From contig CM126223.1 of assembly GCA_052327205.1 (NCBI GenBank), forward strand, positions 57,908,001 to 57,972,000: a DNA stretch of 64,000 nt, written 5' to 3'. The notes under the pieces were generated by a model. The model was not told where the DNA came from and made no database searches. It saw nothing but the letters and a program-made list of their open reading frames with translations. The position numbers were made by a program, and so were the translations under genes. Within the stretch, counting starts at the first letter, position 1. Each line of letters opens with the position of its first letter. Source of the stretch: Somniosus microcephalus (lineage: Eukaryota). Positions 1 through 64,000 of the stretch are shown here, in pieces.

Positions 1-2348
1 TTATTTAAATGGACAGAACATGTGGCCCCTGAGAATAGTAACATTGTTCAGTATTCCCCAAACACACAGTGCTGGAAATGATAAATGAACAGGGGAGTTT
101 CTCAAAATGGCCAGTAGTAGGTGTGTATAAATTGGTACAACAACAAACCCAACACGTGCTGGCATTCCATTGTTGAGATTAAGAGCTCCTGTGAGTATAT
201 TAAAGCCTTTTCCCTTCAATGTGCAGAATGTAGTTTAAGAAAACTATTGTTGGTATTCTCCCTACCATCAATTGCTGCAAGAGGTATTCACCTGAATTGG
301 TATTGGGCTTCAGAAACTGGACAAAATAAAAAGTTAGGTAATTTATATCAAGATATACTTGCACTTGTAACTAGAATACAAATGTTTTGTTACTATAGTT
401 GGAAATGATCATTAGCATTAAAATAGAAACTTTAATTTATAACTTCAGAGTGATGAAAGTGTTGTTGTTTCTTGTAAGTTTTTAAATAGTTAATTTTTAG
501 GGGATTTTCTGCCTGTTATTTTGTGTTCTTTACTCTCCCTTTCCACATGCTGCGTGTCACCTTTAACGAGAGGTAGGCAGGCAACCTGTTTCAGTCCTCT
601 GCAAGTATTGCTAGCATCTATTAGATGACGTGCAACACTGCGCACCGGTTTCACTCCTCTTTCTGCCCTCCCCCAGGGCAACGGGAAAGAGTGTAGTGTA
701 ATCTGATGTGTAGAAATAGATGTTGCACTTGTATTGAAAATGAGACCAGTATCTATGTTGCAGAAACATTAAAATATATGGTGTAGAGTGGAATACAAAC
801 AGGTGGTTATTGACACCCAGAGCCACCAATAACCTAATTATTGTCACTAGTGTTTGTATGAAAAATAGCAAAGATTTTGATTGTGAACTACTTTAAAATT
901 GTGTAAATAAAATAGCATAGCATAAGATGCGAGCAAGTTAAAAGGTATTTCTCCAGGAATTGTTTTTAAAATCAAACATTTGTAAAATATTCTCATAAAT
1001 TTGTGTGAATAGTTTTTATCAACTGCAACAGAGTGGGGAGGATAAATTAACATTAGTGGAGTATGTAGGCATTAATTCAGTGCTTAGCAATTGTCATTGC
1101 AGCTGTGTGCCAATTCAAGTTCCTTAGTGTTGGCTCCAAGCCAGTTCCTGATGTCCGCAGCTCTCACTTAGCAAAAATATTTGTTTAACAAATCAACAAA
1201 AATACATGCAAAAATCTAAAGACAATGATGATTACAAATGTATTAATTTTCTTTAAACCTGTACTGATGCTGATTATCCTCCTAATATACTCGCAGTGTT
1301 TTCTGAATCTAAAAAATATCCAACTAGTAGAACTTTGTGCAATTATCTTAGTAATGGACATTGACAGCTGGTGATGAATCTACAGGGATGAAATTTAGTG
1401 ACTTCGAATCATAGGAATAGAAAACATTAAGATTTTGTTTTGAGTCTATGGGGACATTAATAAAGGGTTGACTTTTAACTGATTATCAGACTGGAAACTG
1501 CTCCAGGACTACAGTGAAGGTTGACAATGTGAAGTGCATCATTACATTCTCCACACTGCTTTGTGCCTGCTTGTTTCTGTTTTTAAACCAGCTTTGTTGT
1601 TTTTACGATGGAAAGCATTACACCTTAAAATGCTTAATGGCAAGTCATACCATTTTCCAGGTGTGCAGCAATATTCATATGTATGGCTATTGTAGTAAAA
1701 TAGCACAAAAACAATGAGGATGAAGGTGGGGGGGGATCTATTAATGGACAGCCAGCATGATTTCTCTGCACGTTTACAATTTATTTCCATTTAACCAAAT
1801 TATGGGCTGGAATAGTTGACTAAGCATGGGAAAGATGCTTAAGTAATAGGGTCATTTATTCTAAATTGTGGGGGATGGGGCATTGGAATTTTGAGCTTGT
1901 GACACAAGTAGCCAATGCTATAGTTTTGAAATTTACCCCATTTTCTTGCTCCTATGGTTTTCACTTTCACTCTGTGTATCAAATTTCTGTTGCTGTACAG
2001 TTGTGATTTTGCATATCCATATTTGATGTATTTGTATATTTTACATCTTGGTCTCCTTTGCTTCACCCTGATCTTTGATGCTTGCACAGCTCATGTCATC
2101 TCCTGCACAAAAATCCCACCCATTCTTTGAGGTAAACTGACTCCATATTTCCAGCGAATTAACTTCAAGATCTTCATCTTTAAGTCCCTCCACAGCCTTA
2201 ATAGCCTATATACGCAGTCTTCTACTGCCGAGATTCCCTATCCATAGTCTCTCTCCTGTCTTCGGATTACTGCCTGTTCTCTGCCCCATTGGCTATTCAG
2301 TCATGGTGCCCGTACCTGCTGGAATTCTCTTCCTAAATCATTTGTGTT

Positions 2349-2650
2349 TACAGAGTATAGTGGTTATGATACTGGATTAGTAACCCAGAGGTTCAGTGTT
2401 CAAATCCCACCATGGCAAATTATGAAATTGAATGGAATAAATCTGGTAAAGTAAGGACTAGCGCCTGAAAAATGACCATGAAAGCTGTCGGATTGTCAAT
2501 AACTCAGCTGATTTACAGGTCCATCAGTGAAGGGAGCCTGCCACCCCAACCTGGCCTGACCTATATGTGACAAGTCCCACAGAATTGATTCTTAATGCCC
2601 TTGGGGGCTGCATTGCCAGCATAGCCCACATCCTTAGAACAAAAAAAAAG
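2349..2650 (+). mobile_element. tRNA-derived SINE with LINE-type tail
   Basis: TAGTGGTTATG..ACTGGATTAGTAACCCAGAG head, GTTCAAATCCC B-box and GCCCACATCC tail followed by an A-run. Confidence 0.7.
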
Positions 2651-5600
2651 ACTTGTTGGCAGCAGATTTGTGCTTAGTGACCTGTTTGCTGGAATGTTGA
2701 ATTAGGATATGACGACATTGATGCTTCAGTGTTTGTTACAGATTTGAATGCTTCTTCTTACACTGATCTATTGCATCGTGAGCTTGTCTGCTTTGCACGT
2801 CTTAGTTTATTGTAGACCTGCACTGATTGCAGGTGGATTAGTGAATTTTTGACAAGGTGGCATCTACGCATCTTACCAGAAACTTTATAATTGTTTTAAA
2901 AATGTATTCATCAATGTTCATTTGTACTTGTATTGGTACTTGTTGTATAGCTCAGTGGCACTAGTTCTAAAATCACTGAGCAATCTGACCAATCGGTTTT
3001 TGTTAGATGATCATTGACTATAGATCATTTCGCTAGTTTAATAGTGTATATTGAAAAGATTTAATTCAGTCTGATGGAAAACTTTACTGGATATAATTAT
3101 GCTTTTTGGCTGGTGGAAATACTGAGTTAACATTTCTTTCTCCCCTCACTAGTTAGAGGATCATTTAACCAAGACAAAAAAAATCAGAAAATGCTTCTGC
3201 TCTAAAGTATTGCTCGGCATTTCTGTGATTAGATTTTAATCTAAAAATGAGTCGGCGTCTAGTTTTATGCTTTTGCAGTAGGTTTTTGAAATGCAAGTGG
3301 GTCAAACCCCAATACAATGCAGGAAGAAAATCTCCCCCCCCCCCCCCCCCCCCAGTTTGAAGTGTTGAAAACTACTGAAGCCAGGCGTAGTCGGTCTCAT
3401 TATTAAACTACAGAAGCATAAAAAAAGAATGGACCCTGTCAGACACCATCTGTTCAAGGCTGGTGAATTCAAACACAGGGAAATTGGGAGCACTAGACAA
3501 ACACTGGTTCTTATTCCAAGCTCCAACCCCTCATTAAATTATCTAGAGACAGTAATCAGATATCTGCTGTTCAAATTAATGGCACCTTAGCGCTCATGTC
3601 AAGAGTTTGTTAATGTGTAGCAGTTCCATGTTTAGACCACGAGTAGTGCAGGTGTCTTTCAGCTCTCATTTAATTTAAGCAGCTTTGTTGTCATGACAAT
3701 TAGTTGAGACATCAGGGATATGTTATGTCAGGGATGCAAATTTATAGAATTTTCAATCAATGTATAAAGCAACAGCCAATTGAAGTTTCCATTAGTACAT
3801 TTTTTAAATTAATAAATTCTAGATGAATGCTTTGAGGTTTGGAGTCATTTGATATCGTGCCCTTGTATAACTGTTTCAAAAATGTGATTGCTAAATTCAG
3901 TACAGATATTGTCTGAAAGGATTTCTAATTGGTTCAAACATACAGCATACTGCAAGTGTATATAAAGGATTAAATTTATAGAACAGAGGTGAACATGTGC
4001 AACTGGGCTTCTATACATAAGAGCCTGCCTCTTAACCAAGTTGTGCATTTAGAATGCCACGACTGCCTACTATTCCAGTTTAGCAGCTGGACCACTAGGT
4101 CAAACACTAAGTTATGGTGGGCTGCTTCATTTGGAAGACCAAAAGCATCATAGTTTTTTGTTCATGCAGAAATGGCCCAGCAGCATTGACAGCAATCAAA
4201 TCGTCCAGAAGTATAATATTGACTTATGGCTGAAGGAGCCTTCAGAACTAATGGTCTGCTTTAACACTTGATAATGAAAATTGTGTTATAATGAATTTAT
4301 ATTGCTCTTTCATGGACTTTGCAGTTAACTAAGTTAAAACCTGGATTAGCGCATGGCAAGCTCCACGGCAGCTTTAAGCTGATTTACTATTGAGCCAGCT
4401 GTCCCATTCATGAAGTAAAAGCAAATGACCTGGATATCTGAAGTTGGGCATCTAATTATTTATCTTAATATCTAAAATGAAGGTAGGTTTGTATGAAAAT
4501 ACTACATTACAGTAGTAAGGTTGAAAAGGACCTTATATTAAGCGACTTGTATTGTTTCCTTTTTCAGCCATTTATAGCATTGCACATAGTTTTCTTTTAG
4601 CCTGAAGTTATCTGTTTAAACAAAATTCCACATGCTTTGCTTTGACATTGAAAAAGAGCTTGCACGCAACGAGGCAAACCACCTTACGTCATGCGTATTA
4701 ATCCATATTAGCTTGTTTATATCAACACTTGTTTCCAAAAAGTGTTTCCTCTTCCCTCGTCTAAGCAGCCTTCCCATTGGTAACTAAAAACTGGTGGATC
4801 TGCTTCTTTTTGACACCAATCACACTCGGGAAGCAGATTTTTTTGGTACCGATCCGCGTTTGATCCTGTTTAATGCTACCAATTACTAAGTTCTGTAGAT
4901 AAAGTCTGTAAACTCAAATTTAGGCGCACATATTGTACCTAGTGTCTGAAGGATTCTTATTATATTCCACTGAAGTTTCTCCCTAGACAATGTACTTCCA
5001 AGCAAAATGACCCCTTAGATAATTTGATTTTTGTTTCATAGACCCTAGTTGCCATGGGATACAATTTGTTACTTGTAGCACTTTTTTAAACAGTTTAACT
5101 CCTCACTTGCAGGTGCTGATTCATGCTGGCCTTCAGTTTGCCCATATGGCCATTATGTCAGCCTAGATATGAATGTTGAGGTGTTGGACCATGAAAGGTC
5201 TTGCAGCCAACCTCCATTTCCATCCTCGATTTACTTCCAGTAGGAGTCTCTAGATAGGAAACAGCAGGAATCCTGTTTCTCTCCCACCCCCACTCCTACT
5301 CCTGAGTCCAGGGTGCTGAAGCCAATTATACAATCCCTGTATTAGTTTGGCTAAAATGAGAACTCCTCGGAGATTGGGGATCAAACCTGGAAGCTTTGTA
5401 TGCTGATTAGCACACCAGATGGTGCATTTACTCATTGAACCATTGGGGAACTTTCAACTGCTTCCTCCAGAGTCCTAATAAAAATGTAATTAAAGATTAG
5501 AACTTTTTCCTAAATGTCTTTTCAGAAGAATTGTTGGAGTTGCTATAAAACGCAAGCCACTGCTGAAGTAAAATAAGGTTACTGAAAGGGGCTGTTGGTT

Positions 5601-5888
5601 TAACTAAAGAAATTTCACTTGTTTAATGACCTAATTTTTCCCAAAATTTTTCTTAATAGGTGATTTAAAAGTTACATGTTGACAAACATTTGCATCAAAA
5701 TGATAAATATTCTGAAAGTCAGAATTTAAATGAAAAATAAAATGAAGCCGATTATCAGAGCCTCCTAGAGCTTTGTATTGTACTTCATTGGCTGTAAAGC
5801 GCTTTGGGGTGTCCTGCGGTCATGAAAGGCGCTATATAAAGGCAAGTCGTTTCTTTGTATCTGTCTTCATTCCAGCTTAGTGTGCTAA

Positions 5889-6185
<297 letters not shown>

Positions 6186-6210
6186 TAGTAATCCTTGCAG
6201 AACTGTCAAC

Positions 6211-6410
6211 TGGCTCATTGGTAGCAGTCACACCTGAGTCAAAAGGTTGTAGGTTCAAGCCCCACTACAGGACTTAAGCACATAATCTAGGCTGACACCT
6301 CAGTGGAGTACTGTACTGAGGCAGTGCTGCATGGTTGGAAGTGCTGTCTTTCGGACAAGACGTTAAACCAAGGATCCATCTGCTCTCAAGTGTATGTAAA
6401 AATCCCATGA
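6211..6410 (+). mobile_element. SacSINE1/DeuSINE-like SINE (5' part)
   Basis: TGGCTCATTGGTAGC A-box, GGTTCAAGCCC B-box and an ATCTAGGCTGACAC...GTCTTTCGGA..AGACGTTAAACC core. Confidence 0.7.
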
Positions 6411-6978
6411 GCATGTGTTGATTGCAAAGGTAAAACACAGTGAGACCATGGAGGCATTTAAAAGCGAGGATGAAAATGTTTAAATTGACTCGCTGGGGTC
6501 TGGCGGACCTTGGAAAGGATGGGGGTAATAGGATTGTGGGACTTTGTGGGTGAGATGTGGGCTGTGTTGTTGCAGATGAGTTGAAGCTTGCAGAGAGTTG
6601 AGGCAGGCCAGCTGAGAGCCTTGGAGAAGGAGGTAATGGCTTGGACTAGGATTCTAGTGGCAGAGGGAGGAGTAAAGATGGCTCAAGTTAGAGGTGGAAG
6701 AATGTGGCCTCGGATGTAGTTATTGGCCAAGCAGTGCACCAAGGTTCTGCACCTCCTGAGGCAGCAGTTAAGAAAATTGATCAAATCTAGACCGTGGGTG
6801 CCCTGTTGTATCAAAATATTAATGTTTGCTTTCTGTATCCTGTCAAGTATCTTGTATACTTTCATAAGATTTCCTAATGAACTCTAGCTTATCAAGCCAT
6901 TCCACACAGCTCATTTTCGAACACTGGGGATTGTCTTTGCACTCATTTGCACGGTCTCTAGGACCTGATGTACTTTAT

Positions 6979-7716
6979 GGGCCAGTAATCCCGGTCCCAA
7001 CGCGTGAGTACGGACGGGGTACTCGCGCGTGGGCCCGTTGGAAGTGCCGGATTTCAGCAGCGTATGCGTGGGAAACCGGCATTTCCTCCCAAGGGGTTCA
7101 GAGGTCCAACAGGACTCTGCGCTCACGCGTTGAACTTCCTCCTTTTTGACAGGTTTGCCCGTGTGTAAGGGACTCCACTTTTTAGAAATGTAAAAAGGAG
7201 GTGCAAGGTCTTGATTCTTTAAGGTAAGTGGTCTATTATTTAAAATTATAACATTTTTTCCACAGCTTTATTGTTTTTAAGGACTTTACAGTAAGGTAAG
7301 TTTATTTTTAGACCCGATTTCTTAAATTATTTTTTTCAAAAATTTGATTAATTGTTTAAAATAGTTTTTTAAAGTTATTTATAGTTCATTTAATTAGTGG
7401 GATGTTTTTTAAAATTTTATTTAAAGTTTAAGTAGTGTTTTGGGCGCCCGTAGTTTTCATGAGTTTGACAGTTCTTACTATCAAACTCATGAATGAAGTT
7501 TTCCCTCCCCTGATTGGCTGCCCAGTGCTCACCTGATCCCAGCTGGCACATCGAACTAACTACGCCGCTGGATCAGGCAAGCACAGCGCGCCGACAGCTG
7601 AACCGGGCCAGTGACAGGAATTCCAAGCAGTCCCAGGCTTCAGCTGTCGGCGCGCCGGGTAAGTGCACATCAGGGGCTTGCACGCGGGGCAAGCCCCCGA
7701 TCCTAATTTCTGGGCC
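6979..7716. mobile_element. Non-autonomous DNA transposon (MITE family A, PIF/Harbinger-like), oriented opposite to 22774-23528
   Basis: Termini GGGCCAGTAATC / AATTTCTGGGCC, flanks TAT/AAT. CpG-rich palindromic subterminal regions around an AT-rich core. Interrupts CR1-like sequence. Confidence 0.85.
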
Positions 7717-7899
7717 AATATGTTGCAACCAGAACTGTGTGCCATTCCCCAGGTGCAGCCTGACCAGAGTGCTGTATAACTCAAGTACAGCTTCCAAGTA
7801 TTAAAAGTCAACTGTTTTAACAAAATAACCTAGCATCTTGTTCATTTTATTTCTTCACACTGGTCTTTTAACTTAACTTGCCCTTGATGACTTCTGTTC

Positions 7900-8460
7900 C
7901 ACCCATAGAGTACACATAATCTCCTATTTAAGACCATTTGGACATCTTGGCACATCCATCCAGAAAGATACCACCGTTTCCTCCCCCCTCCTTATGGCAT
8001 TCTGTTAGCAACTCCAGGATTTTTGTCTCTATTGCTCTACCCTTCCATGTGTTGGTGACTTTGTTTGACAAACCTTATCCCATCAGTCCTTAAGTTGCCT
8101 TTTACTAGTTTGAACCCATGTCCCTTGACATCTTTCTTCAGTTTGAAGTAAATTTTTGCATCGACCATTTACTATCTTCAGACTCTCAGGACTGATGCCT
8201 CCTTTTCAAGCTGAAAATCTCCATCTTTTCAATTTCTCCTTCTACCATAGTCCTGTAACACTATAGATTAGCCTCAGGCTTTTCACTGAACTGCTTTCAG
8301 GCCTAGAATCTGTCCCTTGTGTCTTGAAAACCAGAAATGGAGACACCACTCAAGGTGTGATCTGACCAATGCTCTATATAGTTTTGAGTATGACTTCCTC
8401 TGACTTGTATTACTATTTTCGCTATATAGTTCATTCTATTTGCTTTGTTAATTTCTGCTC
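7900..8460 (-). mobile_element. Degraded CR1 3' fragment
   Basis: Antisense CR1-like blocks such as CCAGAAATGGAGACACCACTCAAGGTGTGATCTGACCAATGCTCTATATAG. Confidence 0.6.
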
Positions 8461-9267
8461 TGCAGTAGTTGGTTTGACAGTAAATACAGCATTATGGAAG
8501 ATCTGTGAAGGAGGACAGGAAATTTTAGTGTTTGCTAAAAGGCAGAAATCTGTAAGATGCTGGCAGACGGGCTGTTGGTTAAACATTTGGAAGATTCCCT
8601 GAAGACAGGAATTTCATTCAAGAATTTCCTTTTTCAGCTTTGATTGCAGCCTTAGTCATTTCCAAAACCTATACTTTTTTGTAAAATAATTGCTGTTTTT
8701 TTTAAAATGCCTTAAATAGTGCTTTTGTATCACAAACTAATGCACTGCATTAGTCTTTTCCATTTCTGGTTATCAATTAGCAGTTTGAGATTTACATAGC
8801 TATTTTTGTGATGTGCAAAGTGTACATTTTTAAAGCTTCCATTGCATTGAAGGATGTGAATTGTTAAGTGGTCGAGGGATCTGAAAATTGACCAAAATCA
8901 ATTCTTTAGTGTAACCGATTCATATTACCTATTTGATTTTTTACATTTTCTGCCGTTCATCACAAGGCAGTTTTACAGAAACTATCTCCATCTATGGTAT
9001 TCAGACAGAACTTTTCACCAGTTTTAAATCTGAACGATGGCCATCAGGCTTGGTTATTTGTGGACCTCCTGTGTTAATTTATCCATTTATTTGTTAACCA
9101 AACAGATTCTCTCTTTAAAGAAAACATTTCCTGGAAAATTAAACTAATTTTTTGAACTTTACCAAAGCATTTTACAACATTTTTTTCACATTTTCCATGA
9201 GATGCAAAAGATCATCAGAACTCTATAATGCAGTATTTCTTAAAATGGTAAACCATTTCTGAAGACT

Positions 9268-9311
9268 CTAGAATACTATATTTTCAAACCTAGAATACTA
9301 TATTTTCAAAC
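9268..9311. repeat. Perfect 22-bp tandem duplication CTAGAATACTATATTTTCAAAC x2
   Basis: Read directly from the sequence. Confidence 0.9.
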
Positions 9312-11434
9312 CTAACATTTGGTCACTGTTCTTCCGCAGCAGTGCGAGCACATATGTAGGAGTGTTCTAGCTAGTATACCTGTGAAGTTTTAACATCAAT
9401 TTAAAAAGTAGAAGTGAAGGATATATTTGCATAAGACTTATAGGGAAATTATGATACTGTATTGTCGGGGAGGATCCATAAAAGAAATCATTTTGGGGTT
9501 TATTAATGCGTTTCTCAATGTAATCCTTGTCCATTCTGCTCTCCCTAACTCATACATGCAATGATCCCCTCCTATGCAAGTTGGAGTAAGGCAACCTGCT
9601 CTCTGGTCTACAGCAGTGCCTGCAACTGGCTATTGCAAGGTGCACCAGAGGCTGAATTGTGCCTCTCTCCACCTGGTTAACTGCCCTGCTTCTCTCAGTG
9701 AGGGCAATGCAGATAGAAATTGCAAATACAAGCCTGCGTCCTACCACCCCTGCAATCCAGATGATAAACCTATCTCAATGAAGAGGCAATGGAAAAGTAA
9801 TGGCAGCTGTAACTTTCTAGTGGTCCTGTTTTTTCCTATAAATATGCAAATATGTTTACATTTTGTTTAAATGGTGCCCTGATAATTTTCCTTTTTTGTA
9901 TCTCAAATTTACAACATGGCATCTTCATAAATAAAGGTTTTAAGTTCAGCTTATATATGTTAATACTAAAATTTCATTTTTTTTAAAATTTGGTGTCATT
10001 TTTTCAGTCCTCTGTGCCACAGGTGCAAATATCTCTCTTCTGCCTACAGTTTGTTTTATAATAGTTACATCTAACCTCTTATAGCAGAAAGAAGTAAAGC
10101 AAAAAATTATACCTCTATCTAGTGTGTGTATTGTTTTATGTCCTCTCTTAAATTTCAACTGAGTGGCAGATGCTACCCATTTATTATTTCACACTCTGCT
10201 CCTCTGTAAACAGCCACCAGAAGGTGTGCAAGAGCAGACCTGGGTTATTCCTGTTTTGACTTGGAAGGAATTTTCCAGGGAATGGCTTTTTCCCTGTCTT
10301 GACCGTGTTATCAAGCCATTTTGGTTAGAGTTTACCGTGCTAATAGTAAAACATGTTTCTTATTGAAAATGAGGTTCAACAATTTAGGCCATTAGAGGTG
10401 CCACTTTGCTATGAGTACATCTTTCAAACAAGCATGAAGTAGCGGAGCAAAGCATGACCTAAACCATCCCTTTCCCTATAAGCATACTGAGTACAGGTAC
10501 TCGGTTCCTAGCTTGGCTACTGGAGGGAAAATATATTTGCATCCTGTTATTTTATTATACACTCTTCCCACCCTGAGTGCAAATCACTCTTGGCAGAATT
10601 GCTTGGAGTGTAATTGCATGGCTTAATTTAAACAAAGTTACAATTTAAGGTACAGGAGAAATGTTTGAAGTAATGCATTTATATATTTGGTATTGAGAAA
10701 ATAAAAAGTTTGAAACTTTAATTTGGTTCTTTCTTTGGAACTTATTTTTGGCAGGAAGAAGTCATGAACAATGTATACAGTGCCTTTGTGACAGCTGTCA
10801 ACCAACCAAAGTGCTATTTTTTAATACAGATGTAGCAAACCAATGAACATATTCAGTATAATCAAACTTTGCTAATTCGATGTATGAAGAGGAAAAGTTC
10901 AAATGTTCACGTTTCCTTTGGCCAAGTTTCCAACTGTCATAGGAGTAGTTTTGAATGATTGATTATTGGGAACAAAAATACTGTACTAGCAGAAATTGTG
11001 CAATTGATCAGATTTACAAGAACTATACAGGACAGAAGTGGCACTAATGTAAATCTGTGTGTTTTCAAATTAATACATTTTGATTTATAAAATTACTAGA
11101 AAAATAATTTGTTACAATGGTAGGGCTTTTTGGAAAGTCATTCTCTAAATTTTTATACAAAGATTACAATGGCCTTAAATGTTAACTTCAAGGAACTTTT
11201 CAACAAAATAATTATAAGGTACTAATACTTTCACCCTGACTCTCTGAATATTAAGTTCATGTCTACTACTTAGACTAACTCAGCTCTGTCCTTTCTCCTC
11301 CCCCTGCCTCCACCCCAGAGAAGAAAACTTTGTGTAGTGAAGCTTGGTTCATAATTGTCACTCTCTTGTTTAAATTAGATGGTAACACAATGCTTTGGAT
11401 TGCACTTGTGGGTTTGTATCTGTCTAAGTTCTTT

Positions 11435-11850
11435 GCTCAGTGGCAGCACTGTTATGAGTCAGAAGGTCATTGGTTTAAGACCCATTTTAGAGACTTGAAC
11501 ACATAGTTCAGGCTGACACTTCAGTGCTGCACTGTTAGAGATGCCGTCTTATAGACGAGATATTAAACGTCTGTTAAGTGCCTCCGTCTGTTCTCAGGTG
11601 GGTGTAAAGGACCCCATGGTACTAGTCGAAGAACAGTATGGGAGTCTTGTCCAATATTTATCTCTCAACCAACATCACTAAAAACAGATTATCCAGTTAC
11701 TTATCTCATTGCTGTTTGTGGGACTTGCTGTGCACAAATTGGTGCACTTGCCTACAACAGTGACTATACTTCAAAAATACTTAATTGGCTGTGACGCGCT
11801 TTGGGATGTCCTGCGGGTATGAAAAGTGCTATATAAATGCAATTTCTTAT
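11435..11850 (+). mobile_element. SacSINE1/DeuSINE-like SINE (near full length, L2-type tail)
   Basis: GCTCAGTGGCAGCAC head, GGCTGACACT core and GTGCTATATAAATGCAA tail. Confidence 0.75.
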
Positions 11851-12266
11851 TTTATGTCAACCATACTGTTAAAGGGCGTGTAGATACCACGTGGTACTTC
11901 ACAAGGAAGAAGGGAATCAGCACATGATGCACTTGCACATCTCTTAGCAGTCAGAGCATCAAGAATGAGAAATGGGGATATATTTTAGTATGCAACACAT
12001 GATTAACTTTTTTTGGGGTATATAATTAAATTTCTAACTTTATTTTGCGCATTAAAAGGGCAGCAACTGAGTAAAGCCAGCTTGCTAAGTTTTCCTGCAA
12101 CCTTTGGATGAAACTGATATTTTAGAGAAGTTGATTAGAGATGGGAATTGATTTTGCATGTGTTTAAGTTGTAGTGTTCATGTTGCCAACTTCTGGAAAC
12201 TGACTTCAGTTGACTAAAATAAAAACCAGGAGAGAATGTTGTAGATTTATTTTTTGTTAAATTTAG

Positions 12267-12554
<288 letters not shown>

Positions 12555-12710
12555 TGATAGGTAATGAAAATAAGTATTCTATTTCTGCTTTATATGGCAA
12601 AGTATACGCTCTTTTCTGTGCATCCCAAAAATGGCTACTTATTGTAGGACTGCTAAATTACTGAATGGAATTTTCAGAAAAGCTAAATGCACAACTTACT
12701 GGAAAATATT

Positions 12711-13446
12711 GGCCCAGATTTTGCCGTCAGTGGCAAAGTTACTGTGCTCGATGCTGACCTTTTAAGAAAGCTGCCCACAAAGATCTAGTGATCTCTGGTG
12801 TGGATTTCATCTTTTCAACATTAATTTAATTCTGGCACCATCTATAGGGGCTCTCTGGTGTCCAGCAACAGTGATGTCATCAAGCAGGCTAAGCAGCCAA
12901 TCACATTGATGAATCTCTCGGCCAGCAAACCAGGAAGTAAAAAACACTGATTATCCTTCACTTTTTAATCATTTTACAGAGAACGAAATAGAAATTGGGA
13001 CATACACATGGGATTAAGATAGAAGCTGAAATATCATCTTTTTTTTTTAAAGGTTATTTTAAAAATCTATGGGAATTTTTATCATGGAGAAATTTGACAT
13101 TCCACAAATATAAAATTAGTTTTTCAGGGCCAGAGAGGTTGTTCAACAGTAATTATAACTTAGTACGCTGCCAGTTACACCTCATTCAGCAAGGCTTATC
13201 TTTCTCAGGGTTTTTTACAGCAAAATTAAAGCGTAAAAAGTGGAGGTTAACGTCAATTCAAGTGATTTGTAAGATTTCCACCTGCGAGGACTTTCAACGG
13301 TGGAGGAGCAGGGTATTACTGACAGCAACTTCTGGATTTCCATATTTAAATGTGCATGTGCAGAAGCCAGAAGTTGCTGCCTGTTTCAGAGTCATGATGG
13401 CGAACGCTGACAATTTTGCCATCATTACAATTGCAAATTCCGGGCC
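12711..13446. mobile_element. MITE family B (GGCCC termini, Harbinger-like)
   Basis: TIR GGCCCAGATTTTGC / GCAAATTCCGGGCC with ATT on both flanks. Internal blocks are shared with the 25127 and 37392 copies. Confidence 0.85.
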
Positions 13447-13526
13447 ATTACATTATGCTACAGCATAGTTGATGCACAAAGGAACACTAAACATTTTAAG
13501 TTTACTCTAGAAAATCATTGTTAATA

Positions 13527-14045
13527 CAGGAAATTCTTTGGTATCCGGCGCGTTGCCGGTTGATCAAAAATTCCAGATGACGGAGAGGGTTATCTACTGA
13601 GGCTATTTTTAACAAAGAAAAAGAAAAAAATCAAGAAATGTGCAGTATACAGTAATTGGGTACTCACCTACAGAATGTTGTGTTAAATGGATGGTGGAAG
13701 ATGCTTGATTAAGTACAGTACTGCCAGTTGAGGGTAATGCAATGCAATGACTACCAGCAGCGTGGGAGACACACACTACCCCTGTAAAATGGCAGATCAG
13801 AAGAGACTACCGGCAGCGCGGGAGAGTCAGACTCCTGTTACAGGGGTATTGAGGTGTTCCGACTTCCGACAGTGCCAAGAAGCCAAGTAGTGGCAGTTTG
13901 GAGAACCACTGACTAACTCGGCCACTGCGGGAGACTCTGACTCGGCAACATTGCCGGTTATTGAGGTGTTGTTTTCGGAGTGAGAATTTTGCCGGTTAAT
14001 AGAGAATTCCGGCTATTTAGGTGCCGTTTAAACAAGAGTTTCCTG
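13527..14045. mobile_element. Tc1/mariner (pogo/Tigger-like) MITE, family C
   Basis: TA|CAGGAAATTCTTTG ... AAGAGTTTCCTG|TA, with a TA TSD. Confidence 0.85.
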
Positions 14046-14350
14046 TATTACTTAATGCTATGTTTTTGTTTTACAAAGAAATGCTGTTTCTCTTAGTTAT
14101 CATACATTTTATAGAACAATACCAATCAAAATTGCAAACCTTGCAACCTCATTTTTATTTGGTAGTAAGGTGCTCTGCATGCACAAATCAGAGTTATTCT
14201 CAAGAATTTATTTTACACAAACTCCTAAAACAATTGTTGGCTTGGTTTTAAAAACTTGGCACAAGCTCCCTGATAGTTCGGTGGGTTTGGCCTGTATGTA
14301 GCTGAGCCACTCAACCAGGAAGATCCCAGGTTTGGTCCTCGGACCAGAGT

Positions 14351-14414
14351 TAGCTTGGTGCTGCTCGTTTGGGGAGGTCAAATAGCTTGGTGCTGCTCGT
14401 TTGGGGAGGTCAAA
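14351..14414. repeat. 32-bp tandem duplication TAGCTTGGTGCTGCTCGTTTGGGGAGGTCAAA x2 within an old SINE
   Basis: Read directly from the sequence. Confidence 0.9.
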
Positions 14415-17169
14415 ATTAGGGCAGTCTTGATTGCTACTACTCAACCAACCAACCTTAACCAATGTATTTCTTCCACACACCACCACCCTGCCCCCCCAAG
14501 CAATTGATAGCCTGCTGCCAATCTGTACCAAGGCTCACTTATTAATAATGATCACTTGGGCAAGATACTGGAAGGTGCCTGGTACCATACCTCAGGGAGG
14601 AGAGAAAATTGGAAAGGGTACTTTTTTTTCCCCAAGGGGGAACAAAAACTAAGATATGTATGCCTTTTAAGTTTAAACAAAGGAGTTTATCTTTAAGTGG
14701 CACTCAGGCAGTATAGATGACAATTAGATTCAAATATGTATGAGGAGACTTTGCCAGCTACAACATTGATCTTGGTCTCAGTGCTATATGTGTTTTGCTA
14801 AACACAATCTGTCAATCAATTAACTCACCTGTCAAGTTTGCAAAGAATTCTTTGACTTTTGAAAGAATGCTGGTGAGCGGTAGAATATGAAACGCAACTG
14901 GTGCAACATGTTCTTCAATTTCAACTCTGACCTATTTAGGCGAATTTCATCAAGTTTTCAGTTGTGTAATGAAGTATGCATCCCTGGTCAGTCTCATTCA
15001 ACAACATAAGTAGGGTGGCACCAAGAAGCAGCAGTGGGCAACCTCAAAGAAAGCTAGAAATGATGTATTTTAAAATAGCTTGGCTATAACTTTCTGGTCA
15101 AAATTGCAACAAAGTTGTACAAAAAAAATGATTGCGACTCAAATTAATTTGACCTCTTGTTTTATAGTGACGGGCCATTATCTCACTCAAAATAAATATT
15201 TGGTAATGACTGGAATTGAAAGTCACCTATCCACACAGATTACATGAAATCCAGTTGAAAAAGCAGTGCAATTTCTTGATCCCTACTAAAAAAAAAAACA
15301 TTTATAATAGGTTTTGGTGTTTGAGAACAACAATGACATTAATTGCACATCCAATGAAATGAGTGGAAACTGGAGTTTTGTTTAACGGGGAAATGCCTGC
15401 TTTGCATAAACTAAATATCTCTGCAATTGTCACTGGAAATGAAACATGATCTGTTTAATGCAAAATAGATCTCAGATTGCATATATTTTTATATATTCAC
15501 AGCAATTTCTTCCAGTTCATTTACGTGAGTTGGGATTTGGTGGAATTGTTATAATGGACGTAAGCAGTCATAGATGTGGCTATGGGCTATTCTTTTCTGC
15601 TTTGAGGGTATGCAGCTTTGCATCATAATATCTACACAAGCTAGTTCTTTTTCCAATTGTGTACATTTTTTTAAAAGTCAGGTTTGACCTCTGCTTTCAC
15701 CCTTAATGGAGATTCAGTTAGGATTTGGTAAAATGTTTGTAATAAGATATAAAAATGGACACTGATCTACTGTGAAGGTCATGCTGTGATTCTTTCTAAT
15801 CTGTTGTCCTGTCTAGGAGCTGAAGTATGGCATTGGATATAAAATTGACACCAAAATAAGAAACCTGCTGCTGCCACTTGCAGCTGTGATACCCCAGGTC
15901 ACTGCTGGAAGTATTCTGGAGAGGCACTGCTACACTTTTGGGAAGTGAAGGAAACTGATTATTCTCCACTCCCCATCTCACTCTATTTCATCATGCTGCT
16001 CAGAGAACATATGCAGTCTCTTTTTTTTCTCCCCCCCGCCCCTTCCAATGTCCACTCCTGCCCTCTTTCCGCGCCCCCTCCCCCACTATACTGCGTAGTC
16101 CAAATATATTACTTGGGATAAAAGAGCATATCCTACAGATCACAATGAGCAGTGACACAGGCGAACCAGTTTCTTAAAATGTTCTATCACACCTGCACAA
16201 GATGGCTCAAATATATTAATAAAATAACATCACAACTGGATTGTCTTAACTTCTCTCAGCAGCGACACTTGGCCTCTAATTGGTTTTGGGATGTGTTTCA
16301 GATTTACAACTAGCTGCCAATCTAGACACACGTTTCCCTCGACAAAAGAAAATGACCTCAGCATGTACATATTTAGAGCATTTGATCGCAGAGTATATTC
16401 TTTATGGCCTTAAAGGAATAGACCAAATAAAATGCAGCTCCACAATAATGTATTTTAAAAAATCTTGCATCTGTGCACATGTCTTGTCTATAAAACCTTA
16501 TTTATGCTGTTACATTTTGGTCACACTTCTGTCAACTATTCCACTATAAATTCCTGTGTCCACACTTCTAATGGAACTGCCTATGTAAACTGATGCACCC
16601 TTCCACCAGTGGTGGCACTGTAAGTCCTAATTTTACATCTCCCAGCTCCTCTGCTTGTACTCCTGAGAAACTCCTGTTCCAACTCTGCTTCCCAAATTTT
16701 ATTAAGTTTTGTGATTTCACTATAAAGTAAAACCAAATATTATATAAAAGAGGGAATGTATGACTTTAAAAACGGGACTGAATAAGTCTGTGTGCTCAAG
16801 CCCAATTATCCACTAACCCTGCTTCATCTGAAGACACTACTTGTGCAATGCCACAGGAAGTCAACTAGTGTATTGTATGTGACATGGTATAATGCACAAA
16901 ATACTATATAATAAAAAGGGAGTATTTACATCTTGATGGAACTTTTCTAATAGGTGTTAATAGACTGTCTTGAGGAAACCAGTTTTAAGATATTGTATGC
17001 TCTTAAGCAATGCCATAGGAGATCTTCCAGTATGAGTTGGACAAGAATATAGTGAGCAAAATCTCATTTTTACCAAAATGGGAGACATAGCAAATAATGA
17101 GCAACAGTGTAGCCAGATTTGGAAGGAATGACATTTTTAGGCTGTTGATGTAATTCGGTGCAGAAAATG

Positions 17170-17730
17170 TGTAAAATAATAAGTATAGAAAGAAAATGAG
17201 GGAGAAATGTAAATGGAACAGTAGTGCAGCGGCTGATCATGAGCAAGATCTTTGGGATTATAGCGGATGATCAACACAGCATGAGCTGCAGTAAATGGTG
17301 AACGAGATGCTAAATTACATTAGTAGAGGGATGAAGTACTAATTGTATTGTTGCTTTATAAAGCATTGGTCAAACCTCACCTTGATGTATTGCGTGCAGT
17401 TCTGGCTTTCTAATTTATAAGATATTGCCCTTGAGAGGGTATTCCGATGAGCAACAAAGACAATTCTGGATATTGGGAATTTTAAGTTTGAGGAAAGGTT
17501 ATGGTTGTTGGGCTTTTATTTTGAAAAGAGCAGACTTTGAGGTTATTAAATTGAACTTTTCAACATTATAAAAGAAATTAACATTTTCCAGACAAGTATT
17601 TCATTCTGGTAAGGGGTTCAAATGTTAGCAATCACCAGTTTAAAGAGTTTGGGCAGGAAAGGACCATGGCAGCCCATAAGGAGATAATTGGATGCATTTT
17701 AGAAAAGAGAATGGATTGAGGAATATAGTA
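17170..17730 (+). mobile_element. Degraded CR1 fragment
   Basis: Encodes LYKALVKPHL and YCVQFW-like peptides at about 17355-17405. Confidence 0.7.
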
Positions 17731-18063
17731 CAGGAAACTCTTTATTATCCGGCACCAACGGGACCGGCTTGGTGCCGGTTTATCAAAAAGTCCGGATTAC
17801 AGCGAGGTATAGTTAAACGGTACGAGAGCTCCGTACATAGCAACAAATCCAGGCTTCCCTGTTGCTTAGCAACATGTGCAGGAACTCCGGCCACAGATCA
17901 AGCGTCCCTGTTGCTTAGCAACAAGTGCACAAACCCCAGTTACACAGCCACAGATCCAGGAACTGCCACTAATATGAAGTAAAACTTACCTGAACCTACT
18001 CCTGAATTTTGCCAGTTAAGAGATTTCCGGTTATTTAAGTGCCGGTAAATCGAGAGTTTCCTG
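17731..18063. mobile_element. Tc1/mariner (pogo/Tigger-like) MITE with family C termini and a different interior
   Basis: TA|CAGGAAACTCT ... AGAGTTTCCTG|TA. Contains a duplicated CCCTGTTGCTTAGCAACA and sits in the 3' end of a CR1 fragment. Confidence 0.85.
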
Positions 18064-19512
18064 TATGTAGGTGAGGTTGATCAATTTTTTTTTTAAGGGT
18101 CTTTTGTTTTGGTTTATTGCTTTTTCCCCTGTTCTGAAAGTTATGTTAATATTCAGGTACTGAATTTGTGATTATGCTGCTAGCCAGTGATAAGTGACAC
18201 TTTTTAGAAGTTCTGCCTTTCTGTCTCTTATTACACTCGCCATGTTGGATTCTTAATGTAGTTTTTTTCTTTTTTTTCTACCCCCCACCCCCAATGTTTC
18301 CCTGACTCTACAGTGTGGCACAAAGGAAATGTCTTGACCCAGAAAAGCATGCAATGCCTTTTCTTCATCTTCTCCCTCTTTGGCTGGAATCCTTCACTTT
18401 CTATCTTGAAGTGCTGCCACCATCTCCTTGCACTCTGCAGTCTGTCACTAGTACATATTTGATAGGAAAAAGTCAAATACTATGACCGTACCACATTTGT
18501 CACTGTGGCTGGCCCATGATTAATTTAGAGTGTGGTTATAACCCAACTAATTGAGGTTCAACCATAGAAACTTCACGGAGTCTCCAATTCGAAAATCAAA
18601 ACTTGCACTTAAATATACAGAGTAAAGCCCTTAAATGGCCTGGGTAAGGATGGAAAACCAAATGTGGTGCAGTTGGGCCAAATTACAATGTAAAATTTTC
18701 TTTTTCTGTCAATTTTCTTCCTCTCTCCTGAAGGCGGACACGCACAGTTCCATGAGCAACCCCTACTACCTTGCCCAATTGAGCATTCCTTATGGGTGAA
18801 CCTAAGCAGTGAGTCTTGGCAGGCTGTTCATCCATAGGAAACATCTCAACCCAGCTGAGCTGGAACCTGTCCTTGCCCAACAGCACAAGTACACACTTCA
18901 GGGATCATTGAATAGCAATCAGGAGTGGGAAGCTTAAAATTTCCTCCCTGACCAAGGGGTGAAGAGTCTAATTATAGTGCCTAGCTACTTCCCCCAAGAT
19001 CAGGCAATTCAGCACAGACTGGCCATTGAACTTGAGACCTTCTGGGTCTATATAGCACTTCACCAGCTGAGCCAGTGAAGCAAAATGTCAGCATTTTATG
19101 CCTCCTGAATGTATATTCCATTTTTGTTTACTTGAAGTTGTTCAATTAATGTAATATTTTCAATATATTCTGCAGAGTGTTGATTCATATTCCGGTAACT
19201 CTTAACCATTTTTTTGTACCTGTATACTGTTCAGCTGGGTGTGTCATTCCTTTGTAATCCAATATAAAGCGCATTATTCAGGTCACTTTGTTGCTCGTCA
19301 GCAGGTTTATTAAGTGGTTTTGGTTTTTATAGTACCTCTGACCTTAAACTGCAAAACTCATTGCATGGTGAGGTCAGTTGCTTTTTTTAAAAATCCCCTT
19401 TGAGTTTGATGAACATCATTCGTATGTAGAAAGTAAGTATTTTAAATTGCTTTGAGATTTTATGTTTAAGGAATTTATTGCAGGCATCCCAAACCATTTT
19501 GTTTTCTTGCAG

Positions 19513-19722
19513 ATCTGTGACTTTGGTCTTGCCAGAGTAGAAGAACTTGATGAGTCCCGTCACATGACCCAGGAAGTTGTCACTCAGTATTACCGAGCAC
19601 CAGAGATTCTGATGGGCAGTCGCCATTATACTAATGCCATTGATATCTGGTCTGTAGGGTGCATCTTTGCAGAGCTTTTAGGCCGTAGAATCTTATTCCA
19701 GGCTCAAAGTCCCATTCAGCAG
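19513..19722 (+). CDS. NLK: NLK coding exon (about exon 6): ICDFGLARVEELDESRHMTQEVVTQYYRAPE...QAQSPIQQ
   Basis: ttcttgcag acceptor and CAG|gtaatc donor. 210 bp with DFG, the NLK-type TQE activation segment and APE. Confidence 0.98.
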
Positions 19723-20144
19723 GTAATCCAGCTAACTGAAGTATATTTTTGTCGTAGTAAAGGTGTCTTGTGTTTTAAAGGCATGGAATTCATGTGTACT
19801 GAATTGTATGCTCCACTGTTTTGTTGATAGCCCCACTTTTAGACTGTCATTGCAAAACATTCATCTACCATTTCTTCTCGTAAGCCCCAAATGTGTAGCA
19901 GGTTTTGTTAAGTTTAAACTAGACATGGTATTGATTCATCCCAGTAGTAATTAGATTTGAACCTTTATTTGTAAACCACCTATCCGTAAAAACACAAGTC
20001 AATCCTACAGGTGATAATAGATGGGTGAGAGATAAAATGAAAAACTGGAAATGCACAGCAGGATCATCAACTTTTTTCAAAAAATAATGATTGAAACCAG
20101 TACTGAGATCTTACAAATTTGTTTGTAAATCTTACCAATGCAGT

Positions 20145-20812
20145 CATAGGAAGAAGGAGCAGGATTATGCCATTCAGCCCCTCGAGCTTGTTCTACCATT
20201 CAACTAGATCATAACTGATCTGTACTTCAACTCAATTTACCTGCCTTGCTCTGTATCCTTTGATACCCCTACTTAACAAAAATCTATCAATCTCAATCTT
20301 GAAAATTTCAATTGACCCAGCATCCACAAAGTTTTGGGGAATTGTTCCAGATTTTCACTACGCATTGCGTCAAAAAGTGCTTCCTGATTTTTCTCCTAAA
20401 TGGCCTGGCTCTAATGTTAAGATTATGTCCCCTTGTTCTGGATTCCCCCACCAAAGTAAATCATTTCTCTGTATCTACCCTTCTGAATCCCTTTACCATT
20501 TCAAAAGACTTCGATTAGATTATCCCTCAACTTTCTAAACTCAAGGGAATACAATTACATTTTTGTACCTGTGTATCCGCTTTTAGTGATTTGTGTACAT
20601 GGGCACGTAAATCGCTTTGCTCTTCCACAGCTCCTAGTGTCTCACTACTAAGAAAATATTCGGATTTGGCTTTCCCTGATCCAGAGTGGATGACCTCACA
20701 CTTCCCCACATTGAACTCTTATCTGCCATAGTTTTTCCCCACTCAATTGGTCTGTGTATGTCTCTTTGTAACTTCCTGCTCCCATCTACGCAATTTACTG
20801 TGCCTCCTAACT
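20145..20812 (-). mobile_element. CR1-type LINE 3' fragment
   Basis: Minus-strand ORF KCEVIHSG...LGAVEEQSDLRAHVHKSLK resembles the CR1 ORF2 C-terminus, and a CR1-type tail lies at the left end. Confidence 0.85.
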
Positions 20813-22238
20813 AATGAAGTGGTTATTGAACCAAACTTTTAATCCATGGGTTTTGTACTGACTTCAGCTGGCAAGAGTGAATTGTTGAGCAGCATGAAAC
20901 TGGTTTGATATTACACCAACTATTCAGTCATTCAATTTGCATAAGGATACACAAGTCATGATGCAAATTTTGTAGTCCATGTTTTTGTACATGAATGTAT
21001 TCTGAGGAGGGCGAAGTTGCCTCACTGTGAAATGCATTGCAAACAGGAACAGTTTTCCTTGCACTACTTCTGTGAAGAAAGTGGTATATTAATCTCACAG
21101 GGTAAATAAGCTGAAGGGTAGTTCATTGCACCCAAAAGAAAATTGTTTAGAAAGCTAAACCTATAGATTTCATAGCTGGAATGGGCGCTTGTCTAAATAC
21201 ATTATTTATTTTAGACCACTTTCCAAAGCCTTGTATCTATATAAAGAATCTGGCTATGTATGCAATGTTATATGTCAGTTCAATTTTATGTGTAATACTC
21301 TTGTGATCCTCTAATGTTAATTGACCTATGCTAGGTTATACCAGAGACCAATCATCCCATTTGGTCTGCACTAGCCATGTGACACCATGGACCACAGTCA
21401 GATCTCTCCGGAGCATGTGACGCCATTTTTTATTTCATGTACTTTTATTTGTAGCTTTCTTATTTAGCTTGTTGAATCGGAAATCTGTCACAATTCAAAT
21501 TGTAAAGTTTAGATGTTAATATCCAAGATGTAATGGGTCACTTGAAATTTAAGTAGTCCTTGCTTGCTTTCCCCAGACTAGAGTTATACAGTGGTATGCA
21601 AAATATCACTTGAGAGGCATTATTCCTACACAAATACAGTTTGATTGCAAAGCAAGGAAATATTACAACACCGACTGCTTGCTTTGTTCTGAAATCAATC
21701 AAATGAAGTTGGTGCTTTAGCACATGCAGGTGGACTGGGTCTTGCACCTGGTGATTCAATAAACCATTGCGTTGATGAATTGGGTTCAACTATGGGAGGT
21801 GCCTTTTGTCCTTCTATAGCCCGGTTTCCAACTTCAAAAGATATGAGGTGTATCCCAGGCAGTGGGCTCCCAGTTTGCTACTTCTATTGATCACTGTGCC
21901 ACATCTCACGTGGAGGTGTTCTCGTGGAACTCTGAGCAAATGCATGGGTTACAAAACAGCTGCTATTTTGTGTTCTCACTTTCTGAAGTTGAGATCATCA
22001 TGAGATGGCTCGTGCTAGTGACCTTACTGGAGTGTTCTAAGGTGCATAGCGCAAAAGAAATATTTAGGTAACCCCAAAAAAGAAATGGTCTCTTCCCTTT
22101 CAAAAAAAAAATGTCATTCTCCCGCTCAGCCTTGGCTTCCCTGCTCAGCCAGGCCTGAATCCGCAGTCCCCCCCCTCCGAACATGTCCAAGGCTGATGTC
22201 CCAGTCCACCCTACCTCCATGTCCTCTCTGCTCTCAAT

Positions 22239-22470
22239 TTCGAAGAAGAGCAGGGGAGTTATCCCCGGTGTCCTGGCCAATATTTCTCCCTCAACCAACA
22301 TAACAAAAACTGATTATCTGGTCATTTTCACATTGCTGTTTGTGGGAGCTGGCTGCCGCGTTTCCCGCATTACAACAATGACTCCACTTCAAAAGTACTT
22401 CATTAGTTGTAAAGCACTTTGAGACATCCGGTGGTCGTGAAAGGCGCTATATAAATGCAAGTCTCTTTCA
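22239..22470 (+). mobile_element. SacSINE1/DeuSINE-like SINE 3' half
   Basis: GAAGAAGAGCAGGGGAGTT...GTCCTGGCCAATATTT...GAAAGGCGCTATATAAATGCAAGTC. Confidence 0.75.
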
Positions 22471-22773
22471 ACCCAATTGTCGACCAGACAGGATACTCAG
22501 TCAGCTACAGAACCGATTCGCGGGAGCAAACTAATCTCTCTGTCTACCAAAAATGCTGCCGGATCAGCTGTTCCTGTATCAGCTGATTTTTGCCAGATGT
22601 CCCTTATTTAAGTTGCTGCTTGAAGGTGGAATTGGGTGCAGAATCAAAAGCGCTTGTGTGTTTAAAAAAATTATCACCAGTGCAGAGGTAACTGGGTAAA
22701 TGTCCGTGTCTGCAACGTTGCTTGACTTATGGGTGGATCATAGATTTTTGCTGGAAAATGGGGCGGTCATATT

Positions 22774-23528
22774 GGCCCAGAAATTCGGGTCGGAGGCTTC
22801 CCGCTGGTGCAAGCCTCCGACCTGCACTTACCTTGCGTGCCGGCCGTTGAGCTGTGGGCCCCCGTAGAATTGCGATCCTGGGCCTCCTCCAACTGCCGGC
22901 GCGCAGTGCTTGCGTATCCCAGGGGCACAGTTAGTTCGATGCGTCCCCTGGGATCACGTGGGCCATGGAGAGCCAATGGTAGCAGGGAATGCTCCATTCG
23001 TCAGTTTGACGAAGAGCTGTCAAACCTATAAATACTATAAGCTCCAAAACATCACTAAAACTTCAAATAATTTTTTTTTTAATCACATTTTTAAAATAAC
23101 TATAAATTACATGAAATAACTATTTTAAACAATTTAAATTTTTGAAAATTAATTAAATTTTCTAACGGGGTTAAAAATAAGCTTACCTTTCTTTAACGTG
23201 TTTAAAAATAATAAACCTGTGGGGGGAAAAATGTTTTAATTTTAATTAATTCACCACTTACCTTGTTAAAAGCAGGCCTTGCGCCTGTTTTTACATGTCT
23301 AACTTCTGAAGACTTTTTTTTTCTCCAGGTTTCTCCGGGAAGGTAAGTTCAATGTGCATGCGCTGCCTCTCCCGCGCACGCGTTCCACCTCGTAACCCCT
23401 TCTTTCAGGGGAGCGGAAGTTCCGGTTTCCCGCGCATGTGCAGTGAATGCACGAAACCGGCACTTTCGTTGGGCCTACGCGTGAGTACCCCGTGCATACT
23501 CACGCGTTGGGACCTGAATTTCTGGGCC
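22774..23528. mobile_element. MITE family A (PIF/Harbinger-like)
   Basis: Perfect 13-bp TIR GGCCCAGAAATTC / GAATTTCTGGGCC with ATT on both flanks (22771-22773, 23529-23531). Confidence 0.9.
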
Positions 23529-24633
23529 ATTATATGTAAATATGTACAGTAATCAAACAATACAAACTGAAGGAGAAATGACAGCAAGCAAAATAGACTA
23601 ATGTAAATTTGGTTTACATATAGTAGAAGAATGCAATTGAGATGATGGATTTTAGACAAAAATCTTATTGGTGCATCTAATTTAAGTATAAATCTAAATA
23701 TTATGCAAAATGAAAATTATATGTATTTGATATTGCAATTGTATGTATTGCTAACTGTTGCATATGTAAAACTTGCACTCCTGTACAATGGTGCCTCCAA
23801 AGTAGAAAAAGGTAATTATTTCTGGTAGTTACATTCAATCTGGTATAGTTTCAGTTGCTTGTCTATTCAATTAATAATTATATATCCTAGCGGAGTCAAG
23901 TGAGCAATTGATTTATGTAAGTAGCTGGCATGGGTATCTGGACCAGATTTATTTATGTAGCTGGTGTGGATAACAGGCACATTTTATTTTGTAAGCGCCT
24001 TCGGCTGTTTTCCTACGTTAAAGGTGCTACGTACTGTATATCACGTTTTTAAAAAATCCAGCAATATCACCATAATAGACCAACTGGTAATCATTAATTT
24101 CTCAGCAGCAATGAATAAATATGAGCACATTCCTGTGGGTAGTTTCTAGAAATCCTAGCATAGAACCCAGCACAATTCTATACTATTGCCAAAAGCTCTC
24201 CAGTCTATGTTCTCTTAACAACAAAATGAATGTTGTGGATAAATTTCAGGACCCTTTTTATAATTCAAACATTTATGATTAGAGTCACTGGTGTGCAAGA
24301 AGAGACATCTTTGGTTTTAATTATAAATCAGTAAAATGAAGTTTATTAAAAATCAAAACCTAGTGGTTTAAAAAATGCCAGAGTTGGACAATGTAATTTT
24401 TATTTTACAATTCAGAAACCTCATAATTCTAACTAGCCCTATGTACAGGTGAATTATCCAAGTTTCTCTCCCTTGAAATAAATGGTAAATTGCTGCATCA
24501 ACGATTCATATAGCTCTCCTTGCAGTGATTTATACCCAATTTGATTTCTAGTATTTTTTCAAAAGAAACTAACACTGATTTCAAAAGCTCCGTTTCCATG
24601 ACTCCTAAACAGTTAATTATTTATCTGTGGCAG

Positions 24634-24735
24634 TTGGACTTAATCACAGACCTATTGGGAACTCCATCACTAGAAGCCATGCGGACAGCATGTGAAGGTG
24701 CCAAGGCTCACATACTCAGGGGTCCTCATAAACAG
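24634..24735 (+). CDS. NLK: NLK coding exon (about exon 7): LDLITDLLGTPSLEAMRTACEGAKAHILRGPHKQ
   Basis: ctgtggcag acceptor and CAG|gtaaga donor. 102 bp, phase 0/0. Confidence 0.97.
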
Positions 24736-25126
24736 GTAAGATTCCTTGCATCAGATTTTGCAAACACTAAGCTCTTGGTTTGCCTGTAAACAGCACTGCT
24801 GAGTGAAAGAAAGTCACCAAGCAGATTATAAGTTTATGGGTTGTATGTATATACTTGGCAAAAAAGTTTTAAACGACAGTTCTTGTTGCTGTTTGTATGT
24901 TATCTTTATTATACAACATAATCACTTTCATAAAAGGAATCCCAGTTTAAAAATTGTTGAAATAGCTGTTATGCCAGTAACATTACTTTTTAAAATGTCA
25001 GTTTCCTCTGCACTCACTCATAATTGGGATATAGTTCCTCAGACATTGGCAGACCCTCTAGAATCTCATCCCAGAAGCCATTTATCTGTGAGCCTAGACG
25101 ATAAGTTATTCAACCATGAAGACAAT

Positions 25127-25820
25127 GGCCCAGATTTTGTGGTCAGCAGCAAATGAGCGGTGTTAGCCTTACACTTGCCCACAGACTTTCTATGGGCTTT
25201 TGAACTGGAACTTGATTGGAAATACAAAACAGTGCGATGCCCTCTACAGGGGATCTGGGACCTGAGTGAATAGGACAAGCAAATGTGTATCTCCTTAACC
25301 AATCAGATTAAAGAAACCTTACTGAGGCACGCAGAGTCTGAACCAGGAAGTGTAAGTTAGAATAGTTAATTAATGCCAAATCATGTCCAGAAAGCAAAAT
25401 AGAGAGGAACGAAAGATGGGATGGAGAGAGAGGAGACAAAGAAAAAGTTAAAAAAATATATATATTTTTTAAATCTCAACAATAATTTAAAATCTGAAGG
25501 AATGAGACTCCATACTTGTAAAAGTTAATTTTCAGTACCAGAGAGGTTGTTTGGCAATAATTAAGACTTGCTTCACTTCCACTTGAATGGACAAGCTCTA
25601 AATTTTTCTGCCGTCTAGTGGGCAAGTACCATAACTTCACGCCCTTCATGTATTTAAATGGCGAGTCTGTTCAGGAGATACCGTTAGTGAAGCTTGTGGA
25701 GGAGCAGGGCAACTCTGACAGCAACTTCCTGATTTCTGCGTTTAACTGCGCATGTGCTGATGCTGGAAGTTGCTATCCGATTTACTAGTTGACCGTTATT
25801 TCTACCGTAAAGTCCGGTCT
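25127..25820. mobile_element. MITE family B copy
   Basis: Starts GGCCCAGATTTTGTGG, with a degenerate right TIR (GTAAAGTCCGGTCT) and AAT/ATT flanks. Collinear with 37392-38123. Confidence 0.85.
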
Positions 25821-26502
25821 ATTACAACCAAGCATAATCTGTCATCACCTGATGACGTGCACTTTTCCAGCCAGTGTCACTGGATAATGATTGAATTGGA
25901 AACCTTGGAAGACCTTCTTGCTCACCAAGCCAGGGGACACTGAGATTAGCACAACTTATATTTACAACACTGCAATAGCTGAAACCAACTAATTCAGCAC
26001 ACACCACAACTTGAATAAGGATGTTTTTTAAATGTCTAATTCTACAGGAAATAAAATGTGTTTGCTATATGGCTGTTGCATGCTATGCTTGGATTTATGA
26101 ATTTGTGCCTCAGTCCACAAAAACAGTATAAATAATATGGAGTTGCTCCATTTTGTAAAGGCCTGAACTGCAAAATTGTTAGGTTCATTATAAATTGCTG
26201 CAAATCGCCTGTCATTTTCTGCAGGGATGGAAATCTCTATGTTTCGATGATTGATTTAATACTAGCTAGTTAACTGACCAAATTTAGCGAGCTGTAACTT
26301 TAAGCCCTGGGAGATTGCATTCAACGTGGATCATGCCCATTCGAACAATGTGTTTTCTGCAGGGGCTGTAGTACAAACAGGGCTTTAGATGATGCACATT
26401 TCAAAGCATTGACTTTTCTCACATTATCACTTTACAATTGCTGGATCACTATTCCTTAACCTTTGCACTTTTACCTTATTGATGAAGACAAGAATTTATT
26501 AT

Positions 26503-26733
26503 AAAAGCAAAATACTATGGATGCTGGAAATCTGAAATAATAACAGAAAATGCTGGAAATACTCAGCAGGTCAGGCAGCATCTGTGGGGAGAGAAACAGA
26601 GTTAACGTTTCAGGTCGAACTGGGGGGGAAAAAAATGTTCTGACGAAGGGTCATCGACCTGAAACATTAACTCTGTTTCTCTCTCCACAGATGCTGCCTG
26701 ACCTGAGTATTTCCAGCATTTTCTGTTTTTATT
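26503..26733. mobile_element. Penelope-like element fragment (inverted pseudo-LTR) with a hammerhead-like core
   Basis: Inverted arms (ACAGAAAATGCTGGAAATACTCAG / CTGAGTATTTCCAGCATTTTCTGT) and a 15-bp TSD ACAAGAATTTATTAT (26488-26502, 26734-26748). CTGACGA...GAAAC at 26640-26665. Confidence 0.8.
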
Positions 26734-29072
26734 ACAAGAATTTATTATGATCTGTTAGTCTTCCTGTAGGATCATTTATGGTAGACAGACTTGCTTTTCT
26801 GCACACACACATGTCTTCATGAGTTGCAATCTATAAACTTTCAAAAAACATTATATAAAATGATCACTCCTAGTGACATAATGAAGGTATGAACTCAGAC
26901 ACCCTCTTTAATAAATAAAAAACATTACAGAGTGGGCAATCTGGGAGTATGCAGGACAAGTCCAGGAATTGCTCCTGTGTGTATTTATGATGCAAGCAAG
27001 CAAATGCATAGACTTGTTTTTTCAAGTGTAGCAGAACAAAGGACATCTAATCCAATGACATCACAAGACTGATGTCAATCTATGTCTGCAGTGCTGTTGA
27101 AGCACCAGAGATTGGATCATTTATATTTGGGAGTGCTGTAGACAGCACACCTTCCAAATAGTGCCCTTACTGTACCTATGCCTTTAAATGTAACTTGCTT
27201 TCTCTTTTCATGAGTTTAAAATTTCAACATAGTTATATGCTGACCCTAAGGTTGCCTCTTTTTGCTTTTATTTACTTTTGTGCTTGGTTAAGCATTGTGG
27301 CTGGAGAGATGCAGAATATCATTGATTCTGGCTGCTTTGTTCTGTGCCTTCCAAGTGCCTTAGTAACTTCAAGGTTACTGCAGACAGACCTTCATTCAGC
27401 TACTTAGCAAATTAATTCTGCCAGCGACTTTCTCGGCCCTTAGACTTAAATTGACTTGTTGCTTATTTATTGTGACATTCAGCTGACCTCATGAGCTGTC
27501 AGTAGTATAAGAAGGTGGCATAAATTATTGATTTGCAAATTCATCTCATCTGAATTCAAAGTTTCCAATTTCATGATTGAGTTTTTGCTACTTGAAAATC
27601 AAAGTGGCCAAATTAAAATAAGTATTTCAAATAATTAAATATCTACTGTAGTTTTCACTGATTTATCAAATAGTTTTGGAAACTGGCATTTAATCCGAGA
27701 TACTAGTTACATTTAATATCCATATTTGTATATCCTATTATTTTGTATTTGTTTTGTAGCAGCTATATTGAACAAAGTACTAATCAGCTTTAGAGCTGAT
27801 TTTCAAGTGCTTCCAGTTAAACCAGTCTGTAATCACCACAGTGGCAGCTGATCTCCTAATGCTGTTCAAACCTGATCTTTCAACTTGTTGAAACTGAAAT
27901 TAAAATGGTCTCTGACCAATTTCACTATTCTTGATAAAAGTAAGCGTCGTTCATAGTTTTTAAGCAAATACATTTTTTTAGCAATAATGAAATGCAAGTG
28001 TATTACGATACAAACTGGACTTGAAATTTCTACTAGTGCTCTAACCCCCAAAATTTGAATTGATGAAAAATTAAAATTATAAATGCCTTTTTTAAAATTT
28101 CTTCCAAGTATTTTCCCCTTGACTACTGAAGACACTGATCATGCTGCACATCAAGGTACTGGCCATTCTCTTGCAAATCAGTTTGGTCCTCCTTCATTTG
28201 ACAATCTGTGCATTGTCAGGCTATTTCACATGGAGGTCTTCACAATTGAGCCCATTACTATTCTCTCCTGATGACCACCCATGCACACTCTAGATCAGGA
28301 ATTAATGGATAGGAGTCAGGAGTGGGCGCCTTGGCTTATTTTCCTGTTTCTCTAGCCCAGGGGCGCTGAGGGTAATTGTAGCATTCCTACTGCCACCCTG
28401 GCTGAGATCAGCTAACTCAATACAGACTGGGAATTGAACTTATGATCTTCCTGATCTCTATGACTTAATTTCACAATGGCAGTTCATCGCTTCCTCTAGA
28501 AGGAGCTGATGTACCTTTCGTCAAGACATTCTTTTTGGAAGGCGCACCTATTTATTTTCTTCAGTTTTCACCCTTCTAATGAGTTGGCGTGATTTGTTGC
28601 CCCATAACATCTGCCTCTGTAGCAAGCACAGTGAGGGAAATAAGCTTGAAGAAAGAATGTGGCTGCAGTTATACATAGAAATACATAAAAGTTACAACAC
28701 AGAAACAGGCCATTCAACACAACTGGTCGGTGTTGCTATTTACCTTCCATGCTAGCAAATAGTTCAAATCACATTTATCCACCCTATTCCCATATCCCTT
28801 CAACCCCTTTTCCTTCATCCACCTATCGAGTATAATCTTGAATGTTGACATTAGTTTCTGCCTAGACCACTAACCCTGTAACTGAATTCCACAGCATCAC
28901 AATGTGTAAATATGTTTCGCTTGCTCTTTGTTTTAAATCTTACATTTAATCTTGTATCTATGGCCCCTCAACTACTAGAAACTGTCTGCTTCCATTTACC
29001 ATGTCTCACCCTTGCATAATTTTAAACACTTCTATCTGCATTGTTCTAATGAAAAAAATACCAATTTTTCAA

Positions 29073-29697
29073 AGGATGCGACTGCCACCAACAGCATAAA
29101 GCAGTTGTGCATGTGCAGTTCCAGTGAGTTTTTTTGGTTGTTCTTGCCGGACTTCCACAGATTGGTGAGAGAAAGGTGAGGGGTGGAAATTTCAGGTATT
29201 GTGGTCTGTAATGTGACTTGAAGGTGATATTAGGATGTTGTCAGCTTGAGAGTTTTATTGTAATCTTGCAGAGTGTTACCACTATCGGGTCCTCTGTTGT
29301 GGTTTGAACACTCGGCTGGTGAACAGAATGCAGGCGTAGGATGTTAGGATTTAATCGGTTGGTAAAAGGATCATTGAGAAATAGAGTAGACACACTGCGG
29401 AGAGATAGAGAGGAGCGCTAGACAAAGAATGGGGAGGGCAGAGAAGGAACGCGAAAAGAGAGTGGCAGAGGTATGATTAATTCATCAGAATGAACTGCTA
29501 AGACTTCCAGTACAATTTAACAAGGAAATGTGACTTGAAGGTGATATTAGGATGTTGTCAGATTGAGAGTTTTTTTTATTTTCACTATCGGCTCCCCTGT
29601 CTGTTGTGGTGAACGTTACTTTTTCAAATTTGGAACCTGACATTTATGTGCAGAATGCTTCTGCGCAGCTTCCAGTTCGTTGGCAGCAGTCACTCTG
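29073..29697. mobile_element. hAT-like non-autonomous DNA element
   Basis: 8-bp direct repeats TTTTTCAA at 29065-29072 and 29698-29705, imperfect TIR GACTGCCACCAAC / GTTGGCAGCAGTC. CR1 sequence continues across the site. Confidence 0.6.
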
Positions 29698-29959
29698 TTT
29701 TTCAAATCTGCTGTCTTATTTGTATTTCCTCCTACCGGTCAGCATCCTAGTGAATCTGCATTGTACCCTCTAAAGCCTCATAATCCTTCCTATAGTTTGA
29801 AGCCCAGTACAGGTACTGCGCATAGTGCTCTTAAGTGATCTTAAGGTTCTGTGTAGGCGCGTCATTGCCTCTTGGCTTTTATATTCTACACCTCTTGAGA
29901 TACAAGGTAACATTAAGTGGTATGAAATTAGGGTGAGGATAGCAAACTGGAATAAAATT

Positions 29960-30312
29960 GGTTTGAAAGAGTTAAGGGCAGTTTTTCCAGAGTGGTTGGA
30001 AGTGGGTAAATCTAGAACTCGGGGACACAGTCTCAGAATAAAGGGTTGTCCTTTTAGAACTGAGATGAGGAGGAACAACTTCTGGGGGTAGTAAATTTGT
30101 GGAATTCTCTGCCCCAGAGAGCTGTTGAGGTTGGGTCATTAAATACATTTAAAGTGGAGATAGACAAATTTTTGCAAGGTAAGGAAGTGAAGGGTTATGG
30201 GAGCAGGCTGGGAAGTGGCTTTGAGCCCAAGATCAGCCATGATCTTATTGAATGGCGGAGCAGGCTCGAGGGGCCAAGTGGCCTATTCCTGCTCCTGTTT
30301 CTTATGTTCTTA
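29960..30312 (+). mobile_element. CR1 3' end (younger, sense)
   Basis: SRTRGHSLRIKG.PFRTEMRRN and WNSLPQRAVE..SLNTFK.EIDKFL peptides, ending in a TCTTATGTTCTTAT tail. Confidence 0.88.
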
Positions 30313-31023
30313 TAAAACCTAGAATTCTTTTAGCTCTTTTGACAATCTTATCAACCTGAGGTGCTACATTTAATGTCCTGTGAACCTGTACCCCGAAGTC
30401 TCTGTTCTTCCACATCACTGAGCCTACTTCCATTCCAAGTTTAAATACTGTTTTTTTTAAACAAATGGGGTCACCTCACTATTACGGACATTAAATTCCA
30501 TCTTTTTAGCCAATTCCTTCACCTTATCGATATTGTTTTGCAGCTTCCTTTGGTCTTCTAAAGAATTAACTCTATCTCTTACTTTATTGGGGCAGAAATT
30601 CGGATCGGGGGCTTGCCACGCGTGCAAGCCCCCGATCTGCACTTACCTGACGCGCCTGCCGTTCACCTCCAGGGACGCCTGGAATTCCTTTTTGAAACAG
30701 AAGAATCCCGGGCAGCGTCTGACCTCACGCCGCCCAGGAGTGCAGCCAGCGCGAAGCCTGGAGCGCGCAGTGCAACTGAGACACGCCCCTTGAGGTCTCA
30801 GTTTAATAGGACACGCCCCCAATGTTTCTCACAAGCTGCAAAGCATTTTTACATGCAGAGCAGCATTTCAAATAGGTTTTTGGTATATTTATGAAGCTTT
30901 GGGTAACTTTTATAAACGTTTACATTATTTTGAAGAATCTGAAGTAGTTTTAAACAGAATTAAAGCAATTTAAAGACTTTTAAAAGCCCTGAAATTTTTT
31001 TCATTCCATTTATTTGGCAACGT

Positions 31024-31368
31024 CGTCGTCATACGTGTCTTCACACTGTTCCCTTTGGGGAACTGTATGAAGTGGTGGAAGGATTTATGGCCGTGATTAA
31101 AGCTCCTTCCGTGACCGTAACCATCTTTGTACCAGCCATTAGGGTGGTTAGTCCTATGGCGGGAGGGTTTTACGGGCTCCCACAAGCTATACGAGGAGGG
31201 GGGGGCCACCCACACCCACGGACGCAAATATCCCACTGGATGTCAACCCAGAATTTAAAGCCGGAGCTCCGACTCCACTTGCTGGGACTGTCTGGAGCGG
31301 GGTTCGAAACCCTACCCCGTCTGGCCCAGCGGCGGGGATCCTACCGCTACGCCAAAGGCCCACTCCGA
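31024..31368 (-). mobile_element. tRNA-headed SINE, copy 1 (CpG-rich, 3' hairpin and (GAC)n tail)
   Basis: On the minus strand: A-box TGGCGTAGCGG, B-box-like GGTTTCGAACC, tail GACGAC. Flanked by TT(G/A)GCAACGT direct repeats at 31014-31023 and 31369-31378. Confidence 0.8.
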
Positions 31369-31381
31369 TTAGCAACGTGAA

Positions 31382-31537
31382 ATGGCTGGAATGAGCACAA
31401 TTCACGGCATTAAAAGAACTTACAATTGAACTGATGATGATCTCAGCAATCTCCTCAACGAGGTGGAGGCGCAGCGCCTGCTCATCATTGGTAATGAGAA
31501 GTCCAAGGTGCTGCAAAAAGGACAGATGATAGCTTGG
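31382..31537 (+). pseudogene. Remnant Myb/SANT-like DNA-binding ORF (Harbinger accessory ORF-like)
   Basis: MAGMSTIHGIKRTYN*TDDDLSNLLNEVEAQRLLIIGNEKSKVLQKGQMIAW resembles the KR..NF(S/T)..EL..L..EV......LFG.......K..AW pattern. One in-frame TGA at 31427. Confidence 0.6.
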
Positions 31538-31615
31538 TCTTTCAAGTGGCAGCATAGGGCTCCAGTCACGGGGAGGGAAAAGGCACAGGAAACGTATGGG
31601 TGTCACCTTTTGCGC

Positions 31616-31970
31616 GGAGTGGGCCTTTTGCGTAGCGGTAAGCATCCCCGCCGCTGGGCCAGAAGGAGTAGGGTTTCGAACCCCGCTCCAGACAGTCCCG
31701 GCAAGTGGAGTCGGAGCTCCAACTATAAATTCTGGGTGGACATCCAGCGGGATACTTGCGTTCGCGGGTGTGGGTGGCTCTCCCCCCCCCCCCCCCCCCT
31801 CAGATGGGTTGTGGGAGCCCGTAAAACCCTCACGCCATAGGACTAACCACCCTAATGGCTGGTATGAAGATGGTTATGGTCACGGAAGGAGCGTTAACGT
31901 GGCCAGAAATCCTTCCACCACTTCATACAGTTCCCGAAAGGGAACAGTGTGAGGATACGTACGACGATGA
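31616..31970 (+). mobile_element. tRNA-headed SINE, copy 2 (inverted relative to copy 1)
   Basis: A-box-like TTGCGTAGCGG (31628), B-box-like GGTTTCGAACC (31672), 3' hairpin GTTCCC-GAAA-GGGAAC and GACGATGA tail. CCT(T/C)TTGCGC direct repeats at 31606-31615 and 31971-31980. Confidence 0.8.
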
Positions 31971-32069
31971 CCTCTTGCGCAATGCACCTCCTTGGACCCT
32001 CAGTCGCAGATGCGAGGGGGCAAATCGTGCAATTGTTAAATTTTTCATTTTATTGACATGTAAAATGTT

Positions 32070-33311
32070 GGCCCAGTAATTCCGTTCCAAACGCGTGAGT
32101 ACGGTCGGGGTACTCCCGCGTCTGGCCGGAGGAAATGCCGGTTTTCAGCATGCACAGCGCATGCGGGGAAAACCGGCATTTCCTGTCCTCTGAACGAAGG
32201 GGTTCGGAGGCAGAACGCGTGCGACTGCACAGGCAGCGCGTGCGCAGTAAAGTTCGCCGGTTTCATTCATGCTTTCAGTAAGGTTAAGTCCTTACAACTT
32301 ACACATGAAAAAAGCACGAGTACAGTTGCTCCAGAGGCTGCGGAGGAAAATATATTTTATTGTGGAGCTTCTGAAAGGCAATATTTTTGTTTGGGAAAGG
32401 GAGGAAAGTTATTTTAAGAAATGCTGAGGTAAGTTTTAAAGTTTATTTTTGTTTTTTAAAACGGGTTTTCAGTACTGTAGGTAGAAGGAGCAATTGTGGC
32501 TGTGAATTGAATTTGTTGTGTTTATTAAATGTGAAAATGACTCCAACATTTTTAAGAAAGAAACTTTTCATCAGTAATATATTCTTTTAAGTATGTATGT
32601 CTATATATTCCTTTACTTATGTGTATGAATGTATGTATTTCATTATGACTTTCAGAGAAAGTAACTTATTGGAAAATCATAATTAAATACATACATTCAT
32701 ACACAAGTAAAGGAATATATACATATACGTAAAGGAATATATACGGACATACATACATAATTACTTAAAAGAATATATTACTGATGAAAAGTTTATTTCT
32801 TAAAAATGTTGGAAATGTTACATTACTCATTTTAGAACAGTCATTTTCACATTTAATAAACACAGCAAATTCAATTCACACAGCCACAATTGCTCCTTCT
32901 ACCTACAGTACTGAAAACCCGTTTATAAAAAAAAAATTAAACTTTAAAACTTACCTCAGCATTTCTTAAACACTTTCCTCCCTTTCCCAAACAAAAATAT
33001 TGCCTTTCAGAAGCTCCACGATAAAATATATCTTCCTCCGCAGCCTCTGGAGCAACTTTACACATGCTTTTTTCATGTGTAAGTTGTAAGGACTTAACCT
33101 CACTGAATCCATGAATGAAATCGACGAAGTTCACTGCGCACGCGCTGCCTGTGCAGTCGCACGCGCTGTGCCTCTGAACCCCTTCGTTCAGAGGACAGGA
33201 AATGCCGGTTTTCCCCGCATGCGCTGTGCATGCTGAAAACCGGCATTTCCTCCGGCCAGACGCGCGAGTACCCCGACTGTACTCACGCGTTTGGAACGGA
33301 ATTACTGGGCC
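32070..33311. repeat. 1.24 kb foldback: inverted duplication of a family A-type terminus
   Basis: Arms 32070-32653 and 32672-33311 are reverse complements with few mismatches, separated by a loop of about 18 nt. Confidence 0.93.
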
Positions 33312-33526
33312 ATTGTCTGCAAATTCTGGCACCATTTTCTTTTGACCTATATCCAAATCATTGATGAACACAGTGAGCAAAAGTGGCCCCAGAACTGAAC
33401 CCTATGGGACACCATTACACACTTCCAACCACTCTGGAAAAACTGCCCTTAACTCTCTTTCAAACCAATTTTATTCCAGTTTGCTATCCTCACCCTAATT
33501 TCATACCACTTAATGTTACCTCCCAA

Positions 33527-34973
33527 ATCCGTGTCCATCTTTCATGCAACTCCATGTTTGAACAATCTGCAATCAGGTTTCTGCCTCAACCACAGCACTG
33601 AAATGGTCCTAATCTAAGTCACAAATGACATCCTCTGTGACTGTGATCATGGTTCACCAACCCTCCTCCTCCATATCCACTTGTCTGCAGCCTTTGACAT
33701 GGCTGCCCAAGCCATCCTCTTCCAATGCCTCTCCTCTGTTGTCCAGCTGAGTGGGTTTGCCCTTGCCTGGTTCCACTCTCTCTCTATTCATTCTCAGGAT
33801 GTGGGCGCCACTGGCAAGGTTGGCATTTATTGCCCATACCTAGTTGCTCTTGAGAAGTTTGCGGTGGGTGCCTTCTTGAACAGCTGCAGTCAGTGTGGTT
33901 TAGGTGCTCCCACAATGCTGTTAGGCAGCGAGTTCCAGGATTTGACCAAGTGTCAATAAAGGAATGACTATGTATCATATGTCCAAGTTAGGATAGTGTG
34001 TGACTTGGGAGTGATGGTGTTCCCATACACCCGAGGCACTTGTTCTTCTAGGTGGTGTAGGTCGCTGGTTTAGGTGGTGCTACCGAATAAGCCTTGGCGA
34101 GTTGAGGAACTTGGGCTCCACCAGTGCTGTCATGGACAGATACATCTGCGACAGGTAAATTGGCGTGGACCAGGTCAAGCAGGTTGTTCCCTCATGTTGG
34201 TCCTATCACCACATGCTGTCAGCTATGTGTGCCTATCCAGCAGAGCCAGAGAATATCCTGCAATAGATTATATTCCCTCCCCAACTGTTGCCTCCAAGGA
34301 TCTATCCTTGGCCACCTCTTATTTCCTTTGTACATGCTGCCCCTCTGCAACATCATCTGTAATATTGTCTGCCTCTGCTGCTGCCTCAGCTTACCGGAAT
34401 CCCTCATCCATGCTTTTGTGACCTCCAGAGTCAAGTATTCCAATGCTCTCCTGGCCAGCCCCTCTCTTCCACCCTCCATAAATTTGAGCTCATGATAATC
34501 TCTGCTGCCCATATCCTAACCACACCAATTCCTGTTTGACCATCACCCCTGTTCAATTGGCTCTTGGTCCACCAATGCATCAATTTAAAAATTTTCATCC
34601 TAGTGTTCAAATCCCTCCATGGCCTCACCCCTCCCTCTCTTTGTAAGCTTCTGTGGCTATATTGCCCTCCAAGAACTCGGCATGCCTCTAACTCTGGCCT
34701 CTTGTGCATTCCCCATTCCCTTCGCCCGAGGATTGGTCGACATGCCTTCAACCGTCCAGGCCCTAAGCTCTGGAATTCACTTCCTAAGCTTCTCTCTCTC
34801 TCTCTCTCTCTCTCTCCTTTTAAGACACTTCTTAAAACATCTCTTTGACCAAGCTTTTAGTCACCTGATCTAATATTGCTTCCTTTGACTCGGTGTCAAT
34901 TTTTATTTGATTATGCTCCTGATATGCCTTGATGTTTTACCGTGTTTAAGGTGCTATATAAATGCAAGTTGTT
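33527..34973 (+). mobile_element. L2-type LINE fragment containing an antisense LINE piece (about 33787-34250)
   Basis: Degraded QSGF...HSTE, LSAAFD, LIHAFVTSR..YSNALL and FKILILVFKSLHGL.P-like peptides. Ends GTGCTATATAAATGCAAGTTGTT. Confidence 0.8.
34791..34816. repeat. (TC)n microsatellite within the L2 fragment
   Basis: Read directly from the sequence. Confidence 0.9.
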
Positions 34974-35924
34974 AATCTTCTCTAGTAATTTCCCATGTGG
35001 TCTCTTGTGAAAAGCTTTCCTAAAGTCGTGTACACTGCATCCACTAGATTTTCTCCTATCATATCCGTTACCTCCTCAAAATATTCTGAGGATTGTAGTG
35101 CACGATTGACCCTTTTGAAATCCATGCTGGCTACTTCTAACTAATTTCTCTAAGGATGAAATTAGATAAAGATTTTACATTTTCTTTCCTCAACAGGTGT
35201 TAAGCTAACTAGCCTGTAATTACCAAGATTAGCTCAATCTCTCTTTTTAAAAATGGGTACTACATTGGCCGCTCCCCTGTGCTCCGGCAGCACATCCACA
35301 CTCTCGAGCACTGAAATATAATTTCTAGGGCCGTTGCGATTGTGTCTCTCATCTCCCTCAGGATCCTAGGATGTATCCCATCAGGCCCTGGCAATTTGTC
35401 TTCCTTTAGAATAACTAAATTATCTAACATTTTCCTTTCATTGATCGTAAGTGAACTCTGTTGAAAATGGCTCTGGCAAGGAAGCAGGAGTGCTTCTCCT
35501 TTATAAAATTCACGTATTAATGGAATAATTGTAACAATTATAATCCATTTGTACCATTTGAGGAAAACACCTCATTTTGAACTTATAATGAAGATGCTAT
35601 TGCTGTTGGTAGTTAATGTTTGATTCATACCTGGGCCTTCCATGTCTGGTAATAGTTGATGAATTGAATGGACAACGCACTTCAGAGGTAGCAGAAATGG
35701 TGCTACTATTTTCCATCTGGGACACAAGTGGTAGATGTGGAGGAAATTTTTTTTTAAAGGAATTGCCAGGTTTAAATGAAATGCAGTGGACAAGTATAGA
35801 AAATAATTTGTACAAGAATTATGAATTTAAAATGAACTATGCCTGAAAGAGTGTTGTACCCTCCCCATCTATACTTCCACCTCTAACGTTGAGTTTTTAT
35901 TATAACACAGACTTTGCAGCTGGG

Positions 35925-36300
35925 ATTGTGCACCTTAGAGCAGAGAAGATTTGATAGAGGGGTTCAAAGTTATGCAAGGAGAGTAGAAGGGGAGAAACTG
36001 TTTCCACTGGGGAGGAGGGTCGGTAACCGGAGGGGACCGATTTAAGATAATTGGCAAAATAGCCAGGGGGAAATGAGGGGAAAAAATGATGCAATGAATT
36101 ATGATCTGGAATTCACTACTTGAAAAGGTGGTGGAAGCAGATTGAATAACTTTCAAAAGTGAATTGAATGTATACGTGAAAGGAGAAATTTGCAGCACTT
36201 TGGGCAAAGAACAGGGGAGTATGATTATTTGGATAGCTTTTTCAAAGAGCTGGCACAAACGATGGGCCGAATGGCCTCCTATGCTGTGTGATTCTGTGAT
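35925..36300 (+). mobile_element. CR1 3' fragment
   Basis: GATTTGATAGAGG.GTTCAAA and ATCTGGAATTCACT blocks, ending GATGGGCCGAATGGCCTCCT...TGTGATTCTGTGAT. Confidence 0.8.
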
Positions 36301-37391
36301 AAATTCGAGTCCTTTCCTTTCAGGCTGGATTATTTTCTGTTTTATGGAGGCAATTATTCAACCTGGTGTGATTGGAGGGCATTTCCTCAGAGTAACACAA
36401 ATTCCCTTGTGAATCTTGCAGTAATTAAGCTGAATTGTCTGGGTGAGAAGCTGACTGATGAAATGCTAATATAAACTTTGCTACACTGTAGTGATGCCTA
36501 GAAATTCATTTCTTAGGCAGGTGGAGGGAAAATCTCTCTGTTGCAGACTGTGCAGTTTGAAATTATATCACTGTCAGATCAGGTTATGTCTGCTGTGACC
36601 TCTTCCAGATGGAAACCTCTATCTGATATTGACAGCAGCAACCTAAGTGGGAAAGGACCTTTTACTTTTTGACCCTTGGTCCAGCATGACTGCAGGAGAT
36701 TATTTTGTTCTGCCGGCCATACATTGGTGTGTTTAAATCAAGAAGGGACTTTTGTTTGAATAAATCTGAAAACAAAGAACATAGTTAAGTTATAAATACG
36801 CTTCAGTTATTATTTTTATTATTCAATATTATTTGTTTTAATCAATATTTGAACTGAAAATATTTGACCACTGGCCTTTTTAAAGTTCAGACATCTTGTC
36901 CGAAGGCACACTGTTTCAAGAGTGTGTTTCTGGAGCAGAGCTGGTTGTGTAGTTTAGCCCGTGCATGAGTGGCTTGAAGTTAGCAAAATATGACCGGTTA
37001 TGGTAACTAGGTTAGCAGACACAGGAAATGGGATTGGTGAGGTCTCTTCCTGCCAACAAATTGCTGCCCTCCCAGCGTACTAAAATTCTATTGAGCAGTT
37101 CAACTTTCAAATGTTCTGTATGTAAAAACCGGAACTTGCAACAGTGCTATCTATGAAAAGGTCAAGTAGATCTATTGTGTACAAGTTTTTAGTTACTTAG
37201 TACAAGTACAGTCAAATTCTAATACAAGAATATGCTGAATTGAGAGCTTCAATTGAATAGATAATTCTGTATGTTGGCCATCTTTGTACAGCATGGTAGT
37301 GAACATTTTAAGATTCATAATTCCAGAATTTTAAATGTATGTGTATGCCTGTGTCATACCTTTTGGAATTAACAAGTTTTATAGATATATT

Positions 37392-38123
37392 GGTCTGGAT
37401 TTTGCGGTCAGTGGCGAACTAACAACGGTAGCTGTTCATTATACGTGCACTTGCCCACATTTTCTCTGGGCTTTTGTACTGGAATTTGCAGTGATTAGAA
37501 ATCCAAAACAGCTGATGGCTTCTACAGGGGATCTGGAACCTGTGTGAATAGGGCAAGTAACTGTATATCTCCTTAACCAATCAGATTGAAGAAACCTTAC
37601 TGAGACATGCAGCGTCTGAACCAGGACGCGCAAGTTAGAATAGATAATTCAATGCCAAATCATGTACAGAAAGCGAAGTAGAGAGATGGGATAAAGTGAC
37701 AGAGATGAAACAAAAAAGTTTAAATAAAAAAAAAAAATCTCCAACAATAATTAAAATCTGAAGGAATGAGACTCCACATTTGTAAAAGTTAATTTTCAGT
37801 GCCAGAGAGGTTGTTTGGCAGTAATTAAGACTTACCATGCTGTTAAAAATTCACTTATAAGTGAATGGACAAGCTCTAACATTTTTCTGACGAGTTTAGT
37901 GGGCAAGTACTCCATCACACCTTTCATGTATTTGAATGCCGAGTCTCTCGGCGAGATACTGTTTTATAGTGCAGCTTCTGGAGGAGCAGGGCAACTCGGA
38001 CAGCAACTTCCTGATTTCTGCGTTCAACTGCTCGTGTGCGGCCGCTGGAAGTTGCTGTCCAATTTATTCCTTAACGGTGAGCGCCGATAGCCTCACTGTT
38101 ACTTTTACCGCAAAATCCAGGCC
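37392..38123. mobile_element. MITE family B copy
   Basis: TIR GGTCTGGATTTTGCGG / CCGCAAAATCCAGGCC with ATT on both flanks. Confidence 0.88.
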
Positions 38124-41100
38124 ATTATATCAAAATTCCACGGCATGGCATGATAGGATGTGTGAATCCACACACGGTGAATTTCTGATCTCATTCACAT
38201 CGCTAGAATGAGGTGCCAAGTAGTGGGCAGGTTTTCTCTTGAAGGGCAAATTGAAGTGCAACACTTGGTAGCCAAATACTGAACAGCACTGATGGGGCCT
38301 GAAGTGCAAGTTACCTGGGAAATGAGGGTTGCCCTAGGAAGAGTAGAGAACCTAAGAATTATTTTTAGTTATTGAAGCTTTCAGTCTCAAGTGCAAATAT
38401 TTAAATTTCTATACAAACTAACTGTGCTGCCTGAACTTGCTCGGCTGCATTTCCAGATCCTGGAATGAGAGAGAAATACGTGGTGTAAATCACATTGTAA
38501 AGGTACAAATTCCTTCGCTGCAGAACATCTTTTAGATTGTGGAAATTGGAGCATTTTCCATTCTGGAGTGGTCCTGCGAGATCCGCTCCACACATTCACC
38601 ACTCTATGCATAAAGTGGTTTCATCTCATGTTGAAGTACCCACACACAAGTGCAATCCCCTACTCCATTGAGTTGGATGATGTAGTGCTAAGTGGAGCAA
38701 ATAGTGTAGGTAGAAGGGAGAATTGGATAGATATTTGAGGGAGTATGCGATTGAATGATATTAGATTTGGGGACTGGTCAGATGGACTGCAGAGCCTTTT
38801 CCAGCCCTAGATGTTCCTATGTTGCTACTTTCCTATATTACACTAAGATGTGGCAAATCTGTAGTCATGTGGTGTCAGAGCACTGGAGTCCCATCACAGA
38901 ACAGCACAGAATAGTGGGAAATTAGATTAAAAACCTTGTCTAACTCTGGGTGTTCTGTATTGAAAACTGCATGTTCTCTGGAAAGTAATTAAATTTTTTG
39001 AAACTGTTCAGAGAGAATTAGAATAAATATAATGGACTTTGTCAGCTTTAGTAATGTATATTAAAATATTGAAAATGCTTAAATAATTTTGGGTATTTTA
39101 AAGCTATTGCAACATTCTTTTTTGAAGTACAACAGACATATAGCAAGCATACTGACTCCAAAACACAGCAGCTTTCCTTCCAATGTAACAATCTGGATAA
39201 TATCTAATGTCATATCGGTAGCCCTTGGGACTAAAAATTGATCAGTGTCAGCCTAAACTTTCACAGTACAGTATTGACTATCTTACAGCAGAATAGAGAG
39301 AGTCATCTTTGTTTTTGCTGCACTTCCGCTTAAGCTGGCAAACTTCTGTCCATTGGATCAAGTTGCAGTTTTTTCTGTTTCTGTCTTGGAGCCCCAGTCT
39401 TAATCATCCTGGTGACCTCTGCAACTGAGAAATAGCAGCTAATGTCATGAACTCATTATCTAAGGATTATCATAGTCTTTTAGCAACTTTTTGAAAAACT
39501 AGCTATATTTCTCCAATTAAGTTTTAGTGGGAAGATGTGATGGGAAAATCACACAGGTATGCATTGAATTAGAATCCTATTCAATTTTGTAGGGCTTGTT
39601 TCAAATCTGCCTCAAATCTCCTACTTTTAATTTTTTTACAATTGGAATAGGCATGTTTTGACACACAGCTTCTCAACTGGGTACCATCTTGAAAATTAAC
39701 CTTGTAATCTGGTATCTAGCAAACACTAGATTTCCAAGAAATGTTAAACATTAGTCCTGAACTTGAATTACAATCGTCACGCTGAAGTGCTGGTTCAGTC
39801 CTTTGTATGACGTTTCCTGGATGAATATCTGCATTCTCCACTTACTTTACCTAGTCAAGTTTTTAGTTAACTAAAATCACAAACTACAGGTACGGTGTGA
39901 TTACTTTACTTTATTTCCAGATTACAAACAAGAATAAAGTCTTGAATTATAATTCATCTAGTGGTTGACATTTAATTGGGGGCTGGGGCGAATGGAATAT
40001 GTACAGCAGAGTATGGTAAAATACTTTCACAGTTGCCCCTTAAGAGCACAGCAAATTGATGAAAATCATATTTAAATTATTAAATACTTTGTGCAAAGTG
40101 TTAAGCCCCTACTCGCAGAGTAATCTTGTGAAAATGTTAATGATGAATGGACTCAGCAGATGAAGGAAATTTGGTTGATATTGCAGATACTGACTTTCAG
40201 AAGCTAGTTGACATGGTTCGCTCACAGAAGAATTTATAGCAAAATTAAAGGCTCATGGTGAAGTGCCTAATTAGATTGAAAATTGCATTTTGTAACTTGT
40301 GGGATTTGTAAATGATTCTATGTACTGGTTTTCTAATTGATTTGCACCATTAAAACCAAGTCACGTTGTTGATTCCCAATTTTAATAAAATAATTGCAGC
40401 ATAGATTTCTCTAAAATAATCTGGTGTAATCACTATTTGTGAATTTGCTGTTGACCTCGAATACAAGTTGTTGTGTGATTTGTTAAATTAATATTGTACT
40501 ATGTTTAATATTCCATGTTCAGGTGCAATCTAAAGAAATGTAGAATAGTCTATTTTCACTGTTCTGAAATGTTACAGCCACATTTAGAAAGATCATTCCA
40601 ATTATACCACCTATGCTATATATTTGTATTTAAGTTCCCACAAATGTTTAAGCAGACTGTACATGTATATCTCTTCCTGTTGGCAGGATAAGAATTTACA
40701 AATCCATCCTTTAGTCTGTCACCCTTGGAAGAATCTGGGGTCCACATAATGAGTCCTCAATGTTGCCAAAACACACTCAAACTAGGATTCATCATGAATG
40801 GTGTGTGTTAAAAGTCCCTCAAATTGCAAATGATTCGAACTCCAATTACTGCTGAAGAGTATTTCTTTTTAATATTTTGCAAAAGTTCCACCATTCTAAC
40901 TGCAGCGATAGGATGACTGTCTGTCTCATGGGGTTGGGGTGGGAAACGAGCTTCCCCTCTTTCCCCCCCCCCCCCCCCCTCCCCCCTACATTGGCACTAC
41001 ATAGCAACTGAGCCTCGACCATTGTAATAACTGATGTTTACCTAAACATTTTTAGAACTAGTACCTAATCAACAAAAACATTTTAAATGTTTTGTTCTGA

Positions 41101-42599
41101 TTGATCATATGTTGTATATACTACAGTAGTTTTCGTGTTAAAGCTTTATTTGACATTTTCTGTTATTTTCTTGCCAAGCATTTGTATCCGTTTTGAGATT
41201 TTAGTTCTGTAAAAGAAAAATTGTAAAATGTGCACAGGTACCTCGGAAGTCCTCATGCATGACTTGTTCGTTCAGCTTTGTTGTAAAATCCACTTGTCTG
41301 AACCTTAGATGGCTGACAGTGAAAATAATGCGCAGACCTAATGGCATCATCACTAATGTAAAGGGCAGGGTAGAACAATTGCAAATCAATACCGTACAAT
41401 GTCTGCAAAGCTACAGCTGAGGTTTTGGATTTCTTTCTGCCTGAAAAATCTTTACCCAGTGCTGATGGGAAATACAGTATTGGGAAAAAGCTGGTCTAAT
41501 GTGTTGAATGATTCACTAAAACTAAAATATCTTGAGGGCAACTAGAGAAGTCTAAGGCAATGCATTAAACAATTGGGATGTGCACTGTTGGCTTAATGTT
41601 TCCTTTTAAACACAAATTGTAATGTCTTGGGAGATGGGAATATGGACAAGAGGGAGATAAACAACACCAAGGCTTCAGATGAGTCGGCTGGATCTTTTGT
41701 CTAATATTCCTGTACTGCTTCTGTTTTTAATAAAAACTATGCACTAGTTGGAGGTAAAATCTACTGAGTCATACAGGCTTTGTCAGCATCCAGCTGCTAA
41801 AAGTGACCTAGTTTTTACACTCTTGCATCTTCAGTAATTTTACTCTTCTCTCCCCCCCCCCCCCCCCCCCCAAGGTTGTTTTAGCCCTATCTATGCTAGA
41901 AAAGCATTTGCATTCCTAATCACTACAAGTGATTGGCTCAGGATGTTTTCAATATCGACAGTTCTGAGTGAACAAATTGGAATGCTGGCAGTCCAGTCCT
42001 ACTTGGAATACAAATGTGTCTGAAAGAATCAAGTCTGACATTCCTGTTTACTTTGAAACTCCAATAAACACTTGGATACGAAACCAAATTTTGTAAGAGT
42101 ATAATGCATCTCTCTAGTAACAATCTTTTCATTTTTATTATAAACATGAGATTATATAATTATATTTCACCTAATATTTAATTTGCTTTGCAATTTGCTC
42201 AGCCCCTATAATCCTTGTAGTTGTGGTTCAATTAATAGTCAGAGCTTGTAGGTCAGGACTTTAAGCTTGCACTTCAGTATAGTACTGAGGATTTGTTGCA
42301 CTTTTGAAAGTGCTGTTCACTGGGAGGAAATTTTAAAACCAAGGATCTTTTTGCCTATTTCACTGGTTCCGATGGACACTTAAAGATGCTTTTATATTGT
42401 GACCCATATAGTGTCACTGTCTCCCAACCATTTGCAACCCAAGGCCAACAGACAGGAAGACTCGGGGTTGTGAAAGCCACTGGTCTTGACAAACCCTAGG
42501 TTGTAGATGGTTCCTAGCCACTGACTGTAGCAAATCTGCTAAGTTTGCTTTGGCATTGCAGCTATCCGCATGATCAGTATTATCCAGGAACCCCTGACT

Positions 42600-42635
42600 G
42601 ATTATGCACATTTGGATGATTATGCACATTTGGAT
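42600..42635. repeat. 18-bp tandem duplication GATTATGCACATTTGGAT x2
   Basis: Read directly from the sequence. Confidence 0.9.
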
Positions 42636-45600
42636 GTTAAGTGGGAAAAAGATCAAACTTGGCTGTGATGACCCTGCAATCAAGTAAACTTGCATACTCA
42701 TTATGCAAGCTCATGTAATGAATGGCTACTAGAGTAATATACCAGCGAGCACCTGCTGGGAGTCGAAGCAGAGTTCTTAACTGCAATATGAAAGCAGCTA
42801 ATGATCTCATGGCACTATTTGAAGAGCAGGGAGTTCTCCTGTCGGATATTCCTCCATCAACCAATACCACCAAAAACAGGTTAACTAGCCATTCAACTCG
42901 TGATGGAATTTTGCTGTGCACAAAATGGCTCGTCACTTAATTTAAAGTAATTCTTTGCATCTGAATCAATTACTATTTTTCACTTGGCAATTTGAAGCAC
43001 CTGCCCACCTTCACCTGAGTTATCTCCTTGCTAAGGAGGGACTCTTATTCAGTAAAGTTTTACAAGCACCTCTCAGCAGCTGGTCTGTGCAGCAATACCA
43101 GAGACTGCAGAAGTTGCATGGCTTTGGGCAGAGAAGGTATTGTACTAAACAAAAAATAATCAATGAGTTATTGCTCCAGTTTTTGCCGTACTGGTGTTGG
43201 GGGTCTCCTACCATTCATTACAACAGCTGAAATTGGGGTTGCTGCTATTACTGGGAGAGTAATCTCCACATGCACAGTAAAATGCAGCATATCCTCCTTC
43301 GCAGTAAATTTCAATTCCCAGATACCTAAACTCTTTCATATGAAGAATGAATCTTACTAGTTTTTCTTCTCCTTCCTCTCCTGAAGGTATTAACTTTGTG
43401 GTATGGTTCCACAGCTTTCCTCTGGCTACAAATGCAGAATAGGAAGGAAAGGAAAAGAACTTGATTTAGGTTCTTCTAAAATGGCAATCAATTGTTTTAC
43501 AGACAACTGTCCAGTGTGCTCTGTAAGGCTCCTGACAATCTGAGAATGCTAGGAGATTCAGACAGGTTTATCCCAGCTGTACGGTTACAATAAAAACTTC
43601 TTAAAAACATCAGACTCCAGAAATTGAATCGTTTCTAATATGCACTATAGGGAGGACCTTTTCATCACCCTTGAATGCACTGATTGTATGGTAGATGGGT
43701 TGGGGGCAGGTAGACATTATATTCCACTCCATTAAAGGATGTTTTAGTAGCTTCGAATTTAAATTGGAGCCTTTTTTAATGAACATATTTAGCCTCTGCA
43801 ATTTCTCATTCTGAAATGTAGCAAAGTTATATAAATACCATTTGTTGTTGCAGCTTATTCACTATCCTAATCAGTTTTTTCCACACATACTTGTATCCAT
43901 AGTAATGTTTGAATGACATTTCCTCCTAAAACTCTTTGGTTTGGGTGATGTCATAGAGTGGTCATATGCGATTTCAACCCCAGCTCCGAATTATAGACCT
44001 GCTTTGGTCTGATACCAAGCAGAGACCTGGTGCGTTCCAACAGGGGGGAATCTAGGAGCAGTCTTCGACTGCTTTTGTACGCCACCTAGCATTGGTTCAG
44101 ATGGTATGGAGGGGGCCTGGATGTATGTCACTGCCCCCCTCGTGTGACTCTCTAATTGATGACCTGAGGAGGGGGAAAAGGATGAGAAAAATTTATAGGA
44201 TCATTATTTTCAAGTGTTAGGCAGATTTTTTTGCGAGATTAAGGAGAAATGTCTATTTTGTCATGCTCAAGTGATTCAATGATGTATGCCAATTATGTTT
44301 GACAGACTTTTCTCTTTGCATGCAATGCCATTTTAAAGTGACTGGCGCTGAATTGTACAGAATTCATCCAAATATAGTTTCCTATTGCTGCACATTTTTT
44401 AAATGTGAGGAACATATTTAGTCTGCATATACCAGTATTGTATAAATACTTTCAAATGGTTGGATTCCAAAGTCCCTTGACTGAACATGTGATCATTTGG
44501 TCCCATTAATGCTATCTGTATGACTTGGCAAACATTAATGGTTAAACTATAACACTAAAGGTCACTTGCATGGATTCATTATTGACCTTTTCCTGGTAAT
44601 TATGATACTGACTTAAAGAGCAATGCTAGTAGAATAGTAGTATCATGAGCCAATGAAAATTATGGGATTGCCATTTTTTTAATACAAGAAAATGAATGTT
44701 TCAGAATGGAACAATGTTTCAGATGTGCAGTAAAGATTATCGCCATGTGTAAACCATGTATTTTACTGTGCATCCCTCTAATTGAAAAGAACAATTATTC
44801 CAGGTCAAGAAAATCAGTTAAGACAACCGTATACATTGCTGTTTATTGGATAGTAATGATTACATTTCCATAAATGCCACCAAGATAATTGGTGTTCTGC
44901 AGAACCAAGATTTTAGCTTTTTTATATTTACTTATAACACATGTAGCACATCTAGTTTGAATCTACATTAAAAATTATTCTACATAGAATAAGCATGAGC
45001 AGTTCAGTTAAGATGCACTTGGGAGCAAGTCCAGGGCTGTACATTTGCTATAGGCAATGCGTAAGAATTATGCTCACTTTGAAATGTATCCTGTGCATTA
45101 AAGTGAATAGGCTAGAAATTGCTGGGAAATCGCACCAGTACATGGAATTACATAGAACATACGGCACAGAAACTGGCCATTTGGCCCAACTGGTCCATGT
45201 CGGTGTTTATGCACCACACGAGCCTCCACCCACCCTACTTCAACTAACCCTATTACAGTAGAATAAAGCATTAATGTCTTGCGCCATTATTAATTCATAA
45301 TTCCAGCAGTTTGTTGCGTAACTGAGATATGCCATGAGTGCCGAACCTTCGCAAATTGTTGGACGATTTGCGCTGCTCCTCAGTTAGCCGCATCAAAGCT
45401 GATCAGTCTGTTCTCGCTCTGAGGCTCCTATTGTAGTTAATGACTATCAAGAAATTGCTGGATTTACAACATTATTGCGACCTAATCATGTCACGGTCAT
45501 TTGGGGCTGGAAATCTATGATGATGATGAGATTTATGGTCCTCGCATGACCCCTCAACATGGGAGGTCCATGAAAGGACCAGTATAACTGGAGTCACCTG

Positions 45601-47507
45601 GCAATTAGTGAATTGTTTCCGGAGATTTTTAATTTTTGGCAGCCTTTTTGTGTCAGTCTTGCCATCCATGCTCCTGTTGGTGTCGGAAGGCAATAATTTT
45701 CAAGATACAAAGCTGTTTCGACACTTGGAAGAGGGTGAAATCGGTGCAATTGCATACCCGCTGGGTGTTCCACTATTCCTGATCACGATGGACAACCTAG
45801 AAGAGGAGTCGAGAGCAGGCCGTTTAGTGAGAGACACCCGCTGTGATGGACAGTAAAAGTTCCAAATAATGAATCTTATTTACAACCGAATTTTGGAAAG
45901 TTAGTGCCAAGTTACTACTTTTACATTAATTTTTAAACCTACACATGGGAATGTAGTTTAAAGGAACTTGGTGTTCTGTGAGAAGGTAAATTTCTACTAA
46001 TCACAAAAATAATTTTGTTACCAGCTAGCGCCAGTTGTGAATATGATGCTTCATTTTTTAAAGAAATGGTCATTTCATGGAACTGTCAGTAATGAAGTTT
46101 TTCTATTATGCATTTCAAATCATGTTGTGGAAGCCAGTGAGGAACATGTCATTACAGCATTCTTACACAACCATTTAGTAATGATGCAACCAGAAATTTG
46201 ATGATTAAGCACAGTAAGAGACAAAATAAAGTTTATCTTCCATCTCATTAAAAAAAATTGTTTTTATCCTGGTTGTACAAATAGATGTCCTTTTATAATA
46301 AGCTATCTGAGAACACTGGTAATCAATGAGGATTCTGCTACTCCTTTGGAATCTATTGTAACTAAACTATTCCTCCTCTTACTATATTACTATTGAAGTT
46401 TAAAATGTATTCATTAAATCATGTTAGAAATGGAAATTGCCAGTCTTTGTATAGCATTATCCACACCCAGTATTTTCCAACAGGTTTTTTATATTATAGT
46501 AATGTATAACAAACCATGAGGCTGGTTTTAAGCGATTTCCTTCACAACATTACTGTACCTACTGTGTTTATGCAATTTTTCTTAAGTAATTCTGTATTCT
46601 TTTAGATTACTGACATTGTAAAGAATACAGCTTCCATATTAATTGAAAAAGAAGTTTTGTTTTATGTTTTTTAAGGTGCTTAGTGTAGGCATTGGTGGAT
46701 AATTGATCTATTGCCAAAATTAAACCAGGTAAGGGTAAAGTAATTTCCAACGTTCTAACATGGGCATAAGGTACTGAATAGAGTCTGTTAGCATTTCCGC
46801 TCCTAAATGGCATTGCAAGTTATGTATATGCATGAGAAAATCTCTTGTGTCTCAGCTTTGTTCATAACCTTTTTGTAGCAGAGGTTGGACTTGTTATATT
46901 CACTTGAATACAGCTAATTAACATCAGGCTTTGAAGATAGATTGCAAACACTGGGATGATATGAATCATTGTTTACACTGCTGCTAATATCAACACTATT
47001 AGCAAAAGTAATAGGACCGCAATTAAATACTTCCTAATCTTATGAGTGAAATTGTTTTTTTTAACAATGTCCTTTTATAACTCTCTGTAGTTTTTGTATT
47101 GTCTTAATTTATACTTGTAAACCTCACATTACACAAGTTTGCAATCCCCTCCCCCCCCCCCCCTCCCCAACCTATTTTCACTGATCTAATCCCCAAAATT
47201 CCATGGACTAGATTGTGATGCAGTGAAATCTGATGATCGGATTATTATTTTTTTATTTTATATTTTGCTTTAAGTCCCTATTGCTGCTTTGAAGCACCAG
47301 CCCTGCCTCTCGGGCAGGAAAATGAAACCATCTGTCAACTTCAGTAACCCAAAAATCAGCCATTGACAAAGTCTGAAGCAAATATTGTGCTTTTGACCCT
47401 TCCAAGGTGTATTCCATTTCTAGGGTGTCAAAGGTGCAATTTACATTTTATATAGAAGCCCCCATACAATTTATCCACGGCTTGTGTTCTCCGAAATTGC
47501 TAGAATA

Positions 47508-47685
47508 TATAAGAACATAAGACGCAGGAGTAGGTCATTTGGCCCCTCAAGCCTGCTCCACCATTCAATAAGATTATGGCTGATCTGATCTTGGCCTCCG
47601 CTCCACTTCCCTGCCTGCTCCCCATAACCCTTGACTCCCTTATCGTTCAAAAATCTGTCTATCTCCACCTTAAATATATTCAATG
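47508..47685 (-). mobile_element. CR1 3' end (antisense), same subfamily as 29960-30312
   Basis: ATAAGAACATAAGA tail and the minus-strand peptide NIFKVEIDRFL..KGVKGYG. Confidence 0.85.
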
Positions 47686-48793
47686 AATGAAATTCATGAG
47701 GTATCTATTGTCGCTAGATGCACTATTATCTACAATACTGTATATAAAAAATCTTGTGTCTGCAAGCACTTCTGGTCAACTTTCCCATAATTAATTCCCA
47801 TGTCCTTAATTATAATGGAAACTCTATGTAAACTTCACACTGTATGTAATTACATTTTCCTGCCAGTAGCGGCACTGCATTGACACAAGGGTGGTTGCAG
47901 CGTCACGTTTACATGGGGAGTTTTCATTAAAATTTAGACCTAGAAATTTATAATGAAAATAAGACCGTATATACAACTTGGAAATTAGTAAATGACATAT
48001 GCGTGACCTAGTCCTCTAACTCTGCTTCACCTGAAGACTTAAGTTGGTCATGTCTCTTCATCTGCAATGCCACAGGATATAGACTAGTATTTTTTTTCCA
48101 TTCTTGATGATAGAACCTTGGACCCTGATTGCAGCTAGTTTTTCTCTCAAACATTAGCTTTGTAATTTAATTTGACCTCTTTGCCCTTGTACAAATCAGT
48201 ACTATTTACTGACTAGAGCTGCTGCCTTTTCGTAAATTCAAAACCAAACTAGTAGCATGATAGGGGCATGAAAGCTGGACCATGCCTTGAATTGAGTTCT
48301 TGGTGACAAATAATTGAAAACCTTAAGGCTTCTACATCACAAAAATAAATACAACAGGGTGGACATTTGCCCCATCGTGTTCATTCTTCCATAGAAACGA
48401 TTATCCCATCATAGCGTCTAACTCTCTCTCTTCAAGGACTCCAGAGTTTTTGCCTCCATTACCTTACCTGGAAGACCATACGAGGTATCACTTTGTGTGA
48501 AGAAGTGCTTTCTGACCTCAGTCCGAACGTGCCTTTTACCAGTGTGTGCTTATTGACCTGCACTTGTGATTATAGTGCTCAGGATTAACTCTTTCTATTC
48601 CACTTGTATAGCTGTATAAAGTACGTTCACATTCACCTTTCAAGACTGAAAATCCAAGTTTTTCTAGCCTTTCCTCATAAATCAGTCCTCTAGCATCAGG
48701 AATTAGCCTTGTGAACCTTCACTGGCACCACTTCAAGGGTTTGGATGTTTAAGGCGCTAACCTGCCATGAGTACTATGCAGCTTCAGTACAAT

Positions 48794-49135
48794 GGCCTCA
48801 GTTGGTAGTACTCTCTCCACAACAGTTAGAAAGTTGCGGGTTTAAGGCCCACTTGAGCTCGTAATTTAGGCTAAGGGAGGAACAGCTTTCGGATGAAACA
48901 TTAAAGTCGTTCAGGGAGGTAAAAGATCCAAGGCATTATTTTCAGAGCAGGAATTGTTGGTGTTCTGGCCACCATTCCTCCCTCAACCAAGATCAAATTA
49001 ATTGTCGTTTATCCTATTGCAGTTTGTAGATAAACTGGCTACTGTGTTCTTCTGCCTCATAACAGTGACTACAATTGGCTGGGAAGCATTTAAGGATATC
49101 CTGAGGACATGGAAAGCATTATATAAATTATTTTC
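48794..49135 (+). mobile_element. Degraded SacSINE1/DeuSINE-like SINE
   Basis: CTCAGTTGGTAGTACTCT head, TTTCGGATGAAACATTAAA core and L2-like tail. Confidence 0.6.
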
Positions 49136-49149
49136 TTACATGAAAGCCA

Positions 49150-50270
49150 TCAACTTTTATTTATATAGCACCTTTAATGTAAAAGAACATACCAAGGTAC
49201 TTTAGAGGTATAATCAAAAATGGGCACTCAGCCAAAGGAGGAGATATTAGAAGGGATGGCCAAAAGCTTGGTCAAAGGGTCGTAAAGGAAGAGAGGAAGG
49301 TGGAGAGATGGGGTTCAGGGAGTGAAGTCCAGAGCATGGGGCCTAGGTGGCCAAAGGTGGGGTGAAGGGAATCAAAGGAACAAAGAGTTCTTGGGGGTGG
49401 AGGAATTGTAGGGCTGTAGGAGGTTACGGAGAATGGGGAGGGTGAGGCTGCGAAGGAATTTAAACACATGAGAATTTTAAATTGGGGGACAAAGAGCCAG
49501 TGTAGATCATTAAGGTCAGGAATTATGGGTGAGCGGGACTTAGTGCAGGATTGGATGCAGGCAGCAGAGTTGAATGAGCTGCCGTTTAGAACATGGAGGA
49601 CGGGAAACCAACCAGGAGAGCATTGGAATAGTGGAGTCTGGAGGTGACAAATGTATGAACAGGAGTTTCAGCAGCCGATCAGCTGAGTCAGAAGCAAAGG
49701 TAGAGGTGGGTGATGTTATGAAGGTGGAAGTAGGCTGCCTTTGTAATGGAGAGGTTATGGGGTCGGAAGCTCAGCTTGGGGTCAAATAGGAACCCGCGGT
49801 TGTGAGCAGTCTGATTCAATCCAAGGCGGTGGTTGGGAAAGGAGATGGAATTAGTGGCAAGGGTATGGAGTTTCTGGCTGGAGGCTAAGAGGATGTCATT
49901 GGTCTTCAGTGTTTACCTGGAGTAAATTATGACTCGTTCAAGACCTGATTTCAGACAAACAGTCGGACAGCACAGGCATTGGAAGGTTCAAGAGGTGTTG
50001 GAGAGGCAGAGCTGGGTGTCATCAACGTACATGTAGAAACTGATCCTGTGACTTCGATGGATGTCACCAAGGGGCAACATATGACTGCTGTTTTGAAAGG
50101 GAGGTGGACATTACCCGAGGGTCAGTTAGCATGGGGGCCAGGAAGGGAAGTTTGATGACCATTAGTGGGAATGGGGTCAAGGGAGCAGGAGGTGGGTTTC
50201 ATGGACCAGATGTGCTCGGTGAGGGCATGAGGGGAGCTAGAATGGAAACCAGTGAAAGGCATGGGATCAG
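49150..50270 (-). mobile_element. L2-type LINE fragment (antisense)
   Basis: Reverse-complement L2 tail (ATTTATATAGCACCTTTAATGTA) and a YMYVDDTQL motif on the minus strand near 50010-50036. Confidence 0.75.
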
Positions 50271-50311
50271 GCTCTTTCTGATTCCGTTATTAATTTACAA
50301 TGAACTTTTTT

Positions 50312-50697
50312 ACTCATCCTTGGGACGTGGGCATCGCTGACGGGCTGCCATTTATTGCCCATCCATGGTTGCCCTTGAGAAGATATGGTAGGCTGCCTTC
50401 TTGAGTGGTTTGATACAACTCAGTGGCTTGGTAGGCCACTTTAGAGGGCAGTTAAGAATCAGCCATGTGTGTTGTGTATATAGGGCAGTAAGAATGGCAG
50501 GTTTCCTTCCCTAAAGGACATTAATGAACTAGTTGGGGTTTTACGACAATTCAACAGCTTCATGGTTGCTTTTACTGTTATCAGATTTTTTATTTCCAGA
50601 TTTTTTTTCTTAAACTGAATTCAAATTCTCCAACTGCTATGAACTCACATTCTCTGGATTACTAGTCCAGTAACATAACCAATATGCTACTGTACCC
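50312..50697 (-). mobile_element. tRNA-derived SINE related to 2349-2650 (antisense)
   Basis: CTGGATTACTAGTCCAGTAACATAACC is the reverse complement of the same head, and GACGTGGGC is the reversed tail. Confidence 0.7.
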
Positions 50698-51165
50698 ACA
50701 GCAGTAGTATTTCCAATGTTCTTTTAGCTGTTCTTTGAAACATACCAAACTGTATACATGCAAAATGTAACCACACGAACAATACATATGCGAATATTTA
50801 CATTTTATGCAAATGTATTTGGGCCCACTGCTGACATCCTTCCAGACAAGCTGGCTGGGTGTAACTAGAGATGCAGCATGATCAACAAACCCCTCTTGAA
50901 ATGGAAGAATGGTTGCTGTTTACGCCGAATGCAGACATTGGTGCTCTAACACAGCAACCTAATCCAATTGCAGGATCAATGGAAGCCCTTTTTTGGTGCT
51001 CGAGACCAGCTGGCTCTAGATTCCATCTTAAATTTTAAAACCCCATGAAATGAAAGATTTTCTCCCATTTGTTACAGGTTTTAGTACAGGATTCAAATAC
51101 TGGGTGGATGATTTTTATTCTGCAATTTAAGCATAGGTGGGTTTCTCCATCAGAAATATTTAATC

Positions 51166-51229
51166 GAAAGGCAAAATACTGTGGATGCTGGAAATCTGAA
51201 ATATAAACAGAAAATGCTTGAAATACTTC
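51166..51229. mobile_element. Short Penelope-like fragment, same family as 26503-26733
   Basis: GCAAAATACTGTGGATGCTGGAAATCTGAAAT...ACAGAAAATGCT flanked by ATATTTAATC direct repeats (51156-51165, 51230-51239). Confidence 0.7.
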
Positions 51230-54200
51230 ATATTTAATCCTAGTTTACTAGGTAGTGCATGTCATCAGTGCATGCATGTTTTTGACCATCTGCACCAAAA
51301 GAAATCAAGTTGTCAACAATTCTTAATGCATTTTATAACGGAATTTTGTCCTACGTTTATAATTCATAGTACAAATCTGCTATGACTCAGATCATGTGGA
51401 AAACTTAATCAGACATGATAAGGTGACTCCAGCACTGATCTGCAAGTTAGTTCATGTCCTCACTCATCCGATCATTTGAACTGAATGTGTGAAAAAATTG
51501 ATTTCATGATTTGATTGTGATGTAGCTGTCAGCCTGTTTTGTGCATCTCTCCAATCTATGGAACAACAGTTTGATGGAAGAGTTATATTTTGCAACTTGC
51601 ACAAGCAAAACTCTTCAGTCTTATTTTGTGGACTTGATTAAGGTTACAGTATTAGTGTGCTGGCACATTATTAGTGCGTGTATTGAAATCCATAAAATTG
51701 TCCCTGATGGCTCTGTAGGTAAATGCACTGTGGTATACTATTGAATTATATCAACGAATAAACAGCCCTGGTCTGTGGTATTAGCCATTGCCAACCTTAG
51801 TTTTCTAACAATGGGAGATACCATATTCATTATAGGGTAGGAAAATTTAAGATTGGCTAACATCCCTGTTTGCTGTTCAGTGACTTCTGGTAGTGTGTCT
51901 TTCTGGGCACCAGGTGACATAGGGTCAGGCTGTGTGATGGCCCCGACAGTTAAGTAGGCTGGTGTGAAGAATGGCTACTTGGATGAAATACAAATGGGCT
52001 GCGACCATCTGTAGAGTTGTGTTCCAGCGTGAGTTGCTGCACTTGGGAGTAAAAGATGAGATTGAGAGCAAGCGGGGAGGTAAAGGAGAATGATGGTAAA
52101 TCGTATGGTTTTTAAGTAAATTTTAAACTTCAAAAATTCAGACATTAAGAAGTTATTTACCTTTCATATGCATTCATACTGTAGCTTTAAAAGGCTGTTG
52201 CTGCAGTTCATTGTAATATTTGATACTTGGCATAAAATGTATAAAAAGCCATAGTTTAATATTACTGGACACTGAGCAGTGAAATATTAAACTGGGGGAG
52301 TGTGGGGAACAAAGAAACAACACACATGGTTACTGTTTTTCTGGCAAACACATCATCAGTAAGTTAGCTCAGTACTGTTACCTCAGTAAACTGAAGCTAA
52401 CAGGCTGTGGGTAGCTTCTTTTCTGCTGCAATACCACCGCAACGAAAGCTCCAAGACTGCAGTATGATTGCCTCACTAACTCAGTGGATAAATGCATTGC
52501 ATGGTGTACTAAATCATATTGTCTTGGGCTTGATCTCTGGTGTAATGAATTAGCTGATCTCATCTCGGCTGGAGCATCCGTTGGATGCTACAATTGGTCT
52601 CGTTGTCCCTGAGCTGAGAAGAGGAAATTGCGGCCAAGTTCTTGAACCTGATCTCTATCCATTGATCACTGTTGTAGCATTGGATGTCAAGTAAGGAAAG
52701 GATTGGTTTTGGTTGTGATGCCCTCAATTGAAACGCCTGCTCACACTCCATAGAGGCTCACAAATGAAGATTAACCACTTAGCTGGGGCACTAGAAGTTA
52801 CCAGCATTTTCGGGAATTAAAGTAAACCATTTTGGGAGGAAAAGGAAGAAATTACAATTTATTCAGTTTCATACGCAGTCTTTAATTAAAAAAAAAAAAA
52901 TCAGTTTTTCAGTCTTTAATATTTATTTAAAAACTTAATTGTCAACCAATTTGTTGCTAAGTGAAATGACCTGTGCTTCTAATCAAACCTTTCTGTGGTT
53001 TGAACATTTTTTAAAAATGTAATTAGTTAGGATTTCAGCTTTGTAAGTGAGGTAAGGGATCAAAGGAGAAAAGAGAACAAAACAATTACAGAAGGACTGA
53101 ACGTGCAGCTATGTTTTGCAGATGCACACAGGCTACAACAAAGGACAATTCACTTGGCTGTCCGTTTGTGCTCTTGGAAGTTCCCTGTTTTCTATTTGAA
53201 TGCTTCAGACACGTGGAAATAGTACCGGTAGTCTGCTGCTAACCCGGAGGGGTTCCCACCAAAGGCAACAGTGAATTATGGCATTGAAGTAGAAACAGCT
53301 GACCATTATTATTGCATTACCAACTTAGCAAGTACAAATTTCTCAGATAAATTACTGTAAACCATTAAATGTTCACACAAAATTATTTTAACACATCTGT
53401 CCTGTGGGTAGTGACTATTATCTTTGGGTGAAGTATAACAGAATTCTGCTAGATGGAATCTATAAATAGCTGAAGTATCCCAACCTTATAATTTAATGTC
53501 CCATTAACTTCAGAAATTTAAAATCAACCACTCTGTATACTTAGACTAATTAGAAGCAAGTCTATGGGCAACTAGATTATAGCAATAAATAAAATATAAA
53601 TGCCTGTACAATTATAAATGAAGCCGCTTTCTTGATGGTTCAGTTGGTACATGTATTGTGTGATGTAATGCGCTGCAAACCAGGAAAGGCCTGAAATTCT
53701 GTCCCTGTTCTCTTAAGTTAGTTAATCAGCCTAGCTAGCAGCCAGGGAAATGACTGCTTTCCTTGGTGCCTACAGTGCAAGTAAGGAAAAAAAGTAGCCA
53801 GGGTTCCAGTTCCTGTTCCTGAAGGCTATTTGAAGACCCCTGCTGGAACGTATCCATGTGGTTGTTCATTGCATCCAATTTCCATATCTGGTTTAAGAGC
53901 TGTTTGTGTGGTAATACCTGTTTTAAATGCTTAACTGGTTTTGAGAGCAATTTAGTGAAATAACAAATGTCTTTTTTAAAGCCCACTGTGCCTATAGCTC
54001 TTAGCATAAAGTGGATAAATTGCTAAAGAGGCACATACTCAGGGATCTGTGGTTTGCAGGGTGCTCTGCTGCTGTCTGAAATGTACTGCCTATGACATGT
54101 TGAAACTAATGATACAGGTAGACTGGCTTTACATAAGAATGGAGATGTTTTATCTTCTTAACCCATGATTTTTGGCAGGATTTTTTCACAGCAAACCGTA

Positions 54201-55396
54201 GCCAAAAGGAGTGAGCAGAGAGTACCCTAATCAAAGGAATAACGTAGATAAGGCCTAGTGAGGTTTACTTCCTCTCTTGTGCCCCATTAATTATTCCCTG
54301 ACGGGATGGGCAAAGCATCTGATCATAGGCCTTGCCTACATCAATCCTGCAGCAGCACGGAGTTACGAGAAGGCTGGCTCACCCTTTGACTATACCTCCT
54401 CCTCTTCCACGGCTAAACATCTCATCTGTGCACTTATTGCAGAGAATCTGATGTTGAGCTCACTTCATGAGGAATTGTGGGCCTAATACTGACTGGTACA
54501 GCAATCTGTATTGATGCTTTTCAAGCTAGACCAATTCCTATTTGTATAATCACTTTCCTCTACAAAAATGTGTAAGCTAATATTTAAATTTGCACCATAT
54601 TGCCATTAGTCCATTCAACTAAGTGTCACAGAAGCATGATATTTGTAAATATCGTGAGGTTAATAATGACTTTAAAGTGCTATGTAGATTGTCTTGCCTT
54701 TAAACAATGTATTTTGATGACATCACATTGGTTTGCAACAAGGTTTCACAAGTTTGAGTTTTGCGAGCTTGCCAAATTACATTTTATAAATCTGCAAAAT
54801 AAGTGTCAGTAAATTTGTGTTGCTTTTCACACTCAAGTTTTGCATTGGTATGAAGCAGTTTAACTTGGAATGTAAATTGGGTGTGAAGGCAAGGACTGAC
54901 TCCAAAGCAAGAGAGAGACTCCCTCCTCCAAGAGTTCTCACTCTACTTCAGTCTGGCCTCAGGTCAGGCTCTGACACCAGGTTCAAGCTGCATTTAAAAT
55001 ATAAACTAATAAGTCAAACCGCTTGGCACCAATGCTGCAGTTATAGCGTAAATGCAGCTTTAGTTTCATTTGCTTACCTTGCAAGTGGATTGGATGATTT
55101 AAAAGGAATTCACTGTTTTAAAAACTGCATAAACTCTTCTGGGGATCATGGAATTATCCCAGTGGCCACAGGATGACACATGACTTTAAAGAGGACCTTT
55201 TTTTTGATCAATCAAATGATTAGAGCAGAACACAAGACTAAATTGAGAATATTTCGGTGAAGTTATTATCCTAGTAACTTGTGTTTACCCATTATTATCT
55301 CTGCCGTATTTGCTAAAAGGTTATAAGTGACCTGTTTCACATACTACTGGTAATCATTGAAGTCTTCAAGGTTTTTTTTCCCCCCTCTCCCTGCAG

Positions 55397-55483
55397 CCAT
55401 CACTTCCTGTCCTTTACACGTTATCCAGCCAGGCTACCCATGAAGCTGTCCACCTCCTCTGCAGGATGTTAGTTTTTGATCCT
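55397..55483 (+). CDS. NLK: NLK coding exon (about exon 8): PSLPVLYTLSSQATHEAVHLLCRMLVFDP
   Basis: ccctgcag acceptor and CCT|gtaagt donor. 87 bp, absent from the ORF track and translated by hand. Confidence 0.97.
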
Positions 55484-56048
55484 GTAAGTATGCAGACTAT
55501 TTTTCAAGCTGTACTGTAAAGCCCCTCTCAGTATATGAAAACGGAGTCAATCTGTAGTAACACTATTCTCCATTACCCATAGCACTGATTTTATAATCTC
55601 AATCAGAAAAATGTCCACAATAACTGCTACTGAATTCTTGTATAATGGTGCTTGGTTACTGATCCTTGAGATTATTGTTCCTGAGCGCCTCTCTTGCATT
55701 GAAATGAGATACAATAATGTTGGGAATTTCTGCAGTTGTCTTCTGATCATTTTTCATTTAATAGTTCTGGAGTCGCCATTTCAGCAATTTTATTTTAATA
55801 ATGACCTCGTTAATACATCTGGCCCCATATAAACCCATTTCAATGCTTTTTCATGGAAAATAATGTATTAGACTGAGCAACTTTATAATCGTAGTAAAGA
55901 TTTAAACTGAAATAAATTAGTGATTTTTTTTGCTTACAGTTTTGTATAACAGAATATATGCAATGTTTTACAGAATTCTCAGGTCAAATCGTTATAAAAT
56001 TATCAAGTTGGTATTTGTATGTAAAGCTTTTGTTCCCTTATATCGTAG

Positions 56049-56247
56049 TCAAAAAGAATCTCCGCAAAGGATGCCCTGGCTCATCCATACTTGGATGAAG
56101 GACGGCTCCGGTACCACACTTGTATGTGCAAATGCTGTTATACCACCTCTACGGGACGAGTTTACACCAATGATTTTGAGCCCATCACCAATCCCAAATT
56201 TGATGACAGCTTTGAAAAAAACCTGACATCTGTTCGGCAGGTTAAAG
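56049..56247 (+). CDS. NLK: NLK coding exon (about exon 9): SKRISAKDALAHPYLDEGRLRYHTCMCKCCYTTSTGRVYTNDFEPITNPKFDDSFEKNLTSVRQVK(E)
   Basis: atcgtag acceptor and AAG|gtcagt donor. 199 bp containing the NLK Cys-rich HTCMCKCC segment. Confidence 0.97.
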
Positions 56248-57489
56248 GTCAGTGCAATTTTGAATACTGTTGCTTATAGTTAAGCTTTTTGTTCTGAAGC
56301 CTAAGAAACCATATACTCGTTAGTATTTTTAACCAAAATAAATTTGCAGGTGAAGTGACGCTTTATATACTGCTCTTGATGACCTTACTTTAGGATTGAC
56401 AGCGGGTTACATATATCATTGTTTTGTTATACTGTGTAATACAAACTAGAAAGGTCCCAGGTTCAGCGCCTAGGTAGTCTCTGCTAAGTTTGGGTGGTAG
56501 CAGTTGGGGCACGACAATCGGTCAGTGTTTCCACCCCAATCCCAGCGACTCCTGCTGGAAATGCTTGCTTGTGAGTACTGGGTGATAACAGGATCAGGCT
56601 CAGTGTTGCTCCCCACAAGCTTAATAGCCTGCCAGCTCTGACTGTCCAAACTTACCTGAAGAATAGCTGCATCAGCAAAGCACGGAGGTGGGGGGGCGTT
56701 GCTATCACTACCTGTGTAACTAACTGCACTGTGGCATTAGCATGAGTTATCACCTTCAGCAAAGAAAGAGTTAATGACAAAAACTTAGCAATGGGGGAAG
56801 ACTGTTCAATTGCACTTAATTAGTGTATGGAACTACTACGTTTTTTTTTCATTCTTCCTATGACTTTAATTCATGAAAAAGGAAACCATCTTGATCGAGT
56901 ACTAGATGTTCAGTAATTCACTAAAATGTTTGGTTAAAGATGCATTGGTACATTCCAGTTGGTTTTAAGTCATGCCACTGATGTAATAATTCTAAAACAT
57001 TCAAGTGGATTAATCTCTACCTCAAGATAGTTAAGGGTTATTGGTATACAAATACCTTTTGTTAAAGATAAAATCCCTTTCACAAAATAGCAAACATTCT
57101 GTCTGGATTGTAAACCTTAATTGTAGAAAGCAAATTACTTACTTTTATGATGTGAATTATTAGAGTATCTTTTTCCTCTTGGTAAGGTATTGTTTTCTTT
57201 TTGATGTTCCTGAGCCATGCACAATCTCTGGCTGAGAAGGGTTCCTAGCACCCTACTCCCAACACTTCCAGTATTACTCTAAATCTGTCACTGGGACGTG
57301 TATGAAAGCAGCTTGATGTGCGCATATCTTCAGTTTTTCAAACACACTCCCAATCTGTGAAAGAAATGCCTGGCCTTCCTTCAGTGCTTACGCATAATGA
57401 CACAACTGAGATTGAAACACTTCCAGTTGAACATAGGGAAGAACAAACCCATTGCTTTTGATCACCAACCATAATTTTGCTCCCTTATC

Positions 57490-58255
57490 ACTAATTCCAT
57501 CCTCCTCCCTTGCCATTTACTAAGGCTGAACCAGTCTTTGCAAATCCTTGGCATCCTGCTCAACCCAGACTGGCTTTCAAACCACCCATCTTTTCCATCA
57601 CCAAAACCACTTGCTTCCACCTCTGCAGCATTTCCCACTTCTGCCCCACCTCATCTTCTCCACAGCTGAAACCATTTTCTTTACTTTTGTTAGCACCTCT
57701 AAAAAGTCTCTCCAATGTCCTTGCTGACCTCCCATTCTCCATCCTCCATAAACTCCCAACGTTTCCAAATTTCTGCTGCCAGTATCCTGTCCTGCTTTCA
57801 AGTCTTACTTTCCCATCGCCCCTATCCTGGCTGATCTGGTTCCCTGTCTACCAGCACATTAAATTTAAAATCATCTTCAAATCACTGTGGCCTTGCTGCA
57901 CCCTACATCTGCACCGTTCTCCAGCCGAAAGCTCCTCATGAACCCTTCAGTCTTCTGACTCTGGCTATTTGTGCATGTCCCCTCCCTTCATCCCATCATT
58001 GGTGGCAAAGTCATTGACTACCTCTACCCAACTCTCTGAAGAACCCCCTCAAAACCCCTTCACCTGTATACTTTTTCCTCCATCTTCAAAAAGCCTTCTA
58101 AAAATCCATCCTTGTAACCAAGCTCTCTGCACCCTTCTTAATCTCTTCCCCCATGGCTTGGCACGTGTTCCCTTTTTCTGTTTTTTGTTTCCTCTCTCTG
58201 TAAAGCGATCTGGGACATTCTCTACATTAAGACACTTGATAAATTGCACATTTGT
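57490..58255 (+). mobile_element. L2-type LINE 3' fragment
   Basis: ITKT..FHL..I and W.PV..HIKFKI peptides and an L2-like tail (GTAAAGCGATCTGGGACATT). Confidence 0.7.
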
Positions 58256-58532
58256 GAGGAAATTGCAGGCATAAACCCTTATCCCATCATGTTGAAGTTC
58301 TAGTGTACTGTTGCTATTTAGGAGTATTAACACTGCAGAATTTTACATGCACACGCAGGTATATGGGTCAATCATTCACATCTTCAACTGGTTTCCACCT
58401 GCCCCCCAAAAAAACCTCTTAATGTGGGAAATTGTAAAATAACACCAGATCAAAATGCAGAACTTGACAATGACTTAAACAGCAGGAAACTGTATTGTTA
58501 TGACTGAATATAATTCATTTTCTGTCCTGCAG

Positions 58533-58626
58533 AGCTTATTCATCTATTCATTCTGGAACAGCAGAAAGGAAACAGGGTTCCACTATGCATCAACCCACAG
58601 TCTGCTGCATTTAAAAGCTTTATCAG
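58533..58626 (+). CDS. NLK: NLK coding exon (about exon 10): (E)LIHLFILEQQKGNRVPLCINPQSAAFKSFI(S)
   Basis: tgtcctgcag acceptor and CAG|gtatgc donor. 94 bp, phase-compatible on both sides. Confidence 0.96.
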
Positions 58627-60016
58627 GTATGCTGTTGCAGACATTTTGTCAAAGCACAGTATTAACAGGTTATTATATCAGTTTTGGTGTGGAATAATTA
58701 CCATAAAAGGCAGGAAACCTCGATGAGCGACAGAGTATGCATGCTTAAAGGTTGAGCAAATTAATCAGGACGTTAATGTTCCCAAAACTTTCTGAATAAT
58801 GTATTTATCTTCGTCTACAACAATGAAACTTGTACATCCTTGTGAAATGAAATCATTCATGTAGACTTTAATTTTTTTTTTAAACTTTCAGAAAGAATGT
58901 TTTCAAATCTTGCTAACTATATACAGGCTTTAGACAAATTTGCCAAGCAAGATCTGAATTGATATTGTATTCCACATCTAATAACTAAAGTGACTTTGAC
59001 TCCTGCTAGAAAACTGACCTTTTAATTTGTTTCCATTTTTGAATTATCAAAGTAATTGTGTTTAGAAGATAATTTTCAAATTTTTGTAGTAAAAATATGA
59101 ATGTCAGCAGTCATTTTTTGCCACCTCTACCTTTTTTGTGGAGGGGAGCAGAATAGAAAATGCACTGAAGTGTACATTGATAAGTTTAGGTAATAAATGT
59201 TCAAGATACGTATTCAGATCTGTTCCTTTATAGAAATTCCACTCTCGGGAGGAGAAAGTTACTCTCTCCTTGCTGGGATGTGGTTCCATGTGTACCAGGC
59301 ACTCGCTGGTACCTACCCCAGTGATTATTATTTATATCTGAGCCTTGAGCATGGGTGTTGACAAGCTGTGGAAGGCATCACATTCAAGCTCTGGCCTTTC
59401 CTCGCCCAATCTTCACAGATGTACACTTCCAATTAGCGTCTATGAATAGTGACCAAGAGCAGGAACCCTTCCCAACACACACAACTGAGGCCAATTGTGT
59501 GCTCACCACACATCCCCAGCTGAGTTCAGCACAAACTGGGGATTGAGCACTGCTGTATGTGTTTGTCCAATTCTGCTGTTTACTTTTCAGCATTAGAGAC
59601 ATACAAGCAAATCTGCCGTCCTTGCATATATTGTAGGAAGTGATTTATTTTGAAATCTGCATTCGACATTAAGTACTCAGAAGGTTGACAGCCAACCTTG
59701 TACTGTAGTAGAATTCAAATATTTATGATGCTTTGCAGAGTATAGAAGATACTGCAATGATCACCTAAAGCATAGAGATGGGGTATAAAGAAGGAATAAT
59801 TTACTTATAATGGATACGTGAGTGCTTTCTTCTAAAACTGCATGATTGATAGGTGCGGCCAAAAGTCAAGCCTGTCATTCTTTCAACCTGAAGGTTTAGC
59901 AAGATTGTAAACGTGTTTCAGTTGCATCTCAAGTTTTTATGGTTAATTTTCATAGTTTTTAGCAAAATACTGCACTCATACCATCCTCAGTACTATTTAT
60001 GATTCCATTCAATATA

Positions 60017-60554
60017 CAGGAAACTCTCGTCTAAACGGCACCTAAATATCCGGAATTCTCTATTAACCGGCAAAATTCATACTCCGAAAACAACACCTCA
60101 ATAACCGGAAATGTTGCTGAGTCTCCTGCGGTGGCCGGGTTAGTCAGTGGGGGTAGTTCTCCAAACTGCCACTACTCGGCTTCTTGGCGCTGTTGGAAGT
60201 CCGAACACCTCGATAACGGGAGTCTGACTCTCCCGCGCTGCCGGTAGTCTCTTCCCATCCACCATTTTTCTGTGTCGTTTACTGTATAAGTTTTGTTTTA
60301 CTGTTAAGTAATTAAAAGAGTTATGGATTACCCTCAACTGGCAGTACTGTACTTAATCAAGCATCTTCCACCATCCATTTAACACAACATTCTGTAGGTG
60401 AGTACCCAATTACTGTATACTGCACATTTCTTGATTTTTTAATTTTTGTTTGTTTAAAAATAGCCTCGGTAGATAACCCTCTCCGTCACCTGGAATTTTT
60501 AATCAACCGGCACCATCCCGGTCCCGTCGGTGCCGGATACCAAAGAGTTTCCTG
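60017..60554. mobile_element. Tc1/mariner (pogo/Tigger-like) MITE, family C, inverted copy of 13527-14045
   Basis: TA|CAGGAAACTCTC ... AAAGAGTTTCCTG|TA. Long blocks are reverse complements of 13527-14045. Confidence 0.88.
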
Positions 60555-60937
60555 TATATTAAGATATCCCTGTATATTAAGATATCTGCAATCCATCTAT
60601 AGTGTGACCAGTTGACAACTACTTTTAATCAGCTTGATTTTCATTATTCAAGTGAGGTTTTGGAATGACTTCTGTTATTGACTTGCCTATTAGCCACTTA
60701 AAATGTAATAAATATTGCCTTTGGTTAATTTTCTTGACCTTTGAGTGAAATTGATTACGGTAAAGTGTGAGGCATTTTACAATGATCCTCTGTCTGACTG
60801 TCCAGTTGGAAGTGAGCAATATGAACTGAATTTGGATAAATTTTAAATGTATATACGACTGAAATATTTTAAGTCACTGTAAAGCCTGAAATGGTTTATA
60901 TTGCTCTGATTATGTTTTTTGTTTGCCCTTTTAACAG

Positions 60938-60992
60938 CTCCACAGTAGCTCAGCCCTCTGAGATGCCCCCATCTCCACTGGTATGGGAGTAA
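60938..60992 (+). CDS. NLK: NLK terminal coding exon: (S)STVAQPSEMPPSPLVWE*, stop TAA at 60990-60992
   Basis: ttttaacag acceptor. The C-terminus matches the vertebrate NLK end as recalled. Confidence 0.97.
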
Positions 60993-63340
60993 GTGGAAGA
61001 AACTACTGATGACAAACATTTTAGGTTCTCGCTAGAGTCTAAAATTTGCAGTACCATTTATGTCGGGACAAGTGTGTAATTTTACTTATAAAATTTTTAA
61101 AAAGTTAAAATAAACCACTGATAATTGTAAAGAATATACTTTTAGGAATATGCTGGACTTGTATTTTTTAGGGATAAAATTGGTGGTTGTGCTTTGAAAT
61201 AAAGCAGCTTTAGCAAGTGCTGCACAGTTTGTATGTATTTATGGAACCATGTGCAGCCTTCGCTTTTTGGCTTTGGAAAAAACAAAAGCTGCACTAAAAT
61301 GAACTGGGTGTCTTGACGTTGAAGTGGGACATGGAGCAGGCATGTACAGGATCTCTAAGGAATCAATGCTGACCCATTCCTGAAGACATGTTTTACCGAG
61401 GCTGACTGAGAATACAAAGTTTCTGCCGACCAATCATGAAGTCGCGTCAGTTGATAAGGCTATTTAATGAAATGGGCACATCACCTGACCGATCAATTCT
61501 ATAGCTTCTCTTCAGAGCTGTGACAGTGGTTTGCTGTTGTTTGTAAAACATTGTGATTAGAAAGAGATGGAGTGAGTGTGGGTTTATCACTAGCAGAAGT
61601 AACTTATGTTTCCCCAGTCCCTTAATTATATTTAACCAATTTTTAGAAACATTTTGTTTTATTTCTGCAGTCAAACCTCAAGCATGCATCATCCCACATC
61701 ACTTGTGTATATAAGTCCAGTGTTGGGTAGATTTTAAAAGTCTTGACATTACTGTATAGAGGAATTAGCTTGCACATTTTAGGTCTGTGAAATATTCCGT
61801 GAAAGTTATTTTCTGCACTGGACAGTGTAACAGGAAAAGCAGCACATAGGCGATTATGTTAATTGTGTCTTGTGTCTTTAGGCAGAACTGTGGAAGTGTT
61901 GATTTGAACCGTCACAGTAGTGCAGAGTTTTAATATCCTTTCTGACAAATCCTTATCTACTGGAACACTGAACTATTCTGTGTATATGTATATATGAACA
62001 GAAATTGAAGGCTCTACCTCCAGGAGTATACAACTTGGTTTGTTTACCTCCACGTTTTTTTTAAAAACAATTTAGCGTGGGGATTTAAAACTTGAATGTC
62101 CCTTCCAGCTTTTATATTTAAGAAAAAAAGTTTTTCACACGTACGAAGGAACCTTTATGGATTGTCTTAAATACGCAATTGTGTTCAAAGCTGAGAATAT
62201 GACCCCAGGCTCGGTCATTAATACTTGACTGTTAAATAACTGTAGTTCATATCTGTATTTAGCATTGGACTCTTGCTGCGAGTGACCCAGAGCAAAGGTG
62301 TGCACAGATTTCAAATAGATCCCTAATATTATTCCTTTTGAAATTTTAACTTAAATGAAGTAATGGCTTGCTATGGCAAAGACTCTTCATGCTGGAAATT
62401 GCATCTATTTACAATTAGGAACAATGAAAAGGTTTTAGGAATTTTTTTTTTTTTAAAAAGGTTTTTAAGCCTGCAGAGCTTTAACAATAAATGAAGTTTT
62501 AAAGGCTTGTATTTGAAGAATTCTGTTTTCAGTAAACGGGGGCAAAAAAAAGTCCTGAGAGCCTGCTGAGAAACCGGTTTCAAGACTTCACCTGAGGTTC
62601 ATCGTCCTATGTGACACATTTGCCGGTCACTTTGTACAATGTAGATTTGAAGTACAGTGGTGGAAATTCATTAAATGTGACATTTAAAAAAAAAAAAAAA
62701 ATCTGTGTGGTACTAGTCAGTTTGTGGTTATTATCTATTCGGACATAAGTCCTCTTAATTTGTTACAATTTCCCTTTCTGATTGTGATTTCTGTACCTAG
62801 CCATTGATTCTCTCACAGGCATCTTTGAGTAAAAACACATTTCTCTTGAGTTTTGTTGTCATATGTAATTAGTTATGTGGTGAAGTACATAAACGTACAA
62901 TTTTTCTTGCTTTATTCAAATACTCAAGACTTTCATGTGTACTTTCTGTGAATAGGGATGTTTTAAAATCCCCTGTGATCTTTAGAGCTCTGCTGACAAC
63001 AAACAGTATTAGTAAAATTTGCTGAATTTTCTTCTCCCCAACTCTTCCAAAAAAAATTGAATTGAAAAAGGTTATTTTTGGATTACAACCAATTAACTGC
63101 ATTTTCATTTCTATGATTGACTCTTGAAGGGAAGGAAAAAAATGATCTACTCAATGATTGGAATTGTTTTCATTGTGATTGGGGACTGTGCTCAATTTGA
63201 TTTAGAGTGGTGTATTTGGGGTTTATTCAGTACCAGTCACTTGCCTTGAATTTGTACTCGGTTCACAAATGAGACCTTGAGTAACAGAGAACTAAACATG
63301 GATTTTTTAAAGAAATAAAACTGGACCTCAATATTAACCC
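60993..63340 (+). other. NLK: NLK 3' UTR (end approximate)
   Basis: AT-rich and free of recognisable repeats after the stop codon. AATAAA at 61109, 61198, 62486 and 63314, ATTAAA at 62670. The true cleavage site cannot be fixed from sequence alone. Confidence 0.7.
63314..63319 (+). promoter_or_regulatory. Candidate distal polyadenylation signal AATAAA
   Basis: Last AATAAA before recognisable repeat-derived sequence resumes near 63745. Confidence 0.45.
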
Positions 63341-64000
63341 ATAAATGGAAATGGCATGCACCTGCTGAATGTAATCTGAGCATGAAATTTACTACACATT
63401 ACTACAATTTAAGTATCGACAAATGCTGAGATGGATATGAACATGTAGTTAGAGTGGTGTGGATTGGTACTTCTGTACTCTCTAGCTTCTTTCTCTAAAT
63501 GGATAATGATGAAATGTTAGTTACTGCTGTTCTGTCAACTTGTGTTGGACATGGTCACATGCTGTATGCTGGGGCAGCTCGATAGCTACAGCTGAATTGG
63601 AATTTCCACTATCATTGATATTCACAAATGCACTTATCCACAGTTGCGTTTCATTTGCTAAATTGAGAGAGACAGAAAATGACATGGTGGGAGAAGAGCC
63701 GCCTTCATGCAGCAGTGTGCTGAGGACTGCTCTGCATGGAGATGTCTGTACTGACAGAAGAAAACATGAGAGGAAAAGGCCATTCAAACCATCAAGCCTA
63801 CTTCTTCCACAGATCAATGGATTCTGCCCACGTGAGGGAAAGTTCTGCAAAATCTTCTCCCTGACACCCAAGGGTCAGTTGTGAGAAACCTCCATCATTG
63901 AGACCTGACCAGTTACTTTCCACAGGTGGCATTTCCAATAGTCCCAATATCATAGGAATAATACTGTTTCCTAGAGTATTTATCTCTGCTTATCATTATT

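Follow-up and report, generated by a model that had tools for sequence, protein, structure and literature searches.

A Harbinger-type block with two SINEs and a long foldback inside a CR1-like LINE of Somniosus microcephalus: serial nesting and a possible joint move

Background

How does a block of DNA with a transposon end on its left, two SINEs in its middle and a long palindrome on its right come to interrupt an old LINE as though it were a single insertion? The question is raised by a block of 2,723 nt (30589-33311) in a 64-kb stretch of contig CM126223.1 of Somniosus microcephalus; this whole stretch is called the window here and its numbering is used throughout. A preliminary description had presented the block as a Harbinger-like composite that moved as one unit, a DNA transposon acting as vehicle for Pol III-type retroelements and for a dsRNA-forming cassette.

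Within the PIF/Harbinger and related superfamily (PHIS), PIF/Harbinger is defined by a TWA target-site duplication and a Myb/SANT ORF, and Pangu by an ANT duplication and termini beginning with AG or GG; in the available text of the same source Pangu is listed in 15 genomes, with no vertebrate among them (PMC4482050). PIF-Harbinger or Tourist/Harbinger types are mentioned for whale shark and grey reef shark (PMC8455134, PMC12498223), sea kraits are described as having Harbinger variants with a single ORF as well as short non-autonomous ones (PMC8437027), and a teleost survey states, in its accessible part, that more cartilaginous species need analysis (PMC9179366).

Results

On the plus strand, exons near 6.0, 12.4, 19.5, 24.7, 55.4, 56.1 and 58.6 kb can be recognised by short kinase motifs, with a TQE activation-loop word that we take as a mark of NLK, and the block probably sits inside an intron of about 30 kb of an NLK-like kinase gene. 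It is surrounded by a decayed CR1-like LINE on the minus strand, whose upstream part lies at 33312..33521 and whose downstream part lies at 30311..30588; the reading, which resembles a reverse transcriptase (RT), runs from 33521 to 33312 and picks up at 30588, spanning the block. Its identity as CR1 and as RT is our assumption from sequence motifs, and searches of Pfam, PDB and proteins (212 + 94 longer-protein candidates) gave 0 matches for it. The frame is open with one ATT kept or with both, the version with a single ATT being presumably one codon shorter than the RT motif, and the frame therefore cannot test or prove a 3-nt duplication. Continuity of the CR1-like reading across the block is supported to within about 3 nt, which is less than the exact rejoining claimed in the preliminary description. 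The same reading has a second interruption, with a further stretch to the left of 29905. The LINE also has a 105-nt inverted duplicate, different at 1/105 nt, which was considered as a clock for the arrival of the block and discarded, having no tie to the insertion.

The boundaries of the block are ATT followed by GGGGCAG on the left (30586-30589) and CTGGGCC followed by ATT on the right (33311-33314), so that the ATT reported on both outer flanks is indeed found, at 30586..30588 and 33312..33314 of the plus strand; these flanks may be a target-site duplication made when the entire block was inserted. Its outer termini start with GG and agree at 10/13 nt; the 3/13 nt at which left and right differ speak against a joint move of the two ends.

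Six related elements of the window, with GG(C/G)(C/G/T)-type termini, could be located at both ends: four are flanked by ATT/ATT, one by ATT/ATA, and one has AAT and a decayed right end. TWA on both sides occurs in 0/6, and the block itself is ATT/ATT. With four of the six flanked in this way, ATT flanks are expected under every model of assembly. Two of these relatives, of 740-755 nt (22774-23528 on the plus strand, 6978-7716 on the minus strand), can be compared directly with the block. The left part of its host DNA transposon (30589..31013, plus strand) consists of the terminal repeat, a homologous stretch of about 100 nt, and then unrelated GC-rich and AT-rich DNA, with a small internal palindrome at 30603-30637. 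The homologous stretch is 82-84% identical to the left ends of the two relatives (z 28 and 34, block shuffles), and the outer 250 nt or so of each foldback arm are about 75% identical to their right ends. For the following 150 nt of the host and for its AT-rich spacer, block-wise dinucleotide shuffles left no significant match to the two elements; an apparent match of the spacer, obtained with mononucleotide shuffles, disappeared under them. A left terminus of this family ("family A") had been claimed for the block, and the claim holds over about 100 nt and not beyond. Full membership was rejected, the homology being restricted to about 100 nt on the left and about 250 nt on the right; as the interiors are non-homologous, family A is a sister family only. 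Neither the interior nor any internal junction of the block has a second copy in the 64-kb window.

As a whole, these features suggest ends of the PHIS kind without the TWA of canonical PIF/Harbinger: the inverted termini are short and start with A or G, and GG together with the putative ATT duplication corresponds to the Pangu definition. The ends would work like PHIS ends, and they fit the Pangu group better than canonical PIF/Harbinger. The earlier label Harbinger-like agrees with the short GG-starting terminal repeats and the 3-nt flank repeats; what does not agree with canonical PIF/Harbinger is ATT in place of TWA. No match to DDE_Tnp_4 was obtained among 145 stop-to-stop frames of at least 70 residues in the window, outside the exons and 31370-31620. 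Pfam matched nine of the 145 at E<=0.05, each time below the curated cut-off and never with DDE_Tnp_4 or Myb. That homology searches for transposase and Myb in the window came back negative also speaks against a joint move.

Inside the host lie two SINEs of one family in inverted orientation. The first (31024..31368, minus strand) has a head with A and B boxes (A box at 31354), a C-rich middle, 3' stem-loops and a short GAC-type tail, and the second (31616..31969, plus strand) has its A box at 31628; they differ at 31/343 columns, that is 9.0% (95% CI 6.2-12.6). In a self-comparison of the window the inverted match covers 31022-31367 and 31615-31971. Each has a target-site duplication of its own, at 31014..31023 and 31369..31378 for the minus-strand copy (9/10 nt match) and at 31605..31615 and 31970..31980 for the plus-strand copy (10/11 nt match). 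The duplications sit exactly at the SINE ends and together differ at 2/21 nt; random pairs of windows equalled these scores in 6/150 (9/10) and 5/150 (10/11) trials, in which a position exactly at SINE ends was not required. Since each SINE has its own duplication, two independent retrotransposition events took place, and the pair is not a duplicated cassette. An origin of the pair as one inverted duplication was also considered and rejected, because the duplications are different and the similarity ends at the SINE borders.

Two pairs of A and B boxes with at most one mismatch per box occur in the block, against a mean of 0.007 in 300 shuffles, and with the inverted copies they confirm the minus- and plus-strand SINEs already described. 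Their presentation as cargo was overstated, as they came by separate retrotransposition, each with its own duplication. ARAGORN reported 0 tRNA genes in the window, and Rfam reported no tRNA and only nine weak matches to miRNA hairpins, which were dismissed as generic hairpins far under gathering scores; in view of these negative results, the tRNA origin of the SINEs rests on their A and B boxes. The SINE head folds at a z of about -2.2, without a full cloverleaf, and the 3' stem-loops are strong (z -3.8 and -4.5). An internal Pol III promoter, target duplications and a short repeat tail, which characterise SINE2 elements, are all present. A search with nhmmer found no third copy of the family in the 64-kb window; both copies of the window are thus inside the block, about 250 nt apart, a clustering with a chance of about 0.8% under uniform placement, computed post hoc, and their occurrence in one block fits an import from elsewhere.

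Between the SINEs, the host interior (31379..31604, plus strand) has a broken reading which resembles, by eye, the beginning of a Myb/SANT-like protein of Harbinger elements. It has an ATG at 31382 and an in-frame stop at codon 16 (31427-31429), and in the region of resemblance (31382-31540) it looks like what we take to be the first helix of such proteins. Its three readings matched 0 Pfam families at E<=10, and 0 phmmer matches at E<=0.001 were obtained among 1.84 billion representative proteins, both being weak negatives for 53 decayed residues; according to the part of the teleost survey available, Harbinger Myb/SANT-like proteins are very divergent (PMC9179366). The Myb-like remnant of the preliminary description is hence reduced to a likeness by eye, while the rest of the order given there, with left terminus, inverted SINEs and 1.24 kb foldback, stands.

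The last host segment (31981..32069, plus strand) ends with GTT (32067-32069), an ATT-like trinucleotide adjoining the inner terminus of the foldback. The foldback was readily confirmed: it is a palindromic element of 1,242 nt (32070..33311) with two right-type transposon ends, composed of arms at 32070-32653 and 32672-33311, an 18-nt loop and several indels, and it folds at -976 kcal/mol. Its arms are mismatched at 27/582 aligned columns, or 4.6% (95% CI 3.1-6.7). The divergence is patchy: 2/130 positions differ in the outermost 130 nt, while 13-14 differences per 130 nt are found elsewhere, and conversion between the arms may therefore distort any clock based on them. The inner arm has no other copy in the 64-kb window.

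The inner end of the foldback coincides exactly with the start of the terminal repeat. The flank there, GTT, is one transition from ATT, so that the two flanks (GTT/ATT) have one mismatch, and the inner flank is not a mirror of the outer one. A non-mirror flank next to an exact terminal repeat indicates joining by a precise cut rather than duplication into the flank, and on this ground we rejected the idea that the foldback arose when a duplication extended into its flank. The inner end can be read as a junction made by a transposase, most simply through the insertion of a ready-made palindromic MITE in the host, and the foldback is probably a younger, nested MITE. If transcribed in the pre-mRNA, it is predicted to form about 580 bp of dsRNA as a by-product of its shape, with no function implied; as a nested MITE it hardly deserves to be called a dsRNA-forming cassette, a term that went too far.

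Discussion

We propose that the block would be a non-autonomous, three-ended (L ... R' ... R) derivative of the Harbinger superfamily (PHIS) with AWT/ANT-type duplications, produced by serial nesting followed by one move. In this scheme two copies of one tRNA-headed SINE would have entered the host independently by target-primed reverse transcription; that they are independent insertions, each with its own duplication, is directly observed. A transposase would then have inserted a younger palindromic MITE of two right ends 86 nt beyond the second SINE, where the sequence is ATT-like. Finally, a transposase supplied in trans would have paired the left end of the host with the far end of the MITE and moved the intervening DNA into the old CR1, with the SINEs as passive passengers; ATT would have been duplicated in this step, and the remaining host DNA would not have been taken along.

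That the left end of the host and the far end of the MITE were mobilised together, carrying the older SINEs, is a claim to which we give an even chance, and which we slightly prefer to the other explanations. Three features of the locus bear on the single move that had been asserted. The CR1-like reading continues immediately beyond the foldback, with no other host right end between, and since it is taken up again right after the outer R end, the remainder of the host is missing. With 2/130 differences, the arms are nearly identical in their outer 130 nt, which argues against a recombinant right arm: had the right arm come from an older host end, so few differences would be expected with P = 0.014 at 6% divergence and P = 0.065 at 4.5%. 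Against the single move stands the lack of a second copy of the block in the window.

In age the SINEs probably precede the foldback, so that they would have been aboard at any later move, because the arms have diverged less than the SINE pair (27/582 against 31/343-345, Fisher p = 0.011, all sites); at non-CpG sites the age difference is not significant (20/518 against 18/288, p = 0.16). It may be added that the two SINEs could belong to two subfamilies, which would inflate their distance. The divergence of arms and SINEs, the outer 130 nt and the clustering of the SINEs are three weak clocks, and together they favour joint mobilisation. A subsequent amplification of the moved block into a family appears less likely to us than a single move, and we hold it for somewhat less than probable.

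A construction entirely in place must be weighed against a joint move. The host would have landed in CR1, the two SINEs and then the MITE would have inserted in or beside its right end, and the right part of the host would have been deleted, with nothing carried, either by recombination of the MITE right arm with the host right end or by loss of an arm from an R-ATT-R' hairpin. Serial nesting is evident at this locus, where CR1 is interrupted twice and each SINE has its own duplication; the ATT flanks are generic for the clade, the block occurs once in the window, and nested insertions are known in single PIF/Harbinger copies, as far as the available description goes (PMC2213677). On the recombination route, however, the outer right arm should be divergent, and it is the most similar part of the arms unless conversion has homogenised it, while a non-homologous deletion must end exactly at the host ATT among about 60 ATT/AAT sites per kb. 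Moreover, a SINE with no copy in the remaining 61 kb must land twice, close together and on its own, with the small post hoc chance given above. We consider assembly in place rather unlikely on these grounds.

The foldback need never have been a separate MITE if its right arm were the host's own right end and its left arm an inverted duplicate of it, generated by snap-back repair or by sister-chromatid (alternative) transposition. Two related elements do pair a left-type end with a right-type end like the arm, and the centre of the foldback has a mini-hairpin typical of snap-back synthesis. Such an origin requires two precise events together, a fold-back that is symmetric and a junction that falls exactly on the terminal repeat beside an ATT-like site, and palindromic Harbinger families described elsewhere are a simpler source (PMC5625713), so that we regard it as improbable. 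The SINE pair could also reflect targeting and not carriage, if the SINE, via its partner LINE, preferred the transposon family as a target. Both window copies (2/2) lie within one host interior of 750 nt, and both duplications begin with AC in the SINE orientation, matching the tail repeat, although tail-target microhomology is ordinary for retrotransposition; an insertion preference of this kind would have a parallel in Xenopus, where Tx1L inserts into Tx1D. The two target sites differ in sequence and none of the five further related elements with terminal repeats in the window contains the SINE, which makes targeting the most improbable of these explanations.

A joint move would matter beyond this locus if the internal junctions of the block recur elsewhere. 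The block would then follow MER6 as the second clean example from vertebrates of SINEs travelling on a DNA transposon, these SINEs having intact promoters, and it would illustrate hybrid-end transposition within the Harbinger superfamily. A far-reaching reading, which we find doubtful, is that the block is a copy of an amplified three-ended Pangu/Harbinger-type family of a cartilaginous-fish genome, whose cut-and-paste transposition spreads two intact Pol III SINE source copies in divergent orientation together with a 580-bp dsRNA hairpin, reseeding SINE masters and supplying introns with ADAR substrates. Should both the ANT duplication and the Myb-like ORF prove true, the block would point to a vertebrate PHIS lineage mixing traits of different groups. 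Without such recurrence the block amounts to a common accumulation of nested insertions within a large intron and does not bear on the function of the gene. The ATT-duplicating elements, which are common in the window, would be useful for the curation of a cartilaginous-fish repeat library.

Comparison with known systems

Transposons with an extra inverted internal terminus are known in maize, where double-Ds and sesqui-Ds, three- or four-ended elements of the hAT superfamily, share this feature with the block while belonging to a different superfamily. Within PHIS, the block has in common with Pangu the short GG-starting terminal repeats, the 3-nt duplication, with ATT fitting ANT, and the existence of non-autonomous derivatives; the second ORF of Pangu is without known motif in the available description (PMC4482050), whereas the block has a reading that looks Myb-like by eye. 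In our survey of the literature, judged by titles and the beginnings of abstracts and with most subscription papers outside its scope, no description of the exact architecture was found; PMC5753468 and PMC5786205 contributed nothing specific to the comparison. The earlier statement that the architecture was not recognised as a described family holds for the exact combination in the literature surveyed, and it does not extend to the principle of carriage, which was published with MER6.

In that case, as reported in the accessible text, a SINE retrotransposed into a Mariner-derived MITE and the composite was then amplified to hundreds of copies (PMC6887750). MER6/MER6A, composed of a Tc1/Mariner MITE and a V-SINE, resembles the block in that a deletion-derived DNA transposon received a SINE; unlike MER6, the block has PHIS-like ends, ATT flanks, two full-length divergent SINEs with their duplications and a third, internal terminus, and it is known from one copy in the window. 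In Medicago truncatula, MtPH-M-2-IIa and MtPH-A6-4-IIa are composite or nested PIF/Harbinger copies with nested retroelements and with two related elements inside one pair of terminal repeats and duplications, as in the block; they differ from it in being from a plant, in carrying a nested gypsy LTR element and not SINEs, and in that the available description mentions no long foldback (PMC2213677). A self-complementary repeat of Xenopus tropicalis, derived from Harbinger, folds into tight dsRNA when transcribed and undergoes heavy ADAR editing, according to the available text (PMC5625713); it is about 200 bp long and stand-alone, whereas the foldback of the block has 1,242 nt, is nested and is known from its sequence. 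Each ingredient of the block and the principle of carriage thus have a precedent, in the SINE-in-MITE composite, in nested PIF/Harbinger copies and in palindromic Harbingers.

Interruptions and palindromic sequences

The minus-strand CR1-like fragment, the decayed LINE that holds the 2,723-nt nested transposon (30589-33311, hereafter the block), is broken a second time at 29905-30310. A plus-strand CR1 3' end lies in this interval, and ahead of it stands an inverted copy, 105 nt long, of the segment 33415-33521. The copy differs from that segment by one substitution and one 2-nt indel, a divergence far below the decay of the surrounding LINE, and is joined through microhomology; the insert looks like a locally templated insertion. 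Immediately left of the CR1-like fragment lies a 50-nt direct repeat (29210-29259 and 29527-29576, 96%).

At the centre of the foldback, the palindromic part of the block, a mini-hairpin whose 6-bp stem is perfectly paired and encloses a 3-nt loop (32648-32662) is followed by a short unpaired stretch, an arrangement that is suggestive of a snap-back origin. The foldback also contains a 22-nt tandem duplication at 32703-32744. A separate palindromic repeat of 204 nt is located at 26533-26736 and has a partial relative at 51158-51227; foldback repeats are thus not rare in this genome.

Other repeat families

A SINE-like family distinct from the SINE of the block is represented in the window by copies at 5780-5848, 11641-11842 and 22267-22463, which have their 3' tail in common and presumably resemble Deu-domain SINEs. 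An additional A/B-box pair occurs at 6211.

A terminal-repeat family, the third in the window, has TACAGGAAA ends and is found at 13524-14048, 17729-18066 and 60014-60557; at the end of the copy at 60.5 kb, 18 nt are duplicated in tandem.

Besides the block, five further terminal-repeat elements of 700-755 nt with GGCCCAG-type ends, belonging to two families, are present in the window (6978-7716, 12711-13446, 22774-23528, 25127 to about 25820, and 37392-38123). The hexamer CTTACC stands at position 54 in all three left ends, those of the block (30642) and, at corresponding sites, of two related elements (6978-7716 and 22774-23528), and recurs inside the elements and inside a foldback arm (32950); the hexamer may be either a binding motif or a splice donor in reverse. 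Most of the five elements are flanked by ATT, read in left-to-right orientation, and their flank preference is ANT/AWT, the former being the target duplication of the Pangu group, and not the TWA of canonical PIF/Harbinger elements.

Follow-up and report, generated by a model that had tools for sequence, protein, structure and literature searches.

A head-to-head SINE pair inside a probable PHIS/Harbinger-type composite transposon family

Results

The window, i.e., the whole stretch of 64,000 nucleotides analysed, contains an inverted pair of SINEs nested in a DNA transposon that is itself inserted into a LINE remnant (Table 1). The remnant, which we take to be CR1-like, is recognisable from reverse transcriptase (RT) frames reading NKVRDRVNSLEDQRKLQ... 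(NKVRDRV...) to the left of the transposon and ...GSVLGPLL...FADN to its right, and its short pieces had no match in Pfam. A search with the CR1-like peptide gave seven unnamed proteins among 12 candidates. The transposon termini, GGGGCAGAAATT and AATTACTGGGCC, start with GG and are complementary at 9 of 12 positions, and both ends match two MITEs of about 750 bp in the same window (6977-7722 and 22768-23530); no transposase ORF is present within the element. The ATT/ATT duplications found at the composite and at MITE 22768-23530 depart from the TWA target-site duplication (TSD) of strict PIF/Harbinger elements and agree, together with a terminal inverted repeat (TIR) starting GG, with the ANT duplication and termini of Pangu (Harbinger2) elements. 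ATT or AAT also stands just before the composite terminus among the loose ends listed for the RNA reads described below. The right TIR is supplied by a palindrome made of two inverted right-end modules, whose arms are about 95% complementary and whose CpG observed/expected ratio (o/e) is 1.04; miRNA-like Rfam matches within it scored far below the gathering thresholds and were discarded.

Three further features accompany these elements. The two MITEs are 75% alike, the first being flanked by TAT/AAT and the second by ATT/ATT. An element of about 200 bp at 26533-26736, self-complementary at 82%, is probably another MITE. Finally, the whole region is bracketed by a CR1-like 105-bp inverted duplicate with a single mismatch (29905-30009 and 33415-33521); it looks much younger than the sequence around it, suggestive of inversion-duplication or conversion at this place.

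Table 1 Features of the composite transposon and its surroundings (positions in the window)
Feature	Position	Strand	Remarks
LINE RT remnant (presumably CR1-like), left part	30330-30588	minus	minus-strand frames; resumes at 33312-33521
Left TSD of the transposon	30586-30588	+	ATT, 3 bp
Non-autonomous PHIS/Harbinger-type composite with both SINEs	30589-33311	+	2723 bp; termini, ATT on both sides
TSD of copy A, tail side	31014-31023	+	TTGGCAACGT
SINE copy A	31024-31367	minus	A-box at nt 14, B-box at nt 58, body, double hairpin, (GAC)n tail
TSD of copy A, head side	31369-31378	+	TTAGCAACGT
Broken ORF remnant, labelled Myb/SANT-like	31382-31614	+	TGA at 31427-31429; apparent frameshift near 31540
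TSD of copy B, head side	31605-31615	+	ACCTTTTGCGC, 11 bp
SINE copy B	31616-31969 (start 31615/6)	plus	A-box altered to TTGCG; expanded poly-C
TSD of copy B, tail side	31970-31980	+	ACCTCTTGCGC, 11 bp; flank recurs in loose ends of three runs (X17, X4, X11)
Palindrome, right-end module fold-back	32070-33311	.	1.24 kb; supplies the right TIR
Right TSD of the transposon	33312-33314	+	ATT, 3 bp

The two SINE copies, A and B, are each about 345 bp long, 91% alike (31 mismatches, or 9.0%, and 13 gap columns in an alignment of 343 columns) and lie head-to-head with 247 nt between their heads, and alignment and coordinates thus bear out the pair of similar, opposed units of about 350 bp that an initial annotation had read from the sequence. 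The other attributes it gave to these units hold equally well: A-box- and B-box-like motifs are present in both, starting 44 nt apart in copy A and 45 in copy B, a spacing typical of tRNAs, with one extra T in the B-box; the 96 nt at the 3' end form two hairpins (z -5.6 and -3.0), after which comes the (GAC)n tail; the minus copy contains no T4 run, the first on the sense strand of A occurring at nt 383 (copy B has one already at nt 12); both units are CpG-rich (o/e 0.77 and 0.72; whole window 0.35); and no further copy lies within the 64 kb. The GGAGTGG/CCGCTCC stem that it placed at the 5' end does form in the fold, but probably begins about 6 nt ahead of the acceptor-stem start expected from the A-box. 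The head, which may resemble tRNA-Asp, gave no tRNA gene with ARAGORN, no tRNA or ribozyme match in an Rfam search at E<=10 and no cloverleaf in the minimum free energy fold, and SINE heads are known to often fail such tests. Exact-pattern scans returned no match to the tail hairpin in viral, prokaryote and metagenome contigs and none to an 18-mer of the SINE body in viral contigs. Three metagenome matches to the same 18-mer were attributed to chance, likeness being confined to 18-19 bp, as was a resemblance of the pre-tail region to BivaV-SINE1 (nine identical letters).

The spacer between the SINE heads consists largely of an ORF remnant that is presumably Myb/SANT-like. Its ATG (31382) lies 3 bp past the TSD of copy A, as first annotated. 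The 53-residue read-through of this short and degraded frame matched no Pfam family at E<=1, and the remnant yielded none of four candidates in a 5.8-billion search and no match with phmmer over 1.84 billion. A deletion subfamily (31382 to 31547, with TGGC microhomology) has lost 164-165 nt of the spacer, leaving its ends in place and the SINE heads about 83 bp apart (depth 1273 in run X1, and eight RNA reads in run X17).

A search of public sequencing runs with 30589-32068 listed 18 runs, 12 of them with the stretch or part of it. Three organisms (A, B and C) hold at least half of its words, while organisms D and E hold 0.08 and 0.05; runs of merely 13-24 million letters already contain 0.23-0.28 of the words, and none of the indexed runs listed with the stretch is an RNA run. 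Four of the 18 runs were mapped on 30440-31650 at 84% likeness, leaving out organisms B and E: contigs of organisms A (X1), C (X4) and D (X11), and raw RNA reads of organism A (X17, 24% read). Besides the places listed, the mapping holds 161 variants, 21 joints and 526 loose ends, which could hide empty sites.

The CR1-like flank (30440-30480) is near single-locus, with depths of 84 (X1), 0 (X4) and 0 (X17). Mean depths over the transposon left part, the SINE and the ORF remnant are 641494, 1674988 and 494099 in X1, 11650, 58008 and 13316 in X4, and 56, 170 and 61.6 in the RNA reads, summed contig depth not being a copy number. The left 1.06 kb of the composite and the ORF remnant are therefore multi-copy in the read data. 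Judged from long low-depth contigs, a single locus would correspond to a depth of about 40 in X1 and 4 in X4. The mean depth of a contig at diagnostic places amounts to 140-200 times that level, a rough lower bound, and the composite probably has of the order of a hundred copies or more.

Both SINE junctions recur as well. A 102-nt contig of X4 (30966-31060) spans the junction between transposon and copy A at a depth of 217, about 54 times single-locus, as compared with 3.3-5.1 for long low-depth contigs and joints of the same run. On the side of copy B, the listed loose ends before 31022 have a consensus that equals the right flank of B, reverse-complemented, in X17 (51 reads, agreement 0.71), X4 (four contigs) and X11 (one contig), and this flank is the commonest one of SINE tails in the RNA reads, where depth also continues from the ORF remnant (61.6) into the head of B (43.4). 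The A junction is thus found in organisms A and C, and the B junction in A, C and D. Among the joints listed, three of low depth (34.5, 41.6 and 74.6) skip into 31368, consistent with relatives that do not have SINE A, with intervening letters visible in one of them. The composite family is pieced together from junctions, no listed contig spanning the whole stretch. Its right half may be local, the mapping having ended at 31650, before the tail side of B and the palindrome.

The initial annotation had given each copy a separate 10-bp TSD with one mismatch, which is right for A, whereas the TSD of B has the single mismatch but a length of 11 bp. By chance, a flanking repeat of this kind (10 bp, at most one mismatch, slack of 3 either way) occurred at 70 of 20000 random position pairs. 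The mismatch between the two sides of TSD A is peculiar to the window locus: position 31016 is A in 128626 of 128771 depth units in X1, in 2392 of 2392 in X4 and in 28 of 28 RNA reads, so that in the family TSD A matches its partner there. Depth falls from 128771 at 31016 to 35950 at 31007 in X1, from 2392 to 388 in X4 and from 28 to 4 reads in X17, and since most of it stops short of 31007 it is anchored in the SINE tail. The direct repeats are not part of the SINE consensus, because those of A and B differ from each other.

The description of this SINE as rare is true for the window alone, its mean depth exceeding that of the transposon body in X1, X4 and X17. These depths are those of a dispersed, high-copy family known from read pieces rather than full solo copies. 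In X1, 57 contigs run out of the SINE tail into flanks that mostly differ from one another (agreement 0.36), and at 31130, 31193 and 31258 the mapped SINE is dominated by letters that neither A nor B has (51-92%), which together indicate that solo copies are probably the majority. Of the 157 RNA reads covering 31031, about 35-38% come from passenger copies, as judged from junction reads, a figure for transcribed loci in one run, 24% read. Two minority letters, T31130 and G31193, are common to A and B and absent from 51-88% of the mapped SINE depth, and the two copies therefore derive from the same source subfamily. They differ at 15 of 58 CpG positions and at 16 of 285 others. Outside CpG positions their divergence does not differ from the one between the palindrome arms (18 of 418; Fisher p=0.48), whereas CpG positions differ more between A and B than between the arms (5 of 54; p=0.027). 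A separate observation concerns a loose end at 31083 in X17, where 43 RNA reads agree with the SINE over its final ~60 nt before turning into a variant with an insertion of about 10 nt and substitutions, either another subfamily or the 3' UTR of the partner LINE.

RNA reads over the SINE unit (X17, one run, 24% read) show a strand imbalance of about 2:1 (first-mate depth 113.6 versus 56.5), and, provided that the library follows the common stranded design, the excess would be on the SINE sense strand. A start cluster at 31367, which bears on the putative Pol III transcript of about 380 nt from copy A, was not among the 10 of 15 places listed for this run. Read-through RNA could pair A with B over a predicted 329 pairs. 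A-to-I editing was considered and set aside: A>G and T>C made up 67 of 196 RNA variant places versus 29 of 121 in X1 (p=0.06), and were not in excess over C>T and G>A (p=0.52).

Discussion

The recurrence of both junctions shows that the two insertions predate the amplification and are common to several organisms. Since the junctions are multi-copy, the locus is not a fresh double hit, and their recurrence across organisms supports the earlier proposal that an ancestral element had captured the SINEs and only then spread. The locus is very probably one copy of a composite family, in which an ancestral non-autonomous PHIS/Harbinger-type transposon took two SINE inserts of opposite orientation and was then amplified. 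It is an unusual nested composite, every part of which is of a known kind.

The SINE would be transcribed from its own A and B boxes and reverse transcribed by target priming, presumably by a LINE that recognises the hairpin-plus-triplet tail, with staggered nicks giving the 10-11-bp TSDs and the AC/ACG microhomology between tail and target. A transposase acting in trans on the GG(G/C)CCAG..AATT ends would then move the composite by cut-and-paste with duplication of ATT, in this case into an old CR1-like LINE. Both SINEs would be carried as cargo while the SINE also spreads alone, which would give it two routes of amplification. The two hits would be most simply explained as successive insertions into a master lineage with a mild target-sequence bias, and no function would be required.

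A cause may be added to this history, with which it is compatible: the SINE pair may itself have been favoured, by disabling a truncated DNA-binding ORF or by altering expression or silencing, so that a double-inserted master out-transposed its siblings. We consider such an advantage unlikely. One copy sits 3 bp before the ATG and the other near the domain end; SINE-bearing elements seem to be the majority of ORF-bearing copies (RNA depth on the B head against that on the ORF); the listed joints that skip copy A are all of low depth; a random double insertion within 250 bp is expected at only about 1e-5 to 4e-4 per element copy (assuming one SINE per 300 to 50 kb); and an A-B duplex could form in read-through RNA. 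However, the turnover of masters by drift yields the same pattern, and the ORF has a stop and an apparent frameshift besides.

Whether the SINE prefers certain targets bears on the earlier inference that two independent hits point to an insertion preference for the transposon. Two hits did occur, once, in the ancestor, and the locus itself is no independent evidence of targeting. In SINE orientation both target sites read T-x-T-C^A-C-x-T-T, i.e., TC^AC(G/C)TT, with 2-3 nt of tail-target microhomology (AC/ACG), which at n=2 hints at a target preference. Seven of nine positions are identical between the two pre-insertion sites (p ~0.002; ~0.016 when the AC microhomology is left aside; span of positions chosen post hoc), and of the 15 occurrences of TCACSTT in the 64 kb, the two in the non-SINE segments of the element are both occupied. 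A partner endonuclease with this preference could have hit the same two sites independently in many transposon copies, which would also give multi-copy junctions, and targeting of a DNA transposon is known from Tx1-type LINEs. Such repeated targeting nevertheless has only a slim chance of accounting for the family: the sites number two, the solo tails in X1 lead into unlike flanks, the tail-side TSD of B, as in the window, has a C where the head side there has T, and the same C stands in the consensus of X17, X4 and X11, which fits one inherited event, and the deletion subfamily fits descent from a master.

A bolder combination, in our judgement just as doubtful as repeated targeting, would have a TC^AC(G/C)TT-preferring SINE colonise the DNA-binding gene of a PHIS element, the inverted pair then raising the success of the master (because it disabled a truncated competitor protein or formed a 329-bp RNA duplex), and at least a third of SINE copies arising by DNA transposition, as a partnership of class I and class II elements.

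Assembly in another host followed by horizontal transfer, the host shift that had also been floated at the outset, is highly improbable. The CpG content is high relative to the window, and the B junction occurs in organism D, which has 0.08 of the words. Nevertheless, the CpG decay between the copies points to a stay in a methylating genome, and nothing in it calls for a different host; the same genomes contain the SINE in abundance, together with solo SINEs, SINE-free relatives and related MITEs, and the scans of viral, prokaryote and metagenome contigs gave no foreign relative. Two private insertions of a dispersed SINE at the window locus, by chance or at a local hot spot, fit the separate TSDs and the 9% divergence of A and B, but can hardly be maintained, being contradicted by multi-copy junctions that recur in other organisms (the contig of depth 217 and the B-flank loose ends).

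Set against ancestral capture followed by amplification, the known systems offer partial parallels. The spacer remnant, which we presume to be Myb-like, differs in this respect from the second ORF of Pangu. In the available parts of their report, Han et al. describe no known motif in that ORF (PMC4482050, PMC12730594). As far as the same sources extend, PIF/Harbinger elements have a TWA TSD and a Myb/SANT ORF, while Pangu, the Harbinger2 of Repbase within the PHIS superfamily, has an ANT TSD and TIRs of 11-40 bp starting AG or GG (PMC4482050, PMC12730594). On these descriptions, the composite resembles Pangu in its short TIRs beginning GG and in a 3-bp TSD, ATT, that fits the ANT rule, and departs from PIF/Harbinger in having a TSD other than TWA. 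It further stands apart in having no transposase ORF, a 1.24-kb palindromic right end and two SINEs aboard. With internal A and B boxes and a length of about 350 bp, the SINE is similar to tRNA-derived SINEs with RTE-type tails as described in the accessible parts of two studies (HaSE1; hagfish SINE2-1_EBu and SINE1-1_EBu; PMC5786205, PMC7245038). According to the same parts, HaSE1 and RTE-N1_ATr have a 3' hairpin and then a triplet repeat, ending in (GAT)n (PMC5786205), and hagfish RTEs have TSDs of 6-19 bp (PMC7245038). The SINE here shares with these their hairpin plus triplet tail and a TSD length within the hagfish range, and is unlike HaSE1 and RTE-N1_ATr in its tail unit, GAC, and in the large share of copies spread by a DNA transposon. 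Compared by description, it would also share a tRNA-type head, and probably the host group (presumably cartilaginous fish, to judge by the CR1-like repeats), with HE1, SacSINE1 and SINE2-1_CM. In the sections at hand, these shark SINEs are reported as a V-SINE with a HER1 tail, a DeuSINE and a SINE with a CR1 tail, respectively, paired with CR1-type LINEs (PMC3747384, PMC4824008). Exact look-ups of short motifs in the accessible supplements of PMC5786205, PMC7245038 and PMC4824008 gave no convincing sequence match to the SINE.

The literature search found no account of an inverted SINE pair amplified in a DNA transposon; Repbase, Dfam and subscription papers lay outside it, and the repeat databases may already contain the family. 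That a carrier can be amplified after a nested insertion is known in principle, and Pack-type elements and Helitrons with captured retro-copies are established examples of cargo-carrying non-autonomous transposons. As in these, foreign sequence between transposon ends is amplified passively; unlike in these, what is carried is a complete inverted pair of SINEs from a single subfamily, TSDs intact.

The copy number, age and insertion polymorphisms of SINEs are normally taken as a record of retrotransposition. Here, a DNA transposon appears to have multiplied a sizeable share of the SINE copies, TSDs intact, and in this lineage the dating of subfamilies, target-site statistics and SINE-based phylogenetic markers would be distorted as a result. 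The composite family also lends itself to asking, in a natural setting, whether a non-autonomous transposon fares differently with cargo than without. Each composite scatters a ready-made inverted repeat of about 345 bp, a dsRNA substrate if read through in introns.

Elsewhere in the window, a protein kinase exon at 19510-19722 (Pfam Pkinase, E 8e-19), presumably NLK-like, carries a TQE activation motif, and the composite may lie inside an intron of the gene to which this exon belongs.
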